A model generated the notes under the pieces. The model saw only the letters and a list, made by a program, of their open reading frames with translations, was not told the origin of the DNA and ran no database searches. From an uncultured delta proteobacterium (GTDB taxonomy: Bacteria; Desulfobacterota; Binatia; UBA9968): 64,000 bases of DNA. The stretch spans positions 32,001-96,000 of the forward strand of contig CAWFJP010000013.1 in assembly GCA_963816145.1 (NCBI GenBank). The letters run 5' to 3'. Below are positions 1-64,000 of this stretch, piece by piece; within the stretch, counting starts at the first letter, position 1; each line of letters begins with the position of its first letter. Made by a program: the position numbers and the translations under genes.

Positions 1-559
1 CGCCGATCCGAAATTGAAGCGCTACCCGTATAATCCACAAAAATCGAAGGAGCTATTGGCGCAAGCCGGCTATCCCAACGGCCTCGATATCCAGTTTTAC
101 TATTCCCCGGGACGCTACCCGAAAGACCGGGAAGTGTGTCAGGTTGTCGCGGCGCAGATGGCTAAAGGGGGTTTCCGCGTCGAGCTGATTTCCCAAGAAT
201 GGGCGCTGTTTTGGGACAGGCAGGGGGTCAACGGCGGCAGGCTACCGTTCTATTACATCGGCCGGGGTGGTTTGACCGACGCCGATACGCTCTATGATCA
301 GTATTTTCGCACTGGCACAACTAAACGCACGAACTACAGCAACCCGGAGTACGACAAGGTCATCGATGAGCAGCAAAAGACCCCGGACAGCAAGAAACGC
401 ATTCAACTGCTGCAACAGGCGGGGAAAATCCTCATGGACGAAGCGGTCTTCATTCCGCTTTATAATCTCGCCGACATTTACGGTCTGGCGAAGAATCTAG
501 AGTGGAAAAAACGCGCTGACGAAAAGGTCAAAGCTTGGGATATGAAAATCAAGGCTTAG
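1..559 (+). CDS. ABC transporter substrate-binding protein, family 5 (DppA/OppA-like), 5'-truncated by window edge
   Basis: Frame is open from position 2 (ADPKLKRYPYNP...). C-terminal SBP_bac_5 features (YPYNPQKSKELLAQAGYPNG, YSNPEYDK). Clear paralog of the next two genes. Confidence 0.9.
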   Translation, partial: ADPKLKRYPYNPQKSKELLAQAGYPNGLDIQFYYSPGRYPKDREVCQVVAAQMAKGGFRVELISQEWALFWDRQGVNGGRLPFYYIGRGGLTDADTLYDQYFRTGTTKRTNYSNPEYDKVIDEQQKTPDSKKRIQLLQQAGKILMDEAVFIPLYNLADIYGLAKNLEWKKRADEKVKAWDMKIKA

Positions 560-617
560 CGCACGTGGCTATTGGGTTGGAGAAAAATCCACGATCATTG
601 GCAAAGGGGTATCATTT

Positions 618-2150
618 ATGAGTTCCAAACGAAGCGGCATCAACCGAAGAGATTTTCTGAAACAAAGCGCCATCGCCGGCGTTGGCGCTTTGGCGAGCAC
701 GGGTTTGGCCAAATTCAGCTATGCCGCGTCGAAGGAGCGGCTCACGGTGTTGAGCAGCATCGGCCTTGATACGCTACATCCTTATGCGCATAGCTCCAGC
801 CCGCAGTACGGTATCTGGAATAACATGATCGAGCCGTTGGTCGAAGTCGACTACGTCAAGAAAGATTACTACGGGGTCCTCGCTGAGTCTTGGCAATTCC
901 AAGGCAAGAAGTGGGTAATTACGCTGCGCAAGAACATCCGTTTCCACGATGCCAGCCTGTTCACTGCGAAGGATGTCGTTTATTCCATTAACCGCATGAA
1001 AAATGACAAGCTCAGTCTGCAAAAGGAAAATTTTCGCGACTTCACCGAAGTGCAGGCCGCCGACGATTACACCGTGATCATCACCACCGAACAGCCCGTG
1101 GCGGTGATGATGGATCGTTTGCAGAACCGCTTCATCCTCAGTAAATCCGGCATGGAAGCCCAAGGTGACGGCGCCGAGGTTAAGCCCATCGGCACCGGTC
1201 CGTACAAATTTCAGAGCTGGCAGCGCGACGGCAATCTGGTGATGGTGCGCAACGATAGTTATTGGCGCGCCAAGCCGTCGATTCGAGAAATAGTTTTGCG
1301 CCGCGTCAAAGAGGACTCCGCGCGTGTTGCCGGCCTCCTCGCCGGCCAGGGCGATGTCACCAACAACGTGCCGGTGGAAGAGCTGGCGCGCTTCGACAAC
1401 CATCCGCGCGTGCGCGCCGAGAAAGTCGAAGGTGTGCGCATGTATTTTCTGGCGATGAATGTGACGCACAAGCCCTTCGACAACAAACTGGTGCGCCAGG
1501 CGATCAATTACGCCGTCGATCCGACGGCGATCATAAAATACGTCTACGAGGGCAATGGCTATTTGATGAACGGGCCCTTGGGCTCGAACGTCATCGGTTT
1601 CGATCCGAAGATCAAACGCTACCCCTTGGACCTTAACAAGGCTAAGGAACTGATGACCAAGGCGGGTTTCCCGAACGGCTTGGAAACCAAGCTTTACTTC
1701 TCGCCAGATCGTTATCCCAAAGCCAAAGAGGTTTGCCAGGTTATTGCCGACCAACTAGCTAAGGTCGGTATCAAAGCCGAGTTAATCTCTCAAGAATTTG
1801 TCATCTTCTGGGGCAAAGAAGGGGTGAACGGCGGCAAGCTGGGCTTTTATTACGTCGGACGCCCCGCGGCCGATGCCGATACGGTTTACGATCAATACTT
1901 CCGCTCAGGTGTCAGCCCACGCATCCAATATAAAAACCCTGAGTTCGACAAGCTTGCCGACGAAGAGCAGAAAAACGGAGATCCCAAAAAGCGCCTGGCT
2001 ATATTGCAGCAGATGGGACGCATTTTGATGGACGACGTGCCCTTCTGTCCCCTGTACACGCTGGCGGAAATTTACGGTGTCGCCCGGAACATCAATTGGA
2101 AAGCCAGACCCGATGAGAAGCTGCTTTACGCGGACATGAAGATTCGCTAA
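618..2150 (+). CDS. Tat-exported family 5 ABC substrate-binding protein
   Basis: 510 aa. Twin-arginine motif NRRDFLK; LRKNIRFHDAS, PIGTGPYKF and VRQAINYAVD motifs. Confidence 0.92.
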   Translation: MSSKRSGINRRDFLKQSAIAGVGALASTGLAKFSYAASKERLTVLSSIGLDTLHPYAHSSSPQYGIWNNMIEPLVEVDYVKKDYYGVLAESWQFQGKKWVITLRKNIRFHDASLFTAKDVVYSINRMKNDKLSLQKENFRDFTEVQAADDYTVIITTEQPVAVMMDRLQNRFILSKSGMEAQGDGAEVKPIGTGPYKFQSWQRDGNLVMVRNDSYWRAKPSIREIVLRRVKEDSARVAGLLAGQGDVTNNVPVEELARFDNHPRVRAEKVEGVRMYFLAMNVTHKPFDNKLVRQAINYAVDPTAIIKYVYEGNGYLMNGPLGSNVIGFDPKIKRYPLDLNKAKELMTKAGFPNGLETKLYFSPDRYPKAKEVCQVIADQLAKVGIKAELISQEFVIFWGKEGVNGGKLGFYYVGRPAADADTVYDQYFRSGVSPRIQYKNPEFDKLADEEQKNGDPKKRLAILQQMGRILMDDVPFCPLYTLAEIYGVARNINWKARPDEKLLYADMKIR

Positions 2151-2189
2151 CGCCGTTGGTGTGACGCCTTGAAGCCAGGAGATTTAGCC

Positions 2190-3725
2190 ATGAAACGAGA
2201 TACAGTCGAGTTCGATCGCCGGAAATTTCTCAAGTTCGGTGTGCTCGCCGGTGCCGGCGCGTTGGCCAACTCGGTCTGCCCCGGCTCGAGCTGGTCGGCA
2301 TCGAGGGACCGCTTGACGATCCTCAGCAGCGTTGCCCTCGATAACTTGCATCCCTACGCTTACAGCTCCGGGCCGCAGTACGGCATCTGGTACAACATGA
2401 CTGAGCCCTTGGTCGATGTCGATTTCGCTAAGCGTAATTACTTCGGTGTGCTTGCCGAGTCTTGGGAGTTTCAGGGTAAAAAGTGGATCTTCAAGCTGCG
2501 TAAGAACGTGCGTTTTCACGACGGTAGCCGGTTTACCGCGGCCGACGTGATTTACTCATTTAACCGGGTGAAGAACGACAAACAGAGCCTGCAGAAAGAA
2601 AACTTTCGCGATCTGGTCGAGATGCAAGCGCTTGATGACCATACCATCGCCTTTGTTACCGAAGCGCCTAACGCGGTTTTTCTCGACCGGCTGGAGAATC
2701 GCTTCGTCATCAGCAAAAGCGCCACCGAAGCGCAGGGCGGCGAGCCCGGCGAACAGAAGCCGGTAGGTACGGGACCCTACCGCTTCGTCAGTTGGCAGCG
2801 CGAAGGCAATTTGGTCATGACCCGCCATGAAAATTATTGGGGCGTGAAAGCGGCGGTCAAAGAGATCGTGCTTCGGCGAGTGCGCGAGGACGCCGGGCGG
2901 GTGGCCGGCTTGCTCGCCGGGCAGGGCGATGTCATCAACAACGTGCCTGTCGAAGAGCTGTCGCGTTTCGATAAGCATCCCAAGGTCAGAGCGGAAACGG
3001 TCGAAGGCCAGCGGATGTATTTCCTGGCCATGAACGTAACCCACAAACCTTTCGACAATAAATTGGTCCGCCAAGCGATCAACTACGCCGTCGACCCGAC
3101 GACGATCATCAAACATATTTACGAGGGTAACGGCTACGTGATGAACGGGCCGATGGGCTCGAAAGTGATCGGCTTCGACCCCAAGATCAAACGTTACCCT
3201 GTAGATTTGAAGAAGGCCAAAGAGCTCCTCGACAAGGCGGGATTTCCCAATGGCCTGGAAGTGAAACTCTACTTTTCGCCGGATCGATATCCGAAAGCCA
3301 AGGAAGTCTGCCAAGTGATAGCCGACCAGCTTTCGAAGATCGGTATCAAGGTTGAGCTAGTCTCGCAGGAGTTCGCGGTCTTTTGGGGCAAAGAGTGGGT
3401 TAACGGCGGCAAGTCGCCCTTTTACTATGTCGGCCGGCCGGCCACCGACGCCGATACGGTTTACGATCAATACTATCGCTCCGGCGTGAGCCCAAGAATT
3501 CAATACAAGAATCCAGAGTTCGATAAAATCATCGACGAGGAACAGCGCACTGGCGATTCCAAAAAGCGCGTTGCCTTGTTGCATCAAGCCGGGCGTATCC
3601 TGATGGAAGATGTCCCGTTCGTGCCGCTCTACACATTGGCAGAGATCTACGGTACAGCGCGCAATGTCGGCTGGAACGCCAGACCCGATGAAAAAATCCT
3701 CGCCGGAACGATGAAGATCGTTTGA
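2190..3725 (+). CDS. Tat-exported family 5 ABC substrate-binding protein
   Basis: ATG 2190 after AGGAG. DRRKFLK twin-arginine motif; LRKNVRFHDGS, PVGTGPYRF. Close paralog of 618..2150. Confidence 0.92.
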   Translation: MKRDTVEFDRRKFLKFGVLAGAGALANSVCPGSSWSASRDRLTILSSVALDNLHPYAYSSGPQYGIWYNMTEPLVDVDFAKRNYFGVLAESWEFQGKKWIFKLRKNVRFHDGSRFTAADVIYSFNRVKNDKQSLQKENFRDLVEMQALDDHTIAFVTEAPNAVFLDRLENRFVISKSATEAQGGEPGEQKPVGTGPYRFVSWQREGNLVMTRHENYWGVKAAVKEIVLRRVREDAGRVAGLLAGQGDVINNVPVEELSRFDKHPKVRAETVEGQRMYFLAMNVTHKPFDNKLVRQAINYAVDPTTIIKHIYEGNGYVMNGPMGSKVIGFDPKIKRYPVDLKKAKELLDKAGFPNGLEVKLYFSPDRYPKAKEVCQVIADQLSKIGIKVELVSQEFAVFWGKEWVNGGKSPFYYVGRPATDADTVYDQYYRSGVSPRIQYKNPEFDKIIDEEQRTGDSKKRVALLHQAGRILMEDVPFVPLYTLAEIYGTARNVGWNARPDEKILAGTMKIV

Positions 3726-3913
3726 GGCGTCGCCAAGCACAGCGATTGTCCATCCTTGGCAATGTTGCCGCTGAACAAGAGGCTGCGTCTTTGTCCATGG
3801 TGGAGTGGTTGAAAAGTGCTCCTACCTTCCGACGAGAATGTTTGCCGTTCGCACAAAAATGCACGGCGACAACAACGATTCATAGAAAATTAGAGAATCC
3901 TTCGCACCATTCC

Positions 3914-3930
3914 TTGGCATGCCCGTTGCT
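3914..3930 (+). promoter_or_regulatory. Putative sigma-54 (-24/-12) promoter
   Basis: TTGGCATGCCCGTTGCT. GG at 3916-17 and GC at 3928-29 give the exact spacing of the TGGCAC-N5-TTGCW consensus. Lies 15 nt upstream of ATG 3945. Confidence 0.6.
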
Positions 3931-3944
3931 CCTTGGTTCTCCCT

Positions 3945-4490
3945 ATGGCAACAGGGCTTCTCAACACAGTACCGCCGGCGCCGGCAAGGATGCGCTATGC
4001 TTCGACTTTGCGCTGCTTTGGCCAGTTTCTCGATGGCATGGAACTCAAGGCGCTGGAAGTCAAAACTCACAACGATGACTATATTCTGCAGGCGTGGAAC
4101 AAGGGCACATCGATGGCGATGGACTTGGAAAAGCATTTCACCCCAGAGGACGTGCTGAAACTCGAGGCGGAAAAGCGCGCCAATCGCAAGCCATTTTCGG
4201 GCCCGCCCAATATGCTGAGTCTGCCGCAAGTTCTGCGCCTGGCTGGCAATTATGTCGACCGCATGCATGGGCGGCTGGTGCGGGTGTCGTGGCAAGACCA
4301 ATCGGACAAGATCCAATCGATCACGGTGCAGTGGGAAGCGAGCCAGGCTGGCCGGGAAACGGTTGAATCACAATTGGCCGTCATCGAAGAGCTGTGCATT
4401 CACATCTACAAGCAGCGCAAGAAAATCAACTTGGCTTCCGAACGCCAAGGGAACCGGCCCTTCGTCAGCGTCGGCAAGGTGAACAGTTAA
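3945..4490 (+). CDS. Hypothetical protein with apparent internal duplication
   Basis: 181-aa ORF filling the gap and followed by a terminator. The LRxxGxxxDxM pattern occurs twice. Start uncertain. Confidence 0.7.
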   Translation: MATGLLNTVPPAPARMRYASTLRCFGQFLDGMELKALEVKTHNDDYILQAWNKGTSMAMDLEKHFTPEDVLKLEAEKRANRKPFSGPPNMLSLPQVLRLAGNYVDRMHGRLVRVSWQDQSDKIQSITVQWEASQAGRETVESQLAVIEELCIHIYKQRKKINLASERQGNRPFVSVGKVNS

Positions 4491-4522
4491 GTCCCAAGCT
4501 TGCCAGAATTTGACTGCCGAAA

Positions 4523-4552
4523 AAGAAGGGCGGCCCAGCGGCCGCCCTTCTT
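4523..4552. terminator. Intrinsic terminator hairpin between convergent genes
   Basis: Perfect 13-bp stem AAGAAGGGCGGCC / GGCCGCCCTTCTT with a 4-nt loop; A-run on the left gives a U-tail on the minus strand. Confidence 0.8.
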
Positions 4553-4570
4553 GCATTCTGCGCATGCTGC

Positions 4571-6214
4571 CTACGCTTGGTACTTCACTTCACCGCCGAC
4601 CATAGTCATCTCGACCTTAAGTTCTCGAATCTTCTCGGGTTGGACCGCGAACGGGTCCTCGGCGAGGACGGCGATGTCGGCGAGCTTGCCCGCTTCGAGG
4701 GTTCCTTTGTCGTTTTCTTCAAAGCCGACCCAGGACGCGGTGGTCGTGTGCATGGCGAAAGCTTCGGCGACGGTAATTTTTTCCTCGGGGATCCACACTT
4801 CCCCCCAGCGCATTTTACGCGACGCGGCGGTAGCGATGTCGCGCAGCGGATCCACCGGCCAATACCCCGGCGAGTCGGAACCGCCGGACATGATGACGCC
4901 GTTTTTCAGCAGCGTGTGAAACGGAAAAGCTTTGGTCAGCCGCCGTTCGCCGACGCAATCGAGAATCGCGTCGCCGATGTAATACGCAAAGGCGATATTC
5001 GGCACGGCGACGATGCCCGAGCGCACCATGCGGCCAATCAACTTCGGCGTGGCGAGCCAGTTGCCCATATGCTCGATGCGATGCCGATGATCTTTGCGCG
5101 GCGAATGTTCGATGGCGTTCTCATAGGCGTCGAGCGCCATGTCGAAGGCTTTGTCGCCGATGGCATGAACGCAGCAGCGCAGGCCAGCGTCGTGGCAAAC
5201 CTGCACGGTGTGATTCAATTCATCCTGCTGGATTCTGATAATGCCGTGGTTATGCTGGTCGTTTTCATAGGGCTCGTGAAAGCAGGCGTTGCGACCGGTG
5301 ATACCGCCGTCGATGCTCATTTTCACACCGCCGATGCGCAGCCACTCGTTGCCGAAGCCCGTGATGAGACCGAGATCGGTCAGGGCCTTGGTCTCGATCA
5401 TCGACTCGATGACGCGCGGCAGGATGCTCACCCGGGCGTTCATGCGCCCTTCCTTATAGAGTTCCTGGTAAGCGCGCACCGGTTCGGCGTAGCGGACAAT
5501 GTCATGCACGGTGGTGACGCCGCGTTGGAGGCATTGATTGAGCGCGAAAACGATGCCGTCTTTCAACTGCAAGTAATTAAATTCCGGCGCGACTTTTTTC
5601 AGAATCAGCTGCGCCCGTTCATGGAGTTCGCCGGTGGGTTCGCCGGTCTGTGGATCATGCTTGATATGGCCGCCGGCCGGATCGGGGGTGTCGCGGGTGA
5701 TTTTTGCTGCGGCGAGCGCCAACGAATTGCCGATGGTGACATGGGCGCCGAACGAGATCGACACCGGATGGTCCGGCACAGCGCGGTCAAGGTCATGTTT
5801 ATCGGGGAAACGATGGTCGCTGATGCGAAAATCCTGCATTGGGCTGCCATGAGCTACCAACCACGAGCCTTTCGGGGCGCTGGCCGCGGCATTGGCTAGC
5901 CGCTGCAAAATATCCGCTACCGAATTGACATCGACATAGAAGTCCCGGCAGTCGACCAGTTCCATTTCCGCCGTGCCTTTTTCCGAAAGGTGCACATGGG
6001 TGTCGGTGAGGCCGGGAATCGCGATACGTCCCTTGAGATCGATCATCTCGGTGTCGGGACCGGCGAAGCGGCGAATGTCCTCGAGTTTCCCGGTGGCGAC
6101 AATCCGCGATCCCGAGCAGGCGAGCGCTTCGCAGGTCGAGGTTTCTGTCTGAAAGGTGCGGATTTTGCCGTTGAAAAGAATCGTATTGGGATAAGGCAGC
6201 GGTCGAGAATTCAT
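4571..6214 (-). CDS. Amidohydrolase family 3 (YtcJ-like) metal-dependent hydrolase
   Basis: 547 aa. PGLTDTHVH, VHAIGD, RHRIEH, GSDSP and GTLEAGKLADIAVL motifs. Confidence 0.9.
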   Translation of the reverse strand: MNSRPLPYPNTILFNGKIRTFQTETSTCEALACSGSRIVATGKLEDIRRFAGPDTEMIDLKGRIAIPGLTDTHVHLSEKGTAEMELVDCRDFYVDVNSVADILQRLANAAASAPKGSWLVAHGSPMQDFRISDHRFPDKHDLDRAVPDHPVSISFGAHVTIGNSLALAAAKITRDTPDPAGGHIKHDPQTGEPTGELHERAQLILKKVAPEFNYLQLKDGIVFALNQCLQRGVTTVHDIVRYAEPVRAYQELYKEGRMNARVSILPRVIESMIETKALTDLGLITGFGNEWLRIGGVKMSIDGGITGRNACFHEPYENDQHNHGIIRIQQDELNHTVQVCHDAGLRCCVHAIGDKAFDMALDAYENAIEHSPRKDHRHRIEHMGNWLATPKLIGRMVRSGIVAVPNIAFAYYIGDAILDCVGERRLTKAFPFHTLLKNGVIMSGGSDSPGYWPVDPLRDIATAASRKMRWGEVWIPEEKITVAEAFAMHTTTASWVGFEENDKGTLEAGKLADIAVLAEDPFAVQPEKIRELKVEMTMVGGEVKYQA

Positions 6215-6254
6215 TAGATGACTCCTTAATCAAATTGCTTGCCGTTGACGGCGG

Positions 6255-7334
6255 TTATTTTCTTTGTCCGAACAGCCGGCGGATCAATTGTTCCCACTGG
6301 CCGTATTTAACTTCCAATTCCTCGATGGAATATTTCTCATCGAGATAGCTCTTTTTGAAACGCTGATCCACCGTGCCGATATCGTCGCGCGGCGACCACA
6401 GGCCGCCCTTCATGATCAGCTGCTGGCCTTCTTTGGAATGGATGAAGTCGAGCAGCAGCATGGCGGCGTGGGGATTGGGCGATTTGACCGATAGACTCGA
6501 GTAGCCGACGTTGGTCACCACTGGCTCCAATGGGCGCCAATCGATGGGCGCATTCTTTTGCCGATGCACGCTGACATTGGCGTCGAAGATGGTCGGCGAC
6601 AACGGGATTTCACCGGTGACGACCAACCCGGACAAAGCCGCGCCCGACATATCTTGCAAGCGCACATCCTGCTCAGCGAACTTTTCGACGAACTCGCGTC
6701 CCATGGCGTCCAGGGCATTGCCGATCCAGCGCGTGCCCGTGGAGCTGGTCACAATGGACATCTTGCCTTTCCATTTCGGATTGAGCAGGTCGCGCAGAGA
6801 TTTGGGCGCTTCGGTTTGCGGTATCAAACTGGTGTTGAAGCCCAAGCCGATATAGGTCTCGCGATCTCCAACGAAGTAAAAGCCATTTTTGCCTTTTGAC
6901 TTCACATCGTCGGGAAAGAACCGCGCCTCCGGTGAAAAATACTCTTGCAGCATACCGTCGCGTTTGAGTATCCCCATCGCCTCGGGTGTCGTTTCGATGA
7001 CATCAGCTATACTTCGGCCGGATTTGGCTTCCTCGGTCACGCGCCGTAAAATATTTTTCGAGTCATTGCGCCACTCGGCGACTTTGATAAATGGATATTT
7101 GTTTTCGAAGTCCTTGACGAAAGTACGAAACCAGGTGTGCGAGTTGTAGAAGGTAACCTGGCCCTCGCGCCTGGCGCCTTCGGTAAGAATCTTCTCCCGG
7201 TCGGCGCCTTGGTACAGGGCGACTTGTGAAACTGTCATCGGCGCACTGGCGGCATTAACACTCCCGACATTGAACAGCGAGGCGGTCAACATCGCTACTA
7301 GCGCAACGATCCGGTGGTTGGTGCCGGTTAGCAT
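6255..7334 (-). CDS. ABC substrate-binding protein, Fe(III)/polyamine/thiamine type
   Basis: ATG 7334 after GGAGG. Signal peptide; EGARREGQVTFY, LLNPKWKGK, PNPHAAMLLLDF. Confidence 0.88.
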   Translation of the reverse strand: MLTGTNHRIVALVAMLTASLFNVGSVNAASAPMTVSQVALYQGADREKILTEGARREGQVTFYNSHTWFRTFVKDFENKYPFIKVAEWRNDSKNILRRVTEEAKSGRSIADVIETTPEAMGILKRDGMLQEYFSPEARFFPDDVKSKGKNGFYFVGDRETYIGLGFNTSLIPQTEAPKSLRDLLNPKWKGKMSIVTSSTGTRWIGNALDAMGREFVEKFAEQDVRLQDMSGAALSGLVVTGEIPLSPTIFDANVSVHRQKNAPIDWRPLEPVVTNVGYSSLSVKSPNPHAAMLLLDFIHSKEGQQLIMKGGLWSPRDDIGTVDQRFKKSYLDEKYSIEELEVKYGQWEQLIRRLFGQRK

Positions 7335-7372
7335 AGTGTCCTCCTCTGATCGCCGCAATTGTTCCGGCTGGC

Positions 7373-8428
7373 CTAACGTCGGCGCAGAAACAGCTGGCGC
7401 AATAAGTTTTCCCACTGGCCGAGTTTTACTTCCATCTCTTCCGAAGAATACTTTTCGTCCAAATAGTTTTTCTTGAACTTCTGCTCGACCGAGCCAACAT
7501 CTTCGCGCGGCGACCAGAGACCGCCCTTCATGATCAGCTGCTGGCCTTCTTTGGAGAGCAAATAATCGATGAACAGGAGCGCTGTGTGCGGGTTCGCAGC
7601 TTTAGCCAGAAGTGCCGCCGAGCCGACGGTGGTCACCACCGGTTCTAAGGGTCGCCATTCCACCGGCGCGCCTTTCTGCTTGGCCAGGGTGACGTTGGCG
7701 TCGAAAATCGTTGGCGACAGCGGGATTTCACCCGAGACCACCAGATTGATCAAAGACGCCGGCGCCATGTCCTGCACGCTCACCTCCTGGCCAGCGAGCT
7801 TATCGAGAAACTCCCGTCCCTGAGATTCCAGCACGTTACCGACCCAGCGCGCGCCGGTGGTGGTGCTGGTGATCGCCATCTTCCCCTTCCATCTGGGATC
7901 CGCCAGGTCCTTGAGGCTACGAGGTGCGTTCGCAGGCGGGACCGATTTGGTGTTGAAGCCCAGGCTGTTGTAAGTCTCACGGTTAGGCAGGTAGAAAAAG
8001 CCGTTCTTGCCGCGTGGCTTGAGTTCGTTAGGATAAAAGCGTTCTTCGGGCGAAAAATATTCCTGGAACAAGCCTTCGCGCTTCAACACGCCCAAGCCGT
8101 CCGAGGTGGTCTCGACGATATCGGCGAGCGCGCGGCCGGCTTTCATTTCCTCGATGACCTTGCGGATAATATTCTTGGAATCGTTGCGCCACTCGGTGGC
8201 TCTGACGAAAGGATATTTCTTTTCGAACTCTTTAACGAATGTCTTGAACCAGGTGTGAGAAGTGTAGAGCGTGAACTGCCCTTCGCGTTTGGCGCCTTCG
8301 ACGAGTATTTTTTCCCGGTCGGCACCTTGGTAGAGAGCGACCTGGCCCGCTGTCATGGGCGCGTTGGCGGCAAAGACGTTTGTCGCTATCAAGAGAATGA
8401 TAAGCGCGAATGAGAATTTCTTCGACAT
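7373..8428 (-). CDS. ABC substrate-binding protein, Fe(III)/polyamine/thiamine type
   Basis: ATG 8428 after GGGAG. Signal peptide; paralog of 6255..7334 (GAKREGQFTLY, LADPRWKGK). Confidence 0.88.
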   Translation of the reverse strand: MSKKFSFALIILLIATNVFAANAPMTAGQVALYQGADREKILVEGAKREGQFTLYTSHTWFKTFVKEFEKKYPFVRATEWRNDSKNIIRKVIEEMKAGRALADIVETTSDGLGVLKREGLFQEYFSPEERFYPNELKPRGKNGFFYLPNRETYNSLGFNTKSVPPANAPRSLKDLADPRWKGKMAITSTTTGARWVGNVLESQGREFLDKLAGQEVSVQDMAPASLINLVVSGEIPLSPTIFDANVTLAKQKGAPVEWRPLEPVVTTVGSAALLAKAANPHTALLFIDYLLSKEGQQLIMKGGLWSPREDVGSVEQKFKKNYLDEKYSSEEMEVKLGQWENLLRQLFLRRR

Positions 8429-8553
8429 AGGTGCACTCCCTCTCCGCCGAATTACGTGGCCGATGCTATGAGCGGTGTAGGATAATGTCAATTGAACGAT
8501 TCGGTCTCTGCCGATGGATTAGAATCGCGACTGACTCGGTTTTCGTAATTCTT

Positions 8554-9498
8554 TCACAAACGTAAAATTGCTCGGTTGGTGTTCAGCCACGCCGCCAGTT
8601 TGGCGATGCCCTCTTCCAAATAAATCTCCGGTTGCCAGGCCAATTCTTTTCGCGCCAGTGAGATATCCAACGGACTGCGCAGTCGGTGTGGCGCGACTTC
8701 GGCGGCGTTGGGATGTTTGCCGATTTCAAAATCCAAATTCGGCAAGGCTTTCTGAATCGCGCGTTTCAAATCATCACTGACGTAAGCTCTGTCGAGACCG
8801 ACGTTGTACGCCTTGCTGAGCGGGCCTTGGGTGAAAAGGGCGCGGCTGATGGCGTCGACGACATCGTCGACATAGATCAAATCATCAACCGGACGGGTGA
8901 GAAATGGTCGGCAGGGTTTGCCGAGGATGCCTTTCTTCAACTCTAACGGGATGCTGCGGTAAAGGCCCGGCCCATAGACCGAGGAATATCTCAACGCGAC
9001 GAAGTCGACGCCATGTTTTTCTTTATAGAAATTACCCATCCATTCCGAGACGGTTTTCGCGGCGCGGTAGAAATAGGTCGGATAAATTGTCACAGCGTCG
9101 TCTTCTTTGACCAGGCCGCCGTCAGGTTTGTTGACCTGGCCGTAGATCGACGCCGAGCTGGAATAGACGACACGCTGGATTTTTAGATCTTTGGCCGCTT
9201 CGAGAATATTGGTCATGGCCTTGTAGCAGTAGTCCAGCACGCTGGGCGTCTCGTCGCGCGGCGGGTGGGCGGCATGAAACAGATGGGTCGGCCGTTCCGT
9301 TTCACACAGCGCGCGGAAGGCGGCGCTGTCGGTGACGTTCATCAGCTGGCTTGTCGTTTGGATTCCAAGGAGCGCAAGATCCGGTGCCCGCGGTACGACA
9401 TCGATGGGAACGACCTTATGACCCTGCGACTCCATGAGCTTGGTAAAATGGGAGCCGATAAAGCCGTTGGCGCCGGTGATCAAAACTGTTGAAGCCAT
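8554..9498 (-). CDS. NAD-dependent epimerase/dehydratase (extended SDR)
   Basis: LITGANGFIG Rossmann motif, YSSSASIYG, YRAAK (YxxxK), LRYSSVYGPG. Confidence 0.9.
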   Translation of the reverse strand: MASTVLITGANGFIGSHFTKLMESQGHKVVPIDVVPRAPDLALLGIQTTSQLMNVTDSAAFRALCETERPTHLFHAAHPPRDETPSVLDYCYKAMTNILEAAKDLKIQRVVYSSSASIYGQVNKPDGGLVKEDDAVTIYPTYFYRAAKTVSEWMGNFYKEKHGVDFVALRYSSVYGPGLYRSIPLELKKGILGKPCRPFLTRPVDDLIYVDDVVDAISRALFTQGPLSKAYNVGLDRAYVSDDLKRAIQKALPNLDFEIGKHPNAAEVAPHRLRSPLDISLARKELAWQPEIYLEEGIAKLAAWLNTNRAILRL

Positions 9499-9559
9499 GT
9501 GATTCTACCCAGCTGTTTTTCTGTTTAAGATACGTCTTTAGTACCCAGGCCCAGTCAAT

Positions 9560-10705
9560 TTATGCCACGCCGTAGAACTTCGCGGCATTTTGCCAAATCA
9601 ACTTCTGTTCGATCTCGCTGGCAATGCCCTGGAACTGCGCTTTATTGATCTCCTTGGAGTGCGGCCAAGTGGCACCGCCGTGCGGGTAGTCGCTGGCCCA
9701 CATGTAGTTGTCGATCATCTTGAGCGACTCGGCGGCGAGCACGCCTACGCGGTCGTCTTGAAAAGTCACATAAACTTGCCGCCGCACGCACTCGCTCGGC
9801 AGCGCGTCGATGGTGGGCGAGTCCGGCGCTTCGGAGCGGGCGCGCAGCAACGAACCATCCAACTTATTCATGAACGGTTGAATCCAGGCGAGATCGTATT
9901 CGGCGAGCACGAACGGCAGTCTGGGAAAACGATCGAGCACGCCGCCGAAAACCAAATCGGTCAACAGATTCAACGGCTCCAAGATGGTCCGGCGCAGGGC
10001 GTTGCGCCCTTGTTGCAGTTTGGAAATGACTTTTAACCGCGCCGCCATACGGTCACGGCCTTGAAGAATATTGATGTGAAAATGTATGGGATAGTTCATG
10101 TCTTGAGCGAGCTGCCAAAGACGGTCGTAGTCCGCGTCGCCATAGCACATTCCTTCTGGCAAACCTGATGGCAGGACAATCCCTTTGAGACCCAGCTTGG
10201 CGCAACGTTTCATCTCCTCCATGGACCAATCGATGTCGAGGGCGGAAAGCAGGCCCAATCCGATGAGACGCTTGGGCGCCGTTTTGCAGTAGTCCGTCAT
10301 CCAGTCGTTGTAGGATTGCAGTCCGGCTTTCTGCAGCGGCGTCTCATCGCCCTTCAAGCTATAAAAATTGCGTGCCATGCTGGGATAAAGCACTTCGATC
10401 TTGACGCCGTCGAGATCCATGTCTTTGAGACGCGCCACCGGGTCCCAGGGGCCGCGCCAGCTTTCCCAGGTGAAATTTTCAATCACTCGGCGCACGCCGC
10501 CGGCCTCCTTCTCCACACCCGCGGTGAAGGTCATTCCCACCGGGTCAGGCTCATGGCCGTCGAAGACCATGTACAGGCCTTTCTTCCCCGGCGGATCTTT
10601 GACGAAGTGCGGGCCATGGGAGCGCAAGTTTTTCGGTATGCGCTCCCAAGCTTCGGGCGGTTCGTTGACATGGGAATCGGCGGAGAAAAATTTTGCTTCG
10701 TCCAT
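9560..10705 (-). CDS. Amidohydrolase family 2 protein (decarboxylase/hydratase-like)
   Basis: SADSHVNEP, DMDLDGV..EVLYPS, IHFH, MWASDYPH motifs. Confidence 0.9.
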   Translation of the reverse strand: MDEAKFFSADSHVNEPPEAWERIPKNLRSHGPHFVKDPPGKKGLYMVFDGHEPDPVGMTFTAGVEKEAGGVRRVIENFTWESWRGPWDPVARLKDMDLDGVKIEVLYPSMARNFYSLKGDETPLQKAGLQSYNDWMTDYCKTAPKRLIGLGLLSALDIDWSMEEMKRCAKLGLKGIVLPSGLPEGMCYGDADYDRLWQLAQDMNYPIHFHINILQGRDRMAARLKVISKLQQGRNALRRTILEPLNLLTDLVFGGVLDRFPRLPFVLAEYDLAWIQPFMNKLDGSLLRARSEAPDSPTIDALPSECVRRQVYVTFQDDRVGVLAAESLKMIDNYMWASDYPHGGATWPHSKEINKAQFQGIASEIEQKLIWQNAAKFYGVA

Positions 10706-10736
10706 TATCGGCCTCCTGTGGGTTGGCTACTCATGC

Positions 10737-11756
10737 TTATTTGCTCTTGGCGAATTTGTAAACGTCATCGATAAAACCACTGTCTTCCAACTTACGATAA
10801 ATGCGCTCGTCGATCAGTTCTTCCGCTTTGATTTTGGCCACGCTCGGGTTATAGCGCAAGACCCGCTGAATGTTGCGCAGGCCGTCTAAACCGGGGTAGG
10901 GCTTGCGCGCCAAGGTGCGATCGAGATCCTGCAACGCTTCCTTGGCGGCGGCGATATCGGAGAACTTCAAGCGCTCGGTAAAAAAGCGAAGCACGGTCTC
11001 TTGATTGGCCGGGTTGTAAACAAACGCGGTGGCTTCGACGAGGCCCCGCAATACTGCTTCGGCGACCTCGGGCTGTTGTTGCAGATAATTGCGCGACAGT
11101 ACCAAACCCGAGCTGGCGAAGGGAATTTTCGCGCGCGACAGTTCGGCGAGGACTTTGAAACCTTTCTTGCGCAGCTCGCGCGTGAACGACGGTTCGGTCA
11201 AGATCGCATCGACGCGGCCGGAGGTGAGTGCTTGCGACAACACCGTCTGATCGCCCAGGGCTTGCAGCTTGATGCGATCGCGCTCGGGATTGAGCTTGAA
11301 ATTTTCCAAACCCAGGATGGCGCCGATCCAGGTGGTGCCACCGATGTTGGTCACACCGATTTCCCTGCCGCGCAAGTCTTCGATGATTTTCAGCTCTGGC
11401 CGGCTGACGATATCCCAGTAAACTTCGTGGGTAAAAGTCGCGACGATCTTGAGATCGTGGCCGCTCGCCGAAGCGTTCAAAGTTGGCGCGCCTCCGGTAT
11501 GGCTGAGCTGCACCTCGCCGGTTGTCAGTGCCATTACTTGGATGGTGCTGTTGCGGACATAAATAGGCTCCACTTCGACGCCATGTTTCTTGAAAAAACC
11601 ATTTTGCACGGCGAACCACAGTGGCGCGGCGCTGACGCCGACGTTGGACTGACTGAGCCGGACTTTCGCTCGTGCCACCGCCCCATAGCTGGTCGGGGTG
11701 TTCAGCATCGTGGCGGTAATGGCCGCTAGGAAAACTATAATCACTTTTGTGCCCAC
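10737..11756 (-). CDS. NitT/TauT (NMT1/SsuA-type) ABC substrate-binding protein
   Basis: Signal peptide; GFFKKHGVEVE, DLRGREIGV, LEDSGFID. GTG start. Confidence 0.88.
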   Translation of the reverse strand: MGTKVIIVFLAAITATMLNTPTSYGAVARAKVRLSQSNVGVSAAPLWFAVQNGFFKKHGVEVEPIYVRNSTIQVMALTTGEVQLSHTGGAPTLNASASGHDLKIVATFTHEVYWDIVSRPELKIIEDLRGREIGVTNIGGTTWIGAILGLENFKLNPERDRIKLQALGDQTVLSQALTSGRVDAILTEPSFTRELRKKGFKVLAELSRAKIPFASSGLVLSRNYLQQQPEVAEAVLRGLVEATAFVYNPANQETVLRFFTERLKFSDIAAAKEALQDLDRTLARKPYPGLDGLRNIQRVLRYNPSVAKIKAEELIDERIYRKLEDSGFIDDVYKFAKSK

Positions 11757-11763
11757 TGGAAAT

Positions 11764-13104
11764 TTACACCGGCCGTGACTTCAGCGATTGGGTCAGGGAC
11801 CGGATCGAAGCCAGCGATTCGAGGGTCTTAACTTGATCAACGACTGCTGCGCCATTGGCCGTGTCGATAATGCCAAGGGTGGCTGCGCTGAATTTATCGG
11901 CGACGGCGTTCCAGCCGTGTAGATCGCTGGGCACCTGTAGCTTTTCTTCCAAGCGCGCGCCGTTTTTCAATTGCACTACTAATGCCGGCCCGCCCGGTGT
12001 ATGGTGCATACGCCCCATCAATTCTTGTACTACGGATTGTTGCACATTCGCGTCGATGAAGTCCTCAGGTTTTAACTCGCGGTGAACCAGCGCCATGGCG
12101 AGACAATAGGCCATGCTAAATCTGCCCTCGTAGCCGCGCTGGGGGATCTGGCGCACCAGAGGATAGGGCTTTTGATCGCATTCGATGGACTCTATGGATT
12201 CCGGCTTTAGGTCGTGTTGGCGCACGAGCCGTAACATCGCTTCTAACCCATTGTGAGTCGCCGTGCAGGATGCGTAGGGTTTGATGCGCAGCTCCTGGGC
12301 CAAATGGAAGTTGACACCAAGATCACGCGCCAGCGATGCGACGATCTCGTCGGGGATCGGACCCAACGCTTCGAGTAAACCGAAGGGGCCTTCGATCGCC
12401 GTGTCGTCGCTAGAAAAACCGCTCTGCGCCAACAGCGCGCAAGTCACACCGGTGGCGGCGGCGTGGCCGGTGCGAAACGGTTTGGCCATGGTGCCGCCGT
12501 CGCGGGTCAAGGCGCCGCAGGAGCCGGCCGCCAAGCCAATCGCCGCCAGGGTCTCGTGCGCCGATAAACTTAAGGCGTAGCTCGCCGAGCAGGCCGCGGC
12601 GATGGGACCGAGGATGCCGTTGGAGTGCCAGCCTTTAGCGCCGGGGCCGATGCCGTCGGAGCGCCGGCCGAACAATGCGTCGAGGCTGTTGCGCACTTCG
12701 CGGCCGACGATGAAGGCCGCGAGCATCTTGGCGCCGGAAAGATTCATCTGCTCGGTGACCGCCAAGGACGCCGCCAACGTGTAGGTGGTCGAATGATTGC
12801 GGTCGTCGTAGTCGAGCCCGTGGGCGAGGATGCCGTTGATGAGCGCGGCGTCGCGCTGGCTCACCGATTTGCCTGTGCCCCATATGGTGCAAGGACCGGC
12901 GCTGGTGTTGGCGCTAGCAAACTTCAACAAATTCGCGCCGACTTCCTGGCGGGTGGCGAGCATGGCGACGCCCAAGCAGTCGAGGATTGCCAGCTTGGCG
13001 TTCTCTAGCGCCTTGGCGGGCGCGGCTTGCAAAGAAAAAGTTACGGTGAAGTCGGCAAGCTTCTGTGAAAGTTTGTGCGCGCCGTTTCTCTTTTCTCCGG
13101 ACAT
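11764..13104 (-). CDS. MmgE/PrpD family protein
   Basis: ILDCLGV, AHGLDYDD.NH, GTMAKPF..GHAA, IKPYASC...H, RFSMAY motifs. Confidence 0.9.
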   Translation of the reverse strand: MSGEKRNGAHKLSQKLADFTVTFSLQAAPAKALENAKLAILDCLGVAMLATRQEVGANLLKFASANTSAGPCTIWGTGKSVSQRDAALINGILAHGLDYDDRNHSTTYTLAASLAVTEQMNLSGAKMLAAFIVGREVRNSLDALFGRRSDGIGPGAKGWHSNGILGPIAAACSASYALSLSAHETLAAIGLAAGSCGALTRDGGTMAKPFRTGHAAATGVTCALLAQSGFSSDDTAIEGPFGLLEALGPIPDEIVASLARDLGVNFHLAQELRIKPYASCTATHNGLEAMLRLVRQHDLKPESIESIECDQKPYPLVRQIPQRGYEGRFSMAYCLAMALVHRELKPEDFIDANVQQSVVQELMGRMHHTPGGPALVVQLKNGARLEEKLQVPSDLHGWNAVADKFSAATLGIIDTANGAAVVDQVKTLESLASIRSLTQSLKSRPV

Positions 13105-13125
13105 GACAACTCCTCAATTTTAACG

Positions 13126-14172
13126 TTAGTGGCCCTTGGCATACAGTGAGTCGATGAAACCGCTCTCGTCGAGCTTGCGGATGAAGCGGTTATCGATGAC
13201 ATCTTCAACCTTGGCGCTCATGACTTTGGGGTTGAGGGTCGCCATCATCCTTTGGATATTGCGCAAACTTTCAACGACGCCGTAGGGCTTCTTTTCAAAG
13301 CCGATCAACAGGTCTTGATAGCCGTCTTCCAGGATCGCCACGTCGTTGAACTTCATGTGGCGCATCATGGTTTGCATCACAAGGTTGCGGTTGGTTGGCG
13401 TGGTAACGACGGCTTGTGCCTCGAGCAGTGCCTTTAACACGCTTTCAACGACGCCAGGATTGTCGCGCAAGAAAGCGCCGTTGACCGCGAACGCGGTGCT
13501 CATGAAAGGAATTTTTGCGCGATAGAGTTCCGCCAGAATCGTCATGCCCTTGAGTTTGGTGCGGCGGCTGAGAAAAGGGTCGAGCAGTGTCGCGTCAATA
13601 TTGCCCGCTTCCACCGCTTGGGCGAGCAAGGTTTGATTGCCGATGCCGTTGATACGAATCTGGTCGCGGGTCGAGTCTAAACCCAAGTGCTCAAGGGTCA
13701 GATAGGCGGCCATCCAGGTGGTACCGCCGATGTTGGTGACGCCGAAGCGTTTGCCGCGCAAATCTTTTGCTTCTTTGATTTCCGGACGGACGACCAGATC
13801 ATAAGCGAGCCGGTTACCGGGCGCGGCGATGATTTTCAAATCCTGTCCGCTGGACACCGCCGAAAGCATCGGCGAGCCGCCGCTGCTGGCGAACTGAACT
13901 TCGCCCGTGGCCAGCGCGGTCATTTGCAATGGACTACTGCGCAGATAGATCACTTCCATCTCGATGCCATGCTTGGCAAACAGCCCCAGTTCCTGGGCGA
14001 TCCACAGCACGGTGGAGCGCGCACTCACCGCCGACTGACTAATGCGGACTTTGACGGTGTTTGGCTTGGCGGTCTTTTGCGGTGATTGCGCCGCGTACAG
14101 GTGAGCCGTTGGCCATAGCGCAATCAGCAGCAGCAAAACGAAATAATGAAGATTCTTCCTACGAGCACCCAT
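13126..14172 (-). CDS. NitT/TauT (NMT1/SsuA-type) ABC substrate-binding protein
   Basis: Signal peptide; GLFAKHGIEMEV, DLRGKRFGV, KLDESGFIDSLY. Confidence 0.88.
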   Translation of the reverse strand: MGARRKNLHYFVLLLLIALWPTAHLYAAQSPQKTAKPNTVKVRISQSAVSARSTVLWIAQELGLFAKHGIEMEVIYLRSSPLQMTALATGEVQFASSGGSPMLSAVSSGQDLKIIAAPGNRLAYDLVVRPEIKEAKDLRGKRFGVTNIGGTTWMAAYLTLEHLGLDSTRDQIRINGIGNQTLLAQAVEAGNIDATLLDPFLSRRTKLKGMTILAELYRAKIPFMSTAFAVNGAFLRDNPGVVESVLKALLEAQAVVTTPTNRNLVMQTMMRHMKFNDVAILEDGYQDLLIGFEKKPYGVVESLRNIQRMMATLNPKVMSAKVEDVIDNRFIRKLDESGFIDSLYAKGH

Positions 14173-14178
14173 TGACTG

Positions 14179-15207
14179 TCAGTTTCCTTTAGCAAAGAGA
14201 CTGTCGATATAACCGCTCTCATCGAGCTTACGAACGAAGCGACTTTCGATAATGTCCTCTGCTTTTACCCGCGTGACTTTCGGATTCAAGCCACCCATCA
14301 TGCGCTGAATATTGCGCAGTCCTTCAACGGAAGGATAGGGCTTCCTCTCGAAGCCGACGAGTATGTCATGGTAGCCCTCTTCTAGAACGGTCGGATCGGC
14401 GATCTTCATCTGGCCCGCCATGGTTTGCAGAACGAAATTTTTGTTGGCTGGAGCGGCAATGAAGCTTTGCGCCTCCAAGAGCGATTTCACAACACTTTCA
14501 ACAATCTCGGGGTGTTCCTTAAGATAAGCGCCGTTGGCGATGAGACTGGTGTTGATGAACGGGATTTTCGCACGGTGGAGTTCGATTAACACCGACAAGC
14601 CCTTTTGTTTGAGCCGCCGGCTGAGGAACGGATCGAGCAGCGTGGCGTCGATATTGCCGGCTTCCACCGCTTGGGCGAGGATCGTCTGGTTGCCGAGCGC
14701 ATTGATGCGGATCTGATCGCGCTGATGATCGAGACCTAGATGCTCCAACGCCAAAATGGCGGCCATCCAGGTGGTACCGCCGATGTTGGTGACGCCGAAG
14801 CGTTTGCCGCGCAGATCCCGCGCTTCTTTGATTTCCGGGCGAACCACCACATCGTAAGCCAGACGGTTACTCGGACTGGCGACGATCTTGAGATCCTGTC
14901 CACCGGAGACCGCCGATAGTACCGGCGCGCCGCCACTACTCGCGAATTGAACATCACCCGTGGCCATCGCAGCCATCTGTAAGTTGCTGCTGCGCAGGTA
15001 AATGGTTTCTACTTCAAGGCCATTTTTTGCAAAAAGACCCTGTCCTTGGGCGATCCAAAGCACTGCTGAACGAGTGTTAACCGCGGACTGACTGATGCGA
15101 ATTTTAACAAGGCCAGGTCTGGTGGTTTTGGGTGTAACTTGCGCTGCTTCTGCGAGGCAAGTGCTTAATAGCAACGTCAGCGGAATGATCGCGATACGTT
15201 GAAACAT
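14179..15207 (-). CDS. NitT/TauT (NMT1/SsuA-type) ABC substrate-binding protein
   Basis: Tandem paralog of 13126..14172 with a signal peptide. Start could be TTG 15225. Confidence 0.88.
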   Translation of the reverse strand: MFQRIAIIPLTLLLSTCLAEAAQVTPKTTRPGLVKIRISQSAVNTRSAVLWIAQGQGLFAKNGLEVETIYLRSSNLQMAAMATGDVQFASSGGAPVLSAVSGGQDLKIVASPSNRLAYDVVVRPEIKEARDLRGKRFGVTNIGGTTWMAAILALEHLGLDHQRDQIRINALGNQTILAQAVEAGNIDATLLDPFLSRRLKQKGLSVLIELHRAKIPFINTSLIANGAYLKEHPEIVESVVKSLLEAQSFIAAPANKNFVLQTMAGQMKIADPTVLEEGYHDILVGFERKPYPSVEGLRNIQRMMGGLNPKVTRVKAEDIIESRFVRKLDESGYIDSLFAKGN

Positions 15208-15256
15208 CTTCTGGACCCAATCCAATGTTGCTCTACAGCCGAAAAATGCCGGGTTA

Positions 15257-16324
15257 CTAGCGCTTGCTGATAAACAGCTTGCGTTTCAATCCTTCCCACT
15301 CGCCGAACTTCTTTTCCATCACGTCGGGAGGATATTTGCTTTCGATATAGAGTTTCTTGAATTTCATCTCAGGGTCGATGACGTCGTTGCGCGCGGAGCT
15401 AAGACCGCCTTTGACGACCGCCAGTTGTCCTTCTTTCGAGTGCAAGAAATCCAAAAATAATAGTCCGGCATGGAAGTGCGGTGCTTTGGCGACTAACCCC
15501 GACGTGCCGGTGGTGCCGATCACCGGATCGATCGGCTTCCACTCCACCGGCGCGCCTTTCTGTTTGGCGACGCTGATGTTGGAGTTAAAAATGGTCGGCG
15601 ACAATGGCACTTCCCCCGACACGACCAGCTCGGCGAGCGCCGCGCCGGAAATATTTTGCACGTTGATGTTCTGAGCCGCCATTTTTTCGAGAAATTCCAG
15701 ACCGAAAGTTTCGACGACGGCGCCGATCCATTGCGTTCCAGTCGTCGTCCCAGCGATCGACATCTTACCTTTCCATTTCGGGTCGAGGAGATCCTTCATG
15801 GATTTCGGCACATCAGCCGGCGCAATGATTTTGGTGTTGTAACCGACGCTGATGTAAAGTTCGCGGCTATTCCAGTAGAGCACGCCCGTTTTGCCTTTGA
15901 CTTTGACATCGTCGTCGTAGCGCGTGAATTCAGGCAGAAATACTTCCTGAAACATTCCCGTACCTTGCATGAGCGCCATGTATTCTGGGCCAGTCTCGAC
16001 GACATCGGCAATCTGCCGCCCCGCGCCGGCTTCTTCGGTCAACCGCTTGAGCAGTTCCTTGGAGTCGCTGCGGTAGACGTTGGCCTTCACGAACGGATAC
16101 TTCTTGCCGAATTCTTGGGTCACATGGCCGGCCATCCAGGTGTTGGACGTGTAAAAGGTCACCTGGCCTTCTTTCTTAGCGCCGTCAATGAGAATCTGTT
16201 CCCGGTCCTTGCCTTGGTAGAGCGCCAGCTCGGCCGGGCTCGTCGGCTTGTTTTGTGCGCCGTGCGATTGCGCCAACGGTAAACCGATGATTACCAATAG
16301 CGATGCAAGTAGCCTGTTTACCAT
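15257..16324 (-). CDS. ABC substrate-binding protein, Fe(III)/polyamine/thiamine type
   Basis: ATG 16324 after GAGGAGG. Signal peptide; GAKKEGQVTFY, LLDPKWKGK. Confidence 0.88.
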   Translation of the reverse strand: MVNRLLASLLVIIGLPLAQSHGAQNKPTSPAELALYQGKDREQILIDGAKKEGQVTFYTSNTWMAGHVTQEFGKKYPFVKANVYRSDSKELLKRLTEEAGAGRQIADVVETGPEYMALMQGTGMFQEVFLPEFTRYDDDVKVKGKTGVLYWNSRELYISVGYNTKIIAPADVPKSMKDLLDPKWKGKMSIAGTTTGTQWIGAVVETFGLEFLEKMAAQNINVQNISGAALAELVVSGEVPLSPTIFNSNISVAKQKGAPVEWKPIDPVIGTTGTSGLVAKAPHFHAGLLFLDFLHSKEGQLAVVKGGLSSARNDVIDPEMKFKKLYIESKYPPDVMEKKFGEWEGLKRKLFISKR

Positions 16325-16353
16325 GAAGCCTCCTCGGGGCTGTCGAATATCGA

Positions 16354-17529
16354 TCAATCGAAGTAGCCGTGTTTGTGCGCCCACAACCAGAGATAGGCGA
16401 TTTTTTCGTTGTAAAGCTCGGAATAGCCGACATGGCCATAGCGTGGGATTAGAATGACATGGGCGCCGCGTGTGGTTGCGGCATATTTCCTGCCCATGAA
16501 CATCTCGCGCTTGTTTTCCAACGGCGCGCCGCCGTTGACCCAGTGGCCTTTGTCGTTCTCGCCGGCGACCAGCAAGACACGAATCGATTTCAACCAATTC
16601 GCATCCGGTTCCTGTAAGTGGTCGAAGAATTCCTCACGCGGCAGTCCGGTGCGTTTGGGGTATTCCTCCAAGATTCCAACGGCCGCGTTGTGCTGGTTGT
16701 CGCACAAACTGGTTTTCATTTGGGAACGTAGCGGGCTGACCAGACGGATGTAATCGTCGGCGCCGCCCCAGGGCGTCAAATCTTCCGGATCGATGTAGCC
16801 AGAGTTCTTGAACGAGTCCGGCGAGCGCCGCGACACATGGTCTAGTGGAATCTCCCGATATTTTTCCGCGCCGGTCTGGTCGCGCCACTCCTTGCGCCAG
16901 CCGTCGGGACCGCCACTGCCAAAACCGACTAGACCGACGACTTTGGTTTTCTTGCTGAAACGTGTCAGGTGCGCGGCCATGGGACCGCCGGTGGAGTGGC
17001 CGAAAGCGATGATGTCACGCTCCGCCAGATGTTGGTCGGTAAGCGTACCGGCCCCATGGAGAATGACGTTGAAAGTGCATTTCAGGTTGCGGTCGGCAAT
17101 TTCCTCCTGACTCAGCTCTCGATCCAGGAGATAAATCGGCATGCGCTCGGGGATGGGAACTTTCCACACGCCTCCTGGCGGATAATGGCCCGGATAGGTG
17201 AGCGTGAGGACTTTGAATCCCTGGGCGGCCGCAACCCGAGCCAGACCCGGCCGTCCGTCGGGCGTCAAGTCCATGATCTTTTCACTGCCCGCACCGCCAT
17301 GAAAAAACACCAAGGCGCGGCGCGGATCGGTTTCCTGCTCCGGCGTGTAAAGCGTGCCGTGCATGTCCCAGTCGTAACCGTTGCGTTGAAAACGAGCGGT
17401 TACATCGGTGCTGGTGAACTTTCTGTCAGCGTAGGGCGGCGCGATGGCCAGCCATTCGTCCCAAGTGAACTTCAACAACAGCTCGTTGGATTTCAATCCC
17501 TCTAAGTATTTTTCAGTCGCGCTACCCAT
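16354..17529 (-). CDS. Uncharacterised alpha/beta-hydrolase fold protein
   Basis: FFHGGAGS oxyanion-type motif, GHSTGG nucleophile elbow, AGENDKGH and YGHVG. GGAG RBS. Confidence 0.75.
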   Translation of the reverse strand: MGSATEKYLEGLKSNELLLKFTWDEWLAIAPPYADRKFTSTDVTARFQRNGYDWDMHGTLYTPEQETDPRRALVFFHGGAGSEKIMDLTPDGRPGLARVAAAQGFKVLTLTYPGHYPPGGVWKVPIPERMPIYLLDRELSQEEIADRNLKCTFNVILHGAGTLTDQHLAERDIIAFGHSTGGPMAAHLTRFSKKTKVVGLVGFGSGGPDGWRKEWRDQTGAEKYREIPLDHVSRRSPDSFKNSGYIDPEDLTPWGGADDYIRLVSPLRSQMKTSLCDNQHNAAVGILEEYPKRTGLPREEFFDHLQEPDANWLKSIRVLLVAGENDKGHWVNGGAPLENKREMFMGRKYAATTRGAHVILIPRYGHVGYSELYNEKIAYLWLWAHKHGYFD

Positions 17530-17543
17530 GACCGTGTCTCCGC

Positions 17544-18377
17544 TTACGATTTGCTCGCGTATGTATCGAGGTAATATTTGGCGATCTCACCTTTGGTGGC
17601 GAACCAAACATCGGGAAAGCCTTTGGCGTAGCGAATGCATTCTTCCCATACTCCGATCAAATGCGGCCGGCCGCCGATATGGGCGTGGACCAGGCAGTCG
17701 ATCAATTTGGGCGCGCCCGCTTGGCCCTCGGCGTACAAGCAGTCGAAGGCGGCTTTGAAACTGTCAAAATAAACCCGTGGCGGATTCTTGGGTGTGAAGA
17801 TTCCCGAGAGATCATTGGCGTAATCGAGCCGCGGCATGATGATCAATGGCTTGCCATGGACCATGCGAAACTGCGGGATGTCGGGTCCAGGCAAGTCGCC
17901 GGTCCAGAAAATGCCTTCATCGACAAAGTTTCCGAAGGTGTATTCGTTGATCCGATGGCCGGGGCTGACCCAGCCGACCGGCCGTTTACCGGTCACCGAT
18001 GCGATGGCGTCGAGTGTGCGTTTGATCAAAGCTCGTTCACTGGCGGCATTTTCGACGTCCGACAGCGCCTGATCGTTGGCCCAGCCATGTCCGACGATTT
18101 CATGGCCGCCGGCATGAAGTTCTTTCAAGGCGTCGGGAAAATCTTCGGCGATGCGGCCGTTGGTGTCGATGGTGCCTTTGACGCCATTGCGGGCAAAGAC
18201 ATCCATGATGCGCCAGATGCCGGCCTTGCCGCCGTATTCACCGTAGGCGAGCGATGCATAATCCGGCTTAGCCTCGCTGCGGCGATATTGCGAAGATTTT
18301 TCAAAGGCCTCGAAGGCGACGAAGAAGCTGACGGCGATCTTGGCATTATTGGGCCACTTGATGGGAGAGAGTCTCAT
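17544..18377 (-). CDS. Polysaccharide deacetylase family protein (PuuE/allantoinase-like)
   Basis: WPNNAKIAVSF, YGEYGGKAGIWRI, HEIVGHGW, RPVGWVSP, HAHIGGRP, DVWFAT. ATG after AAGGA. Confidence 0.88.
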   Translation of the reverse strand: MRLSPIKWPNNAKIAVSFFVAFEAFEKSSQYRRSEAKPDYASLAYGEYGGKAGIWRIMDVFARNGVKGTIDTNGRIAEDFPDALKELHAGGHEIVGHGWANDQALSDVENAASERALIKRTLDAIASVTGKRPVGWVSPGHRINEYTFGNFVDEGIFWTGDLPGPDIPQFRMVHGKPLIIMPRLDYANDLSGIFTPKNPPRVYFDSFKAAFDCLYAEGQAGAPKLIDCLVHAHIGGRPHLIGVWEECIRYAKGFPDVWFATKGEIAKYYLDTYASKS

Positions 18378-18387
18378 GATCGATTCC

Positions 18388-19401
18388 TTATTGTTTGGGC
18401 GCGCCGAAAATGTTGCGAAACTGCTCGTAGCTCTTGTTGAAATCGTCGCCGGCGCTGAACTCATCGATGACGAAATTCAATTTGTCCAATCCCTGCACGT
18501 TGGTCGGCACGGCGCGGCGAGTGGGCACGCGGCCGAACGAGGCGATGATTCTTTGTCCGTCCTCGGACAACATGAAATCGACAAACAGCTTGGCGGCGTT
18601 GGGATGGGGCGCTTTGGCGGCGACGCCGATCGGTTGAAATTTGGTGAAGACCGGCTCTTGCGCCACCCAGTCCACCGGCGCGCCTTTACGTTTTGCGTCC
18701 TCGGCGTTGTGAATATAGGTGTTGAGCACCAGCGGAAACTCACCGGCGGCAAGCAGCCCGGTGATGATCGTCAGCCCTGAAAAGAGGCGAAACTCCTGAG
18801 CGCCGAGCCGCTTCATGTAGCCCAGCCCTTTTTCCTGGCCGAGCCGTTTGAGCTTCCAAGAAAACCACTCAGGTTTGGTGCCGTCCATGGCGATCTTGCC
18901 GCGCCATTTAGGGTTCAGCAGATCGTCGTCAGTAACCGGCACTTCGCTGCGCTTCACCATCCGGGTGTTGTAAGCGATGACGTTCGGCATCATATAGATC
19001 GCCGCCCAATATCCGTCGGCGTCGAAGAAGCCTTTTTGCAACTGTTTGGTCTCGGGTGAATGATATTTTGCCAGTAGGTTTCGCTTCTTCAAAAAATAGG
19101 CTTGGGTCTCGGCTGACTGGACGACATCGAAGTCGAACCGGCCGGCTTGAGTCTCGGTCATGATCTTGGTGAGCAACCGTTCGCCGACGGCGCGAAACAT
19201 TTGAACCTGCAGGAAAGGGTACTTGGCGCGAAAGGCATCGTTGAGTTTTTGCGCCTGGTCGACGGTCATCGATGTGTAGAGGACGAGAGAACCTTCTTTT
19301 TTGGCACCTTCGATGAGTGATTCATGGTCATTGGCAATAGCCGGTGTTGTGACTAAAAGACCCAATAACACCGAGAGCGCTAGGCTGGTGGTTCTGTGCA
19401 T
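18388..19401 (-). CDS. ABC substrate-binding protein, Fe(III)/polyamine/thiamine type
   Basis: Signal peptide; GAKKEGSLVLY, LLNPKWRGK, APHPNAAKLFVDF. Confidence 0.88.
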   Translation of the reverse strand: MHRTTSLALSVLLGLLVTTPAIANDHESLIEGAKKEGSLVLYTSMTVDQAQKLNDAFRAKYPFLQVQMFRAVGERLLTKIMTETQAGRFDFDVVQSAETQAYFLKKRNLLAKYHSPETKQLQKGFFDADGYWAAIYMMPNVIAYNTRMVKRSEVPVTDDDLLNPKWRGKIAMDGTKPEWFSWKLKRLGQEKGLGYMKRLGAQEFRLFSGLTIITGLLAAGEFPLVLNTYIHNAEDAKRKGAPVDWVAQEPVFTKFQPIGVAAKAPHPNAAKLFVDFMLSEDGQRIIASFGRVPTRRAVPTNVQGLDKLNFVIDEFSAGDDFNKSYEQFRNIFGAPKQ

Positions 19402-19491
19402 GGTTCTTTCTCCCATTGAAACTCGTGCCGGATACTATCAAGGCGACGACGAGAGGGTCAACCGCGTTGCCCAGGGAGTTACTTCGCAAGA

Positions 19492-19524
19492 AATAAAAAA
19501 GGGACACCCATGGGCATCCCTTTT
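19492..19524 (-). terminator. Intrinsic terminator downstream of the NuoF-like gene
   Basis: Minus strand reads GGGATGCC-CATG-GGTGTCCC followed by T6, about 25 nt after the stop at 19549. Confidence 0.75.
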
Positions 19525-19548
19525 GTTACCGAATTCAATTCTTAACCG

Positions 19549-20799
19549 TTACGCCCTAGCCAGCAGCGCCTGGAAGTCTTCGGGGAAAAGCTTGAGGGCG
19601 CTTTCAATCGGTGGACCCGGCATGGCGATCAGGTTGCAGAACCCTTTGCCTTTGTTGAAGGCGAGCAGTTTGCCGAACTGTTCGAGCATGGCAGCATTGC
19701 CTTGCCTTTGCTGAACTCTTTTCATCAGCATCGCAAGGCTCTTGGTCTCCATCTGACACGCCGGACATTGGCCGCAAGACTCGGTGGCGAAAAATTCGGT
19801 GATGCGCACTAGCTCATCGACAATGGAATCACCCTCGCGGACGATATGGACGACACCGCAGCCAAGCATGGAGCCGGCTTCGCGCATGGCGTTGGGTTCC
19901 AGCGGTGTATCGATCTTGTCCGCGGGCAGGTAGGCGGACGACGGCGAACCCGGCATGATCGCCTTGATCTTTTTGCCATCCTTCAGGCCGCCGCCGCATT
20001 CTTCAATCAGATGGCGCAGCGGTGTGCCGAAGGGGAGCTCATAGATGCCGGGACGTTTGACGTCCTCGGTTTCGTTGAGTGAGAACAGCATGGTGCCGGG
20101 ACAATCTTTGGTGCCGAAGCCGCGGTACCAATCGGCGCCCTTAAACAAGATGCGCGGCACGTTGGTTAGGGTCTCGACGTTGTTTACCGAGGTCGGTTTG
20201 CCGAACAGGCCGACGGTGACGGGAAACGGCGGTTTTTGCCGTGGCAGCGGCTTCTTGCCTTCGATGACTTCGAGCACCGCGGTGTCTTCGCCGGCGACAT
20301 AGTTATGCGGCGCGGCGATGATCTCGATGTCGAGGTCGTAGCTGCCGCCAAGAATTTTTTGACCCCAGTAACCGGCCGCTTTGGCTTCGCGCAAAGCATC
20401 ATTGACGCTTTGGATCGCCGTTTCGTACTTCGCGTTGATGTAAAGATAGGCTTTGGCTGCGCCGATGGCGTAGGAGCCGAGCACTGTGCCTTCGATGACT
20501 AAATGCGGCAAGTTCTCCAGCAGCACCCGGTCCTTTCGGCTGCCCGGTTCGTCTTCGCCGCCATTCATCACCAAATAATGCGGCTGCTCAGGAGCCTCGC
20601 GGGTGAACTGCCATTTTTTCCCCGTGGGAAAGCCCGCGCCGCCATGGCCGCGCAATCCTGCGTCAGAAATAACCTGAATGACGTCCTCAGGGGTTACCTG
20701 AAGCGCTTTGGCTAGCGCTTCATAACCGCCGCGGGCCTGATACTCTTTCAGTCCTTCGCGGCCTTCTACCACGCCCTTGGGGAAAAGGATGCCGTCCAT
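19549..20799 (-). CDS. Stand-alone NuoF-like NAD(P)H-oxidising FMN/[4Fe-4S] protein
   Basis: GLRGHGGAGFPTGKKW, NGGEDEPGSRKDR, YVAGEDTA, NNVETL and the N3 cluster motif ESCGQCPAC...GFC. No other nuo genes adjacent. Confidence 0.92.
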   Translation of the reverse strand: MDGILFPKGVVEGREGLKEYQARGGYEALAKALQVTPEDVIQVISDAGLRGHGGAGFPTGKKWQFTREAPEQPHYLVMNGGEDEPGSRKDRVLLENLPHLVIEGTVLGSYAIGAAKAYLYINAKYETAIQSVNDALREAKAAGYWGQKILGGSYDLDIEIIAAPHNYVAGEDTAVLEVIEGKKPLPRQKPPFPVTVGLFGKPTSVNNVETLTNVPRILFKGADWYRGFGTKDCPGTMLFSLNETEDVKRPGIYELPFGTPLRHLIEECGGGLKDGKKIKAIMPGSPSSAYLPADKIDTPLEPNAMREAGSMLGCGVVHIVREGDSIVDELVRITEFFATESCGQCPACQMETKSLAMLMKRVQQRQGNAAMLEQFGKLLAFNKGKGFCNLIAMPGPPIESALKLFPEDFQALLARA

Positions 20800-20803
20800 C
20801 GGC

Positions 20804-21133
20804 TTAGAAAACCCCCGTATCGAGTAGTTGGTAGATCAATTCCTTCAAAGACGAATCGATGGTGTCCAAGCGCTGCACATGGGGACCGCCGGCGAGGTGC
20901 GCGACGATGTCGTCGAGATCTTCGCTTTTGACATGAGCATACCAGTTCTTTTCAGGATAAATGACCACGTTGGGCCCTTCTTGGCAGGCACCAAAACACA
21001 TGTACGGTTTGACATCGACATCGGTCAGCCCTTTGGCGGTAATTTTTTGTTGCAACTCCACCGCCAACTGCTCCGACCCCCGGGCCTTGCAATCGATATT
21101 CTGACAAACGAGACAGCTTTGACTCACGGGCAT
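20804..21133 (-). CDS. Thioredoxin-like [2Fe-2S] ferredoxin (NuoE C-domain-like)
   Basis: 109 aa. CQNIDC...CFGACQEGPNVVIYP (CX4C...CX3C); RBS AAGGAG; ends 4 nt before the NuoF-like start. Confidence 0.9.
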   Translation of the reverse strand: MPVSQSCLVCQNIDCKARGSEQLAVELQQKITAKGLTDVDVKPYMCFGACQEGPNVVIYPEKNWYAHVKSEDLDDIVAHLAGGPHVQRLDTIDSSLKELIYQLLDTGVF

Positions 21134-21190
21134 CTCCTTCGGTCCTACTTACTAATGCTCGATTCGATATGCAACAGCTGAATTTGAAAC

Positions 21191-22297
21191 TCAATTCAAT
21201 TGCATTTGCGAGACCCAGTCTTTGCCCTTGATGATATCGGCGAGGATTTTTTCGTCTTCGGCATTCGGAAGCGCGTCATAGAGGTGCTTCTGATAGTCTT
21301 CTGCGCTGAGCAGCTCGCCGGTAACGCTATAGGTCTTGCCGACATGTTCGCCGATGGAGCGGTTGAATTTTAAGTCGGGCGCCTTCAGCTTGGTCTCTCC
21401 GTCCGGCACCAGTTGATTGAGCTGGTCGATCAATTGCTGCGATTCTTTCATGTAATGTTCGCGGGCGACATCGTTGAGCTTGTCTTTCTCCGCCGGCACG
21501 GTCGCGCTGTGTTCGTCGTAGCGGCCTTTGATGCCCCAGGTGTAGGCCCAGTGGGCCGACGATGAGTGGTCCGTGCCGAAAAGATCGTAAGCGGTGGAAA
21601 GCCACTTGTTAAAATATTTCTGCACGATCGGCACGGGAATTTTTTTGGCCCTGAGCACCCGAGTCAGCCCGGTGTGTCCGGTGAACATATGAAAATGCTC
21701 TTCTTTGAGCATCGCCGTGACGCTTTCGGCGAGCGGGGCGAAGGACGAGTGGCTCAGCATGGTTAACTGATATTTGCCGTCGCGATCGACGAATTCCGTG
21801 TAGGTGAAAAAGTCGAGCCAGTTGTTCACCGGCGCGTTGAACGAGCCGAGCAGCCGGTCGCCCCGAAAGGCGCGGCGTTCGAGCATTTTGCGCGCTTCAA
21901 GCTTGCCGGAATCGCCGAAGTAGTTCACCAGCAGGTAACACATCTGCCAGCCATGGCGCATTTCTTCGCTGTTGACCCGAGTCAGAGCTTTACGGTCGTA
22001 TTCGGTGGGCGCAGTATCGAGGAGGTTTTTTTGCTGCTCGACGGAAGCGAATTCGGTATCGCCCTGGTAGACTATGAGATTCATCAAGGCATCGCGAATC
22101 GATTGATTGGGGATTTGGCCAACTCGCTGCCATTTCTGCTGGCCTTTGAAATCGCCAAACTCGATCTCGGGGGAATGGAGCTCGCCCAGTTTGGTTTCGA
22201 ACTTATAGCCGTCGAGCAGTGCCGCATCGTAGCCGATGTCTTTTTGCCACTGATGGAAATAGTCGATCCAGTCATCGAAAGTTGAGATTTTGATCAT
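21191..22297 (-). CDS. BoxB-like di-iron aryl-CoA epoxidase (PaaA/PaaC/BoxB family), short form
   Basis: 368 aa; ATG after AAAGGA. QGDTEFASVEQQ, TAPTEYD, EEMRH, DRDGKYQL, SSFAPLA, EEHFHMFTG, DLFG and WGIKGR match BoxB-type motifs and di-iron ligands. Confidence 0.85.
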   Translation of the reverse strand: MIKISTFDDWIDYFHQWQKDIGYDAALLDGYKFETKLGELHSPEIEFGDFKGQQKWQRVGQIPNQSIRDALMNLIVYQGDTEFASVEQQKNLLDTAPTEYDRKALTRVNSEEMRHGWQMCYLLVNYFGDSGKLEARKMLERRAFRGDRLLGSFNAPVNNWLDFFTYTEFVDRDGKYQLTMLSHSSFAPLAESVTAMLKEEHFHMFTGHTGLTRVLRAKKIPVPIVQKYFNKWLSTAYDLFGTDHSSSAHWAYTWGIKGRYDEHSATVPAEKDKLNDVAREHYMKESQQLIDQLNQLVPDGETKLKAPDLKFNRSIGEHVGKTYSVTGELLSAEDYQKHLYDALPNAEDEKILADIIKGKDWVSQMQLN

Positions 22298-22319
22298 GGA
22301 GGGTCCTTTCAATAGGGCA

Positions 22320-22337
22320 TTCGAACGATCGTTCGAA
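22320..22337. promoter_or_regulatory. Perfect 18-bp palindrome, putative TetR/PaaR-type operator
   Basis: TTCGAACGATCGTTCGAA is self-complementary and its core fits CNAACGNNCGTTNG. Lies between the -10 box and the RBS of the BoxB-like gene. Confidence 0.7.
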
Positions 22338-22340
22338 AGA

Positions 22341-22369
22341 TTTATAGCGGGTTGCCGGGAGGAAATCAA
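22341..22369 (-). promoter_or_regulatory. Putative sigma-70 promoter of the BoxB-like operon
   Basis: Minus strand TTGATT (22369-64), 17-nt spacer, TATAAA (22346-41). Confidence 0.55.
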
Positions 22370-22423
22370 CTGCCCGGCGGCGTTCGGACGGAGGTGGGCT
22401 CTAGGCGCGCGGCGGTTCTCCGC

Positions 22424-24823
22424 CTAGCGATACATTTCCAACAGCTCGACCATTTCCAGCTGGCGAATTTGCTCAAACAGATAGCGCTTGATTTCGCCGA
22501 CGGTATCCATGCCAAGGACGATCTGCGCCGTCGCTTGGGCGGACTGATAACTGATGGACCGAATGGCCTTTTTAATCACGGGAAGATACAGCGCGCCCAT
22601 GCTGAACTCTTCTAAGCCCATGCCGAGGAGCACCAAGGCGCACAGCGGGTCACCGGCCATCTCACCGCACATGCTGACGCGTTTGCCAACTTTCTTGCCA
22701 GCAGCGATGGTTGTGTTGAGTGCGGAAAGAACGGCTGGATGCAGCGGTTCATAAAGATTGGCGACTTTGCGGTTACTACGGTCGACGGCCAGGAGGTACT
22801 GGATGAGATCGTTGGTGCCAATACTTAAAAAGTCGACTTCACGCAGAAACCGATCTGCCAATTGCACCGCGGCCGGCACCTCAACCATGATGCCGAGCTC
22901 CATCTGCCGGTCGTAGGGGGCGCCTTCGCGTTCCAATTCAGCTTTGGCCTCGGTTAGCAGGTCTTTGACTTTTTGAATCTCTTCGAGACTGGAAATCATC
23001 GGCACGAGCATGCGCACCAGCCCGAGATCGCCGACGCGTAGAATAGCCCGCAACTGGGTTTTGAAAATTTCTTCAACTTCTAGCGAGATGCGGATCGAGC
23101 GCCAACCCAAAAAGGGATTGGGCTCGGTAGCGACATTGCGCATGTAGGTTGGATATTTGTCGGCGCCGATATCGAGCGTGCGAATGGTGACCGGCTTATT
23201 CATCATGCCTTCGACGACGCGCTTATAAAGCGCGTATTGCTCTTCTTCACTGGGGAAATCACGGTGCGATAAAAAGGGGATCTCGGTGCGGTATAGGCCG
23301 ATGCCCTGGGCGCCATGGAAATGCGCGAAGGCGACATCGCTTAATAGCCCGACGTTGGCGTAGAGCGAGACGCGGTGGCCGTCAGTCGTTTGCGCGGGAA
23401 GATCTTTAAGTTCGCCGAGTTCACGATTGAGATCCGCGTAATCGCGTTCCAAACGATCGTATTCGCGGATCACCTCGGCGTTTGGGTTGACGTGCACGCT
23501 GCCGGCGTTGCCGTCGACGATCAGTAAATCGCCCTGGTGGACCTTTTCCATCAGATCTTCGACCGCAACGATGCTGGGAATCTCAAATGACTTGGCCAAT
23601 ATCGAGGCATGGGAGGTGACGCCGCCGGTGGCTAGGACAATACCCTTAAACTTGTCGCCTTCGAGCATGCTCAAGTCGGCGGGTGAAAGATCCTGCGCCA
23701 CCAAAATAGCGTCGTCCGGCACATCGTAGGGTTGCCCGTCGCCGCCGGAAAGTGTTTCTAACAACCGCTGCGCGGCGTCTTTGACGTCGGAGGTCCGTTC
23801 GCGCAGGTAGCTATTGTCGATCTTGGCGATGGATTCCATGTAACGTTCGAAGACCACCCGGACGGCATATTCCGCGACATAGCTGCCTTTGCGAATCTGT
23901 TGTTCGATCTGGTGAATGATCTGCGGATCCTCGAAAATCAGCCGATAGACGTCGAATATCGCACCTTCCTCGGCGGAAATCAGGCTGCTCATGCGCCGCT
24001 TGACGACGTCGATCTGGTCGATGCCGCGCTCCACCGCGCCGCGAAAGCGCTCGATCTCATGCCGGGGATTGCGCGATTTTTTCTTCTTGATCGCGTTCAG
24101 TTCCATGCGCGGCTCAAGGACAAAGGCTCGCCCGCGGCCAAAGCCCGGCGATGCCGCCAGGCCGGTCACGCGCCCGCGCCATCTCTGTTTGACCTTTGTC
24201 GTTGGTTCCGGCGGAGCGCCTTCATAGGAGCGCAGCTTGCGCATCGCCTCGTTCATGCGCTTCTGATATTCCTTGCGCTCCTCTTCCTTGGAGCGCAGGT
24301 TGTCGGTGAGCCGGGCCTGGAGGATGATACTGGCCGCCTGGCCCGAGATCGTCGTCAATAGGCGAATCTCATCACGGGAAAACTCGCGCCGGCGGGAAGT
24401 TTGCACCACAAGCACGCCGAGCGGCGTTTTCTTATCGAACAGCGGTACGCCGAGGAACGAGTGGAAATGCTCTTCGTGGGTTTCAGGAAAGTATTTGTAG
24501 CGCTTGTGTGCCAGGGCATCGACGACCATCACCGGCTTCATTTGCTCGATGACTAGACCGGTCAAACCTTCGCTGGTGCCCATGGATACTCTACCGACCG
24601 ACTCGGGATCGAGTCCCATGGTCGCGCAAAGGGTCAGGCGATTCTTCTTGGCATCGAAGATATACAGCGAGCACACTTCAGTCTGCATCCGTTCGGCAAC
24701 CGTGGCGACCAGCCGGTCTAAGGTTTCTTGCAGGTCGTGCGAATGGCTTATCAGTGTGCTGATGTCCGCGAGTATACCCAGGTGGGGGTGGGTAGTGCGG
24801 GCGATCTTGGTGTTTTTTGCCAT
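22424..24823 (-). CDS. ptsP: PEP-protein phosphotransferase with N-terminal GAF domain (enzyme I-Ntr)
   Basis: 799 aa. GAF domain (EVCSLY...EGLTGLV...SFLGVPL), TSHASIL phospho-His, GIGLYRTE, RTLDIGADK, FLSIGTNDL, MCGEMAG. Confidence 0.95.
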   Translation of the reverse strand: MAKNTKIARTTHPHLGILADISTLISHSHDLQETLDRLVATVAERMQTEVCSLYIFDAKKNRLTLCATMGLDPESVGRVSMGTSEGLTGLVIEQMKPVMVVDALAHKRYKYFPETHEEHFHSFLGVPLFDKKTPLGVLVVQTSRRREFSRDEIRLLTTISGQAASIILQARLTDNLRSKEEERKEYQKRMNEAMRKLRSYEGAPPEPTTKVKQRWRGRVTGLAASPGFGRGRAFVLEPRMELNAIKKKKSRNPRHEIERFRGAVERGIDQIDVVKRRMSSLISAEEGAIFDVYRLIFEDPQIIHQIEQQIRKGSYVAEYAVRVVFERYMESIAKIDNSYLRERTSDVKDAAQRLLETLSGGDGQPYDVPDDAILVAQDLSPADLSMLEGDKFKGIVLATGGVTSHASILAKSFEIPSIVAVEDLMEKVHQGDLLIVDGNAGSVHVNPNAEVIREYDRLERDYADLNRELGELKDLPAQTTDGHRVSLYANVGLLSDVAFAHFHGAQGIGLYRTEIPFLSHRDFPSEEEQYALYKRVVEGMMNKPVTIRTLDIGADKYPTYMRNVATEPNPFLGWRSIRISLEVEEIFKTQLRAILRVGDLGLVRMLVPMISSLEEIQKVKDLLTEAKAELEREGAPYDRQMELGIMVEVPAAVQLADRFLREVDFLSIGTNDLIQYLLAVDRSNRKVANLYEPLHPAVLSALNTTIAAGKKVGKRVSMCGEMAGDPLCALVLLGMGLEEFSMGALYLPVIKKAIRSISYQSAQATAQIVLGMDTVGEIKRYLFEQIRQLEMVELLEMYR

Positions 24824-24968
24824 GGTTGTTGATTATAGACGAAGATAGAGTTTTCTATAAAACATAAATTTTGCGGATTCGCCAGGTAGCCCAGCGTCGT
24901 TGGAGCGCGGCAAGCCGCCGTTTACCGGCGGAAACTACATTTTTATCCCACTATGATATATTGACCCC

Positions 24969-25379
24969 ATGAGTCAGATCGCCGGTTTGCGAGGCATGCG
25001 CCATATCGCGCTCAAAGCGCGCGACGTGGTACGGGCGAAAAGATTTTACCAAGAAGTGCTCGGCATGAAAGTGGTCTGGGAGCCGGACGACAAGAATGTC
25101 TATCTATCATCCGGGTGTGACAACCTGGCGATCCACGAAGTTGCCGAGGGCTTTGCGCAGTCCGCTGAGGAAAGACAGCTCGATCATCTTGGCTTCATCG
25201 TCGAGAGCGTCGAGCGAGTGCGCGAGTTGGAGCAGGAATTCGTCGGTCAAGGGGTCACGATCGTCCATCCGTTCAAGATCCATCGTGACGGCAGCGCATC
25301 GTTTTATTGCGCCGATCCGGATGGCATTGTCATTCAAATGCTCTACGAGCCAACCTTGAGTTCACAGAATATTAGCTGA
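24969..25379 (+). CDS. VOC/glyoxalase family protein
   Basis: MRHIAL...FYQEVLGM, LDHLGF, FYCADPDGIVIQM. Confidence 0.88.
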   Translation: MSQIAGLRGMRHIALKARDVVRAKRFYQEVLGMKVVWEPDDKNVYLSSGCDNLAIHEVAEGFAQSAEERQLDHLGFIVESVERVRELEQEFVGQGVTIVHPFKIHRDGSASFYCADPDGIVIQMLYEPTLSSQNIS

Positions 25380-25386
25380 GGGTCTT

Positions 25387-26751
25387 ATGCTTTACGAATC
25401 CGAACGGGGCGATTTTTCGCTGATGTTGTTGGGCGATGTCATGCCGACGCGGCGCTTGGCGGTATTCGGCGAGGAGCGTTACTTAAAACTGCGCGAAATT
25501 TGCGTCAGCGCCGACGCGACTTTCGCCAACTTGGAAACCGCCGTGCATCGTTACCTCGATGGGCACCAGAACATCAGCGGCGGTACTTACATGACGACGG
25601 AGCCGCAGCTGCTTGAAGACTTAAAGTGGTTGGGCGTCAGTCTGGTTTCGACCGCCAACAATCATGCCTTCGATTACGGCGAAGATGGGATCATGGCCAC
25701 TTGCGGTTATTTGGACAGCGCCGGCATCGTGCACGCGGGCACCGGCAGACATTTGCGTGAGGCGCGCGCGCCGGCCTATCTCGATACGAAACGCGGCCGG
25801 GTCGCCTTGATCGGCGTGACGGCGACCATGCCCGGCCACGCCGTCGCCGGCGCGCAGCGGCCGGACACGCCGGGACGAGCCGGCGTCAACCCTCTGCGCC
25901 ACAGCTTAACTCACGTCGTCGACCAGCGCGGCCTCGATGAACTACGTCGATTGGGCACGGCGCTGGGTTATGACGCGGCGCGCACGCGGCGTATTAATCT
26001 CGGCGACGCTCACTCGCGCGTCGGCGTGCAGAGCGCGAGCGAATACAGTTTTGCCAACATGCGCTTTGAAAAAGGCGAAAGCTTCGGCCTACGCACGGTC
26101 GGACATAAGCGCGATGTCGAGGAAAATCTCCAACAGATCAAAGAAGCGCGACGCATGTCCGATTGGGTGGTGGTGAGTTTACATTGCCACGAGATTGGCG
26201 GGGACAAATTGTTGACCGCGGCGCATCGAAGCGAGATTGACGAGTTGGCCGATTTCGCCGTCGACTTCGCCCATCGCGCGATTGAGGCGGGGGCGGATAT
26301 TTTTGTCGGGCACGGACCGCAGGAGCCTTTTGGCATCGAGGTTTATCAAGGCCGACCGATTTTCCACAGCTTGGGGACGACGATCTTCGAACTCGAAACA
26401 CCTCGCTATCTCGCCGACGAAGCCTACGCGCGCTACGGGCTCGGCGGCGACGCGGGCCCGGCCGACTTCGCCGACGTGCGTTATCAAAACGATCGTGTTG
26501 GCCATCCCGCCGATGCGAACTACTGGAAGCAGGTGGTTGCCAAGTGCGAATTCAAGGCGCGAAAACTCGTGCGCGTCGATCTCTATCCCTTGGATCTCGG
26601 TTTCGGCAAACCGCGCTGGCAACGTGGCCGGCCGCTGTTGGCAGATGAAAAACTAGGACGAGAAATCATCGACAAAGTCGCCGGCTTGTCGCGGCGCCAT
26701 GGCACCGAGGTCAAGTGGCGGGACGGCTGCGGCGTGATCTTGTTTGATTGA
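25387..26751 (+). CDS. CapA/PGA_cap family metallophosphoesterase-like protein
   Basis: GDVM, ANLE, STANNHAFDYG, VSLHCHE, GADIFVGHGP, PIFHSLG motifs. Confidence 0.9.
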   Translation: MLYESERGDFSLMLLGDVMPTRRLAVFGEERYLKLREICVSADATFANLETAVHRYLDGHQNISGGTYMTTEPQLLEDLKWLGVSLVSTANNHAFDYGEDGIMATCGYLDSAGIVHAGTGRHLREARAPAYLDTKRGRVALIGVTATMPGHAVAGAQRPDTPGRAGVNPLRHSLTHVVDQRGLDELRRLGTALGYDAARTRRINLGDAHSRVGVQSASEYSFANMRFEKGESFGLRTVGHKRDVEENLQQIKEARRMSDWVVVSLHCHEIGGDKLLTAAHRSEIDELADFAVDFAHRAIEAGADIFVGHGPQEPFGIEVYQGRPIFHSLGTTIFELETPRYLADEAYARYGLGGDAGPADFADVRYQNDRVGHPADANYWKQVVAKCEFKARKLVRVDLYPLDLGFGKPRWQRGRPLLADEKLGREIIDKVAGLSRRHGTEVKWRDGCGVILFD

Positions 26752-26776
26752 GCTGCGCTCGGAGGAAAGATAACGG

Positions 26777-27610
26777 CTACTTTTTTCTGAGCTTGGGATT
26801 GAGCACGTCGTTGATCCCGTCGCCGAACAAATTGATGCACAGCACGAGCAGAGAAATCGCCAAGCCGGGAAACAGCGCCAGCCAGACCGATGCGCTGATC
26901 CGTTCCTGAGCTTCGCTCAACAGCGAGCCCCAGCTGATCAGGTTGGGGTCGCCTAAACCGAGAAAACTCAATCCCGCCTCTAAGAGAATCGCCCGCGCGA
27001 CTAAAATCGACGCCACTACCACCGCCGGCGGAATCGCATTGGGGAGAATTTCCCGAAAAATAACTTTCGCATGGCTGGCGCCGATGGCGCGGGCGGCGAC
27101 AACGAATTCGCGCTCGCGAAAGGTGAGAAATTGTGCGCGCACGACTCGGGCGACTTCCGGCCAGCCCAGAATGCCGATGACGAGGATAATTTTTTCGATG
27201 CCGGTACCGAGCATGGCGACGACTAACAGAGCGAGAAAAAATCGCGGCACGACCAAGACGTATTCAGTCACGCGCATCAAGACGATATCGGTACGGCCGC
27301 CAAAATAACCGGACAGCGAACCGATCAGGATGCCGAGCGCCATCGACGCAGCGGTGGCGAGAAAACCAACCAGCAGCGGCACCCTGCTGCCATGGATCAC
27401 CCGGCTCAAGGTGTCGCGGCCGAGATCGTCGGTGCCCATCCAGTGATCGCCGCGCGGCGCGATCAGAGTCTCGTCGCCTAGGGCGAAGGGATCGTACGGT
27501 GAGAGCCGGTAGGCCAGCGCCGCAGCTAAGACGAAGCCGATGATTAGATACAGACTCAACTCCGCCGCGCGGTTTCTGCGAAACTGTTGCCAGAGTTGGC
27601 GCCAAGACAT
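26777..27610 (-). CDS. Peptide/nickel ABC transporter permease (DppC-like)
   Basis: HWMGTDDLGRD, EAA-like loop FVVAARAIGAS, EAGLSFLGLG. Confidence 0.93.
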   Translation of the reverse strand: MSWRQLWQQFRRNRAAELSLYLIIGFVLAAALAYRLSPYDPFALGDETLIAPRGDHWMGTDDLGRDTLSRVIHGSRVPLLVGFLATAASMALGILIGSLSGYFGGRTDIVLMRVTEYVLVVPRFFLALLVVAMLGTGIEKIILVIGILGWPEVARVVRAQFLTFREREFVVAARAIGASHAKVIFREILPNAIPPAVVVASILVARAILLEAGLSFLGLGDPNLISWGSLLSEAQERISASVWLALFPGLAISLLVLCINLFGDGINDVLNPKLRKK

Positions 27611-27644
27611 GGTGGGTTAGCCTGGTTTAATCGCGGTGAAGCAG

Positions 27645-27818
27645 CGATCGAGGTGTGCCCCGCCCGTAACGAAGGCAAAGCAGTCGTGCCTTGAAGAGGC
27701 AAGCGGGCAATTTGCTCATGAGATTAGCTGCGAGAAGATCGATCATCCTGCCAACTCCCAGCAGGAAATGAAACATTCGCGTCGGCGCCTTCGTTCCTCC
27801 AGAGTCACACCTCGATCG
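27645..27818. mobile_element. 174-bp element bounded by bipartite 32-bp inverted repeats (MITE-like or structured RNA)
   Basis: CGATCGAGGTGTG-N10-AACGAAGGC (27645-76) mirrored by GCCTTCGTT-N10-CACACCTCGATCG (27787-818). Separates dppB-like and dppC-like genes. Confidence 0.5.
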
Positions 27819-27862
27819 ACAGAGTGCTGTTTGGTTTCCTCGTAACATAATCCGGGCTGATC

Positions 27863-28837
27863 TCACTTCTGATATTTCACGCGCGGATCGAGCCAGAGGT
27901 AGATCAAGTCGACGAGCAGATTCACCAGAACGACCAGCGCGGTAGTCATTAGAAAATTTCCCATCAAGACCGGATAGTCGCGTTTGACGATGGACTCGTA
28001 CATCAGCCGGCCGATGCCGGGCCAGCCGAAAACGGTTTCGACCAAGACCGAGCCGGTAAAAAGAAAACCGACATCGACACCGATGATGGTCACCACGGGC
28101 ATCAAGGCGTTGGGCACCATGTGGCGCGTGATGACATCTTTTTCATGCAATCCTTTGGCGCGGGCGACCGTTACGAAATCTTCGTAAGCCACTTCCAACA
28201 TGCTGCTGCGCATCATGCGCGCATTCACGGCCAGATGTCGGATCGCCAACGCGGTGAACGGTAGGGCGATGTGAGCGGCGCGGTCGAGCACGAGCGCCGT
28301 GCCGCTCAGATCGACGCCGATGGTTTTGATGCCTTGCGCCGGCAGCCAGCCGAGCTCGATCGCGAAGGCCGCCATCAGCATTTGACCGAACCAGAACGCG
28401 GGCACGCAATAGCCGAAGAGCGAAAAAGCGCTGATGGCATTATCCGCTAACGAGTAGGGTTTACGCGCGGATAGAATGCCCAAGAGAATTCCCACGGCGG
28501 CCGAGAAAACCAGTGCCGGCAGCATCAATTGCAGCGTTGCCGGCACGCGGTCCATGATGACGCTCAGCACCGGCTGGCGATAGTAAAAGGAAAAACCCAA
28601 ATCGCCGGAGAGTATATTTCTGACGTAGAGCAGCAGCTGAATATAAAGCGGCTGGTCGAGACCGAAAAGTTTTCGCATCGCGGCGAGATAGGCCTCGGGC
28701 GCGGGAAACTCGCCGACCAAGGCTTGAATCGGGTCGCCGGGGGCCAGGTGAATCAGGAAAAAATTAAAGACGATGACGCAAACCAGCAGCGGTAGGGCAT
28801 GGAGCAAGCGGCGCAGGACGAATGTGAGAATCGGCAT
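27863..28837 (-). CDS. Peptide/nickel ABC transporter permease (DppB-like)
   Basis: LAPGDP, GDLGFS, ARAKGL, VETVFGWPGIG, RDYPV, LDPRV. Confidence 0.93.
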   Translation of the reverse strand: MPILTFVLRRLLHALPLLVCVIVFNFFLIHLAPGDPIQALVGEFPAPEAYLAAMRKLFGLDQPLYIQLLLYVRNILSGDLGFSFYYRQPVLSVIMDRVPATLQLMLPALVFSAAVGILLGILSARKPYSLADNAISAFSLFGYCVPAFWFGQMLMAAFAIELGWLPAQGIKTIGVDLSGTALVLDRAAHIALPFTALAIRHLAVNARMMRSSMLEVAYEDFVTVARAKGLHEKDVITRHMVPNALMPVVTIIGVDVGFLFTGSVLVETVFGWPGIGRLMYESIVKRDYPVLMGNFLMTTALVVLVNLLVDLIYLWLDPRVKYQK

Positions 28838-28908
28838 TTGCGCTTCTCTAAACGCTCGCGCTTTCAGATTTCAAATTGCCAGACTCGAACTCGACGTTAA
28901 TTGGCCAA

Positions 28909-30570
28909 TTAGTCGCGCTCGAAGTCACCGTCTTTTAGCGCCGCGCCTTTGACCCACCAGATCTCGTCCATGCGCTCGTAGGTCTCGGTGCTGGTGAGGG
29001 CGCCGCGGAACTGATCTTTGATGATATTCAGTTGCAACCTGTCGGCGACAGGGATGGTCGGCAGATCGCGCATTAAAACATCTTGAACCTCATAGTAGGC
29101 TTTGACCATGTCGGGTTTCTTGGTCGCCGCCACCGCTTGGTCGAACAGCTGGTCGACCTTGGGATTACTGTAGCGCGTGAAGTTGGTGAAGGGCTGGCCG
29201 GTGATCGACGAGGTCGCATACAACCGCGCGGTGCCCAGGGCGGGATGGCCGCGGGTGGTGAGCGGGCCAAACCACAGATCGAAGTCGTATTTCTGAAAAA
29301 TCTTTTCCAACATCACCGAGCGCTCGAGCCGTTCAAGTTTAATGTCGATGCCGGCAGCCTTTAATTGCTCGCGCAAAATCTGCACCGGCCTCTCAGCGTT
29401 ATCGTTGCCCGCTTCAAAACTAAGCTTGAGAGCGAAACGTGTGCCGCCGGCGCCTCTCGGATGGCCCGCTTCATCGAGCAGGGCGTTGGCCTTTTTCAAA
29501 TCGAAGGGATACTTGGGCACGTTGGCGTTATAAGCCCAGGGGATGCCCGGCGGGATCACGCTGTCGATGACCTTGCCGACGCCGCGCAAGCCCTTTTCCA
29601 CCACGAATTTCTTGTCGATGGCATGGGCGATGGCGACGCGAACTTCTTTCTTGGCTAAAATCGGATCGCCTTTTAAATTAAAATTCACGCCGATCAGCGA
29701 CGGCGAGCCGATGTCTTTGATGACGGCGTTTTTCAGTTTCCTGAGCCGGTCGACATGCTGATACGGAAAAGAATTGCTCGCGAAGATCGCATTGATCTCG
29801 CCGGTCTCAAACGCGATGGCGCGAGTGGCCGGGTTGGGAATGATGCGATAAATCACGCTGTCCAAGAACGGCCGGCCTTTCTTGAAATAATTTTCATTGC
29901 GCACCAGCGTAATGTGGCTGCCTTTGTTCCATTCCTTAAATTTAAACGGCCCGCTGCCGATGGGCTGGTCATTGTTGCGTGGATTTTTAAACACGTCGCC
30001 GCCTTCGTAGATATGCTTGGGCATGATGCAGCCGTCGTGGGCGGTGAGGATTTCAAGAAATGGCGAATAAACTTTTTTGAGACTAACCTTCACCGTGGTC
30101 GCGTTGGGGGTCTCGATGGCTTTGATGTTACGGTACGCTTCGCGGCCGCGCGCGTTGTATTTGCCGACGAGGTTCTCGAAGCTGAATTTTACGTCGGCCG
30201 AGGTGAGCGGCTGGCCATCGTGCCATTTGACGTTGTCGCGCAGCTGAAAGGTGTAGACCAAGCCGTCCGGGGAAATGTCCCATGACTGGGCCAAGTCGGG
30301 ATGAGGATTCGATTCCTCATCCATGTGCAGCAAGCCGTTGTAAATGTTGGACGTTACCATGGCGACGATCTGGCTGCTCTCGATGCCGCAGTTGAGCGTC
30401 GACGGATCGGCGGCCATGCCCAGGATCAAGGTGCCGCCCCGGCGCGGGTTGCCTTCGACCGGACCCGCCGACGCGACGCCGTGGACGACGGCGAGCAACA
30501 GCGCCAAGAAACCAGCGAGCAATGAGTAGCGTCGTTTTTCCGGCAATTTTATGTTCATTAAAATTTCCAT
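28909..30570 (-). CDS. Family 5 ABC substrate-binding protein
   Basis: Sec-type signal; PRRGGTL, LRDNVKWHDG, PIGSGPFKF, YSNPKVD. Confidence 0.92.
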   Translation of the reverse strand: MEILMNIKLPEKRRYSLLAGFLALLLAVVHGVASAGPVEGNPRRGGTLILGMAADPSTLNCGIESSQIVAMVTSNIYNGLLHMDEESNPHPDLAQSWDISPDGLVYTFQLRDNVKWHDGQPLTSADVKFSFENLVGKYNARGREAYRNIKAIETPNATTVKVSLKKVYSPFLEILTAHDGCIMPKHIYEGGDVFKNPRNNDQPIGSGPFKFKEWNKGSHITLVRNENYFKKGRPFLDSVIYRIIPNPATRAIAFETGEINAIFASNSFPYQHVDRLRKLKNAVIKDIGSPSLIGVNFNLKGDPILAKKEVRVAIAHAIDKKFVVEKGLRGVGKVIDSVIPPGIPWAYNANVPKYPFDLKKANALLDEAGHPRGAGGTRFALKLSFEAGNDNAERPVQILREQLKAAGIDIKLERLERSVMLEKIFQKYDFDLWFGPLTTRGHPALGTARLYATSSITGQPFTNFTRYSNPKVDQLFDQAVAATKKPDMVKAYYEVQDVLMRDLPTIPVADRLQLNIIKDQFRGALTSTETYERMDEIWWVKGAALKDGDFERD

Positions 30571-30583
30571 CGTATCGCTCCGG

Positions 30584-31945
30584 CTAATAAGTAGAAATTT
30601 TGCGATCGTTACCGTTCATACAACTCATCAATGCGCCAACGTCGTCGACGTTTTCAAGCCGGTCAATCAATCCGGCCAGCTGTTCGGCGCGGCCGCGGCT
30701 TAACGCTAAGGTCGCGCAGTCGAAGAATTTGCCGTGAATCTCCGCCTTGGAGTGCAGCGTCGTGCGCTCGGCCACTTCGATAGTATGAACCGCGCCGTTC
30801 TTGAGTGTCACCGTGATGCGGTCGGGCGGTTCGGCTTGGCCCGGCTGCTGTTGGTTGGCGCGATGGCGGACTTTCGCCATGGCGGCACGCACGCGCGGAT
30901 CGTGAATGTTTTCGTCAGTGAATTGCTCAAGCGTGACCTTGCCGTCAAGTAAAGCGATGGCGAGGATGAACGGCATGCTATTCGGTCCGGCGATCGCTTC
31001 CTGGGGATCGGTGCGCGCCAGCGAGCGCTGATGAAAGTCGCTTTCGACGCTTTCGACCTCATCTACCGTGAAGCCATGTTGTTGGCGCAAGGCCAACAGC
31101 CCTTCGATGGGCCGGTGCGCCGGCGTGCAGGTTGGAAAGCGCTTGATCGGCGGCAGGTTTTCCATGTAAAAATATGTGCCCAAGTCTTTGGTCAGTGCAT
31201 CCCAGTCGCACTCGCCTTCGAGACAAAGCGCGCTGACAAAACCCATCGGCGCTTCGAGAATGGTCTGATCGGCGCTGAAGCCTTTTTGCGCCAGCAGCGC
31301 CGCGGTGACGCCGTTGCGCGCGGCGTTGCCGGTTTGCAGCGCCTTGGCCATGGTGCCGAAGTTGCGCCTGACGCCGCCGGCGCCGGACACGGCGATGCCG
31401 AACGCGGTCGTCATCTGTTTGGCATTTAAGCGCAAAACTTTCCCCGCTGCGGCAGCTGCGGCCAAGCTGCCGGTGGTCCCACCGGCGAACCAGCCGCGCG
31501 ACGTCGGGCCACCTTGGTTTTTGCGCCGACCGGCATCGAGCGCGGCGTCGAGGCGAAAACAGATATCGCGTCCGAGGATGTAGGCTTCCAAGAGCGTCGC
31601 GCCGCTGGCGCCATGGTCTTCGCCGCTGGCCAATGCCGCCGCAACGGTGTGGGTGCTACCGTGGATGTTATCGTCGAAGTCGAGGGCGAACGCGAGCGCG
31701 CCGTTGGCCCAAGCCGCGAGCGCCGGCTCGGTGCGGATTGGACTACCGATGACACCCGCTCTCGGTGCCGCCGCCGCTTCGCGCAAGTATTCAGTCAGAA
31801 TCCGCGCCACCGCTTGGCGCGAGGCGGCGAGGGTGACGCCTAAGACATCGAGGATAACCAGCTTCGAAATTTCCACCGCCTTGGGTGGAATGTCTTGCAG
31901 CCGGGTGTCGACGACAAATTGCGCGAGAGTTTCAGTCGGGCCCAT
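30584..31945 (-). CDS. MmgE/PrpD family protein
   Basis: ATG 31945 after AAGGA. LDVLGV, ALDFDDNIH, NFGTMAK, IKRFPTC...H. Confidence 0.9.
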   Translation of the reverse strand: MGPTETLAQFVVDTRLQDIPPKAVEISKLVILDVLGVTLAASRQAVARILTEYLREAAAAPRAGVIGSPIRTEPALAAWANGALAFALDFDDNIHGSTHTVAAALASGEDHGASGATLLEAYILGRDICFRLDAALDAGRRKNQGGPTSRGWFAGGTTGSLAAAAAAGKVLRLNAKQMTTAFGIAVSGAGGVRRNFGTMAKALQTGNAARNGVTAALLAQKGFSADQTILEAPMGFVSALCLEGECDWDALTKDLGTYFYMENLPPIKRFPTCTPAHRPIEGLLALRQQHGFTVDEVESVESDFHQRSLARTDPQEAIAGPNSMPFILAIALLDGKVTLEQFTDENIHDPRVRAAMAKVRHRANQQQPGQAEPPDRITVTLKNGAVHTIEVAERTTLHSKAEIHGKFFDCATLALSRGRAEQLAGLIDRLENVDDVGALMSCMNGNDRKISTY

Positions 31946-31980
31946 GGTTAGTGATCCTTTTGCATCGCATACGCTGCAAA

Positions 31981-32721
31981 TTAGGTGCTCGCCATCAAGC
32001 GGCCATATTGCGGCTTGGCCTGCCAGCAATTCAACAAATGCAAAACATGCCAAACGGTCGACACCTGGTTGGTCAACACCGGCTTGCCGAATTCGGCTTC
32101 GAGTTTGGTGATTACCGGCAGCGTCAGCCAAGCACCGCCGCCGATGTAGATGCCGTCGGCGTCGGGAAACTGTTCCAGCGCGCCGCGGCCGAGCTCATAG
32201 GCGAGGGCGATATTATCTTGGCTGTTGATCTTGACGAAGTCGGCGGGGGGCATGGCGCGGCTGTTGACGCCGATCATCGAGACGCCGCCAGCGGCGAAGA
32301 ATGCGCCGAGCGTCGCATTCATGGGCTCGGTCCATTTATTCGCCGCGGCAATTTTCTCGATGCCGAGGTGTTTTGCCGCGGCCACCACGTCGAGCACCGT
32401 GGAGGTCACCGGCACTTTGCCTTTCGCGGCAATGCGCGCGAGCAGGCGTTGTAAGAATTCCTGGCCGGCCAAGACCGGCAGCGGTACGCCGGATTGGACA
32501 ATGATGTCGACGCCGCGCTCGGTGAGCATGGCGACGAGCTGATCGATCGGTTCAAACACGCGTTCCACATCGGCGCGGCTGAATTCCTGCAAGCCGACCG
32601 AGATCGTCACCATCATGACGCCGTCGGGCACCAGCCGATAAAATTCATAGGCCGCGTTATCGATGATCGGCAGCGGGGAGAGGACGCCGATTTTTCGCTT
32701 GGGAACATATTCTTCAAACAT
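31981..32721 (-). CDS. Asp/Glu racemase - maleate isomerase/arylmalonate decarboxylase superfamily protein
   Basis: ATG 32721 after [37 protein letters not shown]. Canonical catalytic Cys residues not seen. Confidence 0.8.
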
Positions 32722-32913
32722 GATCTGTTCCTCCACCGCGTCGCAGGCGGTCGTTCGCGAAAAGAGTTGCGTGATGCTTATCGGTCTGTTTACCTCAAAC
32801 GGTAACCCCCTGTCTACTTGTTGAACGTTACCCATAAGTTTCTGCTGGACTCGGTGGATGCGGGAGAATCAACGAATGGTGGTAAAGCTCTCAAGTCGCG
32901 GCGAGTTTTCCGG

Positions 32914-33043
32914 TCCCCCCCTCTTTGGAAAAGAGGGGCTAGGGGAGATTTTTTTCTTTTATGTGGCGCCACCGTCGCAGCGGATTGCCGGTCTGCTACG
33001 AACCCCTTCGCCGCACATAATATCCCCCTTTTCCAAAGGAGGA
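32914..33043. repeat. REP-like inverted doublet
   Basis: TCCCCCCCTCTTTGGAAAAGAGGGGCTAGGGGAGATTT (32914-) and a degenerate inverted copy ATCCCCCTTTTCCAAAGGAGG (33022-42). Confidence 0.6.
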
Positions 33044-33203
33044 ATCAGATCGCTAGCTATTTGCTTCATCAGCTCTATGTCCAGCCAACAGGTCTACTTG
33101 ACCGGGGACTGTCACTTCGACTAACGTTTGTCTGTTTCGGGAATATGGAAAAATTATCGACGCCGCAGGTCAACTGCGGCGCAAAGCTAATAAGGAGCGC
33201 GCA

Positions 33204-34892
33204 ATGTACGATCTCGTGATCACGGGCGGACGGATTTACGATGGCTCGGGGCTGCCGAGTCACCATGGCGATGTTGCCATCGCCGACGGCAAGATCGTCG
33301 AGACCGGACGTATCAACGGTAGCGCCAAGCGCACGCTGAACGTCGACGGGTTGGCGGTGGCGCCAGGCTTTATCGATCCGCACACGCATATGGACGCGCA
33401 GCTTTTCTGGGACCCGATGGGCACTTCGTCTTGTTTTCACGGCGTAACTTCGGTGGTGGTCGGCAATTGCGGTTTGAGCCTGGCGCCGGCGAAACCCGAG
33501 GACCGCGAGGCGGTGGTGAAAAGTTTCGTCCGTGTCGAGGCGATCAGCCGGCGCGTGCTCGAAGAGGGGATTCAATGGAAGTGGACATCAACCGCGGAAT
33601 ATTTGCGAGCTCTGGGCACGCGCCTGGGCATTAACGTCGGCGCGCTGGTCGGTCATATCGCCGTGCGCCATTACGTCATGGGCGAAGAAGCGGTCGAGCG
33701 CGCGGCGACGCCGGACGAGGTTACCAAAATGAAGCAGCTGGTGCGCCAGGGCATGGAAGCCGGCGCCGTGGGCTTCAGCACCAATCAGAATCCGCGCCAT
33801 ATCCGCGAAGACAAAAAGCCGGTGGCCAGCCGCCTATCTACGGATGAGGAATTAGGCTGTTTACTCGACGTTCTCGGTGAAATGAACACCGGTATCGTGC
33901 AGTTGAGCGGCGGCGGCACCGACGCCCGCGGGCGCATCGAATACGCCGCTGGGTTGGCGCGGCGCACCGGCCGGCCGGTGCTCTGGCAAAGCATCAGCCA
34001 TAGTTGGACGCGGCCCGATCATTGGCGCGGCATGCTCGAGTCGACGGCAAAAGTATTTCAAGAAGAGGGTTTGCCGATCTATGCCATGACCCAGGCCAAA
34101 CCGTTCGAGATGCGCTACAGCTTGCTCGACGCCCAATGCTTCGATGAATTTCCCACCTGGAAGACGGCGATGTTCAGCCCGGTGGAAGTGCGCAAGCAGA
34201 TGTTTGCCGACAGCGACTGCCGCAAGAAGCTGCATGCCGAAGCGATTGACGACAAATCGGCATCGGTGTTTCCGCGGCGCTGGGACGTGGTCAATGTCGA
34301 TCAGGTGAAGCTGGCGAAAAATAAATCCTTTGAACGGCAATCGGTCGAAGCGATCGCCAAGCTTCAAGGCAAAGACGGCTTGGATTGTTTCCTGGACTTA
34401 TCTCTGGAGGAAAATCTCGAAACCCGTTTCTCGCATATCACCACCCAGGGCGATCCCAAGGCGGTGTGCGAGATCCTCAAACATCCGGCGGTAGTGATCG
34501 GCCAGTCCGACGCCGGCGCGCATATGGGTTACGACGCCCGCTTCGGCTACTGCACGGCGTTCCTCGGCCGCTGGGTGCGCGATCACGGCATCATGAGCTT
34601 GGAAGAAGCGGTGTCGAAATTGACTTTCCGGGTCGCCTCGATCTTCGGCCTCAACGACCGCGGTTTGCTGCGGCCCGGCATGGCCGGCGATATCGCGGTC
34701 TTCGATCCCGCGACGATCAATACGCAGGAGCCGGAGTATGTCCAAGATTTGCCGGGCAATGAAACACGCATGATCCAGAAGGCCACTGGCGTGCCTTACA
34801 CAGTCGTGAACGGCACAGTGGTGATTGAGAACGGCGCGCCGACCGGCGAGCTCCCTGGAAAAGTGCTTAGGCCGACGGCGTGGAAAAACTAG
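33204..34892 (+). CDS. N-acyl-D-amino-acid deacylase family amidohydrolase
   Basis: PGFIDPHTHMD, HGVTSVVVGNCG, SDAGAH, DRGLLRPGMAGDIAVFD. AAGGAG RBS. Confidence 0.92.
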   Translation: MYDLVITGGRIYDGSGLPSHHGDVAIADGKIVETGRINGSAKRTLNVDGLAVAPGFIDPHTHMDAQLFWDPMGTSSCFHGVTSVVVGNCGLSLAPAKPEDREAVVKSFVRVEAISRRVLEEGIQWKWTSTAEYLRALGTRLGINVGALVGHIAVRHYVMGEEAVERAATPDEVTKMKQLVRQGMEAGAVGFSTNQNPRHIREDKKPVASRLSTDEELGCLLDVLGEMNTGIVQLSGGGTDARGRIEYAAGLARRTGRPVLWQSISHSWTRPDHWRGMLESTAKVFQEEGLPIYAMTQAKPFEMRYSLLDAQCFDEFPTWKTAMFSPVEVRKQMFADSDCRKKLHAEAIDDKSASVFPRRWDVVNVDQVKLAKNKSFERQSVEAIAKLQGKDGLDCFLDLSLEENLETRFSHITTQGDPKAVCEILKHPAVVIGQSDAGAHMGYDARFGYCTAFLGRWVRDHGIMSLEEAVSKLTFRVASIFGLNDRGLLRPGMAGDIAVFDPATINTQEPEYVQDLPGNETRMIQKATGVPYTVVNGTVVIENGAPTGELPGKVLRPTAWKN

Positions 34893-35036
34893 CAGGCTGC
34901 TAAAAAGACCATATACTTCGTTGCGCAATCGCCTCGCGTCAACGTACTGCCGATGTACGCCTCGCTCGTCGATATTTCGCGCGCCTCGCCTATGGATCTT
35001 TTTGAGCAGCCTGCAAGAGGCTTTTTCAGCAACCTG
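34889..35036. mobile_element. MITE-like element with IS5/IS1182-style ends
   Basis: GCAGGCTGCTAAAAAGACCATA (34892-913) inverted with TATGGATCTTTTTGAGCAGCCTGC (34991-35014); second right end TTTTTCAGCAACCTG (35022-36). Begins at the CTAG containing the stop codon of the upstream gene. Confidence 0.6.
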
Positions 35037-35070
35037 GTGTAGATTGGAATGATGGTGTGATGGAAAATTT

Positions 35071-35159
35071 GTTCAAACGTTCAAGGTTCAAAGGTTCAAC
35101 GTTCTGGCATTCTTGTTTTTCTCCGTCCTTGAACTTTTGAACCCTTTGAACCTTGAACG
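35071..35159. repeat. GTTCAA(N1-2) tandem repeats in inverted arrangement
   Basis: GTTCAAAC-GTTCAAG-GTTCAAAG-GTTCAAC (35071-35100), then four TTGAAC units (35129-35158). Confidence 0.8.
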
Positions 35160-36138
35160 GGCGTCTGCCCAGACGCCCTTTTATCAGGGCAAGACGATCA
35201 CCGTTGTTGTCGGTTCGGCACCAGGCGGGCTTTACGATTTATGGGCGCGGCTGTTCGCTCGGACCATGGGGAAATATATTCCCGGCAACCCGACCATGTT
35301 GGTGCAAAACATGCCGGGCGGCGGTTCCATGATCGCGGCGAATTATCTTTACGGCATCGCCAAATCCGATGGACTGACCATCGGCATGTTTCAGACCCAC
35401 ATGTATCTCGAACAACTGATCGGCCGCCCGGAGGTCAAATACGACGTGCGCAAATTCAACTGGCTGGGCTCCCAGGAAAAAGGCCAGATGATGCTCTACA
35501 TCCGCGCCGACTCGCCGTATAAGTCAATTGACGACATCGTCAAGTCCAAAGACGTGCCCAAGTGCGGCGGCTCCGGCAGTTCCGATCAGACCGCGTTATT
35601 GACCCGTTTGATCGAAGAAACCGTCGGCGGCAAGTTTCAACGCATACTCGGCTACAAGGGCGGCGGCGACGTTGACCTAGCCATGGAGCGCGGCGAGGTG
35701 ATTTGCCGAGCGACAAGGATCACCGTCCATTTTAGCCGCGAGCCGTTTCTATCCTGGGAGAAAAAAGGTTTCGACCGCCATTTGCTTCAAGCCGGCAAGA
35801 AACGCGATGCTCGGCTGCCAGATGTGCCGACGATCTACGAATTCATGGACATGTACAAGACGCCGGACATTGGCCGCCGTTTGGCGCAGATATTCCTATC
35901 CGGCGATGATTTGGGCCGGCCGATGACGGCGCCGCCGGGCGTGCCGGCGGACCGGGTGAAAATCCTCCGCGAGGCCTATGCGCGAGCGCTCAAAGATTCA
36001 GATTTACTTGCCGAGGTCGACAGGCAAAGGTTGGACATGGAACCGTCCACCGGCGAAGAGATTCAAATTCTGCAAAGAGAATTGGTCGATCAAAAACGCG
36101 ATGTCATCGAGCGGGTTAAGAAGCTGCTCGAAAATTAG
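35113..36138 (+). CDS. Tripartite tricarboxylate transporter (Bug/TctC-like) substrate-binding protein; start uncertain or frameshifted
   Basis: FYQGKTITVVVGSAPGGLYD, VQNMPGGGS, GYKGG, PPGVPADRVKILR. No in-frame ATG upstream; ATG 35060 is out of frame. Confidence 0.88.
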   Translation: MFFSVLELLNPLNLERASAQTPFYQGKTITVVVGSAPGGLYDLWARLFARTMGKYIPGNPTMLVQNMPGGGSMIAANYLYGIAKSDGLTIGMFQTHMYLEQLIGRPEVKYDVRKFNWLGSQEKGQMMLYIRADSPYKSIDDIVKSKDVPKCGGSGSSDQTALLTRLIEETVGGKFQRILGYKGGGDVDLAMERGEVICRATRITVHFSREPFLSWEKKGFDRHLLQAGKKRDARLPDVPTIYEFMDMYKTPDIGRRLAQIFLSGDDLGRPMTAPPGVPADRVKILREAYARALKDSDLLAEVDRQRLDMEPSTGEEIQILQRELVDQKRDVIERVKKLLEN

Positions 36139-36166
36139 ATCAAACCGGGATTGACGATCTAGCAAC

Positions 36167-37144
36167 CTACTTTTTCGCCTTTTCGGCGAAGCTCCAATCG
36201 ACCACGGTTTGGGCTTTCGCGGTAATCTTTTCTTTTGCCCGGAAAGTTCCCACGGAAATCCATTCTTCAACCACCGAGTCAGGGACCGTGAGATCGGGAT
36301 TGTATTGTTCGCGATAGAGCGCGTAATAGCGCTCGGCAACCGGACGGTCGAGCTTTAAAAGTTTTTCCACCAAGCCGGCCCCGATCTCGCGCTGATTCTG
36401 CAAAAACAAGATTGCATTGCGCAACGCCCGCAGCATGCGTACGATTTCGTCGGGTTCTCGATCAATCTTTCGCTGGGACGTGCTGAGGCCGTTTATGGGA
36501 ATACGGACGAATTCGGCCATTTCCTTAACCGCGAGAAGCGTCTTAAAACCCTTTTGCTCGGCGCGGTACTCGAAGGGGCTATTAACCACAGTCGCATCGA
36601 TCGAACCGCCGATGAGCGCCGCGAAACGGGCGTCGGGACTGCCAGTGACCGAGAGCAGCGTCACGTCCTTGTTCGGATCAAGGCCGTTACGCACAAGCAT
36701 CTGATAGATCGCGAAGTCAGCAGAGCTGCCGAACGTATTGATCGCGATTTTCTTGCCTTTGAGAGCTTTTACGCTGTCGATGTCCGGCCGTGAAATAATC
36801 GCATAGCCGCTCGATCTTGCCGTCGTCGCTACGATCTTCACAGGCAGGCCTCGTGTTGCCGCGCCGGCGATGAACGGCAAAATAGTGACGTAATCGAGCT
36901 CGTGGGACATCAAAGCGTTGAGCATCAGGTTGGTGCCCTGAAACTGAATGTAGCGCGGCTTGAGTCCCTCTTTCTCGAAGAAACCCCGCTCCATCGCGAC
37001 ACGATCGGGCAGCGCGGTCCACGCCGAACCGCCGGTCCAACCGATGTTGAGTGCTTTGGGTTCGGCGCTCTGGGCGAAATTCGCCGCATTAGCGAGCCAT
37101 AGGACCGATAGGGCGAAAAAGAAAGAGCGCAGCTTTGGTTTCAT
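36167..37144 (-). CDS. NitT/TauT (NMT1/SsuA-type) ABC substrate-binding protein
   Basis: Signal peptide; GFFEKEGL, LKGKKIAI, GLDPNKDV. Confidence 0.88.
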   Translation of the reverse strand: MKPKLRSFFFALSVLWLANAANFAQSAEPKALNIGWTGGSAWTALPDRVAMERGFFEKEGLKPRYIQFQGTNLMLNALMSHELDYVTILPFIAGAATRGLPVKIVATTARSSGYAIISRPDIDSVKALKGKKIAINTFGSSADFAIYQMLVRNGLDPNKDVTLLSVTGSPDARFAALIGGSIDATVVNSPFEYRAEQKGFKTLLAVKEMAEFVRIPINGLSTSQRKIDREPDEIVRMLRALRNAILFLQNQREIGAGLVEKLLKLDRPVAERYYALYREQYNPDLTVPDSVVEEWISVGTFRAKEKITAKAQTVVDWSFAEKAKK

Positions 37145-37151
37145 GGTTTAA

Positions 37152-37889
37152 TCACGCGCCGGCGGCCTTTCTCTGATCGGTTTGGAGTAGATGTCTGGCA
37201 AAAAATTCCACGGTCCGTGCCCAAGAGGTTGCGTCATGGTCAGGCTTGTAAGTCTTCCCGCCGGCGCGATTAAAGCCATGGTGCGTGTCGGGGTAGAAGA
37301 AAAACTCATGGGCTTTGCCTAAGCGTGTGAGCTCGGCATCGAGCTTGCGCATCTCATCCGGCGGGGGATTTTTGTCGAGTTCGCCGAAATGGCCTTGGAC
37401 CGGGCAGCAAACATTGGTCGCCAAGCTTGCCGGTGTCGGGTGGTCGCCCCATTGCGAGTAACAACCGCCGCCATAGAAATCGACGGCAGCTTTGAAGAGG
37501 GTGGTCGCCGCCGCGCCGAGAAAGGCGATGCGCCCGCCCATGCAAAAGCCGACGATTCCCAGGCGCGAGGTATCCGCCGTGGCGCAGCCTTTGAGGAAGC
37601 TAACCGTCGCATTGATGTCGTTCATAACGTTGACGTCGTTGCGGCTATTTTTAATGCTCGCGGTTGCCTCTGGCGTCTTCGGCTCGCCTTCGCGGTGATA
37701 GAACTGCGGTGCGATGCCGACGTAGCCAGCGGCGGCGACCCTTCGGGTCATTTCTTGAGTAAACTCGGCGACACCGTCTTGATTTTGCACGACGATGATC
37801 GCCGGCACCGGACCGGCAACTTCGGGCTGAGCCAGGTACATGCCCATGGGGCTATTATCGACAGTGACTTTTTCCCAGGATGTTTTCAT
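37152..37889 (-). CDS. Dienelactone hydrolase family protein
   Basis: GFCMGG nucleophile Cys, HFGELD, HHGF triad motifs. Confidence 0.92.
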   Translation of the reverse strand: MKTSWEKVTVDNSPMGMYLAQPEVAGPVPAIIVVQNQDGVAEFTQEMTRRVAAAGYVGIAPQFYHREGEPKTPEATASIKNSRNDVNVMNDINATVSFLKGCATADTSRLGIVGFCMGGRIAFLGAAATTLFKAAVDFYGGGCYSQWGDHPTPASLATNVCCPVQGHFGELDKNPPPDEMRKLDAELTRLGKAHEFFFYPDTHHGFNRAGGKTYKPDHDATSWARTVEFFARHLLQTDQRKAAGA

Positions 37890-38067
37890 AAGAATCTTTC
37901 GTCCAACCTCTCAACAGGATTTGACTTTATTTATGCCTCCGACGGGCGAGCTGTCAAACGATTCACGAGCCATCTCTGGGCGCGGTTCGCCCGGATAAGT
38001 TCCTTGTCACCAAGATTGATGCTACTAATAAGCGCATGACACAGGTTGTTTTACAGGAGTTTCCGAA

Positions 38068-39534
38068 ATGATCGCCAAGAGCTGGAGAAATGTTACCGGG
38101 CGCCGAGCAAGGCTGGCGGTTGCGATGGCGCTGCTGTTTCTGGCGTCGGCGTTAAATGCCGACGCCGCGGAGCCCGAGCCGACCAAGCACCGGGCGCCGA
38201 ACGCCAAAGCTACGACACAGAAAACCAAGCCGGCGGACAAGACTCCTAGGGCGGAAAAGTCTTACGATATTGTTTTTGAGGAATTCAAGCTCAAGAACGG
38301 TCTGCGTGTGCTGCTTGCCGAGGATCACCACGCGCCGACTTTCTCCATCGCCATGACCTACAATGTCGGCTCCCGTGACGAGCGGCCAGGACGCACCGGG
38401 TTTGCCCACCTCTTCGAGCATATGTTGTTTCAGGGCTCGGAGAATGTCGGCAAGGGCGAGCATTTTATCCTGATCCAAAACAACGGCGGCAGCGCCAACG
38501 GCACTACCAACACCGACCGCACCAACTACTTTGAAACTCTCCCGGCCAACCAGTTGGAACTGGCTATCTTTCTCGAAGCCGACCGCATGCGCGCGCCAGC
38601 GATCAACCAAGCCAACTTCGACAATCAGCGCGCGACCGTGCAAGAGGAGCGCCGGCAGAATTACGACAACCGCGCGTACGGCAAGACCTATGAGGCGGTG
38701 ATCGATTTAGCCTATGATAATTTTCCCTACAAGCATTCAACCATCGGCTCCATGGACGATCTCAACGCGGCGACACTGGACGATGCCACGGCGTTCTTTC
38801 GCACCTATTACGCGCCGAATAATGCGGTGCTATCGATGGTCGGCAGTTTCAAAACGGAAACTGCCTTGGCAATGATCAAGAAGTATTTCGAGAATATTCC
38901 GGCGCAGCCGGCGCCGGCGCCGACGGATGCGAGCGAACCGGAGCCCAAAGCAGAGCGGCGCAAGACGCTCGAAGACGGCTTCGCGCAAACGCCGCGTCTC
39001 GACATCGTGTTCAGGATTCCGCCGGCCAATACGCCGGATTGGTACGCGTTGGAATTGCTCGGCCAGATTCTTTCCAGCGGCGTGTCGTCGCGGTTGTATC
39101 AAAAATTCGTCAAGGAAAAAGAGATGGCGTTGAGCGTTTACGCCGACGCGGAGGAAAGACGCGGGCCATCGCTGTTCTGGTTTAGCGTGATGGCGCGCCC
39201 GACCACCGATCTCAATGCCCTGGAAAAACTGCTCTACGAAGAGATCTTGCGGATTCAGAAATCATCGGTGCAAGATTCGGAGTTGAACAAAGTGCGCATG
39301 CAGCTACGCCGCCAGCGGGCGCAGCAACTCTACAGCACGCGGTCGCGGGCCAACTCGCTGGGCCATTTTGCGGTCTATTACAACGATCCCGGTTTGATCA
39401 ACAAAGTTTGGCGTGTTTACGAGCAGATTACCAACGCCGATATCCAACGAGTGGCGCAAAAGTATTTTACCGAGTCCAACCGCACCGTGGTGACCACGCT
39501 GCCTAAGACGGCCCCGGCCCCGAGCGGCAGTTAA
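38068..39534 (+). CDS. M16B zinc peptidase, catalytic subunit
   Basis: Signal peptide; LKNGLRV, GFAHLFEH (HxxEH), NGTT..DRTNY, EERR, YYAPNNA. Confidence 0.93.
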   Translation: MIAKSWRNVTGRRARLAVAMALLFLASALNADAAEPEPTKHRAPNAKATTQKTKPADKTPRAEKSYDIVFEEFKLKNGLRVLLAEDHHAPTFSIAMTYNVGSRDERPGRTGFAHLFEHMLFQGSENVGKGEHFILIQNNGGSANGTTNTDRTNYFETLPANQLELAIFLEADRMRAPAINQANFDNQRATVQEERRQNYDNRAYGKTYEAVIDLAYDNFPYKHSTIGSMDDLNAATLDDATAFFRTYYAPNNAVLSMVGSFKTETALAMIKKYFENIPAQPAPAPTDASEPEPKAERRKTLEDGFAQTPRLDIVFRIPPANTPDWYALELLGQILSSGVSSRLYQKFVKEKEMALSVYADAEERRGPSLFWFSVMARPTTDLNALEKLLYEEILRIQKSSVQDSELNKVRMQLRRQRAQQLYSTRSRANSLGHFAVYYNDPGLINKVWRVYEQITNADIQRVAQKYFTESNRTVVTTLPKTAPAPSGS

Positions 39535-39544
39535 TCGTTGAGTA

Positions 39545-41050
39545 ATGATCATGAGTAAATCGATGGCGGCAATTTATCGCATTTTCTGCGCTGCACTGGC
39601 GCTGGCAACGGGCTTGACTCTGGCGGCGCCGGCGCGCGGCCAAGACGGCACCACGCCGCCACCGAGTAAAGTCGAGCGCAAGAACCGCGCGCCGGTGGCG
39701 CGGGATATTCTCAGCGTGAAACTTCCCAAACCGGTTGAAGCCAAGCTCAAGAATGGTTTGACGGTTTTGATTATCGAAGATCACCGCGCGCCTTTTGTCA
39801 GCGTGCAACTGCATGTCGGCGGCGCGGGCGGTTTGTTCGAACCAACGGCAATGACCGGCCTGGCCAGCGTCACCGCGCAAATGCTGCGGGAAGGGACCAA
39901 AACCAAAAATAGTATTCAGTTGGCCGAGGAGATCGACCGATTGGGCGCGTCGATAGGCGCCGGCTCATCGTTCGGCTCGTCGGACACGGTACTGAGCGCT
40001 TCCGGGCTGAGCGATAACTTCGACGACTGGATGGGCATCGCCTTCGAGATCCTCCTGCAACCGAGTTTTGCCGCCGATGAGTTGGAAAAGCTCAAGCAAC
40101 GCCTGCGTGTGCAGCTGCGCGAGCAGCGTTCCAACGCTAATTTTCTCTTAAGCGAACGTTTCAACCGCGCGGTGTATGGCGAGCATCCGGCGGCCAACGT
40201 ATCGGTGACGGCGGAGTCGCTCGACCGGCTCACTCAGGACGCATTGCGCAAATGGCATCGCGAGCGCTACGCGCCGCAGAATTCGATCCTCGGCATTGCT
40301 GGCGATGTGCGCGCCAAAGATCTGATCGCGAAACTAGAGAAGCGGCTCGACGCCTGGAAGAAGTCCGATCTAAAGCCGGTGTTGCCGCGCGATCCGCAGG
40401 CCGCGAGCGCACGTAAAGTCTACCTCGTGCACCGCCCTAACTCGGTGCAAACGACCGTGTCGTTGGGCAACATCGCCATCGACCGGCGCAGCCCCGATTA
40501 TATGCCGATGGTGGTGATGAACGATGTCATCGGCGGCGGCGCGTCGGCACGCTTGTTTCTCAACCTGCGCGAAGAGAAAGGCTACACTTACGGGGTGTAC
40601 AGCGACTTTACCGCATTGCGTTACCCAGGTCCCTGGCGCGCCGGCGGCAACATGCGCACCGAAGTGACCGAAGGCGCGCTGGTCGAATTCTTCAACGAGA
40701 TCCGGCGCATTCGCGACGAGAAAGTTCCGCTGGCTGAGTTGGCAGAGAGTAAACGCTCGATCGTCGCCAGTTTCGCACTGTCTTTGGAGCAGCCGTCGCG
40801 GGTGCTGGGTTTCGCCATCACGCGTAAGCTTTACGGCTTGCCGGCCGACTATTGGGACATCTACGCCGCCAAGATCGCCGCGGTGACCGTGGCGGATGTG
40901 CAGCGGGTAGCGCGCAAGTATCTCGATCCCGATAAGATTCAGATCGCTGCGGTGGGCGATGCTGGCAAGATCAAAGCGATTTTGGAGAAATACGGCGCAG
41001 TGGAAGTCTATGACAGCAACGGCGCGCCCCTGCCGCCCGGCAAGTCTTAA
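39545..41050 (+). CDS. M16B peptidase partner subunit (no HxxEH)
   Basis: Signal peptide; LKNGLTV, GLASVTAQML in place of HxxEH, RLFLNLREEKGYTY (R/Y pair). Confidence 0.92.
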   Translation: MIMSKSMAAIYRIFCAALALATGLTLAAPARGQDGTTPPPSKVERKNRAPVARDILSVKLPKPVEAKLKNGLTVLIIEDHRAPFVSVQLHVGGAGGLFEPTAMTGLASVTAQMLREGTKTKNSIQLAEEIDRLGASIGAGSSFGSSDTVLSASGLSDNFDDWMGIAFEILLQPSFAADELEKLKQRLRVQLREQRSNANFLLSERFNRAVYGEHPAANVSVTAESLDRLTQDALRKWHRERYAPQNSILGIAGDVRAKDLIAKLEKRLDAWKKSDLKPVLPRDPQAASARKVYLVHRPNSVQTTVSLGNIAIDRRSPDYMPMVVMNDVIGGGASARLFLNLREEKGYTYGVYSDFTALRYPGPWRAGGNMRTEVTEGALVEFFNEIRRIRDEKVPLAELAESKRSIVASFALSLEQPSRVLGFAITRKLYGLPADYWDIYAAKIAAVTVADVQRVARKYLDPDKIQIAAVGDAGKIKAILEKYGAVEVYDSNGAPLPPGKS

Positions 41051-41081
41051 GTTGCGCGCCTTATCTCATCGTTTCGGGCAC

Positions 41082-41097
41082 GGCAATTTGAATTGCC
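41082..41097. promoter_or_regulatory. Palindrome, possible operator upstream of the CoA-transferase gene
   Basis: GGCAATT-TG-AATTGCC, a 7-bp inverted repeat about 90 nt upstream of ATG 41189. Confidence 0.3.
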
Positions 41098-41188
41098 AAC
41101 TGCGCAACCGCTGGCGTCTTGTTTCCTACCGGTGAATTTAAATATACTCCGAGAGCTTTAGCGAAGACTGCTTGAATGGAGCTTCTCG

Positions 41189-43600
41189 ATGTCTGATGCC
41201 AACCGATCGACCAGTGCTTTGGCCGGCCTACGCGTGCTCGACCTGACCGGCCGCATGGGCGGCTATTGCGGATTATTGCTTGCTAATCTTGGCGCCGAAG
41301 TGTTGCTCATCGAGCCGCCAGGCGGCGATCCAATGCGGCGCGAAGGTCCGTTTAAAAATGACACTGCCCATGCGGAACGCAGCTTGTCCTTCGCTGCGTA
41401 TCATAGCAACAAACATGGTCTGGTTTTGAATCTCGAAGATGATCATGACCGCGAAAAATTTCATGAGCTCGCCGCCAACGCCGACGTGGTAATCGAAGAC
41501 ACGCCGTATGGTTGTCTCGACCAATTGCGGCTCGGCTACGCCGATTTGCAAAGGCTGAATCCTGCGCTAGTGTTGACTTCTATCAGCGGTTTTGGCCGAA
41601 CCGGACCCTATCGCGAGTTCAAAGCGCCGAGCATTGTCGCTTTTGCCATGGGCGGACTGATGAATCTCTGCGGCCATCCGGGGCGCGCGCCGCTCATGGG
41701 GCCCTGCGACGTGGCTTACCATTTGGGCTCGGTGCATGCAGCGTTTGGTACCATGGCGGCATTGTTCAACCGGCGCGCGACGGGTGTCGGCGATCATGTC
41801 GATATATCGCTGCAAGACGTGTTGGCAGCCGATCCGTTTCTGCGCATCATCAGCCGTTATAGTGTTACCGGCGAAGTGCCGGAGCGCAGCGGCCATAGCC
41901 AGTCGACTACCGTGGCGGAGACCTATCAATGCCAGGACGGCTATGCGCGCATCTTCGTCAACCAACCGGATCACTGGCGCCGTTTTGTCGAGTGGCTGGG
42001 CAATCCGGCAGAACTGCTCGATCCGAAATTGGAGAATGTCCAGAGCCGCTTCGCACTGCGCTCTCTGATCGATCGTCTGGTCGAAGCGCGCACACTTAAT
42101 TATCCGGTGAAAAAATTTTTCGAGCAATTTCAAACCAATCGTTTGGCTGCAGCGCCGATCAATCCGCCGAGCGGCTACGTTAACGACGAGCAGACCAAGC
42201 ATCGGAACTATTTTGCCGAAGTCGATCATCCTGCGATGGGCCGCCATCGATTTCCCGGCGATCCTTACAAATTCTCGGCGACCCCATGGCGCATCAGACG
42301 CGGCGCACCGTTGCTCGGCGCCGTCGGCGACAAGATTCCTGAGCCATTCACCGGCCCGTCAGCTTGGCGCGGTGGCGCGGATGCGGCGAAAAGCAATAGC
42401 GCCGCAAACCGAAGACCTCTCGAAGGCATTAGGGTGATCAGTTTCCCGACCGGTATCGTCGGTCCGGCATTGGCAGCACTATTGGCGGAGCAGGGCGCCG
42501 AGGTGATTTCCGTCGAAGCCGGCCGGGTCGTTCGCAGTCCACAGCGCGGGCAGCGCTGGCAAATCGCCTCCGATCTCGAAAGCAATCGCGAGCGCAAGCG
42601 CATTGCTCTCGACATGAAAAATCCCGAGGGACTGGCACTGGCGAAGCAATTGATCGCCAAGTCGGATGTAGTGGTGGAAAATTTCAGCGCTCGGGTGATG
42701 GCGAGTTGGGGTTTGGATTACCCGCGCATGAAAGAAATTCGTCCGGACATCATCATGGCAAGCCTGCAAGCATTCGGTCAGACCGGGCCGCGGCGCGACT
42801 ACGTCAGCTTCGGGCCAATTCTTATGGCCTATTCCGGCATGACCTATCTCTGGCGCGATCCGCAGATCGAGCGGCCAGGTGCCGGCAGCCAGACCGCCTT
42901 TCCCGACTATATCGCACCGTCCTATGGCGCTGTGGCGATCCTCGCCGCGCTGCACCACCGCGCGCGCACCGGCGAAGGACAATACATCGACATCTCGCAA
43001 GCCGAGACCGCGGCGTCGATGATCGGCCCGGCGTTATTGGAACTGCTCGTCAACGGCCGCGAGCCCGCGCCTCAGGGTAACTTCAGCGCGACGGCCGCAC
43101 CCCATGGCGCGTACCACTGCAAAGGCGACGATCGCTGGTGTGCCATCGCGATTGCCGGCCAAGAGGAGTGGAAACGCTTCTGCGAAACCATCGGCCATCG
43201 CGAATGGCTGGCCGACGCGCGATTTGCCGATCCTGCTGCGCGCATCGCCCATCGCAATGAGCTTGATGCTGCAATCGAGTCTTGGACCAGCAAGTACACG
43301 CCGCATCAGTTGATGATCATGTTACAGCGCGACGGCTTCGCCGCTGGCGTTGTCCAGACGGCTGAAGATTTATACCGCGACCCGCACCTGCGCGAGCGCG
43401 GTCTGGCACGAGAGGTTCATCACCGTGAGATCGGCTGGGTGACCCGAGCCGGCCCGACGGCACGGCTTTCTCACAATCGCGTGATCGCCGATGGCCCGGC
43501 GCATGTCGCTGGCGAGGACAACGAAGCGGTGTTGGGCGGGGTCCTCGGCATGGCGGCGGAGAATATTCGCGGTTTGTACGACCGCAAAGTGTTGCGCTAG
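41189..43600 (+). CDS. Class III (CaiB/BaiF) CoA-transferase, fused two-domain form
   Basis: 803 aa with two CaiB repeats (LAGLRVLDL...GAEVLLIEPPGGDPMR; PLEGIRV...SDVVVENFS...FGQTGP). Confidence 0.93.
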   Translation: MSDANRSTSALAGLRVLDLTGRMGGYCGLLLANLGAEVLLIEPPGGDPMRREGPFKNDTAHAERSLSFAAYHSNKHGLVLNLEDDHDREKFHELAANADVVIEDTPYGCLDQLRLGYADLQRLNPALVLTSISGFGRTGPYREFKAPSIVAFAMGGLMNLCGHPGRAPLMGPCDVAYHLGSVHAAFGTMAALFNRRATGVGDHVDISLQDVLAADPFLRIISRYSVTGEVPERSGHSQSTTVAETYQCQDGYARIFVNQPDHWRRFVEWLGNPAELLDPKLENVQSRFALRSLIDRLVEARTLNYPVKKFFEQFQTNRLAAAPINPPSGYVNDEQTKHRNYFAEVDHPAMGRHRFPGDPYKFSATPWRIRRGAPLLGAVGDKIPEPFTGPSAWRGGADAAKSNSAANRRPLEGIRVISFPTGIVGPALAALLAEQGAEVISVEAGRVVRSPQRGQRWQIASDLESNRERKRIALDMKNPEGLALAKQLIAKSDVVVENFSARVMASWGLDYPRMKEIRPDIIMASLQAFGQTGPRRDYVSFGPILMAYSGMTYLWRDPQIERPGAGSQTAFPDYIAPSYGAVAILAALHHRARTGEGQYIDISQAETAASMIGPALLELLVNGREPAPQGNFSATAAPHGAYHCKGDDRWCAIAIAGQEEWKRFCETIGHREWLADARFADPAARIAHRNELDAAIESWTSKYTPHQLMIMLQRDGFAAGVVQTAEDLYRDPHLRERGLAREVHHREIGWVTRAGPTARLSHNRVIADGPAHVAGEDNEAVLGGVLGMAAENIRGLYDRKVLR

Positions 43601-43662
43601 TGTCGCCCGTTTGATTACGAGTTCGCCGTTGCATTTGCGGCGAGCACGCTAAGGAGACCAAG

Positions 43663-44802
43663 ATGCTGCAAGGGTATCGTCTATACGATGCCGATGCTCA
43701 CGCGATGATGAGCCCGCGCATGTGGGAAACTCTGCCGCCGGAGTTCCACGCGCGCCGTCCGCGGCCGACGCGCGTGCATGACGTCGCCGACATGGGACGC
43801 TGGACCAACGGATGGCTGGTCGAGGGGCAAATCATTCCCCACGCCCTGGGACCCGGCAGCCAGCCGGGCAATGAGCCGGCGCGGGTGCTCGAAGAATTCG
43901 GCGCCGAGACCCATAGCCCGGAATTTCCCCTCAGCAGTTTTGATTTATCCGATCCGAGCGCGCGGCTGCGCGGCATGGACTTCATGGGCGTTGATCACCA
44001 GATGCTCTATCCGACGACACTCTACGCGCGCATGACCAACGATCCCGCCTTCGAAGCAGCGCTGATGCGTTCGTACAATCGTTATGTTGGCAAACAATGC
44101 GATCAAGCGCCCAAACGTTTGAAATGGGCCGGGCTCTTGCCACTGCGCAACCCGCGCCAAGGTTGTCAAGCCGTGGCCGAGATGAAAGAGCTGGGCGCCA
44201 GCGCCGCCGTGGTTTACGGCACCGCCGGCGATCGCTTGCTATGTCACCCGAGTTTTGCGCCGGTGTGGGATGAGCTGCATCGATCCGGTCTGCCCCTCTG
44301 CGTGCACATGGGCATGAGCTATCCACCCTTCGCCGAGGTTTGCAACGGCTTGCTCGCGGCCCATGGCATCGGCATGAGTCTGCCGGCGCAGATGGCGTTT
44401 GTCGCCATCGTCGGCCATGGCATGCTCGACCGCTATCCGAATTTGAAGATCGGTTTTCTCGAATTCGGCGCCGAATGGATTCTCTACATGGTGGCGCGCC
44501 TCGATCACTATCTACCCATCGACCGCAGCCAGATGCCGATCAAGACCGAAGTGCCGCAGCGCTCCATCGAAGATTATGCCAAATCGGGACGGATTTTCAT
44601 CGCCGGCGAAGCCGACGATAAACTACTGCCCCAGGAAATTAAGTTGCTCGGCGAAGACCAGATTCTCTACTCATCAGACCTGCCGCACGGCGAAGGCCGC
44701 CACAACGCAGCCAAGGAGATCATCGCCCGCAATGATATTAACGAGCGGCAGAAACATAAGATTCTCTACGATAACGCGGTTATGTTCTTCGGCGAGCCGT
44801 AA
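43663..44802 (+). CDS. Amidohydrolase family 2 protein
   Basis: YDADAH, MDFMGVD..MLYPT, LCVH, FLEFGAEW, YSSDLPH. Confidence 0.9.
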   Translation: MLQGYRLYDADAHAMMSPRMWETLPPEFHARRPRPTRVHDVADMGRWTNGWLVEGQIIPHALGPGSQPGNEPARVLEEFGAETHSPEFPLSSFDLSDPSARLRGMDFMGVDHQMLYPTTLYARMTNDPAFEAALMRSYNRYVGKQCDQAPKRLKWAGLLPLRNPRQGCQAVAEMKELGASAAVVYGTAGDRLLCHPSFAPVWDELHRSGLPLCVHMGMSYPPFAEVCNGLLAAHGIGMSLPAQMAFVAIVGHGMLDRYPNLKIGFLEFGAEWILYMVARLDHYLPIDRSQMPIKTEVPQRSIEDYAKSGRIFIAGEADDKLLPQEIKLLGEDQILYSSDLPHGEGRHNAAKEIIARNDINERQKHKILYDNAVMFFGEP

Positions 44803-44814
44803 GCGGGGTGTCAT

Positions 44815-45453
44815 ATGAAAGGGCAGCTACAGATGTTGGACAAGCTTGCCGTCAACGGCGCCATTCGCAGAGCTGAACGACACCTGGCGAAGGCCGATCC
44901 AGTCATGCAACGGCTCATCGTTCGGCATGGCCACTGTGCCATGGCCGAACGCGAGTTCCAACCGTTTCATATGCTCGCCAATTCGATCATCAGCCAGCAG
45001 CTCTCGACCAGGGCGGCGGCGACAATCAAGGTTCGTGTCGGCGCCCTGGTCGGTGTGCCGTTTCAAATCGATAAAGTGCTTTCGATTGCGCCAGCAAAGC
45101 TCCGTGGCGCCGGGCTATCGCATGCCAAGACCCGCTACATTCGCACGCTCGCCGACCATGTAGACGCCGGCAAATTGGATTTCGACGAAATCATTTCTCT
45201 GGAAGATGAAGCGGTGATTGAAAGGCTCGTCATTGTCCCCGGAATTGGCCGCTGGACTGCCGAAATGTTTCTGCTCTTCGGTCTCAAACGACTGGATGTT
45301 CTCGCCGTTGGCGATGCCGGGTTGCAGCGCGCGGCGCGAAATCTTTATGGCACGAAGCGGAAGTCGGAAAGCCTATTACCGCGAGTCGCTGAAAGTTGGC
45401 GGCCGTACCGGTCGATCGCGTCGTGGTATTTGTGGCGGTCACTAGAAACTTAG
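44815..45453 (+). CDS. alkA: DNA-3-methyladenine glycosylase II (HhH-GPD)
   Basis: SIISQQLS, PGIGRWTAEMFL, DVLAVGD, WRPYRSIASWYLW. Confidence 0.9.
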   Translation: MKGQLQMLDKLAVNGAIRRAERHLAKADPVMQRLIVRHGHCAMAEREFQPFHMLANSIISQQLSTRAAATIKVRVGALVGVPFQIDKVLSIAPAKLRGAGLSHAKTRYIRTLADHVDAGKLDFDEIISLEDEAVIERLVIVPGIGRWTAEMFLLFGLKRLDVLAVGDAGLQRAARNLYGTKRKSESLLPRVAESWRPYRSIASWYLWRSLET

Positions 45454-45457
45454 AGAT

Positions 45458-46087
45458 TCACTCAGGTTTCTTTGTATTTACCCAAGCTTGGATAATCTGG
45501 TTTGATGAGGCCACTTGCCCGTAGTGTTGCTTCACCAAAGCCACAGCTTCGTTATGCGCCTGCGGGCCATAGGTGGTGGCGCAGCAATCCTCAACCAAAG
45601 TGATGTAGTAATCGAGCATGAATCCCACTGTCAGCGTGTGGAAGACGCACATGCCGGTGCCGACACCGGTGACAAGCAGGCTTTTGACGCCGCGGGCGCG
45701 CAGCAGCAGATCCAAGTCGGTGCCGATGAAGGCGCTGTAGCGGTGTTTGGTGATGATCATGTCGCCGGGCCGCGGTTCCAGGCCGGCATGAAATTCCGCG
45801 CCCCAGCTGCCGTCGGCGCAGGCGAGCAGTTCGGGATTTTTGAACTCGGTCCAGACCGGTGAGTTGGTCCATTGGTTGCCGGAAGTTCGCACGAAGCAAA
45901 TGGGAAAGTTGTGGACGCGGGCTTGCTCTACTAAATTCACCAGGCGCGGGATCATGTTTTCGACAAACACCATGTCGCGGCCGCGCTTGCAGGCGGCGCC
46001 GTCGCGGTGGCAGAAGTCGTTTTGCATGTCGACGACGATCAACATGCCGTGCTTGGGATCGACACGTTCTTCCAGAGAAAATCCCAT
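45458..46087 (-). CDS. Isochorismatase-like cysteine hydrolase
   Basis: VVDMQNDF, GSWGAEF, KHRYSAF, GVGTGMCV (D-K-C triad). Confidence 0.92.
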   Translation of the reverse strand: MGFSLEERVDPKHGMLIVVDMQNDFCHRDGAACKRGRDMVFVENMIPRLVNLVEQARVHNFPICFVRTSGNQWTNSPVWTEFKNPELLACADGSWGAEFHAGLEPRPGDMIITKHRYSAFIGTDLDLLLRARGVKSLLVTGVGTGMCVFHTLTVGFMLDYYITLVEDCCATTYGPQAHNEAVALVKQHYGQVASSNQIIQAWVNTKKPE

Positions 46088-46096
46088 GGTGATTCT

Positions 46097-47107
46097 CTAC
46101 TCGTAGAGTTTTTTGATGAAGCCGCTATCTTCGATTTCTTTGACGATGCTGCCGTCGATGAACGATCGCGGGTCAGCGGTGCGCGCTTTGGGATTATCTT
46201 TGCTCATAAACTCCAAGACACTGGTCACGCCTTTGAGCGCTGGGTAGGGGGCGGGTTCAAAGTAACCGGATGAATAGAGGGTGTGCGAGCGTTCCAAATA
46301 CTTTACCTGCGGCGGCGCGGTGCGCAGTTTCTTTTTCATAACTTCGACCGACTCAGTTCGATTCTTTTTGAAGTAGGCGATGCCCTCGATATAGGCTTTC
46401 ATGAACCTAGTTGCTAGATCGCGGTGCGTTTTCACGTAAGCGCGGGTCGTGTCGATCATGCTGTGGAGATAGTAAATATCCATGTCGGCGAGGTCGGCGA
46501 GCACGCGGTAGCCCAAATCTTCGGCGATGAAAAAAGTCGGCTCGGTGAGCACCGCGGCATCAATGGCGCCTTTTTCCAGTCCGGCCATCATGGCGGGGGA
46601 GGCGTTGAGTTGCAGCGTCTGCACGTCGTTCGGGGTCATGCCCCACTGGCGCAGCATGAGCAAGAGCACCATATGCGATGAGGCACCGATACGCGTGACG
46701 CCGACACGTTTACCGCGCAGATCTTCAGGCCGCCGAATGTCGCTGCGCGCCATGACCCGTTGGACGCCTTTGTTAACGATGGAGCCAATCATCACAACAT
46801 CCGCTCCGCTGAGCCCGGCGTTGATCACGGCGCCGCCGCCGGCGGTGAGGAACTGCACATCGCCGGCGATCAGCGCGCTGACGCCACCAGCCGAAGCGCC
46901 GGCAAGAACCACCACCTCGGCGTCAATGCCATTTTTCTTGAACAGCCCTTTGTCTTCGGCGATCCAGATCGCCGCGTTGATCGGCGTGTAAGAACTAAGG
47001 CCGACGCGGATGCGGTCGGGTGCGGTGGCCGCCTGAGCCTTGCCTGAAAAAGTTGACAGTACCAATAGGAATGTGACGAGGGCGGTGCGTAGTCCGATCT
47101 GCTTCAT
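46097..47107 (-). CDS. NitT/TauT (NMT1/SsuA-type) ABC substrate-binding protein
   Basis: Signal peptide; GLFKKNGIDAEV, DLRGKRVGV, IEDSGFIKKLY. Confidence 0.88.
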   Translation of the reverse strand: MKQIGLRTALVTFLLVLSTFSGKAQAATAPDRIRVGLSSYTPINAAIWIAEDKGLFKKNGIDAEVVVLAGASAGGVSALIAGDVQFLTAGGGAVINAGLSGADVVMIGSIVNKGVQRVMARSDIRRPEDLRGKRVGVTRIGASSHMVLLLMLRQWGMTPNDVQTLQLNASPAMMAGLEKGAIDAAVLTEPTFFIAEDLGYRVLADLADMDIYYLHSMIDTTRAYVKTHRDLATRFMKAYIEGIAYFKKNRTESVEVMKKKLRTAPPQVKYLERSHTLYSSGYFEPAPYPALKGVTSVLEFMSKDNPKARTADPRSFIDGSIVKEIEDSGFIKKLYE

Positions 47108-47131
47108 CCTGCCTCCCAGTGCGTGTTTTTT

Positions 47132-48151
47132 TCAGAGTCCGAAAATTTCGCGAAACTCCTTAGCGTACTGATCCGTATTCACCGACACTTCTTTCGGAAT
47201 ACGTTTTACCTTTAGCCGATTCTGGTCCATTTTGGCGACCAGCGGTTCGACATCCCGGCGCGACGGCACCAAACGCAGGTCGCGAATCATCTGTTGGCTT
47301 CGCTTGCTCAGCGCAAAGTCGACAAAAAGCCTGGCGGTATTGGGGTTGGCCGCTTTGCTGCTGACCCCGATGCCGTGCACTGTTGTCACTATGGGATCGA
47401 ACGTATCGGACCAATCCACCGGCGCCCCTTCCTTTTTCATGCGTTCGACGCGGAAGGTATAGGCCCAGCCCAGGGGCAATTCACCAGCGCCGATGAGTTG
47501 GGCGACCAAACCATGGCCGCGGCGCCAGGTTAAGTCCTGCCGCGCCAATTGTTTCATGTAATTGACCGCTCGGTTCTTTCCCCAAGCCAGTGCGAGGGTA
47601 CCGAACCAGTCGTAGTCAGTGGAGTCCATCAGCATTTTGCCCTTCCACTTTGTGTCCAGCAGCTCAGGATAGTCTCGAGGGGCGTCTTTATCATTGACCA
47701 GGCGGGTATTGTACATGAGCACAAGGTTGCTGTTGTACAGACTCGTCCAATGGCCACGCGGGTCTTTGAATTCATCGATGTAGGCATCGCGCTCCGGCGA
47801 AAGATAGGGCGCAAATATGCCGCGGTCGACGAAAAGCTCGGCGCTGCTTATGCTCAGCAGATCGAAGGCCCATTTGCCGGCGCGGATTTCGTTCAAGATC
47901 CGGTTGGTGATCTGTTCGTTGCCGGCACGCACCAACTCGCCTTTGGCGAACGGATATTCTTTAGTGAATGCGTCGAGCAACGGCCGGGAAAGATCGATGG
48001 CCATCGAAGTGTACCAAATGAATCGGCTCTCCTTTTTGGCGCCTTCGATCAGCTTGGACTGTGGGGTGGCCTGGGAGTGCAGATTGGACGTCTGCACGCC
48101 TATGATTGAAAGGACAACCAGGACCGAAAGGCAGCGCGAGCGAAGTTTCAT
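47132..48151 (-). CDS. ABC substrate-binding protein, Fe(III)/polyamine/thiamine type
   Basis: Signal peptide; GAKKE..FIWYTS, LLDTKWKGK, NPNTARLFVDF. Confidence 0.88.
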   Translation of the reverse strand: MKLRSRCLSVLVVLSIIGVQTSNLHSQATPQSKLIEGAKKESRFIWYTSMAIDLSRPLLDAFTKEYPFAKGELVRAGNEQITNRILNEIRAGKWAFDLLSISSAELFVDRGIFAPYLSPERDAYIDEFKDPRGHWTSLYNSNLVLMYNTRLVNDKDAPRDYPELLDTKWKGKMLMDSTDYDWFGTLALAWGKNRAVNYMKQLARQDLTWRRGHGLVAQLIGAGELPLGWAYTFRVERMKKEGAPVDWSDTFDPIVTTVHGIGVSSKAANPNTARLFVDFALSKRSQQMIRDLRLVPSRRDVEPLVAKMDQNRLKVKRIPKEVSVNTDQYAKEFREIFGL

Positions 48152-48225
48152 CCTGCTCCTCCTTGACCGGGGGCCATATTGTCATGGACAAATCATTGGC
48201 GCCTCATCCGCGACACGACAACTCG

Positions 48226-49038
48226 TTACTTCCGATCTTCTGGCTTAACGTACTTCACCGATGCACCGCCTTTTTGCGAGTGCAGATAGCCTTCCACATC
48301 GCTGAGGGGATTAGTGTAATAGCGTAGCCGGTGCTGGACGAGATCGTCGGCTCGCAGCGCCATGTCGAATGGCAAGTCTTTTTGCATATAGGCGGCGATC
48401 TTGGCATTCTCCAGAGTCGCGCCGTTGCGGCTGGCTAGTTCCCTCGCCAGTGTGTCGACGTAGCTGTCCAAATCCTTTTCCGGCACGACATCGGAGACCA
48501 GGCCGACGCGTTCGGCTTCGACGCCGGTCAGGTTTCTCCCCGTGAGCGAAATGAAAAAGGCCTTCTTGAATGGGATGCCGGCGTGAAATAATGACGGTGT
48601 CGCAGTGGCGCCGTAGCTGCCGCGGATGACTTCGGGCATACCGAACTTCGCGGTGTCGGCGCTGATGACCAGATCATGGCCGTTGATCATGGCGAGTCCG
48701 CCGCCCAAGCACCAACCCCGCACTTTGGCGACCGTGACCTGCGGTAGTTTGCGCATGATGTCGACGATCTCGGCGACGCCGCCGAAGCCCCGGGTGCGCC
48801 GGCGGTTGTCCTGGCCGCGCATATCGTAGAGATCGCGGCCCGACGAATAGGAATCGCCGGCGCCGGTGGTGACGATGCAGCGAATCTTTTCGTTGTTGGC
48901 GAGATCGCGCAACGTACTCGAAATTTCGGCGAGTAGGGCGATGCTTAGGGCGTTTTTCTTTTCCGGACGATTTAAGGTCAGCCAGGCTATGCCTACCTTT
49001 TCATCGATGTTGGCGGTGATGTGTTTCAAGTCAGACAT
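48226..49038 (-). CDS. Enoyl-CoA hydratase/isomerase (crotonase) family protein
   Basis: LTLNRPEKKNAL, YSSGRDL, GWCLGGG, FGMPEV, EAERVGLV. Confidence 0.92.
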   Translation of the reverse strand: MSDLKHITANIDEKVGIAWLTLNRPEKKNALSIALLAEISSTLRDLANNEKIRCIVTTGAGDSYSSGRDLYDMRGQDNRRRTRGFGGVAEIVDIMRKLPQVTVAKVRGWCLGGGLAMINGHDLVISADTAKFGMPEVIRGSYGATATPSLFHAGIPFKKAFFISLTGRNLTGVEAERVGLVSDVVPEKDLDSYVDTLARELASRNGATLENAKIAAYMQKDLPFDMALRADDLVQHRLRYYTNPLSDVEGYLHSQKGGASVKYVKPEDRK

Positions 49039-49062
49039 GTAAATTCTCCGTGGGTTTAATTT

Positions 49063-49098
49063 CGTTCAAATCGTTCAAAAAGTTCAAGCCGTTCAAAT
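49063..49098 (+). repeat. 9-nt tandem repeat (C/A)GTTCAANN x4
   Basis: CGTTCAAAT CGTTCAAAA AGTTCAAGC CGTTCAAAT. Confidence 0.75.
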
Positions 49099-49117
49099 CG
49101 TTGGTCGAATTCTATTC

Positions 49118-49180
49118 TGTCATTTCGAGGCACCGCCGAGAAATCTTTCGATCAGATGTCTCACTGCGTTCGAGATGACA
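49118..49180. repeat. REP-like hairpin (TGTCATTTCGA...TCGAGATGACA)
   Basis: Outer IR TGTCATTTCGA / TCGAGATGACA and inner IR GAGAAATCT / AGATGTCTC. Confidence 0.65.
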
Positions 49181-49208
49181 GCCTCATCGATTCCAATAAT
49201 CCGGCATA

Positions 49209-50216
49209 TCAAGAAAACCGGTAAAAGCTTTTGGCGTTGCCGGCGAGGATTTTTTGTTTCGTTTCATCCGAGATGTCTTTGCGCTCGACCACTTGGCTGA
49301 CGCTATGCGGCCATTCCATGTCCCAGTGCGGATAGTCCGACGCGTACATCATGCACTCGTCGCCGAACTGCTCAATAACCAGCGGCAGCGCCGACTCTTC
49401 GCCTTCGCAAGTGAAGTAGCAGCGATGGGCCTTGATGTATTCGCTGGGAAGCATCTTTAACGGTTCCATTTCTGATTTTCTGATCAGATATTTCTCGTCG
49501 AAACGTTCCATCCAGTAGGGCAGGAAGCCGACGCCGGCTTCGAGAAAGCCGACTTTCAGTTTGGGGAACCGGTCGAGCACGCCGTTGGAGATAATCGAGA
49601 CCACCGAGAGCATCTGCTCGAACGGATGGGACGTCATATGCACGCCGATGTATTTATGAAACCGGGTATTGCCAACGGCGACCTGGGCGGTGGCGTGAAA
49701 GCCGATGGGCACGCCGAGATCCTGCGCCGCGAAATAGATCGGATCGAACTGCGGCTGGCCCAGGTCGAGGCCTTGCTGCACATAGGTCGGCATCATGACA
49801 CCGACGGCGCCTTTCTCGGTGACGGCGCGGTGCACTTCTTTTGCCGCTTCAGCCACGACCTGGGGTGCGATGACGGCAGCGTATTTGACGCGACCGCCGC
49901 TCTGTTTGCAAAAATCACAGGCCCAGTCGTTGTAGGCTTTGGCCAATTCCACCGCAAGGTCGAGTTCGCGCACCAAACCGATGGACAGCGCGTTGCTGGG
50001 ATAGGCGACTGCGTCGCCGATCTTTTCGACGTCGAGGTCTTTGCAATATTCCTGCGGATTGGCCGGTTTTCTGCCGGTGGTGTCGTTTAAAAAAATGTCC
50101 CAACCGAAAGATGGGAAATAGGGCCCGCTGCGGGCGCAAAACTTTTCCGGCAAGTATTGTTTATAGGCCGCGCCGTCCAAATGATGGGCGTCGGCGTCGA
50201 TGATGGTAAACTGCAC
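49209..50216 (-). CDS. Amidohydrolase family 2 protein
   Basis: GTG 50216 after GGAGG. IIDADAH, PIGFH, FLEAGVG, YASDYPHWD. Confidence 0.9.
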   Translation of the reverse strand: MQFTIIDADAHHLDGAAYKQYLPEKFCARSGPYFPSFGWDIFLNDTTGRKPANPQEYCKDLDVEKIGDAVAYPSNALSIGLVRELDLAVELAKAYNDWACDFCKQSGGRVKYAAVIAPQVVAEAAKEVHRAVTEKGAVGVMMPTYVQQGLDLGQPQFDPIYFAAQDLGVPIGFHATAQVAVGNTRFHKYIGVHMTSHPFEQMLSVVSIISNGVLDRFPKLKVGFLEAGVGFLPYWMERFDEKYLIRKSEMEPLKMLPSEYIKAHRCYFTCEGEESALPLVIEQFGDECMMYASDYPHWDMEWPHSVSQVVERKDISDETKQKILAGNAKSFYRFS

Positions 50217-50248
50217 GGACTTGACCTCCAAATTCTAAGTAACAAGCG

Positions 50249-50315
50249 TTGAACTTTGAGCCCTTGAGCGTCTGAACGATAGCAGTCGTTCAAGGTTCAA
50301 AAGTTCAAAGTTCAA
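50249..50315. repeat. TTGAAC / GTTCAA short tandem repeats in inverted arrangement
   Basis: TTGAACTTTGAGCCCTTGAGCGTCTGAAC ... GTTCAAGGTTCAAAAGTTCAAAGTTCAA. Confidence 0.7.
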
Positions 50316-50334
50316 TCGGAACCTGCGGGCGAAA

Positions 50335-52029
50335 CTAATCTTGCAGCCCGTATCGCTGGGCGACGGCGCGGAACAGCGAGCCGACACACACCGTGCCGAT
50401 GGTGATGACGATACTGAAGGCGGCCAGCTCGCCGACATGGCCGTTGTCCCATAGCTCCCAGATCGTCACGGCGACCACTTGCGAGCCGGGCGAGTAAAGC
50501 AGCAGGGCGATGGACAGCTCCTTGAACGTAATCAGGAAGATGTAGATCCATCCAGCCAGCAACGCTGGCATGATCAGCGGTATGACGACATGGCGGACCA
50601 TTTGGAACCAGGTCGCGCCGCTGGTCATGGCGCCTTCTTCGAGTTCTTTGTGCAGGCTCAGAAGCGCCGAATGGCTGAAGCGAATGCCATAGGGCAGGTA
50701 ACGGGCAACGAACGCCAGCACCAGAATCCAGATCGTGCCGTACACGGGAACCGGCAGGTAGAGGTACATTTTCAAAATCGCGATGCCCATGACGATGCCG
50801 GGAAACACTAGCGGCAGCATGGCCATATGATCGAGAATCCAACGGGCCCTGATCGACGCGCGGACAATGATCCAGGCGGCCAGGAAGGTTATGAACACTG
50901 CAATCGTCGCCGAAGAAATGCTGACGGTGAGGCTGTTCAGCACCGATCGAATGACACCGCTATCGTTGAACGCCGTCATATAATTATTGAAGGTGAGTAA
51001 CTCCAGCGCCTTACGCGATGGCACTTGGGCAAAAGGCAAGAAGGAAGACCAGGTTATCGCGATGATCGGAAAAAATTGCAGCAGTGGCAGTACCAGCATC
51101 AACAAACCGCCCAACCAGCGCCACTTGCCCAGCGCGACCCGGGTAGGCCGGAAGTTTTTGCCGCTGATGGTGGTGAACTTATAGGTCTTGCTGGTAATGC
51201 GGTAATAGGGGATCAGGCCCAATGCTACCAGGACGATGAGAATGATCGAGTAGGCGCTGGCTTCGCCGTATTTTGGGATTAATCCGCCTTTGATTTGCAG
51301 ATAGATCTTTGTCGTCAACACTTCGACTCCGGCGGGAATGCCGATCAATGCCGGAATCTCGAAAGCTTCAAGGGAGCGAATGATCGTCAGAATGAGCACT
51401 GCTAGCACACTGGGGAGGGCCAGCGGAAAGGTGACACGCTGAAAGACTTGCCAGCCGGTGCTGCCGGCAGTGGTGGCGGCCTCTTCCAGAGACGGATCCA
51501 TGGAGCGAAATGGCGTCGACATCAGCAAGAAAACGATGGGAATCCATAAAAAGCTTTCCACCAGCACCATGCCGCCCATGGAAAAAATGTTAAACAAAGG
51601 TTGGCCGGTATAGGCGATCACCGGCGCATTCAACATACCTGCTTTAGGTCCGAGCAGCATGATCCAGCCGACAACTTTGATGATACCCGGAATGGCGAAG
51701 GAGACATACGCCGAAATATAGGCAAGCTTGCGGAACGGTGCGTCACTCCGCTCGGCGAGCCAGGCCAGCGCGGTGCCGTAAACCAAGGCGACGGATGAAC
51801 TCCCAAAAGAATAAATCAACGAGTTGGTCAGCAGGGTTTTCACGTCGCCAAGCGAATCGATGATGTTGGCGAAATGCTGAATCGTGAAACTGCCGGCTTG
51901 CAGGCCGCGGTCGGTGACGAGGCTGGTATGGAGGATGAAAAAGAACGGCGGCAGAACCAAATAAGCCAGTGTCACGCCGGTGAGCAAAAACATGATCTGG
52001 GTAGGATTTCGCATCATCATAGCGAACAT
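50335..52029 (-). CDS. Fe(III)-type ABC transporter permease (FbpB/ThiP-like, two EAA loops)
   Basis: Multi-TM protein with MDPSLEEAATTAGS and LHKELEEGAMTSGA loops. Start approximate. Confidence 0.92.
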   Translation of the reverse strand: MFAMMMRNPTQIMFLLTGVTLAYLVLPPFFFILHTSLVTDRGLQAGSFTIQHFANIIDSLGDVKTLLTNSLIYSFGSSSVALVYGTALAWLAERSDAPFRKLAYISAYVSFAIPGIIKVVGWIMLLGPKAGMLNAPVIAYTGQPLFNIFSMGGMVLVESFLWIPIVFLLMSTPFRSMDPSLEEAATTAGSTGWQVFQRVTFPLALPSVLAVLILTIIRSLEAFEIPALIGIPAGVEVLTTKIYLQIKGGLIPKYGEASAYSIILIVLVALGLIPYYRITSKTYKFTTISGKNFRPTRVALGKWRWLGGLLMLVLPLLQFFPIIAITWSSFLPFAQVPSRKALELLTFNNYMTAFNDSGVIRSVLNSLTVSISSATIAVFITFLAAWIIVRASIRARWILDHMAMLPLVFPGIVMGIAILKMYLYLPVPVYGTIWILVLAFVARYLPYGIRFSHSALLSLHKELEEGAMTSGATWFQMVRHVVIPLIMPALLAGWIYIFLITFKELSIALLLYSPGSQVVAVTIWELWDNGHVGELAAFSIVITIGTVCVGSLFRAVAQRYGLQD

Positions 52030-52148
52030 AAGAGCACCCCTTTCAAACCGGCCAATCTGGTCCCCCGGCAACGGCCAGGCGCAGTCCATCGACTGGGAGA
52101 TATATATTACAAATCGCGCACGTAAGACAATTGGCTTGCGGGAAGAAG

Positions 52149-52230
52149 TTCAGGAGTCAGTAGTTAGGAGTCAGGAGCAAAGCCGGAAGAAAACCCGACC
52201 TTCCTCACTCCTTACTTTTTAACTCCTGAC
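52149..52230. repeat. Heptamer (GTCAGGA-type) tandem repeats forming an inverted pair
   Basis: TTCAGGA GTCAGTA GTTAGGA GTCAGGA ... TCCTCAC TCCTTAC ... TCCTGAC. Confidence 0.7.
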
Positions 52231-52234
52231 TTCC

Positions 52235-53431
52235 CTACGCCCACGGGCCGATGTAGGGCTCGCCGGTGTAGGTGTCGGTTAGCGGTTCGAGGATGTCCGG
52301 CCAGTGGTTCGGATCGACTTTGCGGCGCAATTCTTTGGGCCGGGGTTTTCCCTCCCAGCCTATCTGCTCCATGGCGTAATAGAGCTCGATGCAGTGGCCG
52401 TCGGGATCGAAGGCGTAGGCGGCGTAATCGATGCCGGGGTGAAGTTCCGGCGGGATAATATCGGTCTCGACGCGCACGCCGTTGTCGCGCAGGAACTTTA
52501 CCCCGTCTTTCAATTGCCGGTAGTTTGCCAATTGCAAGCCGAAGGACATGCTCGACGTGGTCTCGCTCAGGCCGAGTTTTTTGCGCCACGACTTCGGAAA
52601 AATTCCCAGAGAATGATGCTCGTTGTTGCAGCGCAGGAAGGCGCAGCGTTCGCCCTGCCACTCGACCTCTTCAGTCAGGGTGAAGCCGAGCACTTGGGTG
52701 TGCCAGCGTTTGAGTTTATCATAATCGTCGACAAACAGTTTCACCGGACCGACGCGGGTGATTTTAAACGGTTGCGGCAGCAGCAAGCCGTCGACGTTGT
52801 ATGTAAGCGGCATTTTGCTGACGTAACGGGCGCCGTCGAGGACGTTGATGCCTTGATTCAAATCATCGGTGATGAGCTGGTAGTCCGGTAGCTGGGGTTC
52901 TTTGGGCGCTACCGCGGTGCCGTGGCGCATGGCGACAGGGCGGGCGTAGCCGTTCCAGCTGATCTGTTCGATGCCATAGTAGAGCTCGAAGATCTGTTCG
53001 TCCGGCGCCCAGACGTAGAGGTGGAACTGCGAGCCGCCGCCGCCGGCGCGCCCCTCGCGCATGACCTCGACGCCGATGTCGTGAAAATACTCGGTCGCCG
53101 CGGTCATTTCGGCGACACTCTGCACTTGCCAGGTAATTTGGTTGATGTCATTTTCCGCGCGGAAATGTTTGGCGTTGTGGCCGGCGTATTGGCGCTCATT
53201 GAATTTCTTTTTCTCGAACAGCGCGAACGAGTGATGATCGCCGGCATGGCGGCCAAAGTAGCCCGCGCCGGCGGGTTCGGTAATAAAAAAGCCCAGCAGA
53301 TCGAAATAGAAGCGCCGGCTGGCTTCAAGGTCCGCGGCGTTGAATCCGAAGTGACCGAGGCGCAGGATTTTAAACGGACGATCGAGCGCTACACCGCCGA
53401 CGTTGTATTTATTTGCCTTCGTTAGGGTCAT
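52235..53431 (-). CDS. Two-domain VOC protein (extradiol ring-cleavage dioxygenase-like)
   Basis: Duplicated PFKI.R.G ... HHS ... (D/A)PD...ELYY..EQI domains. Confidence 0.82.
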   Translation of the reverse strand: MTLTKANKYNVGGVALDRPFKILRLGHFGFNAADLEASRRFYFDLLGFFITEPAGAGYFGRHAGDHHSFALFEKKKFNERQYAGHNAKHFRAENDINQITWQVQSVAEMTAATEYFHDIGVEVMREGRAGGGGSQFHLYVWAPDEQIFELYYGIEQISWNGYARPVAMRHGTAVAPKEPQLPDYQLITDDLNQGINVLDGARYVSKMPLTYNVDGLLLPQPFKITRVGPVKLFVDDYDKLKRWHTQVLGFTLTEEVEWQGERCAFLRCNNEHHSLGIFPKSWRKKLGLSETTSSMSFGLQLANYRQLKDGVKFLRDNGVRVETDIIPPELHPGIDYAAYAFDPDGHCIELYYAMEQIGWEGKPRPKELRRKVDPNHWPDILEPLTDTYTGEPYIGPWA

Positions 53432-53497
53432 GCTGGTCCTACTCGTTTTGGCTGCGCCGATTAAGACTTGATGTTTGTGCCTAACTTGTCATTGGGA

Positions 53498-55234
53498 TTA
53501 TTTCGGCAACTTCGCTAGATCTAGCAAAATAAGGCCGTCCTGATCAAACACCGCGGCGCTTTTTTGTAGCGCTTTATTCATCAGATACTCTTTTCCCTTG
53601 ATCTCTGCCAGTCGCGGTGGAATGCGCTCGCGCCAGGGCGCGAAGTACTCGGGCGCATGGGTGGGATCGGTGAAATCCCGTGTGTTGACCAACAGGTGAG
53701 TCACGCCGAATTCTTGCCGCAACCGCACCAGTGGTACGCTGTCGGTGCTCAAATAAGCATCGAACATTGCATTCATTCTTTCGCGTAGGGTAGTCATGTA
53801 AGTTAAATGCAGCACTTGATGCGTCGCTGCGGTAAAAAAGACATTGCGTCTAGTGACGTATTCGACGTTCCGTATCTCCGCGGCTGGCCAGCCGGCGATA
53901 ACAACATCCTTCGGCAATGTGGTGATCGCCTGGGCCAACGGTTTCGACAATTGGGTTTCAGAGGAGGCCGCGAACTCGACGTTGCCTCTGCCACCGAATA
54001 ACATGAGATAGACGGAGATGATCGCTAGAAAGATAACCCCGTGAAATGTGGCTGAGGAGCGCAGCCGCGGTATTTGGTTTAGCAATCTGTGGAGTGACCA
54101 GGGAAATAGCAACGTGATGACAAACGGCAGCGAATACATAAAAAAGCGGTTCGGAATGTACAGATATGGTGCGCCCAGCCAAGCGAGCACGTGCAGCACC
54201 ACGCAGACTAAGAAGAAGGTGATTAGCCGAGCTGCGACGCCGCAGCGATCTTCCTTGAGCAGGGATCTAATGCTGGCCCAAACGACGACGAGGACGATGA
54301 GGCCCGTGAGCGCGACCACTGATAGCAGCGTGGTGGACGACAATTTCTTATGGGCGTTAATCCATGGCACGATGGCGTCGCCGTGGCTATACGTGGGCCC
54401 GAGAAAATAGGCGATCGATTCGGTACCGAAAAGTTTATAGGGCAGTTGGTCGTAAACACGGTAATTGCCATCGGGTCCAGCCTCCGGATAAAGCCTGATG
54501 TCGGCTGCAATAACGCGCCGGCCGTAGGGCTGGCTGTCGAGCCACATCGGTAGCAGTCCCGCCAGTGTGAGAAAGCTGGTCAGGATCATGGTTGCCAAGC
54601 GGCGCGACCCGCGCCATTGTGACACCGTCCCCAGCGCGGATAAAGGTTTTAAGAGCATCCAGCACGCGAGGCACAAGCCGCCGATGGTCGCGACGATGGG
54701 ATACAGCATGCCACTGACGATCACGGTAACCGCTAGGAGTTGAGGCCGGTCGCAAATCAGCGAATAAAGAATGAGAGCGATCACCGGGTAGGCGTACATC
54801 CGCGGCGTGGCGCCGAGAAATCCCAAGCCGATGAAACACCACGCCGTGATCGTGAGCGCCATCACCGCAAAGCTCAGCGTCGCGCCGCCCAAAAGCCAGC
54901 CTAAGCGGCCCAGGATGCCGATGAAAACGGCATAGGTCAGATACAACATGGCGAGCTGAAAATGGCGTACATCGGCAAACTGGCCGCCTACCCAAATGGA
55001 CGCCTTATATAAAGGGGGAGACAACGCATTGAGATAATACTCTTTTATATAATTCGTTGGTGTCGGATCGTTGCGGTGGAATTTGAAAAAGGGCGGAATG
55101 ACATGGCTCGCATCGAAAGGAACGAAGTATGGATCTTGCGCCAATTTCCAGTGGTGCTGAATGCCGGGCCAGAACAAAACCCCGAGCGCCAGCACGACTA
55201 AAAACAACTTTGCGGCGCCACGCATCGTCAACAT
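53498..55234 (-). CDS. Hypothetical polytopic membrane protein (GT-C glycosyltransferase-like architecture)
   Basis: About 580 aa with many TM segments, an N-terminal loop containing PFD, and a C-terminal soluble tail with LRQEFGVTHLLV. Start could be 55225-55279. Confidence 0.7.
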   Translation of the reverse strand: MLTMRGAAKLFLVVLALGVLFWPGIQHHWKLAQDPYFVPFDASHVIPPFFKFHRNDPTPTNYIKEYYLNALSPPLYKASIWVGGQFADVRHFQLAMLYLTYAVFIGILGRLGWLLGGATLSFAVMALTITAWCFIGLGFLGATPRMYAYPVIALILYSLICDRPQLLAVTVIVSGMLYPIVATIGGLCLACWMLLKPLSALGTVSQWRGSRRLATMILTSFLTLAGLLPMWLDSQPYGRRVIAADIRLYPEAGPDGNYRVYDQLPYKLFGTESIAYFLGPTYSHGDAIVPWINAHKKLSSTTLLSVVALTGLIVLVVVWASIRSLLKEDRCGVAARLITFFLVCVVLHVLAWLGAPYLYIPNRFFMYSLPFVITLLFPWSLHRLLNQIPRLRSSATFHGVIFLAIISVYLMLFGGRGNVEFAASSETQLSKPLAQAITTLPKDVVIAGWPAAEIRNVEYVTRRNVFFTAATHQVLHLTYMTTLRERMNAMFDAYLSTDSVPLVRLRQEFGVTHLLVNTRDFTDPTHAPEYFAPWRERIPPRLAEIKGKEYLMNKALQKSAAVFDQDGLILLDLAKLPK

Positions 55235-55524
55235 CGCTCCTGACATTTGCTTGAAGCTCGTGGGATCAACTCCGCCCACCTAGGCTTGCTAGGTTCTTGC
55301 AATTTATGAACCGTTGCTAATGATGTCTAGTCACCAATCCAATTTCATACGCGAACCGGCATCAACTGGCAATGACTCGCTCTTGCAGATGCGGTCAAAA
55401 GATGATTGCGGGTCGCCCTTGCGGTTGCAAGGGATTCTGAACTTTGGGATATGATCGTAGACATGAGTTCGCTATTGCGCGGTCGGACGGCGAACTTAAA
55501 AAACATCGAGTGAAGGGCAATGCA

Positions 55525-57261
55525 ATGGCGGAAACAACGGATACTAACTGGGATCTCGAGGCGGATGTCATCGTGATCGGATCGGGCGCTGCGGGGATCC
55601 CCGCAGCGATCAAGGCAGTCGACGAAGGCGTGTCGGTGATCGTCGTCGAAGCGAACTACGATGTCGGCGGCCATGCGATCATAAGCGGCGGTCATATGGC
55701 TCTCGGCGGCGGCACCAGCGCGCAGAAGAAGTATGATATTCCCGACTCACCGGACACGGTCTTCTCCGATCTCACCGATTGGTCGGTGGTCCAGCCCAAC
55801 GGGACGCCGGATTTCCGTTACAACGATCGCGCGCTGATGCGCGCCTTCGCCGATCACTGCGCCATCGCGTTCGAGTTTCTTCTTGAAAACGGCGTCGAGT
55901 TCGCCGACAAGGCGCCGGACAACCAAGGCGCGTCGACGCTTGGCAATTCCGCGCTGCGGGAGAATCATGCGATCTGGACCAAAGGGGCCGGGCTGGAGAG
56001 TCCCAACGCGGCCAACGGCACTGCGGTGATGCGGCCGTTGGAAGCGAGCGCGCGCAAGAAGGGCGTGAAATTTTTGCTCAACTACAAAATGGCCAGCATC
56101 GTGCGCGAACCATCGCTCGATGGCCGCGCTGGCCATGTCATCGGCATCACCGCCCAGTACAACCCGCACATCATGCCCGGATCGACGACGCCGCTCAAAA
56201 GTTTTCGCTCCGAAGGCAATATCGACAGCGCCAAGCCGACGATGCAATTGCGCGCGCGCAAGGCGGTCATCGTCGCCACCGGCGGCAGCACGAGCCATCT
56301 CGAGTTTCGCCGCATGTTCGATCCGCGCTTGACCGCGGAAATTCAAGTGGGCGGCGAACCCTACAGCTATCAAGATGCCAGCGGTGAACTAGCCGGCATG
56401 GCGGTGGGCGCGGCGCTTTGGGGTTTGAACCATCAAGCGCTTGAGAACGGCGCGACCATGCGCGCGCAGCGCGCGCTGGCGACCAAATACAACTACACCA
56501 CATGGAAGCTGGAAAGTCCGATCTTCCCGCTGGTGAAATCGACCGGCTTCAACGTCAAAGATTGGCAGAATTTGATTCTCGTCAACCAGGTGGGCCGGCG
56601 CTTCTACGACGAAACCAAGGGCGACCCGCCTCATGGCAACAACGGCCATCAAGTGCCGGACTACCTACCCAACGATCATCGCAACACGGCCAAGCTTGGT
56701 TACACGCCGCACAAGTATAATTTCGTCCACGCCGCGCTGGCGATGAACGAATACTCCGAACCGCCCGACTATCCCGCAGGGCCACAGTGGGCGATCTTCG
56801 ACGCCGATGCGGTGGAGCGCGAAGGCTGGAAGGTGGTGCCGCCCTATGTCGACCCTGACGGCTATTTTTTCAGCGCGAACACGCATCCAGAGTTAGCGGC
56901 AGCGATCAAAAACGAATATCAAGCCAAGCCGATGAACGGCGAAATTCTCCAGGCGACCGTGGAGCGCTACAATTCTTTCGTCGATAAAGGAGTGGACGAA
57001 GATTTCGGCAAGCCGGCGCCCAAGTACAAGATTCACAAGCCGCCGTTCTATGCCGCGTGGGGCACGGTCATCGTTCACGACACGCGCTCCGGTCTGCGCA
57101 TCAACGGGCGTTGCCAAGTGATCGACATGAACGGCCAGGTGATTCCCGGACTTTATTGTGCCGGGGAATCGGCCGGCGGTTTCAACCAGCATGGCATGGG
57201 CCGTTGCGTTACCCAGGGATATATCTGCGGAACAGATGCTGCGAAATTACCAAAACGGTAG
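55525..57261 (+). CDS. FAD-dependent oxidoreductase (fumarate reductase flavoprotein/TcuA/KstD-like)
   Basis: WDLEADVIVIGSGAAG, KAVIVATGG, ILVNQVGRRF, IPGLYCAGE. Confidence 0.88.
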   Translation: MAETTDTNWDLEADVIVIGSGAAGIPAAIKAVDEGVSVIVVEANYDVGGHAIISGGHMALGGGTSAQKKYDIPDSPDTVFSDLTDWSVVQPNGTPDFRYNDRALMRAFADHCAIAFEFLLENGVEFADKAPDNQGASTLGNSALRENHAIWTKGAGLESPNAANGTAVMRPLEASARKKGVKFLLNYKMASIVREPSLDGRAGHVIGITAQYNPHIMPGSTTPLKSFRSEGNIDSAKPTMQLRARKAVIVATGGSTSHLEFRRMFDPRLTAEIQVGGEPYSYQDASGELAGMAVGAALWGLNHQALENGATMRAQRALATKYNYTTWKLESPIFPLVKSTGFNVKDWQNLILVNQVGRRFYDETKGDPPHGNNGHQVPDYLPNDHRNTAKLGYTPHKYNFVHAALAMNEYSEPPDYPAGPQWAIFDADAVEREGWKVVPPYVDPDGYFFSANTHPELAAAIKNEYQAKPMNGEILQATVERYNSFVDKGVDEDFGKPAPKYKIHKPPFYAAWGTVIVHDTRSGLRINGRCQVIDMNGQVIPGLYCAGESAGGFNQHGMGRCVTQGYICGTDAAKLPKR

Positions 57262-57265
57262 GAAC

Positions 57266-57334
57266 CGTAAGGGGTGAGGCGTCAGGGGTAAGGGGTTCCG
57301 GACACGCCTGACGCCTTACCCCTCACCCCTTACG
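57266..57334. repeat. 4+4 heptamer inverted tandem repeat hairpin
   Basis: CGTAAGG GGTGAGG CGTCAGG GGTAAGG ... CCTGACG CCTTACC CCTCACC CCTTACG. Confidence 0.8.
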
Positions 57335-57403
57335 AGACGCGATCTACTTCCGGAGTAAAGACAGTTCGGTTACAAAGCCGATATTCGAAAGGAACTAGGG
57401 AAC

Positions 57404-59419
57404 ATGTCACGCAATCAAATCCGTCTGGAGTTCGAAAGCACGATGCCCTTTGGCGGCGGCAAATCATTTGGCAAGACTGGTCCTTACGAGTGGCTGCATG
57501 GGATGGTGTCGTTCGCCATCGATCCGAACGAAAAAGATCTGCCGTTTGTCTGCGATTTAGAGTTTGCGCCACGCAATACCGACGGCTTGGTCGAGTTCAA
57601 AGCGGTGATCGATCTGGTTAAGCCGGTCGACATGAGCAAGAGCAATCGCAAGCTGCTGTTCGATTTCTCCAATCGCGGCGGGCGCGGCGCGTTCACGCGC
57701 TTGAACGACGGCGGTGGCGATTATGCCAAGGCCGGCGCCTCGGGCAACGGCTTCCTCAACAAGGAAGGCTACACGGTGGTCACGGCGGGCTGGCAAGGTG
57801 ACTTGGTTTATACCGGCAGCAACGTCGTCGCCTTCGTGCCAGAGGCGCGCCACAACGGCCAGCCGCTGCGTGGCAGAGTGCGTCAAGAATTTATTGCCGA
57901 CAGGCGTGGCGTCATGTCGATGCCGGTGAGCGGCGCGGCGAATATACAATGCTATCCGGTTCTTAACCGGGCCACCGCCACGCTGACGCTGCGCGAGAAA
58001 GAAGCCGACCCGCGGGTTTCAATACCGGCGAGCGAGTGGGAGTTGGCCAAGGCCAAAGAGGTCGACGGCAAGGTCGAGCTCAAGCCCTCCAACGTCGATC
58101 TCTACATCAAAGGCGGATTCAAAACGGGCTGGATCTACGAGCTGATTTACGACACCGAAGGGTCGCGGGTGATGGGGCTGGGCTTTCTCGGTTTGCGCGA
58201 TTTGATTTCTTTCTTGCGCCACGGCACCAAAGATTCCGCCGGCGCGGCCAATCCGCTCGCCGGCGCCATCGATAAGATTTACGGCTACGGCGCGTCGCTT
58301 GCCGGCCGGGTGGTGCGCGAGTTCGTCTACGAGGGATGGAACCGCGACGTCGAGGGTCGCCGGGTTTTCGACGCGGTGCAGACCCATACCGGCATCGGCC
58401 GCTTGTATCTCAATATGCGCTTCGCCCAAATCGGCCGCTACCCGCGCCAGCATGAGGAGCATTCTTATCCGTCAGAGCGTTACCCATTTAATTTTGCCGC
58501 GCTCCCCGACCCTTTCACCGGCAAAAACGAAGGCGTGATGAAGCGCCCCGAGACCGACCCGCTACTCGTGCACTGCCACACCTCGAGCGAGTACTGGGAA
58601 CGGCATGGCTCGATGACCCATACCGATCCGCGCGACGGCAGCGACGCACCGATCCCGTCCAACGTGCGCATGTACATGCTCGCCGGCTCGCCGCACGCGG
58701 CGGTCGCCGCCGACAATCCCAAATGGGTCGGCCAATTGCCGCCGAGCAATTTTTCCCCGCAGCCATTTTTGCGCGCTTGCTTTGTCTTGATGGACCGCTG
58801 GGCGAGCCACGGCAAAGTCCCGCCGGCCAACCATGTGCCGCGCCGCGACGCTGGGCAATTGGTTTCGCCCGAGGAAGCGCTGAGAAATTTCCCTAGAATC
58901 CCCGGCGTGAGTTTGCCGGCGACACCGAGCCGCTTGCCGCTGTGGAACTATGGCCCCGACTTCGACGACAAGGGCATCATGAGCATCTTTCCGCCCGAGG
59001 CGGTTCGCGGAAAAGAATATCCCATCCAAGTGCCCCAGGTGGACGCCGACGGCAACGACTTTGGCGGCGTGCGCTACCCCGATATGCAGGCGCCGATCGC
59101 CACCTATATCGGCTGGGCGCTGCGCAAAGCCGGCTTCGCCGAAGGCGAGCTGATGATGACCAACGGCTGCCTCAAAGCGTTTGCGCGCACCAAAGCCGAG
59201 CGCGAAAAGACCGGCGACCCGCGCTTGTCGATCGAAGAGCGCTATCCGACCCATCAGGCCTACGTCGACATCGTCAAACGCGCCGTAGAGGAGTTGGTCA
59301 GCGAAGGATTTATGCTGCCGGAAGACGGCGAGGACTACATCGCAGCGGCGCAGCGGAAGAACCCGCTCGACCCGACGGTGATAATCGAACCACTGGTGAC
59401 GGCGGGGAAGGAGGATTAG
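57404..59419 (+). CDS. Large alpha/beta-hydrolase domain-containing protein
   Basis: 671 aa. FGKTGPYE, NRG, GYTVVTAGWQGD, GYGASLAGR, SSEYW, VPQVDADGN, DPRLSIEERY. Confidence 0.82.
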   Translation: MSRNQIRLEFESTMPFGGGKSFGKTGPYEWLHGMVSFAIDPNEKDLPFVCDLEFAPRNTDGLVEFKAVIDLVKPVDMSKSNRKLLFDFSNRGGRGAFTRLNDGGGDYAKAGASGNGFLNKEGYTVVTAGWQGDLVYTGSNVVAFVPEARHNGQPLRGRVRQEFIADRRGVMSMPVSGAANIQCYPVLNRATATLTLREKEADPRVSIPASEWELAKAKEVDGKVELKPSNVDLYIKGGFKTGWIYELIYDTEGSRVMGLGFLGLRDLISFLRHGTKDSAGAANPLAGAIDKIYGYGASLAGRVVREFVYEGWNRDVEGRRVFDAVQTHTGIGRLYLNMRFAQIGRYPRQHEEHSYPSERYPFNFAALPDPFTGKNEGVMKRPETDPLLVHCHTSSEYWERHGSMTHTDPRDGSDAPIPSNVRMYMLAGSPHAAVAADNPKWVGQLPPSNFSPQPFLRACFVLMDRWASHGKVPPANHVPRRDAGQLVSPEEALRNFPRIPGVSLPATPSRLPLWNYGPDFDDKGIMSIFPPEAVRGKEYPIQVPQVDADGNDFGGVRYPDMQAPIATYIGWALRKAGFAEGELMMTNGCLKAFARTKAEREKTGDPRLSIEERYPTHQAYVDIVKRAVEELVSEGFMLPEDGEDYIAAAQRKNPLDPTVIIEPLVTAGKED

Positions 59420-59585
59420 GAGCGTCATACAAGTCGCGAACAATGCAGCGGGGGCGAGCGGCTATCGAAGTCGGAATATCTCGATCGGAATAATATCCGG
59501 ATGGCGGCGAAGCCGATTCGGTTTAGAGAATTGATGCTGCAGTGGAGAGCGCCAGTCGATAGCGCAAGTTGCTACTCGGCTCCAA

Positions 59586-60488
59586 CTAGCGGAACGCCCC
59601 GATTCCCGGCGTTCTGACTTCGAGTTTGGCGAGGGAGCCGCGCGGGGTGAGATATAGCGTGCGGAAGTCCGGGCCGCCAAAAGCGAGGTTGCGAACCACT
59701 TCCGGCATTCGGACGATGCCGATGCGCTCACCCGATGGAGCGATCACCCAGATGCCGCCGGAGCCGACGCAAAATACTCGCCCCGCGGTGTCGACTTTCA
59801 TACCGTCGGGAACGCCGGGAGCCGCCGAGGACATATCGCAGAACACGCGGTTGTTGCTCAAGGTTCCGTTCGGAGCCACGTCGAACGCTCGGATGCGCCG
59901 ATGTGGACAAACCTCGCCGCGCTCTGCCTCCCGGAAGCAGCGCTCGTCTAGCCGGCTGATCGCTACGTACAGGACTGACTCATCAGGCGAGAACGCCAGC
60001 CCATTGGGGTACTCACATTCTTCGGTGGCCAGGTGCACCTGCCCCGTGGGATCGATGCGAAACACGCCGGAAAATCCGATCTCGCGCAGCTCTGCTGGGA
60101 CGCGCAGCCCGGGGTCGGTGAAATAGATGCTACCGTCGGAGCGGCATACCACGTCGTTCGGTTTATTAAATCGTTTGCCCTGCCAACGCTCGGCAATGGC
60201 CGTGACCGTGCCGTCTGCCTCCATCCGGGTAATACGCCGGTGATCGGCGCCTTCGCACATGATGAGACGGCCCTGCCGGTCTAGGGTACAGCCATTTCCC
60301 TCCCCGGTATTCTCCCGCACTACCGTTACCGACCCGTTCGGGTCCCAGCGCAGAAGCCGGTTTCCCTCCAGATCCACGAAGGTAACATACCCTCCCGCGT
60401 GCCAGAGCGGCCCTTCAGCGCGGCCCCAGCCAGTCGTAAGCAGGATAGGCTCGGTGGATTCGAATATGTCAGAGAGGTTCTCAGCCAT
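59586..60488 (-). CDS. SMP-30/gluconolactonase/LRE family protein
   Basis: AEGPLW, FNKPND, YFTDP, PNGLAFSPDE, PDGMKVD, NLAFGG. Confidence 0.93.
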   Translation of the reverse strand: MAENLSDIFESTEPILLTTGWGRAEGPLWHAGGYVTFVDLEGNRLLRWDPNGSVTVVRENTGEGNGCTLDRQGRLIMCEGADHRRITRMEADGTVTAIAERWQGKRFNKPNDVVCRSDGSIYFTDPGLRVPAELREIGFSGVFRIDPTGQVHLATEECEYPNGLAFSPDESVLYVAISRLDERCFREAERGEVCPHRRIRAFDVAPNGTLSNNRVFCDMSSAAPGVPDGMKVDTAGRVFCVGSGGIWVIAPSGERIGIVRMPEVVRNLAFGGPDFRTLYLTPRGSLAKLEVRTPGIGAFR

Positions 60489-60578
60489 CGTGCACCTCGT
60501 GGTTTTGCGTGATCGATATGGAACAATCCGAGAGATTACGACGATGCTCTTTACTCTCTCTCAGACACATCTGGGGCA

Positions 60579-61529
60579 TTATTTACCTCCAGGCAGCATC
60601 GAAAAATCGAGAAACTTCTGTGGGTCGAGATCGGCGGGTATGGGTCTCTCTTGGCGGAGAACATCCAGATAACCGCGGGCGAGCTTCAGCGGCAAGCGGC
60701 CGTCTTTGTTTAGCGTGCTGAGAAACGTCTCGTAGGTGCCGTTCGCTTCGGTTGCCGTGATCTTAAATTTGTTCGAGATCATATTCACCGCATCGGGCCG
60801 ATTAGCGCGTATCCATGCTATCGCGTCGAGAGCTGCGGTGATGGTCTTTTGCACTCGCTCCCGATTATTTGTCACTTCCGCTCTGGTCGTTACCAAGCCC
60901 GACGACGGAATGTCGATTAGGTCGCCGATCAAGGCGAATTTTTTGAATCCTTTGGTGACGGCTTTATCGTCGAACGGCGGTGTCAGCACGGCGCCGGCGA
61001 CTTGCTCGCTGGCAAGGGACGCGAAGCTACCGGCGGTGCCTCCAGTCATGATGAAGCCGACGTCTTTGTCGTTGAGTTCTACTTTCTTGAACCAAGCCAT
61101 CATCAAGTAGTGCCCTGTCGTTCGGATTCCAGATATTGCAACCTTCTTGCCGACGAGATCCTGAGGTTTGTTGATCTCTTTGTTGGTCACGAGCATCCAC
61201 GGCGTAATGTTGTAGAAATTGAGCACCGCGACGAGTGGCAGGCCGGCGACCGCGGCGGATATCCCGGTGGCGAGCGACGGGAAGAAGTTGATATTGCCGT
61301 TTAAGAGCGCCTGGGGCTGGATGCTGGTGTTCATCTGGATGAACTCCGCTTCGAGCCCGGCTTTTTTGAGCAAGCCTTTTTCCTGGGCGACGTAGAATGG
61401 CATGTAAGTGAGCGCCAACGAGGGCAAGCCGATGCGGATTCTTTGCAGCGCTTCCGCTCCATGGCTGGCGCGCGCATATACACACGCTACAGTTAGCGCG
61501 ATCACGATCGCTGGCAGTTGTCGTTTCAT
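60579..61529 (-). CDS. NitT/TauT (NMT1/SsuA-type) ABC substrate-binding protein
   Basis: ATG 61529 after GGGAG. Signal peptide; GLLKKAGLEAEF, DLVGKKVAI. Confidence 0.88.
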   Translation of the reverse strand: MKRQLPAIVIALTVACVYARASHGAEALQRIRIGLPSLALTYMPFYVAQEKGLLKKAGLEAEFIQMNTSIQPQALLNGNINFFPSLATGISAAVAGLPLVAVLNFYNITPWMLVTNKEINKPQDLVGKKVAISGIRTTGHYLMMAWFKKVELNDKDVGFIMTGGTAGSFASLASEQVAGAVLTPPFDDKAVTKGFKKFALIGDLIDIPSSGLVTTRAEVTNNRERVQKTITAALDAIAWIRANRPDAVNMISNKFKITATEANGTYETFLSTLNKDGRLPLKLARGYLDVLRQERPIPADLDPQKFLDFSMLPGGK

Positions 61530-61570
61530 GTTGTGACTCCCTGACGAAAGACGGACTCCGAAGTTTTTAC

Positions 61571-61597
61571 CGCAAAGGTCGCAGAGAACGCAAAGGG
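61571..61597 (+). repeat. 9-nt tandem repeat CGCA(A/G)AGNN x3
   Basis: CGCAAAGGT CGCAGAGAA CGCAAAGGG. Confidence 0.55.
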
Positions 61598-61732
61598 AGA
61601 TCGGACTATTCGCATGATCTGCGCGGTAACCAATAAGATGACCGGCCCCACGGCGCAGCGAATGTCGCAATGGCTCGGATAGGACAAGAGCACGACATGC
61701 CGCACCACTACGAAACCATGGTTGGACGAATA

Positions 61733-61761
61733 TTGACAGCTGCCGACGCGGCTCTTAGAGT
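61733..61761 (+). promoter_or_regulatory. Putative sigma-70 promoter
   Basis: TTGACA, 17-nt spacer, TAGAGT; ends 28 nt upstream of ATG 61790. Confidence 0.55.
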
Positions 61762-61789
61762 GGGCGGCTACATTGGGGTGAAATAAGCT

Positions 61790-62917
61790 ATGCTGACAAG
61801 GGCAATCTTACTGCTTGTATCGATATTCTTTATCAGCGTTCACAGTTATGCAGCTGATGCTCGGCCGGCGTGGCGTGTTGAGTGGGATAAGACCACAGCA
61901 GCGGCGGAGAAGGAAGGCGCTCTCAGCCTCTACGTTTTCGCAGCTGGGCCGCTGACTGAAGAAACGGTTCATGCTTTCGAGCGCGCTTATCCGAAGATTA
62001 AAGTTAACCAGCTGCGCGGCCGAGGCAACGATCTGGGTCCGCGGCTGGTGGCCGAGCGGCGCGCCGGAAAGTATCTCGCCGATCTGTTCGCCGGCGGCAA
62101 GGGGACGGCGTACACGACGCTTTACGTCGGCAAAATGCTCGATCCGATCAAACAGATCCTCGTGCTGCCCGAGGTCGTCGATGAATCGAAATGGTGGCGC
62201 GGCGAGCTGAAGTACGTCGACCCGGAGAACAAATATATCTTCGTTTATATCGGCAACGCCGGCGGCGTCGAGATCAATTACAATACCAACTTTGTCAACC
62301 CGCACGAGTTTGGCTCTTACTGGGATTTGATCCAGCCGAAGTGGAAAGGCAAAATCACCGCCACCGATCCGCGCTCCCGCGGCATGGACAATCCAGTGTT
62401 ATTTTTCTATTACCACGCCAAGCTTGGGCCCGAATTTATTCGCAAACTTTACGGCGATATGGAGGTCGCGATCGCGCGCGACTATCGCCAGCCGGTGGAT
62501 TGGCTGGCGTCGGCAAGGTACGCGCTCTGCATCCCCTGTGTTTCGGACGAAATGGACAAGGCCATGGACCAGGGGTTGCCGGTGGGGCAAATTCTTCGGC
62601 TGAAAGAGGGCGGCACCCTGAGTTCTTCCGGCGGCACTTTGAGCTTGTTGCAGAACGCGCCTCATCCCAACGCGGCGAAGGTGTTCGTCAACTGGCTCTT
62701 GTCGCGGGAAGGACAAACCATGGTGCAAAAAGGCCGTAAGGGGCGTCCGCGTACCGCATCAAATTCGCTGCGCACCGATATTGCCAAGAACGATCTGCCG
62801 GAGGAAGTACAGCGCCGGGACGGCGTTGAATACTTCGACGCCGATGATGACAGACAGGCCGACCGCCGTCCGGCAGACAAGTTGTTCGATGAGATTTTCG
62901 GCAAGGCGGGTAAATAA
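61790..62917 (+). CDS. ABC substrate-binding protein, Fe(III)/polyamine/thiamine type
   Basis: Signal peptide; AAEKEGAL, LIQPKWKGKI, APHPNAAKVFVNWLLSREGQ. Confidence 0.88.
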   Translation: MLTRAILLLVSIFFISVHSYAADARPAWRVEWDKTTAAAEKEGALSLYVFAAGPLTEETVHAFERAYPKIKVNQLRGRGNDLGPRLVAERRAGKYLADLFAGGKGTAYTTLYVGKMLDPIKQILVLPEVVDESKWWRGELKYVDPENKYIFVYIGNAGGVEINYNTNFVNPHEFGSYWDLIQPKWKGKITATDPRSRGMDNPVLFFYYHAKLGPEFIRKLYGDMEVAIARDYRQPVDWLASARYALCIPCVSDEMDKAMDQGLPVGQILRLKEGGTLSSSGGTLSLLQNAPHPNAAKVFVNWLLSREGQTMVQKGRKGRPRTASNSLRTDIAKNDLPEEVQRRDGVEYFDADDDRQADRRPADKLFDEIFGKAGK

Positions 62918-62920
62918 AGA

Positions 62921-62948
62921 GTCCAAGGTTCAACGTTCAAAGTTCAAT
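62921..62948 (+). repeat. Heptamer tandem repeat GT(T/C)CAAN x4
   Basis: GTCCAAG GTTCAAC GTTCAAA GTTCAAT. Confidence 0.7.
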
Positions 62949-63032
62949 GTCAGAACCGGAGTCTACCGGTTCGACTATCTCCTTTGTTATAAAGAATCGA
63001 ACGAACGGCTGGTTGGCAATTGGGAGAACGCT

Positions 63033-64000
63033 ATGACGATCATCGTCAAACTGAGTCGGGTACTTACGTTAGTTCTTACGCTCCTTGGTATTGCCGCGCC
63101 GGGCGCAGCGCAGGACAAGTCCTTGAAGAAGATTTACTGGGGCGTGTCGACGCTGTCGCCGACCTTGTGGATACCGTGGATCGCCAAAGAGGCGAAGCTT
63201 TTCGAGAAGCACGGGCTTGACGTCGAGCCGGTTTTGCTCAACGGCTCAGGGCGCACCTCACAGGCGCTGTTGTCCGGCAGTTTGTTCGCCGCATCGGTGG
63301 CGTTGCCGCAGGTGATGCTGGCGGACTTGACCGGCGCCGATTTGGCAAACGTCGCCCATGGGATCGGCGTGCAGGCGAGCCGGCTGATGGTCCGGCCGGA
63401 GATACGCAAGGTCGAGGATCTCAAGGGCAAGCGCATTGGCATTTCAAGTTTGGGTTCCGCGGGCGATTTATTGTTCGGCTACGTGCTGCGCAAATACGGC
63501 ATCGACACGACGCGCGAGGTTATCTGGCTCGCGGTTGGCAACACCGCTGAACGGCTCCAGGCGTTGATGTCGGGTACGGTGGATGCTGCGGATATGACTT
63601 ACCCGGCCGATGTTGAAGCCGAGCGCAAAGGTTTTCGTGCGCTGCTCGACGCGCGCAAGGAGATCGTCTATCCGACCGCATCGGTGGTGACGCGGCGCAA
63701 GACGATCAAAGAAGAGCGCGACACGGTGATGCGCTTCGTGCGCTCGTTTGTCGAAGGCATCGCCTATCTCAAGCAGAACAAGGAGTTCAGCAAGAAGGTG
63801 CTGACCAAATACATGCGCACGACCGATGCGGAATATCTCGAAGGTTCTTACAACATCTTCCGCAACGATTTCATTTCAGTGCCCTATCCGATCACAAAAA
63901 ATCTTGACGCGATCTATGAGATAGCGGCGTTTCGCCGGCCGGAGATCCGCACGCATAAAGCCGAGGAGTTCGTCGATACTAGCTTTGTCGCTGAGCTGGA
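63033..64000 (+). CDS. NitT/TauT (NMT1/SsuA-type) ABC substrate-binding protein, 3'-truncated by window edge
   Basis: Not in the ORF track. ATG 63033 after GGGAG; my translation MTIIVKLSRVLTLVLTLLGIAAPGAAQ...WIAKEAKLFEKHGLDVE...DLKGKRIGI runs off the window end. Confidence 0.88.
   Translation, partial: MTIIVKLSRVLTLVLTLLGIAAPGAAQDKSLKKIYWGVSTLSPTLWIPWIAKEAKLFEKHGLDVEPVLLNGSGRTSQALLSGSLFAASVALPQVMLADLTGADLANVAHGIGVQASRLMVRPEIRKVEDLKGKRIGISSLGSAGDLLFGYVLRKYGIDTTREVIWLAVGNTAERLQALMSGTVDAADMTYPADVEAERKGFRALLDARKEIVYPTASVVTRRKTIKEERDTVMRFVRSFVEGIAYLKQNKEFSKKVLTKYMRTTDAEYLEGSYNIFRNDFISVPYPITKNLDAIYEIAAFRRPEIRTHKAEEFVDTSFVAEL

Follow-up and report, generated by a model that had tools for sequence, protein, structure and literature searches.

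Entry into the aerobic hybrid pathways for benzoate and phenylacetate is through di-iron CoA-ester epoxidases. Only two solutions for supplying such enzymes with electrons are described, namely BoxA, with FAD, two [4Fe-4S] clusters and NADPH, and PaaE, a class IA FAD/[2Fe-2S] reductase (PMC4498308). A locus of a soil bacterium, lying within a stretch of 64,000 nucleotides that was analysed as a whole (the window), raises the question of whether there is another. Its three genes encode, in order, a compact protein of the BoxB family, a small ferredoxin and a NuoF-like flavoprotein (Table 1), and a first-pass annotation had read them as a candidate aryl-CoA epoxidase with a new reductase. Were that so, a NuoF-type FMN/[4Fe-4S] protein and a thioredoxin-like [2Fe-2S] ferredoxin would constitute a third, unrelated reductase solution, and a rare case of a complex I input flavoprotein serving an oxygenase. 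Here we find that part of this reading holds: the trio is conserved, the genome has a separate NuoEF and no BoxA was detected in it, while full likeness to NuoE and strict dedication of the reductase to the adjacent gene did not stand.

Table 1. Features of the three-gene locus, in window coordinates
Feature	Position	Strand	Details
Intrinsic terminator	19497..19524	-	Strong; 12-bp stem, 4-nt loop, then TTTTTTATTT (T-run)
NuoF-like FMN/[4Fe-4S] NAD(P)H dehydrogenase subunit, 416 aa	19549..20799	-	Without extra N- or C-terminal domains
Thioredoxin-like [2Fe-2S] ferredoxin, 109 aa	20804..21133	-	Pfam 2Fe-2S_thioredx (PF01257) 35.6 bits, cut-off 24.8
Short BoxB-family di-iron oxygenase, 368 aa ('A type')	21191..22297	-	ATG at 22297; GAAAGGA Shine-Dalgarno sequence before the ATG
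Candidate repressor operator	22320..22337	.	Perfect 18-bp palindrome TTCGAACGATCGTTCGAA, directly after the -10
Promoter-like site	22341..22369	-	-35 TTGATT (22369-22364), 17-nt spacer, -10 TATAAA (22346-22341); read by eye

The genes are tightly packed, with gaps of 57 nt between the di-iron and ferredoxin genes and 4 nt between the ferredoxin and NuoF-like genes, and the coordinates and translations agree with those originally assigned to three co-oriented genes. A longer, TTG-started frame for the di-iron protein (to 22369) is unlikely, because it would include the promoter-like site and the operator and because the orthologs have 368 aa; for the ferredoxin, a GTG at 21127, two codons in, is the better-fitting start in view of its Shine-Dalgarno sequence and of the 107-aa orthologs, and gives a product of 107 aa. 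Of the promoter and terminator that had been credited to the operon, the terminator is borne out and lies 25 nt past the NuoF-like stop codon. A sigma-70 consensus scan called no promoter upstream of the operon, missing the site read by eye because the last base of its -10 is A; a TTGAYTT box and an AT-rich -10 occupy the same position in the related loci inspected. In RNA libraries of four studies, contigs match portions of each of the three genes, and a single contig spans the di-iron/ferredoxin junction; none bridges the ferredoxin/NuoF junction by a 31-letter rule, under which uncovered bins carry no meaning. As such libraries can hold DNA, this coverage is weak evidence.

Of the 28 A-type loci (the closest relatives of the present one) with enough upstream sequence, 27 have a version of the putative operator with at most three mismatches in 16 scored positions, 37-55 nt ahead of the start codon; only one further operator-like site occurs elsewhere in the 349,631 nt of the A-type loci. 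The entire 7.8-Mb genome has only three such sites with at most two mismatches, one of them 127 nt upstream of a paralogous, B-type di-iron gene on another contig (C29); upstream of B-type genes in other phyla the site was found in none of 51 loci. Inside the operator stands TCGAAC-N4-GTTCGA, the actinobacterial/Gram-positive LexA box. SOS regulation by LexA was nevertheless rejected: the genome has 10 copies of CGAAC-N4-GTTCG where 8.9 are expected, its own lexA promoter has a CTG-N10-CAG palindrome instead, and the TCGAAC-type box was not seen before its lexA or recA.

The di-iron protein retains the whole BoxB fold, C-terminal domain included. BoxB chains occupy Foldseek ranks 1-10 for its AlphaFold2 model (pLDDT 94.8), with E about 1e-24 and query-normalised TM scores of 0.86-0.90; the best matches are 3PM5 and 3Q1G (0.89-0.90), which with 3PER represent BoxB of the Azoarcus evansii BoxAB system, and BoxB is also the closest solved relative by sequence (E 1.4e-50). 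The motifs TE, EEMRH, DRDG and EEHFH, already noticed in the first pass, are all present and align with Glu120, Glu150/His153, Asp211 and Glu240/His243, the di-iron ligands of BoxB (PMC5489048). All six ligands are identical (E82, E112, H115, D171, E200 and H203) and invariant across a 53-sequence alignment. The second-shell residues of BoxB that orient benzoyl-CoA are Gln116, which hydrogen-bonds the substrate, Thr119, Ser123, Phe193, Phe203/206 and Thr210 (PMC5489048). Five of these seven contact positions are kept, as Q78, T81, S85, F153 and F163 (Gln116, Thr119, Ser123, Phe193 and Phe203 in BoxB), and two are changed, Phe206 to Tyr166 and Thr210 to Val170. Thr210 of BoxB has reportedly been linked to stereoselectivity in a DFT study.

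Family models nonetheless set the protein apart from canonical BoxB. It scores 241 bits against a cut-off of 499.1 on the BoxB equivalog TIGR03225, in two stretches of which the better covers model positions 84-322 of 471, whereas the canonical BoxB proteins P0157 (475 aa) and P0154 (465 aa) reach 908.5 and 672.2 bits. As had been estimated, it is some 100 residues shorter than these, the lost parts being a segment at the N terminus, three internal insertions and the tail at the C terminus, and its identity to BoxB is about 38% in the alignment. With 241 against 499 bits and about 100 fewer residues, it therefore falls in a separate and large family of short BoxB proteins, single-subunit like BoxB, which is monomeric (PMC4498308). 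It shares the Pfam family PaaA_PaaC (PF05138; 47.2 bits over residues 88-324, gathering threshold 28.5) with PaaABCE, likewise a di-iron CoA-ester epoxidase that receives its electrons from an iron-sulfur flavoprotein dependent on NAD(P)H, a role that is predicted for the trio; unlike PaaA it scores only 43.7 bits on TIGR02156 (cut-off 280), the fold match has a TM of about 0.55, and PaaB-, PaaC- and PaaE-type genes are absent among the window ORFs. Its second-best solved relatives are the small PaaA/PaaC-like proteins of the SSO1313 type (4MUD, E 5e-20), which have about 235 aa, about 25-30% identity and no BoxB C-terminal domain, and of which the genome holds several of about 240 aa.

The short family comprises 4690 proteins at E<=0.001 and 593 confirmed loci, in assemblies of Acidobacteriota, Chloroflexota, Gemmatimonadota, Planctomycetota and Thermoplasmatota and in Binatia-labelled ones. 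It is split from canonical BoxB with an SH-aLRT of 99, and the trio-linked proteins form one clade nested within it, also at 99. Of the BoxB-like representatives with an N-terminal extension (among them P0198 and P0254), none contains a reductase domain, and one has a shikimate-kinase domain. Automated pipelines name proteins of the short family BoxB, despite their failing the BoxB model. In the paper library searched, neither such short BoxB proteins nor the gene trio came up, and the matches were unrelated papers, including ones on the RNA 'boxB'.

The other two proteins would make up the reductase, and the NuoF-like one is complete, as first described. It has Complex1_51K (PF01512, 145.9 bits), SLBB (PF10531, 34.6 bits) and NADH_4Fe-4S (PF10589, 57.7 bits) domains, and Cys342, Cys345, Cys348 and Cys388 are invariant in 30 sequences, as are the glycine-rich FMN/NADH motifs; it thus shares the NuoF core (FMN site, SLBB and N3-type four-cysteine motif) with NuoF and HydB/NfnB. 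Its score on the complex I NuoF model TIGR01959 (410.3 bits) lies below the cut-off of 558.65, its identity to the two other NuoF homologs of the genome is 38% and 41%, and its best solved relatives are NfnB (9N5U_B), Thermus Nqo1 and HydB. The ferredoxin is thioredoxin-like, as had been stated, with Cys7, Cys10, Cys15, Cys46 and Cys50 invariant in 29 sequences and C10-x4-C15...C46-x3-C50 giving the pattern of NuoE-type clusters. The description of the pair as NuoEF-like needs correction in its NuoE half: the ferredoxin reaches 35.6 bits on TIGR01958 (cut-off 142.4) over model positions 72-147 of 148 only, and consists of the thioredoxin-like domain without the N-terminal helical domain of NuoE. 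It ends instead in an invariant, family-specific tail, RLD.ID.SLK.LIYQLLDTG. Among solved structures it is closest to Aquifex Fdx4 (1F37, E 1.8e-12) and to the N-terminal domain of HydB (residues 7-92 of 7Q4V_B), and the pair therefore looks, from its sequences, like a split HydB/NfnB-type subunit without the C-terminal ferredoxin domain. In HydB that domain holds 2x[4Fe-4S]. Among longer proteins, a search for natural fusions of the ferredoxin gave five singleton matches, two with a NuoF domain, which are too few to count.

Unlike the NuoE/NuoF input module of complex I and the HydB/NfnB-type subunits of NuoF-containing hydrogenase and Nfn complexes, the pair stands alone with a di-iron oxygenase. 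None of the 52 window ORFs scanned is a nuo, hydrogenase, formate dehydrogenase, boxA, boxC or paa gene, in agreement with the first reading, nor is a NuoG-like gene nearby. The genome, 99.5% complete, has a genuine complex I pair on another contig (C12; NuoF 616.5 bits beside NuoE 185.2 bits) and a third NuoEF as a fusion in a formate-dehydrogenase-like cluster (C30), so the pair of the trio is not the sole complex I input. Genome-wide model searches found neither BoxA (best 32.9 bits against 459.2) nor BoxC (best 72.1 against 712.3). With both NuoEF sets present and BoxA undetected, the NuoF-like reductase would be free for an oxygenase role. Two benzoate-CoA ligases score above the cut-off of 375.25 (787.6 and 587.3 bits), one of them adjoining a Liv-type ABC transporter. 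The trio itself is flanked by ptsP and by genes for solute-binding proteins, a deacetylase-like protein and a hydrolase, with no adjoining CoA-pathway gene seen.

Conservation ties the three genes together. Of the 29 closest, A-type loci (71-95% identity), 28 have the ferredoxin gene next and 27 the NuoF-like gene, the misses being contig ends; in all A-type loci with long enough contigs the genes keep the same order and spacing. None of the computable outcomes named beforehand as counting against the proposal (a trio not kept in other genomes, a pair that is the only complex I input, a boxA elsewhere) is what we found.

We consider the chances about even that the trio is a single regulated operon and encodes an aryl-CoA oxygenase of three components, dependent on O2 and NAD(P)H, that epoxidises benzoyl-CoA or a close analogue. 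In such a system the NuoF-like flavoprotein would take a hydride from NAD(P)H onto FMN and release single electrons through its [4Fe-4S] cluster to the ferredoxin, which would reduce the di-iron centre; the compact BoxB-type protein would then activate O2 and epoxidise the ring of the CoA ester. We infer the order of electron transfer, the pyridine nucleotide, the protein contacts, the substrate and a BoxC-free opening of the epoxide. Complex prediction from alignments of the NuoF-like protein, the ferredoxin and the di-iron protein, with the last as partner, scored 0.02 and 0.25, where the mark is 0.32; these uncontrolled scores give no verdict and count neither for nor against binding. BoxB needs BoxC to escape product inhibition (PMC4498308). 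Against the epoxidase reading stand the lack of a detectable BoxC in the genome and of a CoA-pathway gene beside the trio, the low score on the BoxB model and the valine in place of Thr210.

The score below the BoxB cut-off, the two changed contact positions and the undetected BoxC also leave room for the redox chain to serve other chemistry: hydroxylation, desaturation or epoxidation of a substituted aryl-CoA, a non-aromatic acyl-CoA, or another thioester or metabolite, in a housekeeping or biosynthetic role and not in benzoate catabolism. Such a role would also suit the near-universal presence of the trio in its genus (21 of 24 genomes, a count including the unpublished G005) and its non-catabolic surroundings, with ptsP adjoining in 20 of 29 loci and a radical SAM gene and a Leu/Phe-tRNA protein transferase gene also nearby. 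We regard it as unlikely, in that Gln116 and four further ring-positioning residues are conserved and the 8 kb around sister genes of the B type include crotonases at 24 of 51 loci and a molybdenum enzyme cluster at 9 of 51, one tested representative of which scores 1006.3 bits as 4-hydroxybenzoyl-CoA reductase alpha (cut-off 994.55). Both the contact residues and these neighbours lend support to an aryl-CoA substrate. One sister locus of the 80 loci (L058), which branches beside the A clade, further has a divergent regulator with an XRE helix-turn-helix and a shikimate-kinase-like domain, the architecture of the benzoyl-CoA sensors BzdR and BoxR; in the trio's own genome, a search for such a regulator matched the kinase-like part only. 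The B-type paralog of that genome adjoins a gentisate-dioxygenase-like bicupin. That the trio is instead an O2 or ROS scavenger of the NADH oxidase or peroxidase kind, its di-iron protein reducing O2 or H2O2 without an organic substrate, appears very improbable. Ferritin-like di-iron proteins do include oxidases and peroxidases, and a scavenger would explain both a lack of pathway genes next to the trio and its wide retention within the order, but the complete BoxB fold is retained together with the substrate-contact residues, and the nearest families are all CoA-ester epoxidases.

Whether the reductase belongs to the di-iron protein at all is a separate matter. The ferredoxin and NuoF-like protein could be an independent NADH:ferredoxin-type module for general supply or for another partner, merely co-transcribed with the di-iron gene. 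In same-order relatives, the NuoF ortholog is present in 38 of 40 genomes, but only 31 of the 40 have an A-type di-iron gene at full length (both counts including G005), and in two of them, G035 and G038, the di-iron gene is a C-terminal remnant beside an intact ferredoxin and NuoF with dN/dS of 0.20 and 0.14. As the two genes persist there under purifying selection, the module is not strictly dedicated to the adjacent gene and has a role without it. Contig C11 of the trio's own genome has another, solitary copy of the tail-bearing ferredoxin, and for most members of the short family elsewhere the surroundings lack such a reductase (48 of 51 B-type loci). Full independence is nonetheless improbable in our judgement, given the fixed order and spacing of the A-type loci and the single conserved promoter-like site, operator and terminator that flank the three genes. 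The same operator-like site precedes the B-type paralog of this genome, all relatives searched that carry the module also encode a short BoxB of the A or B type, and the tail-bearing ferredoxin adjoins B-type genes in three of 51 loci from other lineages (L050, L058 and L082). The module probably also serves the paralogous B-type short BoxB of the same genomes. Its retention beside di-iron remnants still counts against the epoxidase reading, as do five B-type genomes of other phyla, three without a ferredoxin match at E<=1e-5 and two with weaker matches only.

Taken jointly, the observations permit a broader proposal, which we advance tentatively, as possible rather than probable: that a split HydB/NuoF-type flavoprotein and the tail-bearing ferredoxin are a new reductase class feeding compact BoxB-type aryl-CoA epoxidases, adjacent (A) and unlinked (B), and would give Binatia-like soil bacteria an NADH-linked aerobic dearomatisation of benzoyl-CoA without BoxA or BoxC, under a dedicated repressor acting on TTCGAACGATCGTTCGAA. 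The function of the compact BoxB family, once known, would alter the interpretation of aromatic-carbon turnover in soil and wetland metagenomes. The window stretch is itself common in such metagenomes, 14 DNA runs holding at least 94% of its sampled words.

The genes for the di-iron protein, the ferredoxin and the NuoF-like protein (the trio) form a real, conserved and separately regulated unit. The first-pass annotation had described three co-oriented, tightly spaced genes, which open reading frames and translations confirm, with gaps of 57 and 4 nt. It had also assigned them their own promoter and terminator; the terminator, a 12-bp stem followed by a T-run, stands, but a sigma-70 scan detected no promoter upstream of the operon, where a promoter-like site was nevertheless read by eye. 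The mechanical reading frame of the di-iron gene begins at a TTG at 22369; its start is likely the ATG at 22297, because GAAAGGA precedes that codon, orthologs are uniformly 368 aa long, and the extra 72 nt contain both the promoter-like site and the candidate operator. In the ferredoxin gene, the GTG two codons further on agrees better with the Shine-Dalgarno sequence and with the 107-aa orthologs.

Features of the trio and related loci (plain numbers, window positions; C, contigs of the source genome; L, fetched loci)
Feature	Position	Strand	Basis or context
Di-iron protein, 368 aa	21191-22297	minus	ORF and translation
Ferredoxin, 109 aa	20804-21133	minus	ORF and translation
NuoF-like protein, 416 aa	19549-20799	minus	ORF and translation
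Terminator-like 12-bp stem-loop and T-run	19524-19497	minus	3' of last gene
Promoter-like site, TTGATT-17 nt-TATAAA	22369-22341	minus	read by eye
Perfect palindrome TTCGAACGATCGTTCGAA (candidate operator)	22337-22320		directly after promoter-like site
GAF-domain PtsP (enzyme I-Ntr type)	22424-24823	minus	617.5 bits on NF008283; directly upstream of trio
B-type paralog, 371 aa, 57% identical	C29:106897-108012		region C29:105753-108156
Remnant locus, genome G038	L103:5687-7577		A-type di-iron gene remnant; intact ferredoxin and NuoF
Remnant locus, genome G035	L104:5049-6818		A-type di-iron gene remnant; intact ferredoxin and NuoF
PaaA/PaaC-like genes, ~240 aa, source genome	C5:299424-300014; C30:54381-54953

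Database relatives of the di-iron protein number 4690 at E<=0.001, the best 120 of them at 82-96% identity. With one genome scanned per species, 593 loci were confirmed, and the best 80 of these split into 29 loci of the trio kind (A type; 71-95% identity) and 51 encoding other short BoxB proteins (B type; 58-64%). Record titles of the A-type loci are Binatia (13), delta-proteobacterial or Thermodesulfobacteriota-type (11) and other (5); the B type occurs in Acidobacteriota, Chloroflexota, Gemmatimonadota, Planctomycetota, Thermoplasmatota and others. The neighbourhood survey upholds the proposed association of the three genes, the ferredoxin gene following the di-iron gene in 28 of the 29 A-type loci and NuoF in 27, and in the exceptions (L019, L035) the contig terminates at that point. 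Among the B-type loci, a ferredoxin of the trio kind is found nearby in only three (L050, L058, L082) and a NuoF fragment, its translation containing a stop codon, in one. In a maximum-likelihood tree (quick search, SH-aLRT support only), all 28 A-type sequences used form one clade (99) nested within B-type sequences and separate from canonical BoxB (99); deeper branches are without resolution. Adjacent to the A clade lies L058, which has the ferredoxin and lacks NuoF.

The candidate operator is present, with at most 3 mismatches over 16 scored positions and 37-55 nt from the start codon, in 27 of the 28 A-type loci with enough upstream sequence, and a single comparable site occurs elsewhere in the 349,631 nt of these loci. 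The whole source genome holds three sites with at most 2 mismatches, one being the operon's own. Another of the three, the near copy TTCGGACGCTCGTTCGGA, lies 127 nt upstream of the B-type paralog on contig C29, and points to a regulator that the trio operon and this paralog may share. At the Terriglobia-labelled L058 (6917-9460), a divergent regulator gene is followed by a short BoxB gene and a tail-bearing ferredoxin; the regulator, present in 1 of the 80 loci, combines an XRE helix-turn-helix with a shikimate-kinase-like domain, which we take to be the architecture of the benzoyl-CoA sensors BzdR and BoxR. The lexA promoter region of the source genome (C15:204429-204690) carries a CTG-N10-CAG-type palindrome, ACTGAAATTATTTTCAGT, with GTTCAAA/TTTGAAC repeats arrayed ahead of it.

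Fourteen DNA runs from soil and wetland contain the stretch almost in full, and contigs of four metatranscriptome libraries from four studies match portions of each of the three genes with a likeness of at least 90%. A single contig among them (X15; 228 nt, 2 differences) runs from the end of the di-iron gene across the 57-nt gap into the first part of the ferredoxin gene; since such libraries may contain DNA and the contigs reveal neither strand nor transcript ends, it gives a weak hint of co-transcription.

The di-iron protein exceeds the Pfam PaaA_PaaC threshold (47.2 bits) and falls below the cut-offs of both the BoxB equivalog model (241 bits against 499.1) and the PaaA model (43.7 against 280). 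Among solved structures, Azoarcus BoxB (3PER; E 1.4e-50) is its closest relative, and an AlphaFold2 model from a 53-sequence alignment (pLDDT 94.8) matches BoxB chains across the whole query at TM 0.86-0.90, far better than PaaA (about 0.55). By alignment with the BoxB ligands and benzoyl-contact residues named in PMC5489048, all six ligands are found (E82, E112, H115, D171, E200 and H203); the BoxB residues Gln116, Thr119, Ser123, Phe193 and Phe203 are retained, while Phe206 is replaced by Tyr and Thr210 by Val. The statement that canonical BoxB is roughly 100 aa longer is borne out by two such proteins (P0157, 475 aa, 908.5 bits; P0154, 465 aa, 672.2 bits), relative to which about 100 residues are missing from the di-iron protein: an N-terminal segment, three internal insertions and the C-terminal tail. 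P0165 (367 aa), which also belongs to the short family, has QADCHM, QENVTS, VNLCAK and QQHGEH in place of the di-iron ligand motifs and could be a structural paralog that, like PaaC, is not catalytic. Nearly all relatives also encode several PaaA/PaaC-like proteins of ~240 aa, 24-32% identical to the query core and akin to the Sulfolobus SSO1313 structure 4MUD.

The ferredoxin exceeds the PF01257 threshold, aligns with NuoE models over their C-terminal half only, and has as closest solved relatives Aquifex Fdx4 and the N-terminal domain of HydB-type subunits; 29 sequences share five invariant cysteines and an invariant 20-residue C-terminal tail. The NuoF-like protein comprises FMN/NADH, SLBB and four-cysteine cluster domains and is about equally near to NfnB, Thermus Nqo1, Aquifex NuoF and HydB. 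Taken together, the two proteins look like a split HydB/NfnB-type subunit without the C-terminal ferredoxin domain of such subunits. A second tail-bearing thioredoxin-like ferredoxin (106 aa; C11:430834-431154) is solitary, with no NuoF or di-iron gene adjoining.

The source assembly (7.8 Mb, 31 contigs, 99.5% completeness, 6.7% contamination) has a bona fide NuoF (616.5 bits) next to NuoE (185.2 bits) on C12, so the pair in the window is not the sole complex I input. At C30:23308-31072 (L101:5308-13072), a 574-aa NuoE-NuoF fusion precedes genes for a NuoG-N-terminal-like iron-sulfur protein, a molybdopterin oxidoreductase, MobA and a member of the aldehyde:ferredoxin oxidoreductase family, together a formate-dehydrogenase-like cluster. 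The NuoF in the window is thus distinct from both, a third copy with 38% and 41% identity to the other two. The lack of boxA and boxC noted for the window extends to the genome, where the best scores were 32.9 bits for BoxA (cut-off 459.2) and 72.1 for BoxC (712.3).

The trio is best explained, in a reading that we rate as an even call, as a three-component NAD(P)H-dependent aryl-CoA oxygenase, in which the NuoF-type flavoprotein and thioredoxin-like ferredoxin would act as reductase for the di-iron oxygenase. It would then be of the BoxAB/PaaABCE kind but lie outside BoxB proper; we infer electron path, nucleotide used, protein contacts, substrate and product fate alike. The missing BoxC counts against this reading, because BoxB is reported (PMC4498308) to require BoxC against product inhibition. 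Candidates for opening the ring in place of BoxC are PaaG-like crotonases of the source genome, among them a pair at C4:416026-417552 (285.8 and 179.5 bits). Neither short BoxB proteins nor the trio are described in the literature searched, as far as its texts were accessible.

A comparison of 40 same-order genomes, including the unpublished G005, bears on what the ferredoxin and NuoF serve. Of these, 31 carry an A-type gene of full length (genus, 21 of 24; family f2, 5 of 5; family f3, 5 of 11) and 38 a NuoF ortholog (60-91% identity). Read directly, the loci of G035 and G038 retain only residues about 312-368 of the di-iron protein beside intact ferredoxin and NuoF genes, whose dN/dS between the two genomes (0.20 and 0.14) indicates purifying selection. 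Both genomes, and all 11 of their genus, have a B-type gene, and on the simplest reading the ferredoxin and NuoF additionally serve the B type; they could equally have an independent role. In three of five B-type genomes from other phyla the ferredoxin had no match at E<=1e-5, and in the other two its matches were weaker.

The neighbours of the trio give no pathway indication. PtsP keeps its upstream position in 20 of the 29 A-type loci, and beyond the terminator lie genes for a solute-binding protein, a PuuE/deacetylase-like protein and an alpha/beta hydrolase; other A-type loci have radical SAM, Leu/Phe-tRNA protein transferase or TctA-type transporter genes. Around B-type genes (8 kb, mechanically called ORFs, BLAST clusters), 24 of the 51 loci contain crotonases, often flanking the gene on both sides, and 14 a TetR regulator; a molybdenum enzyme encoded by three genes is found in 9, as is an aldehyde dehydrogenase, and a 3-hydroxyacyl-CoA dehydrogenase cluster numbers 7 members. 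One representative per cluster was scored against models: the molybdenum alpha subunit exceeds the 4-hydroxybenzoyl-CoA reductase cut-off (1006.3 against 994.55), and the long crotonase stays under those of PaaG (227.5) and alternative oxepin-CoA hydrolase (195.8). Our best guess for the family substrate, drawn from this B-type context, is an aryl-CoA, most simply benzoyl-CoA, which the A type may share. In the source genome, two benzoate-CoA ligases exceed their cut-off, one ahead of a Liv-type ABC transporter, and the C29 paralog is followed by a gentisate/5-aminosalicylate 1,2-dioxygenase-like bicupin.

Elsewhere in that genome, C11:248856-257124 (L102) encodes a BcrB/HGD-D-like protein, which scores 304.4 bits with the benzoyl-CoA reductase B model (cut-off 486.55), together with a BcrAD/BadFG-type ATPase, an SDR, an acyl-CoA dehydrogenase and two crotonases; the cluster possibly specifies an ATP-dependent reductase/dehydratase for aryl- or hydroxyacyl-CoA. 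Orphan periplasmic solute-binding proteins (NMT1/THI5-like, SBP_bac_5, SBP_bac_6, TctC) are unusually numerous in the window, which also encodes MmgE/PrpD proteins, amidohydrolases, an arylmalonate-decarboxylase-like protein and, at 41189-43600, a double-length family III CoA-transferase.
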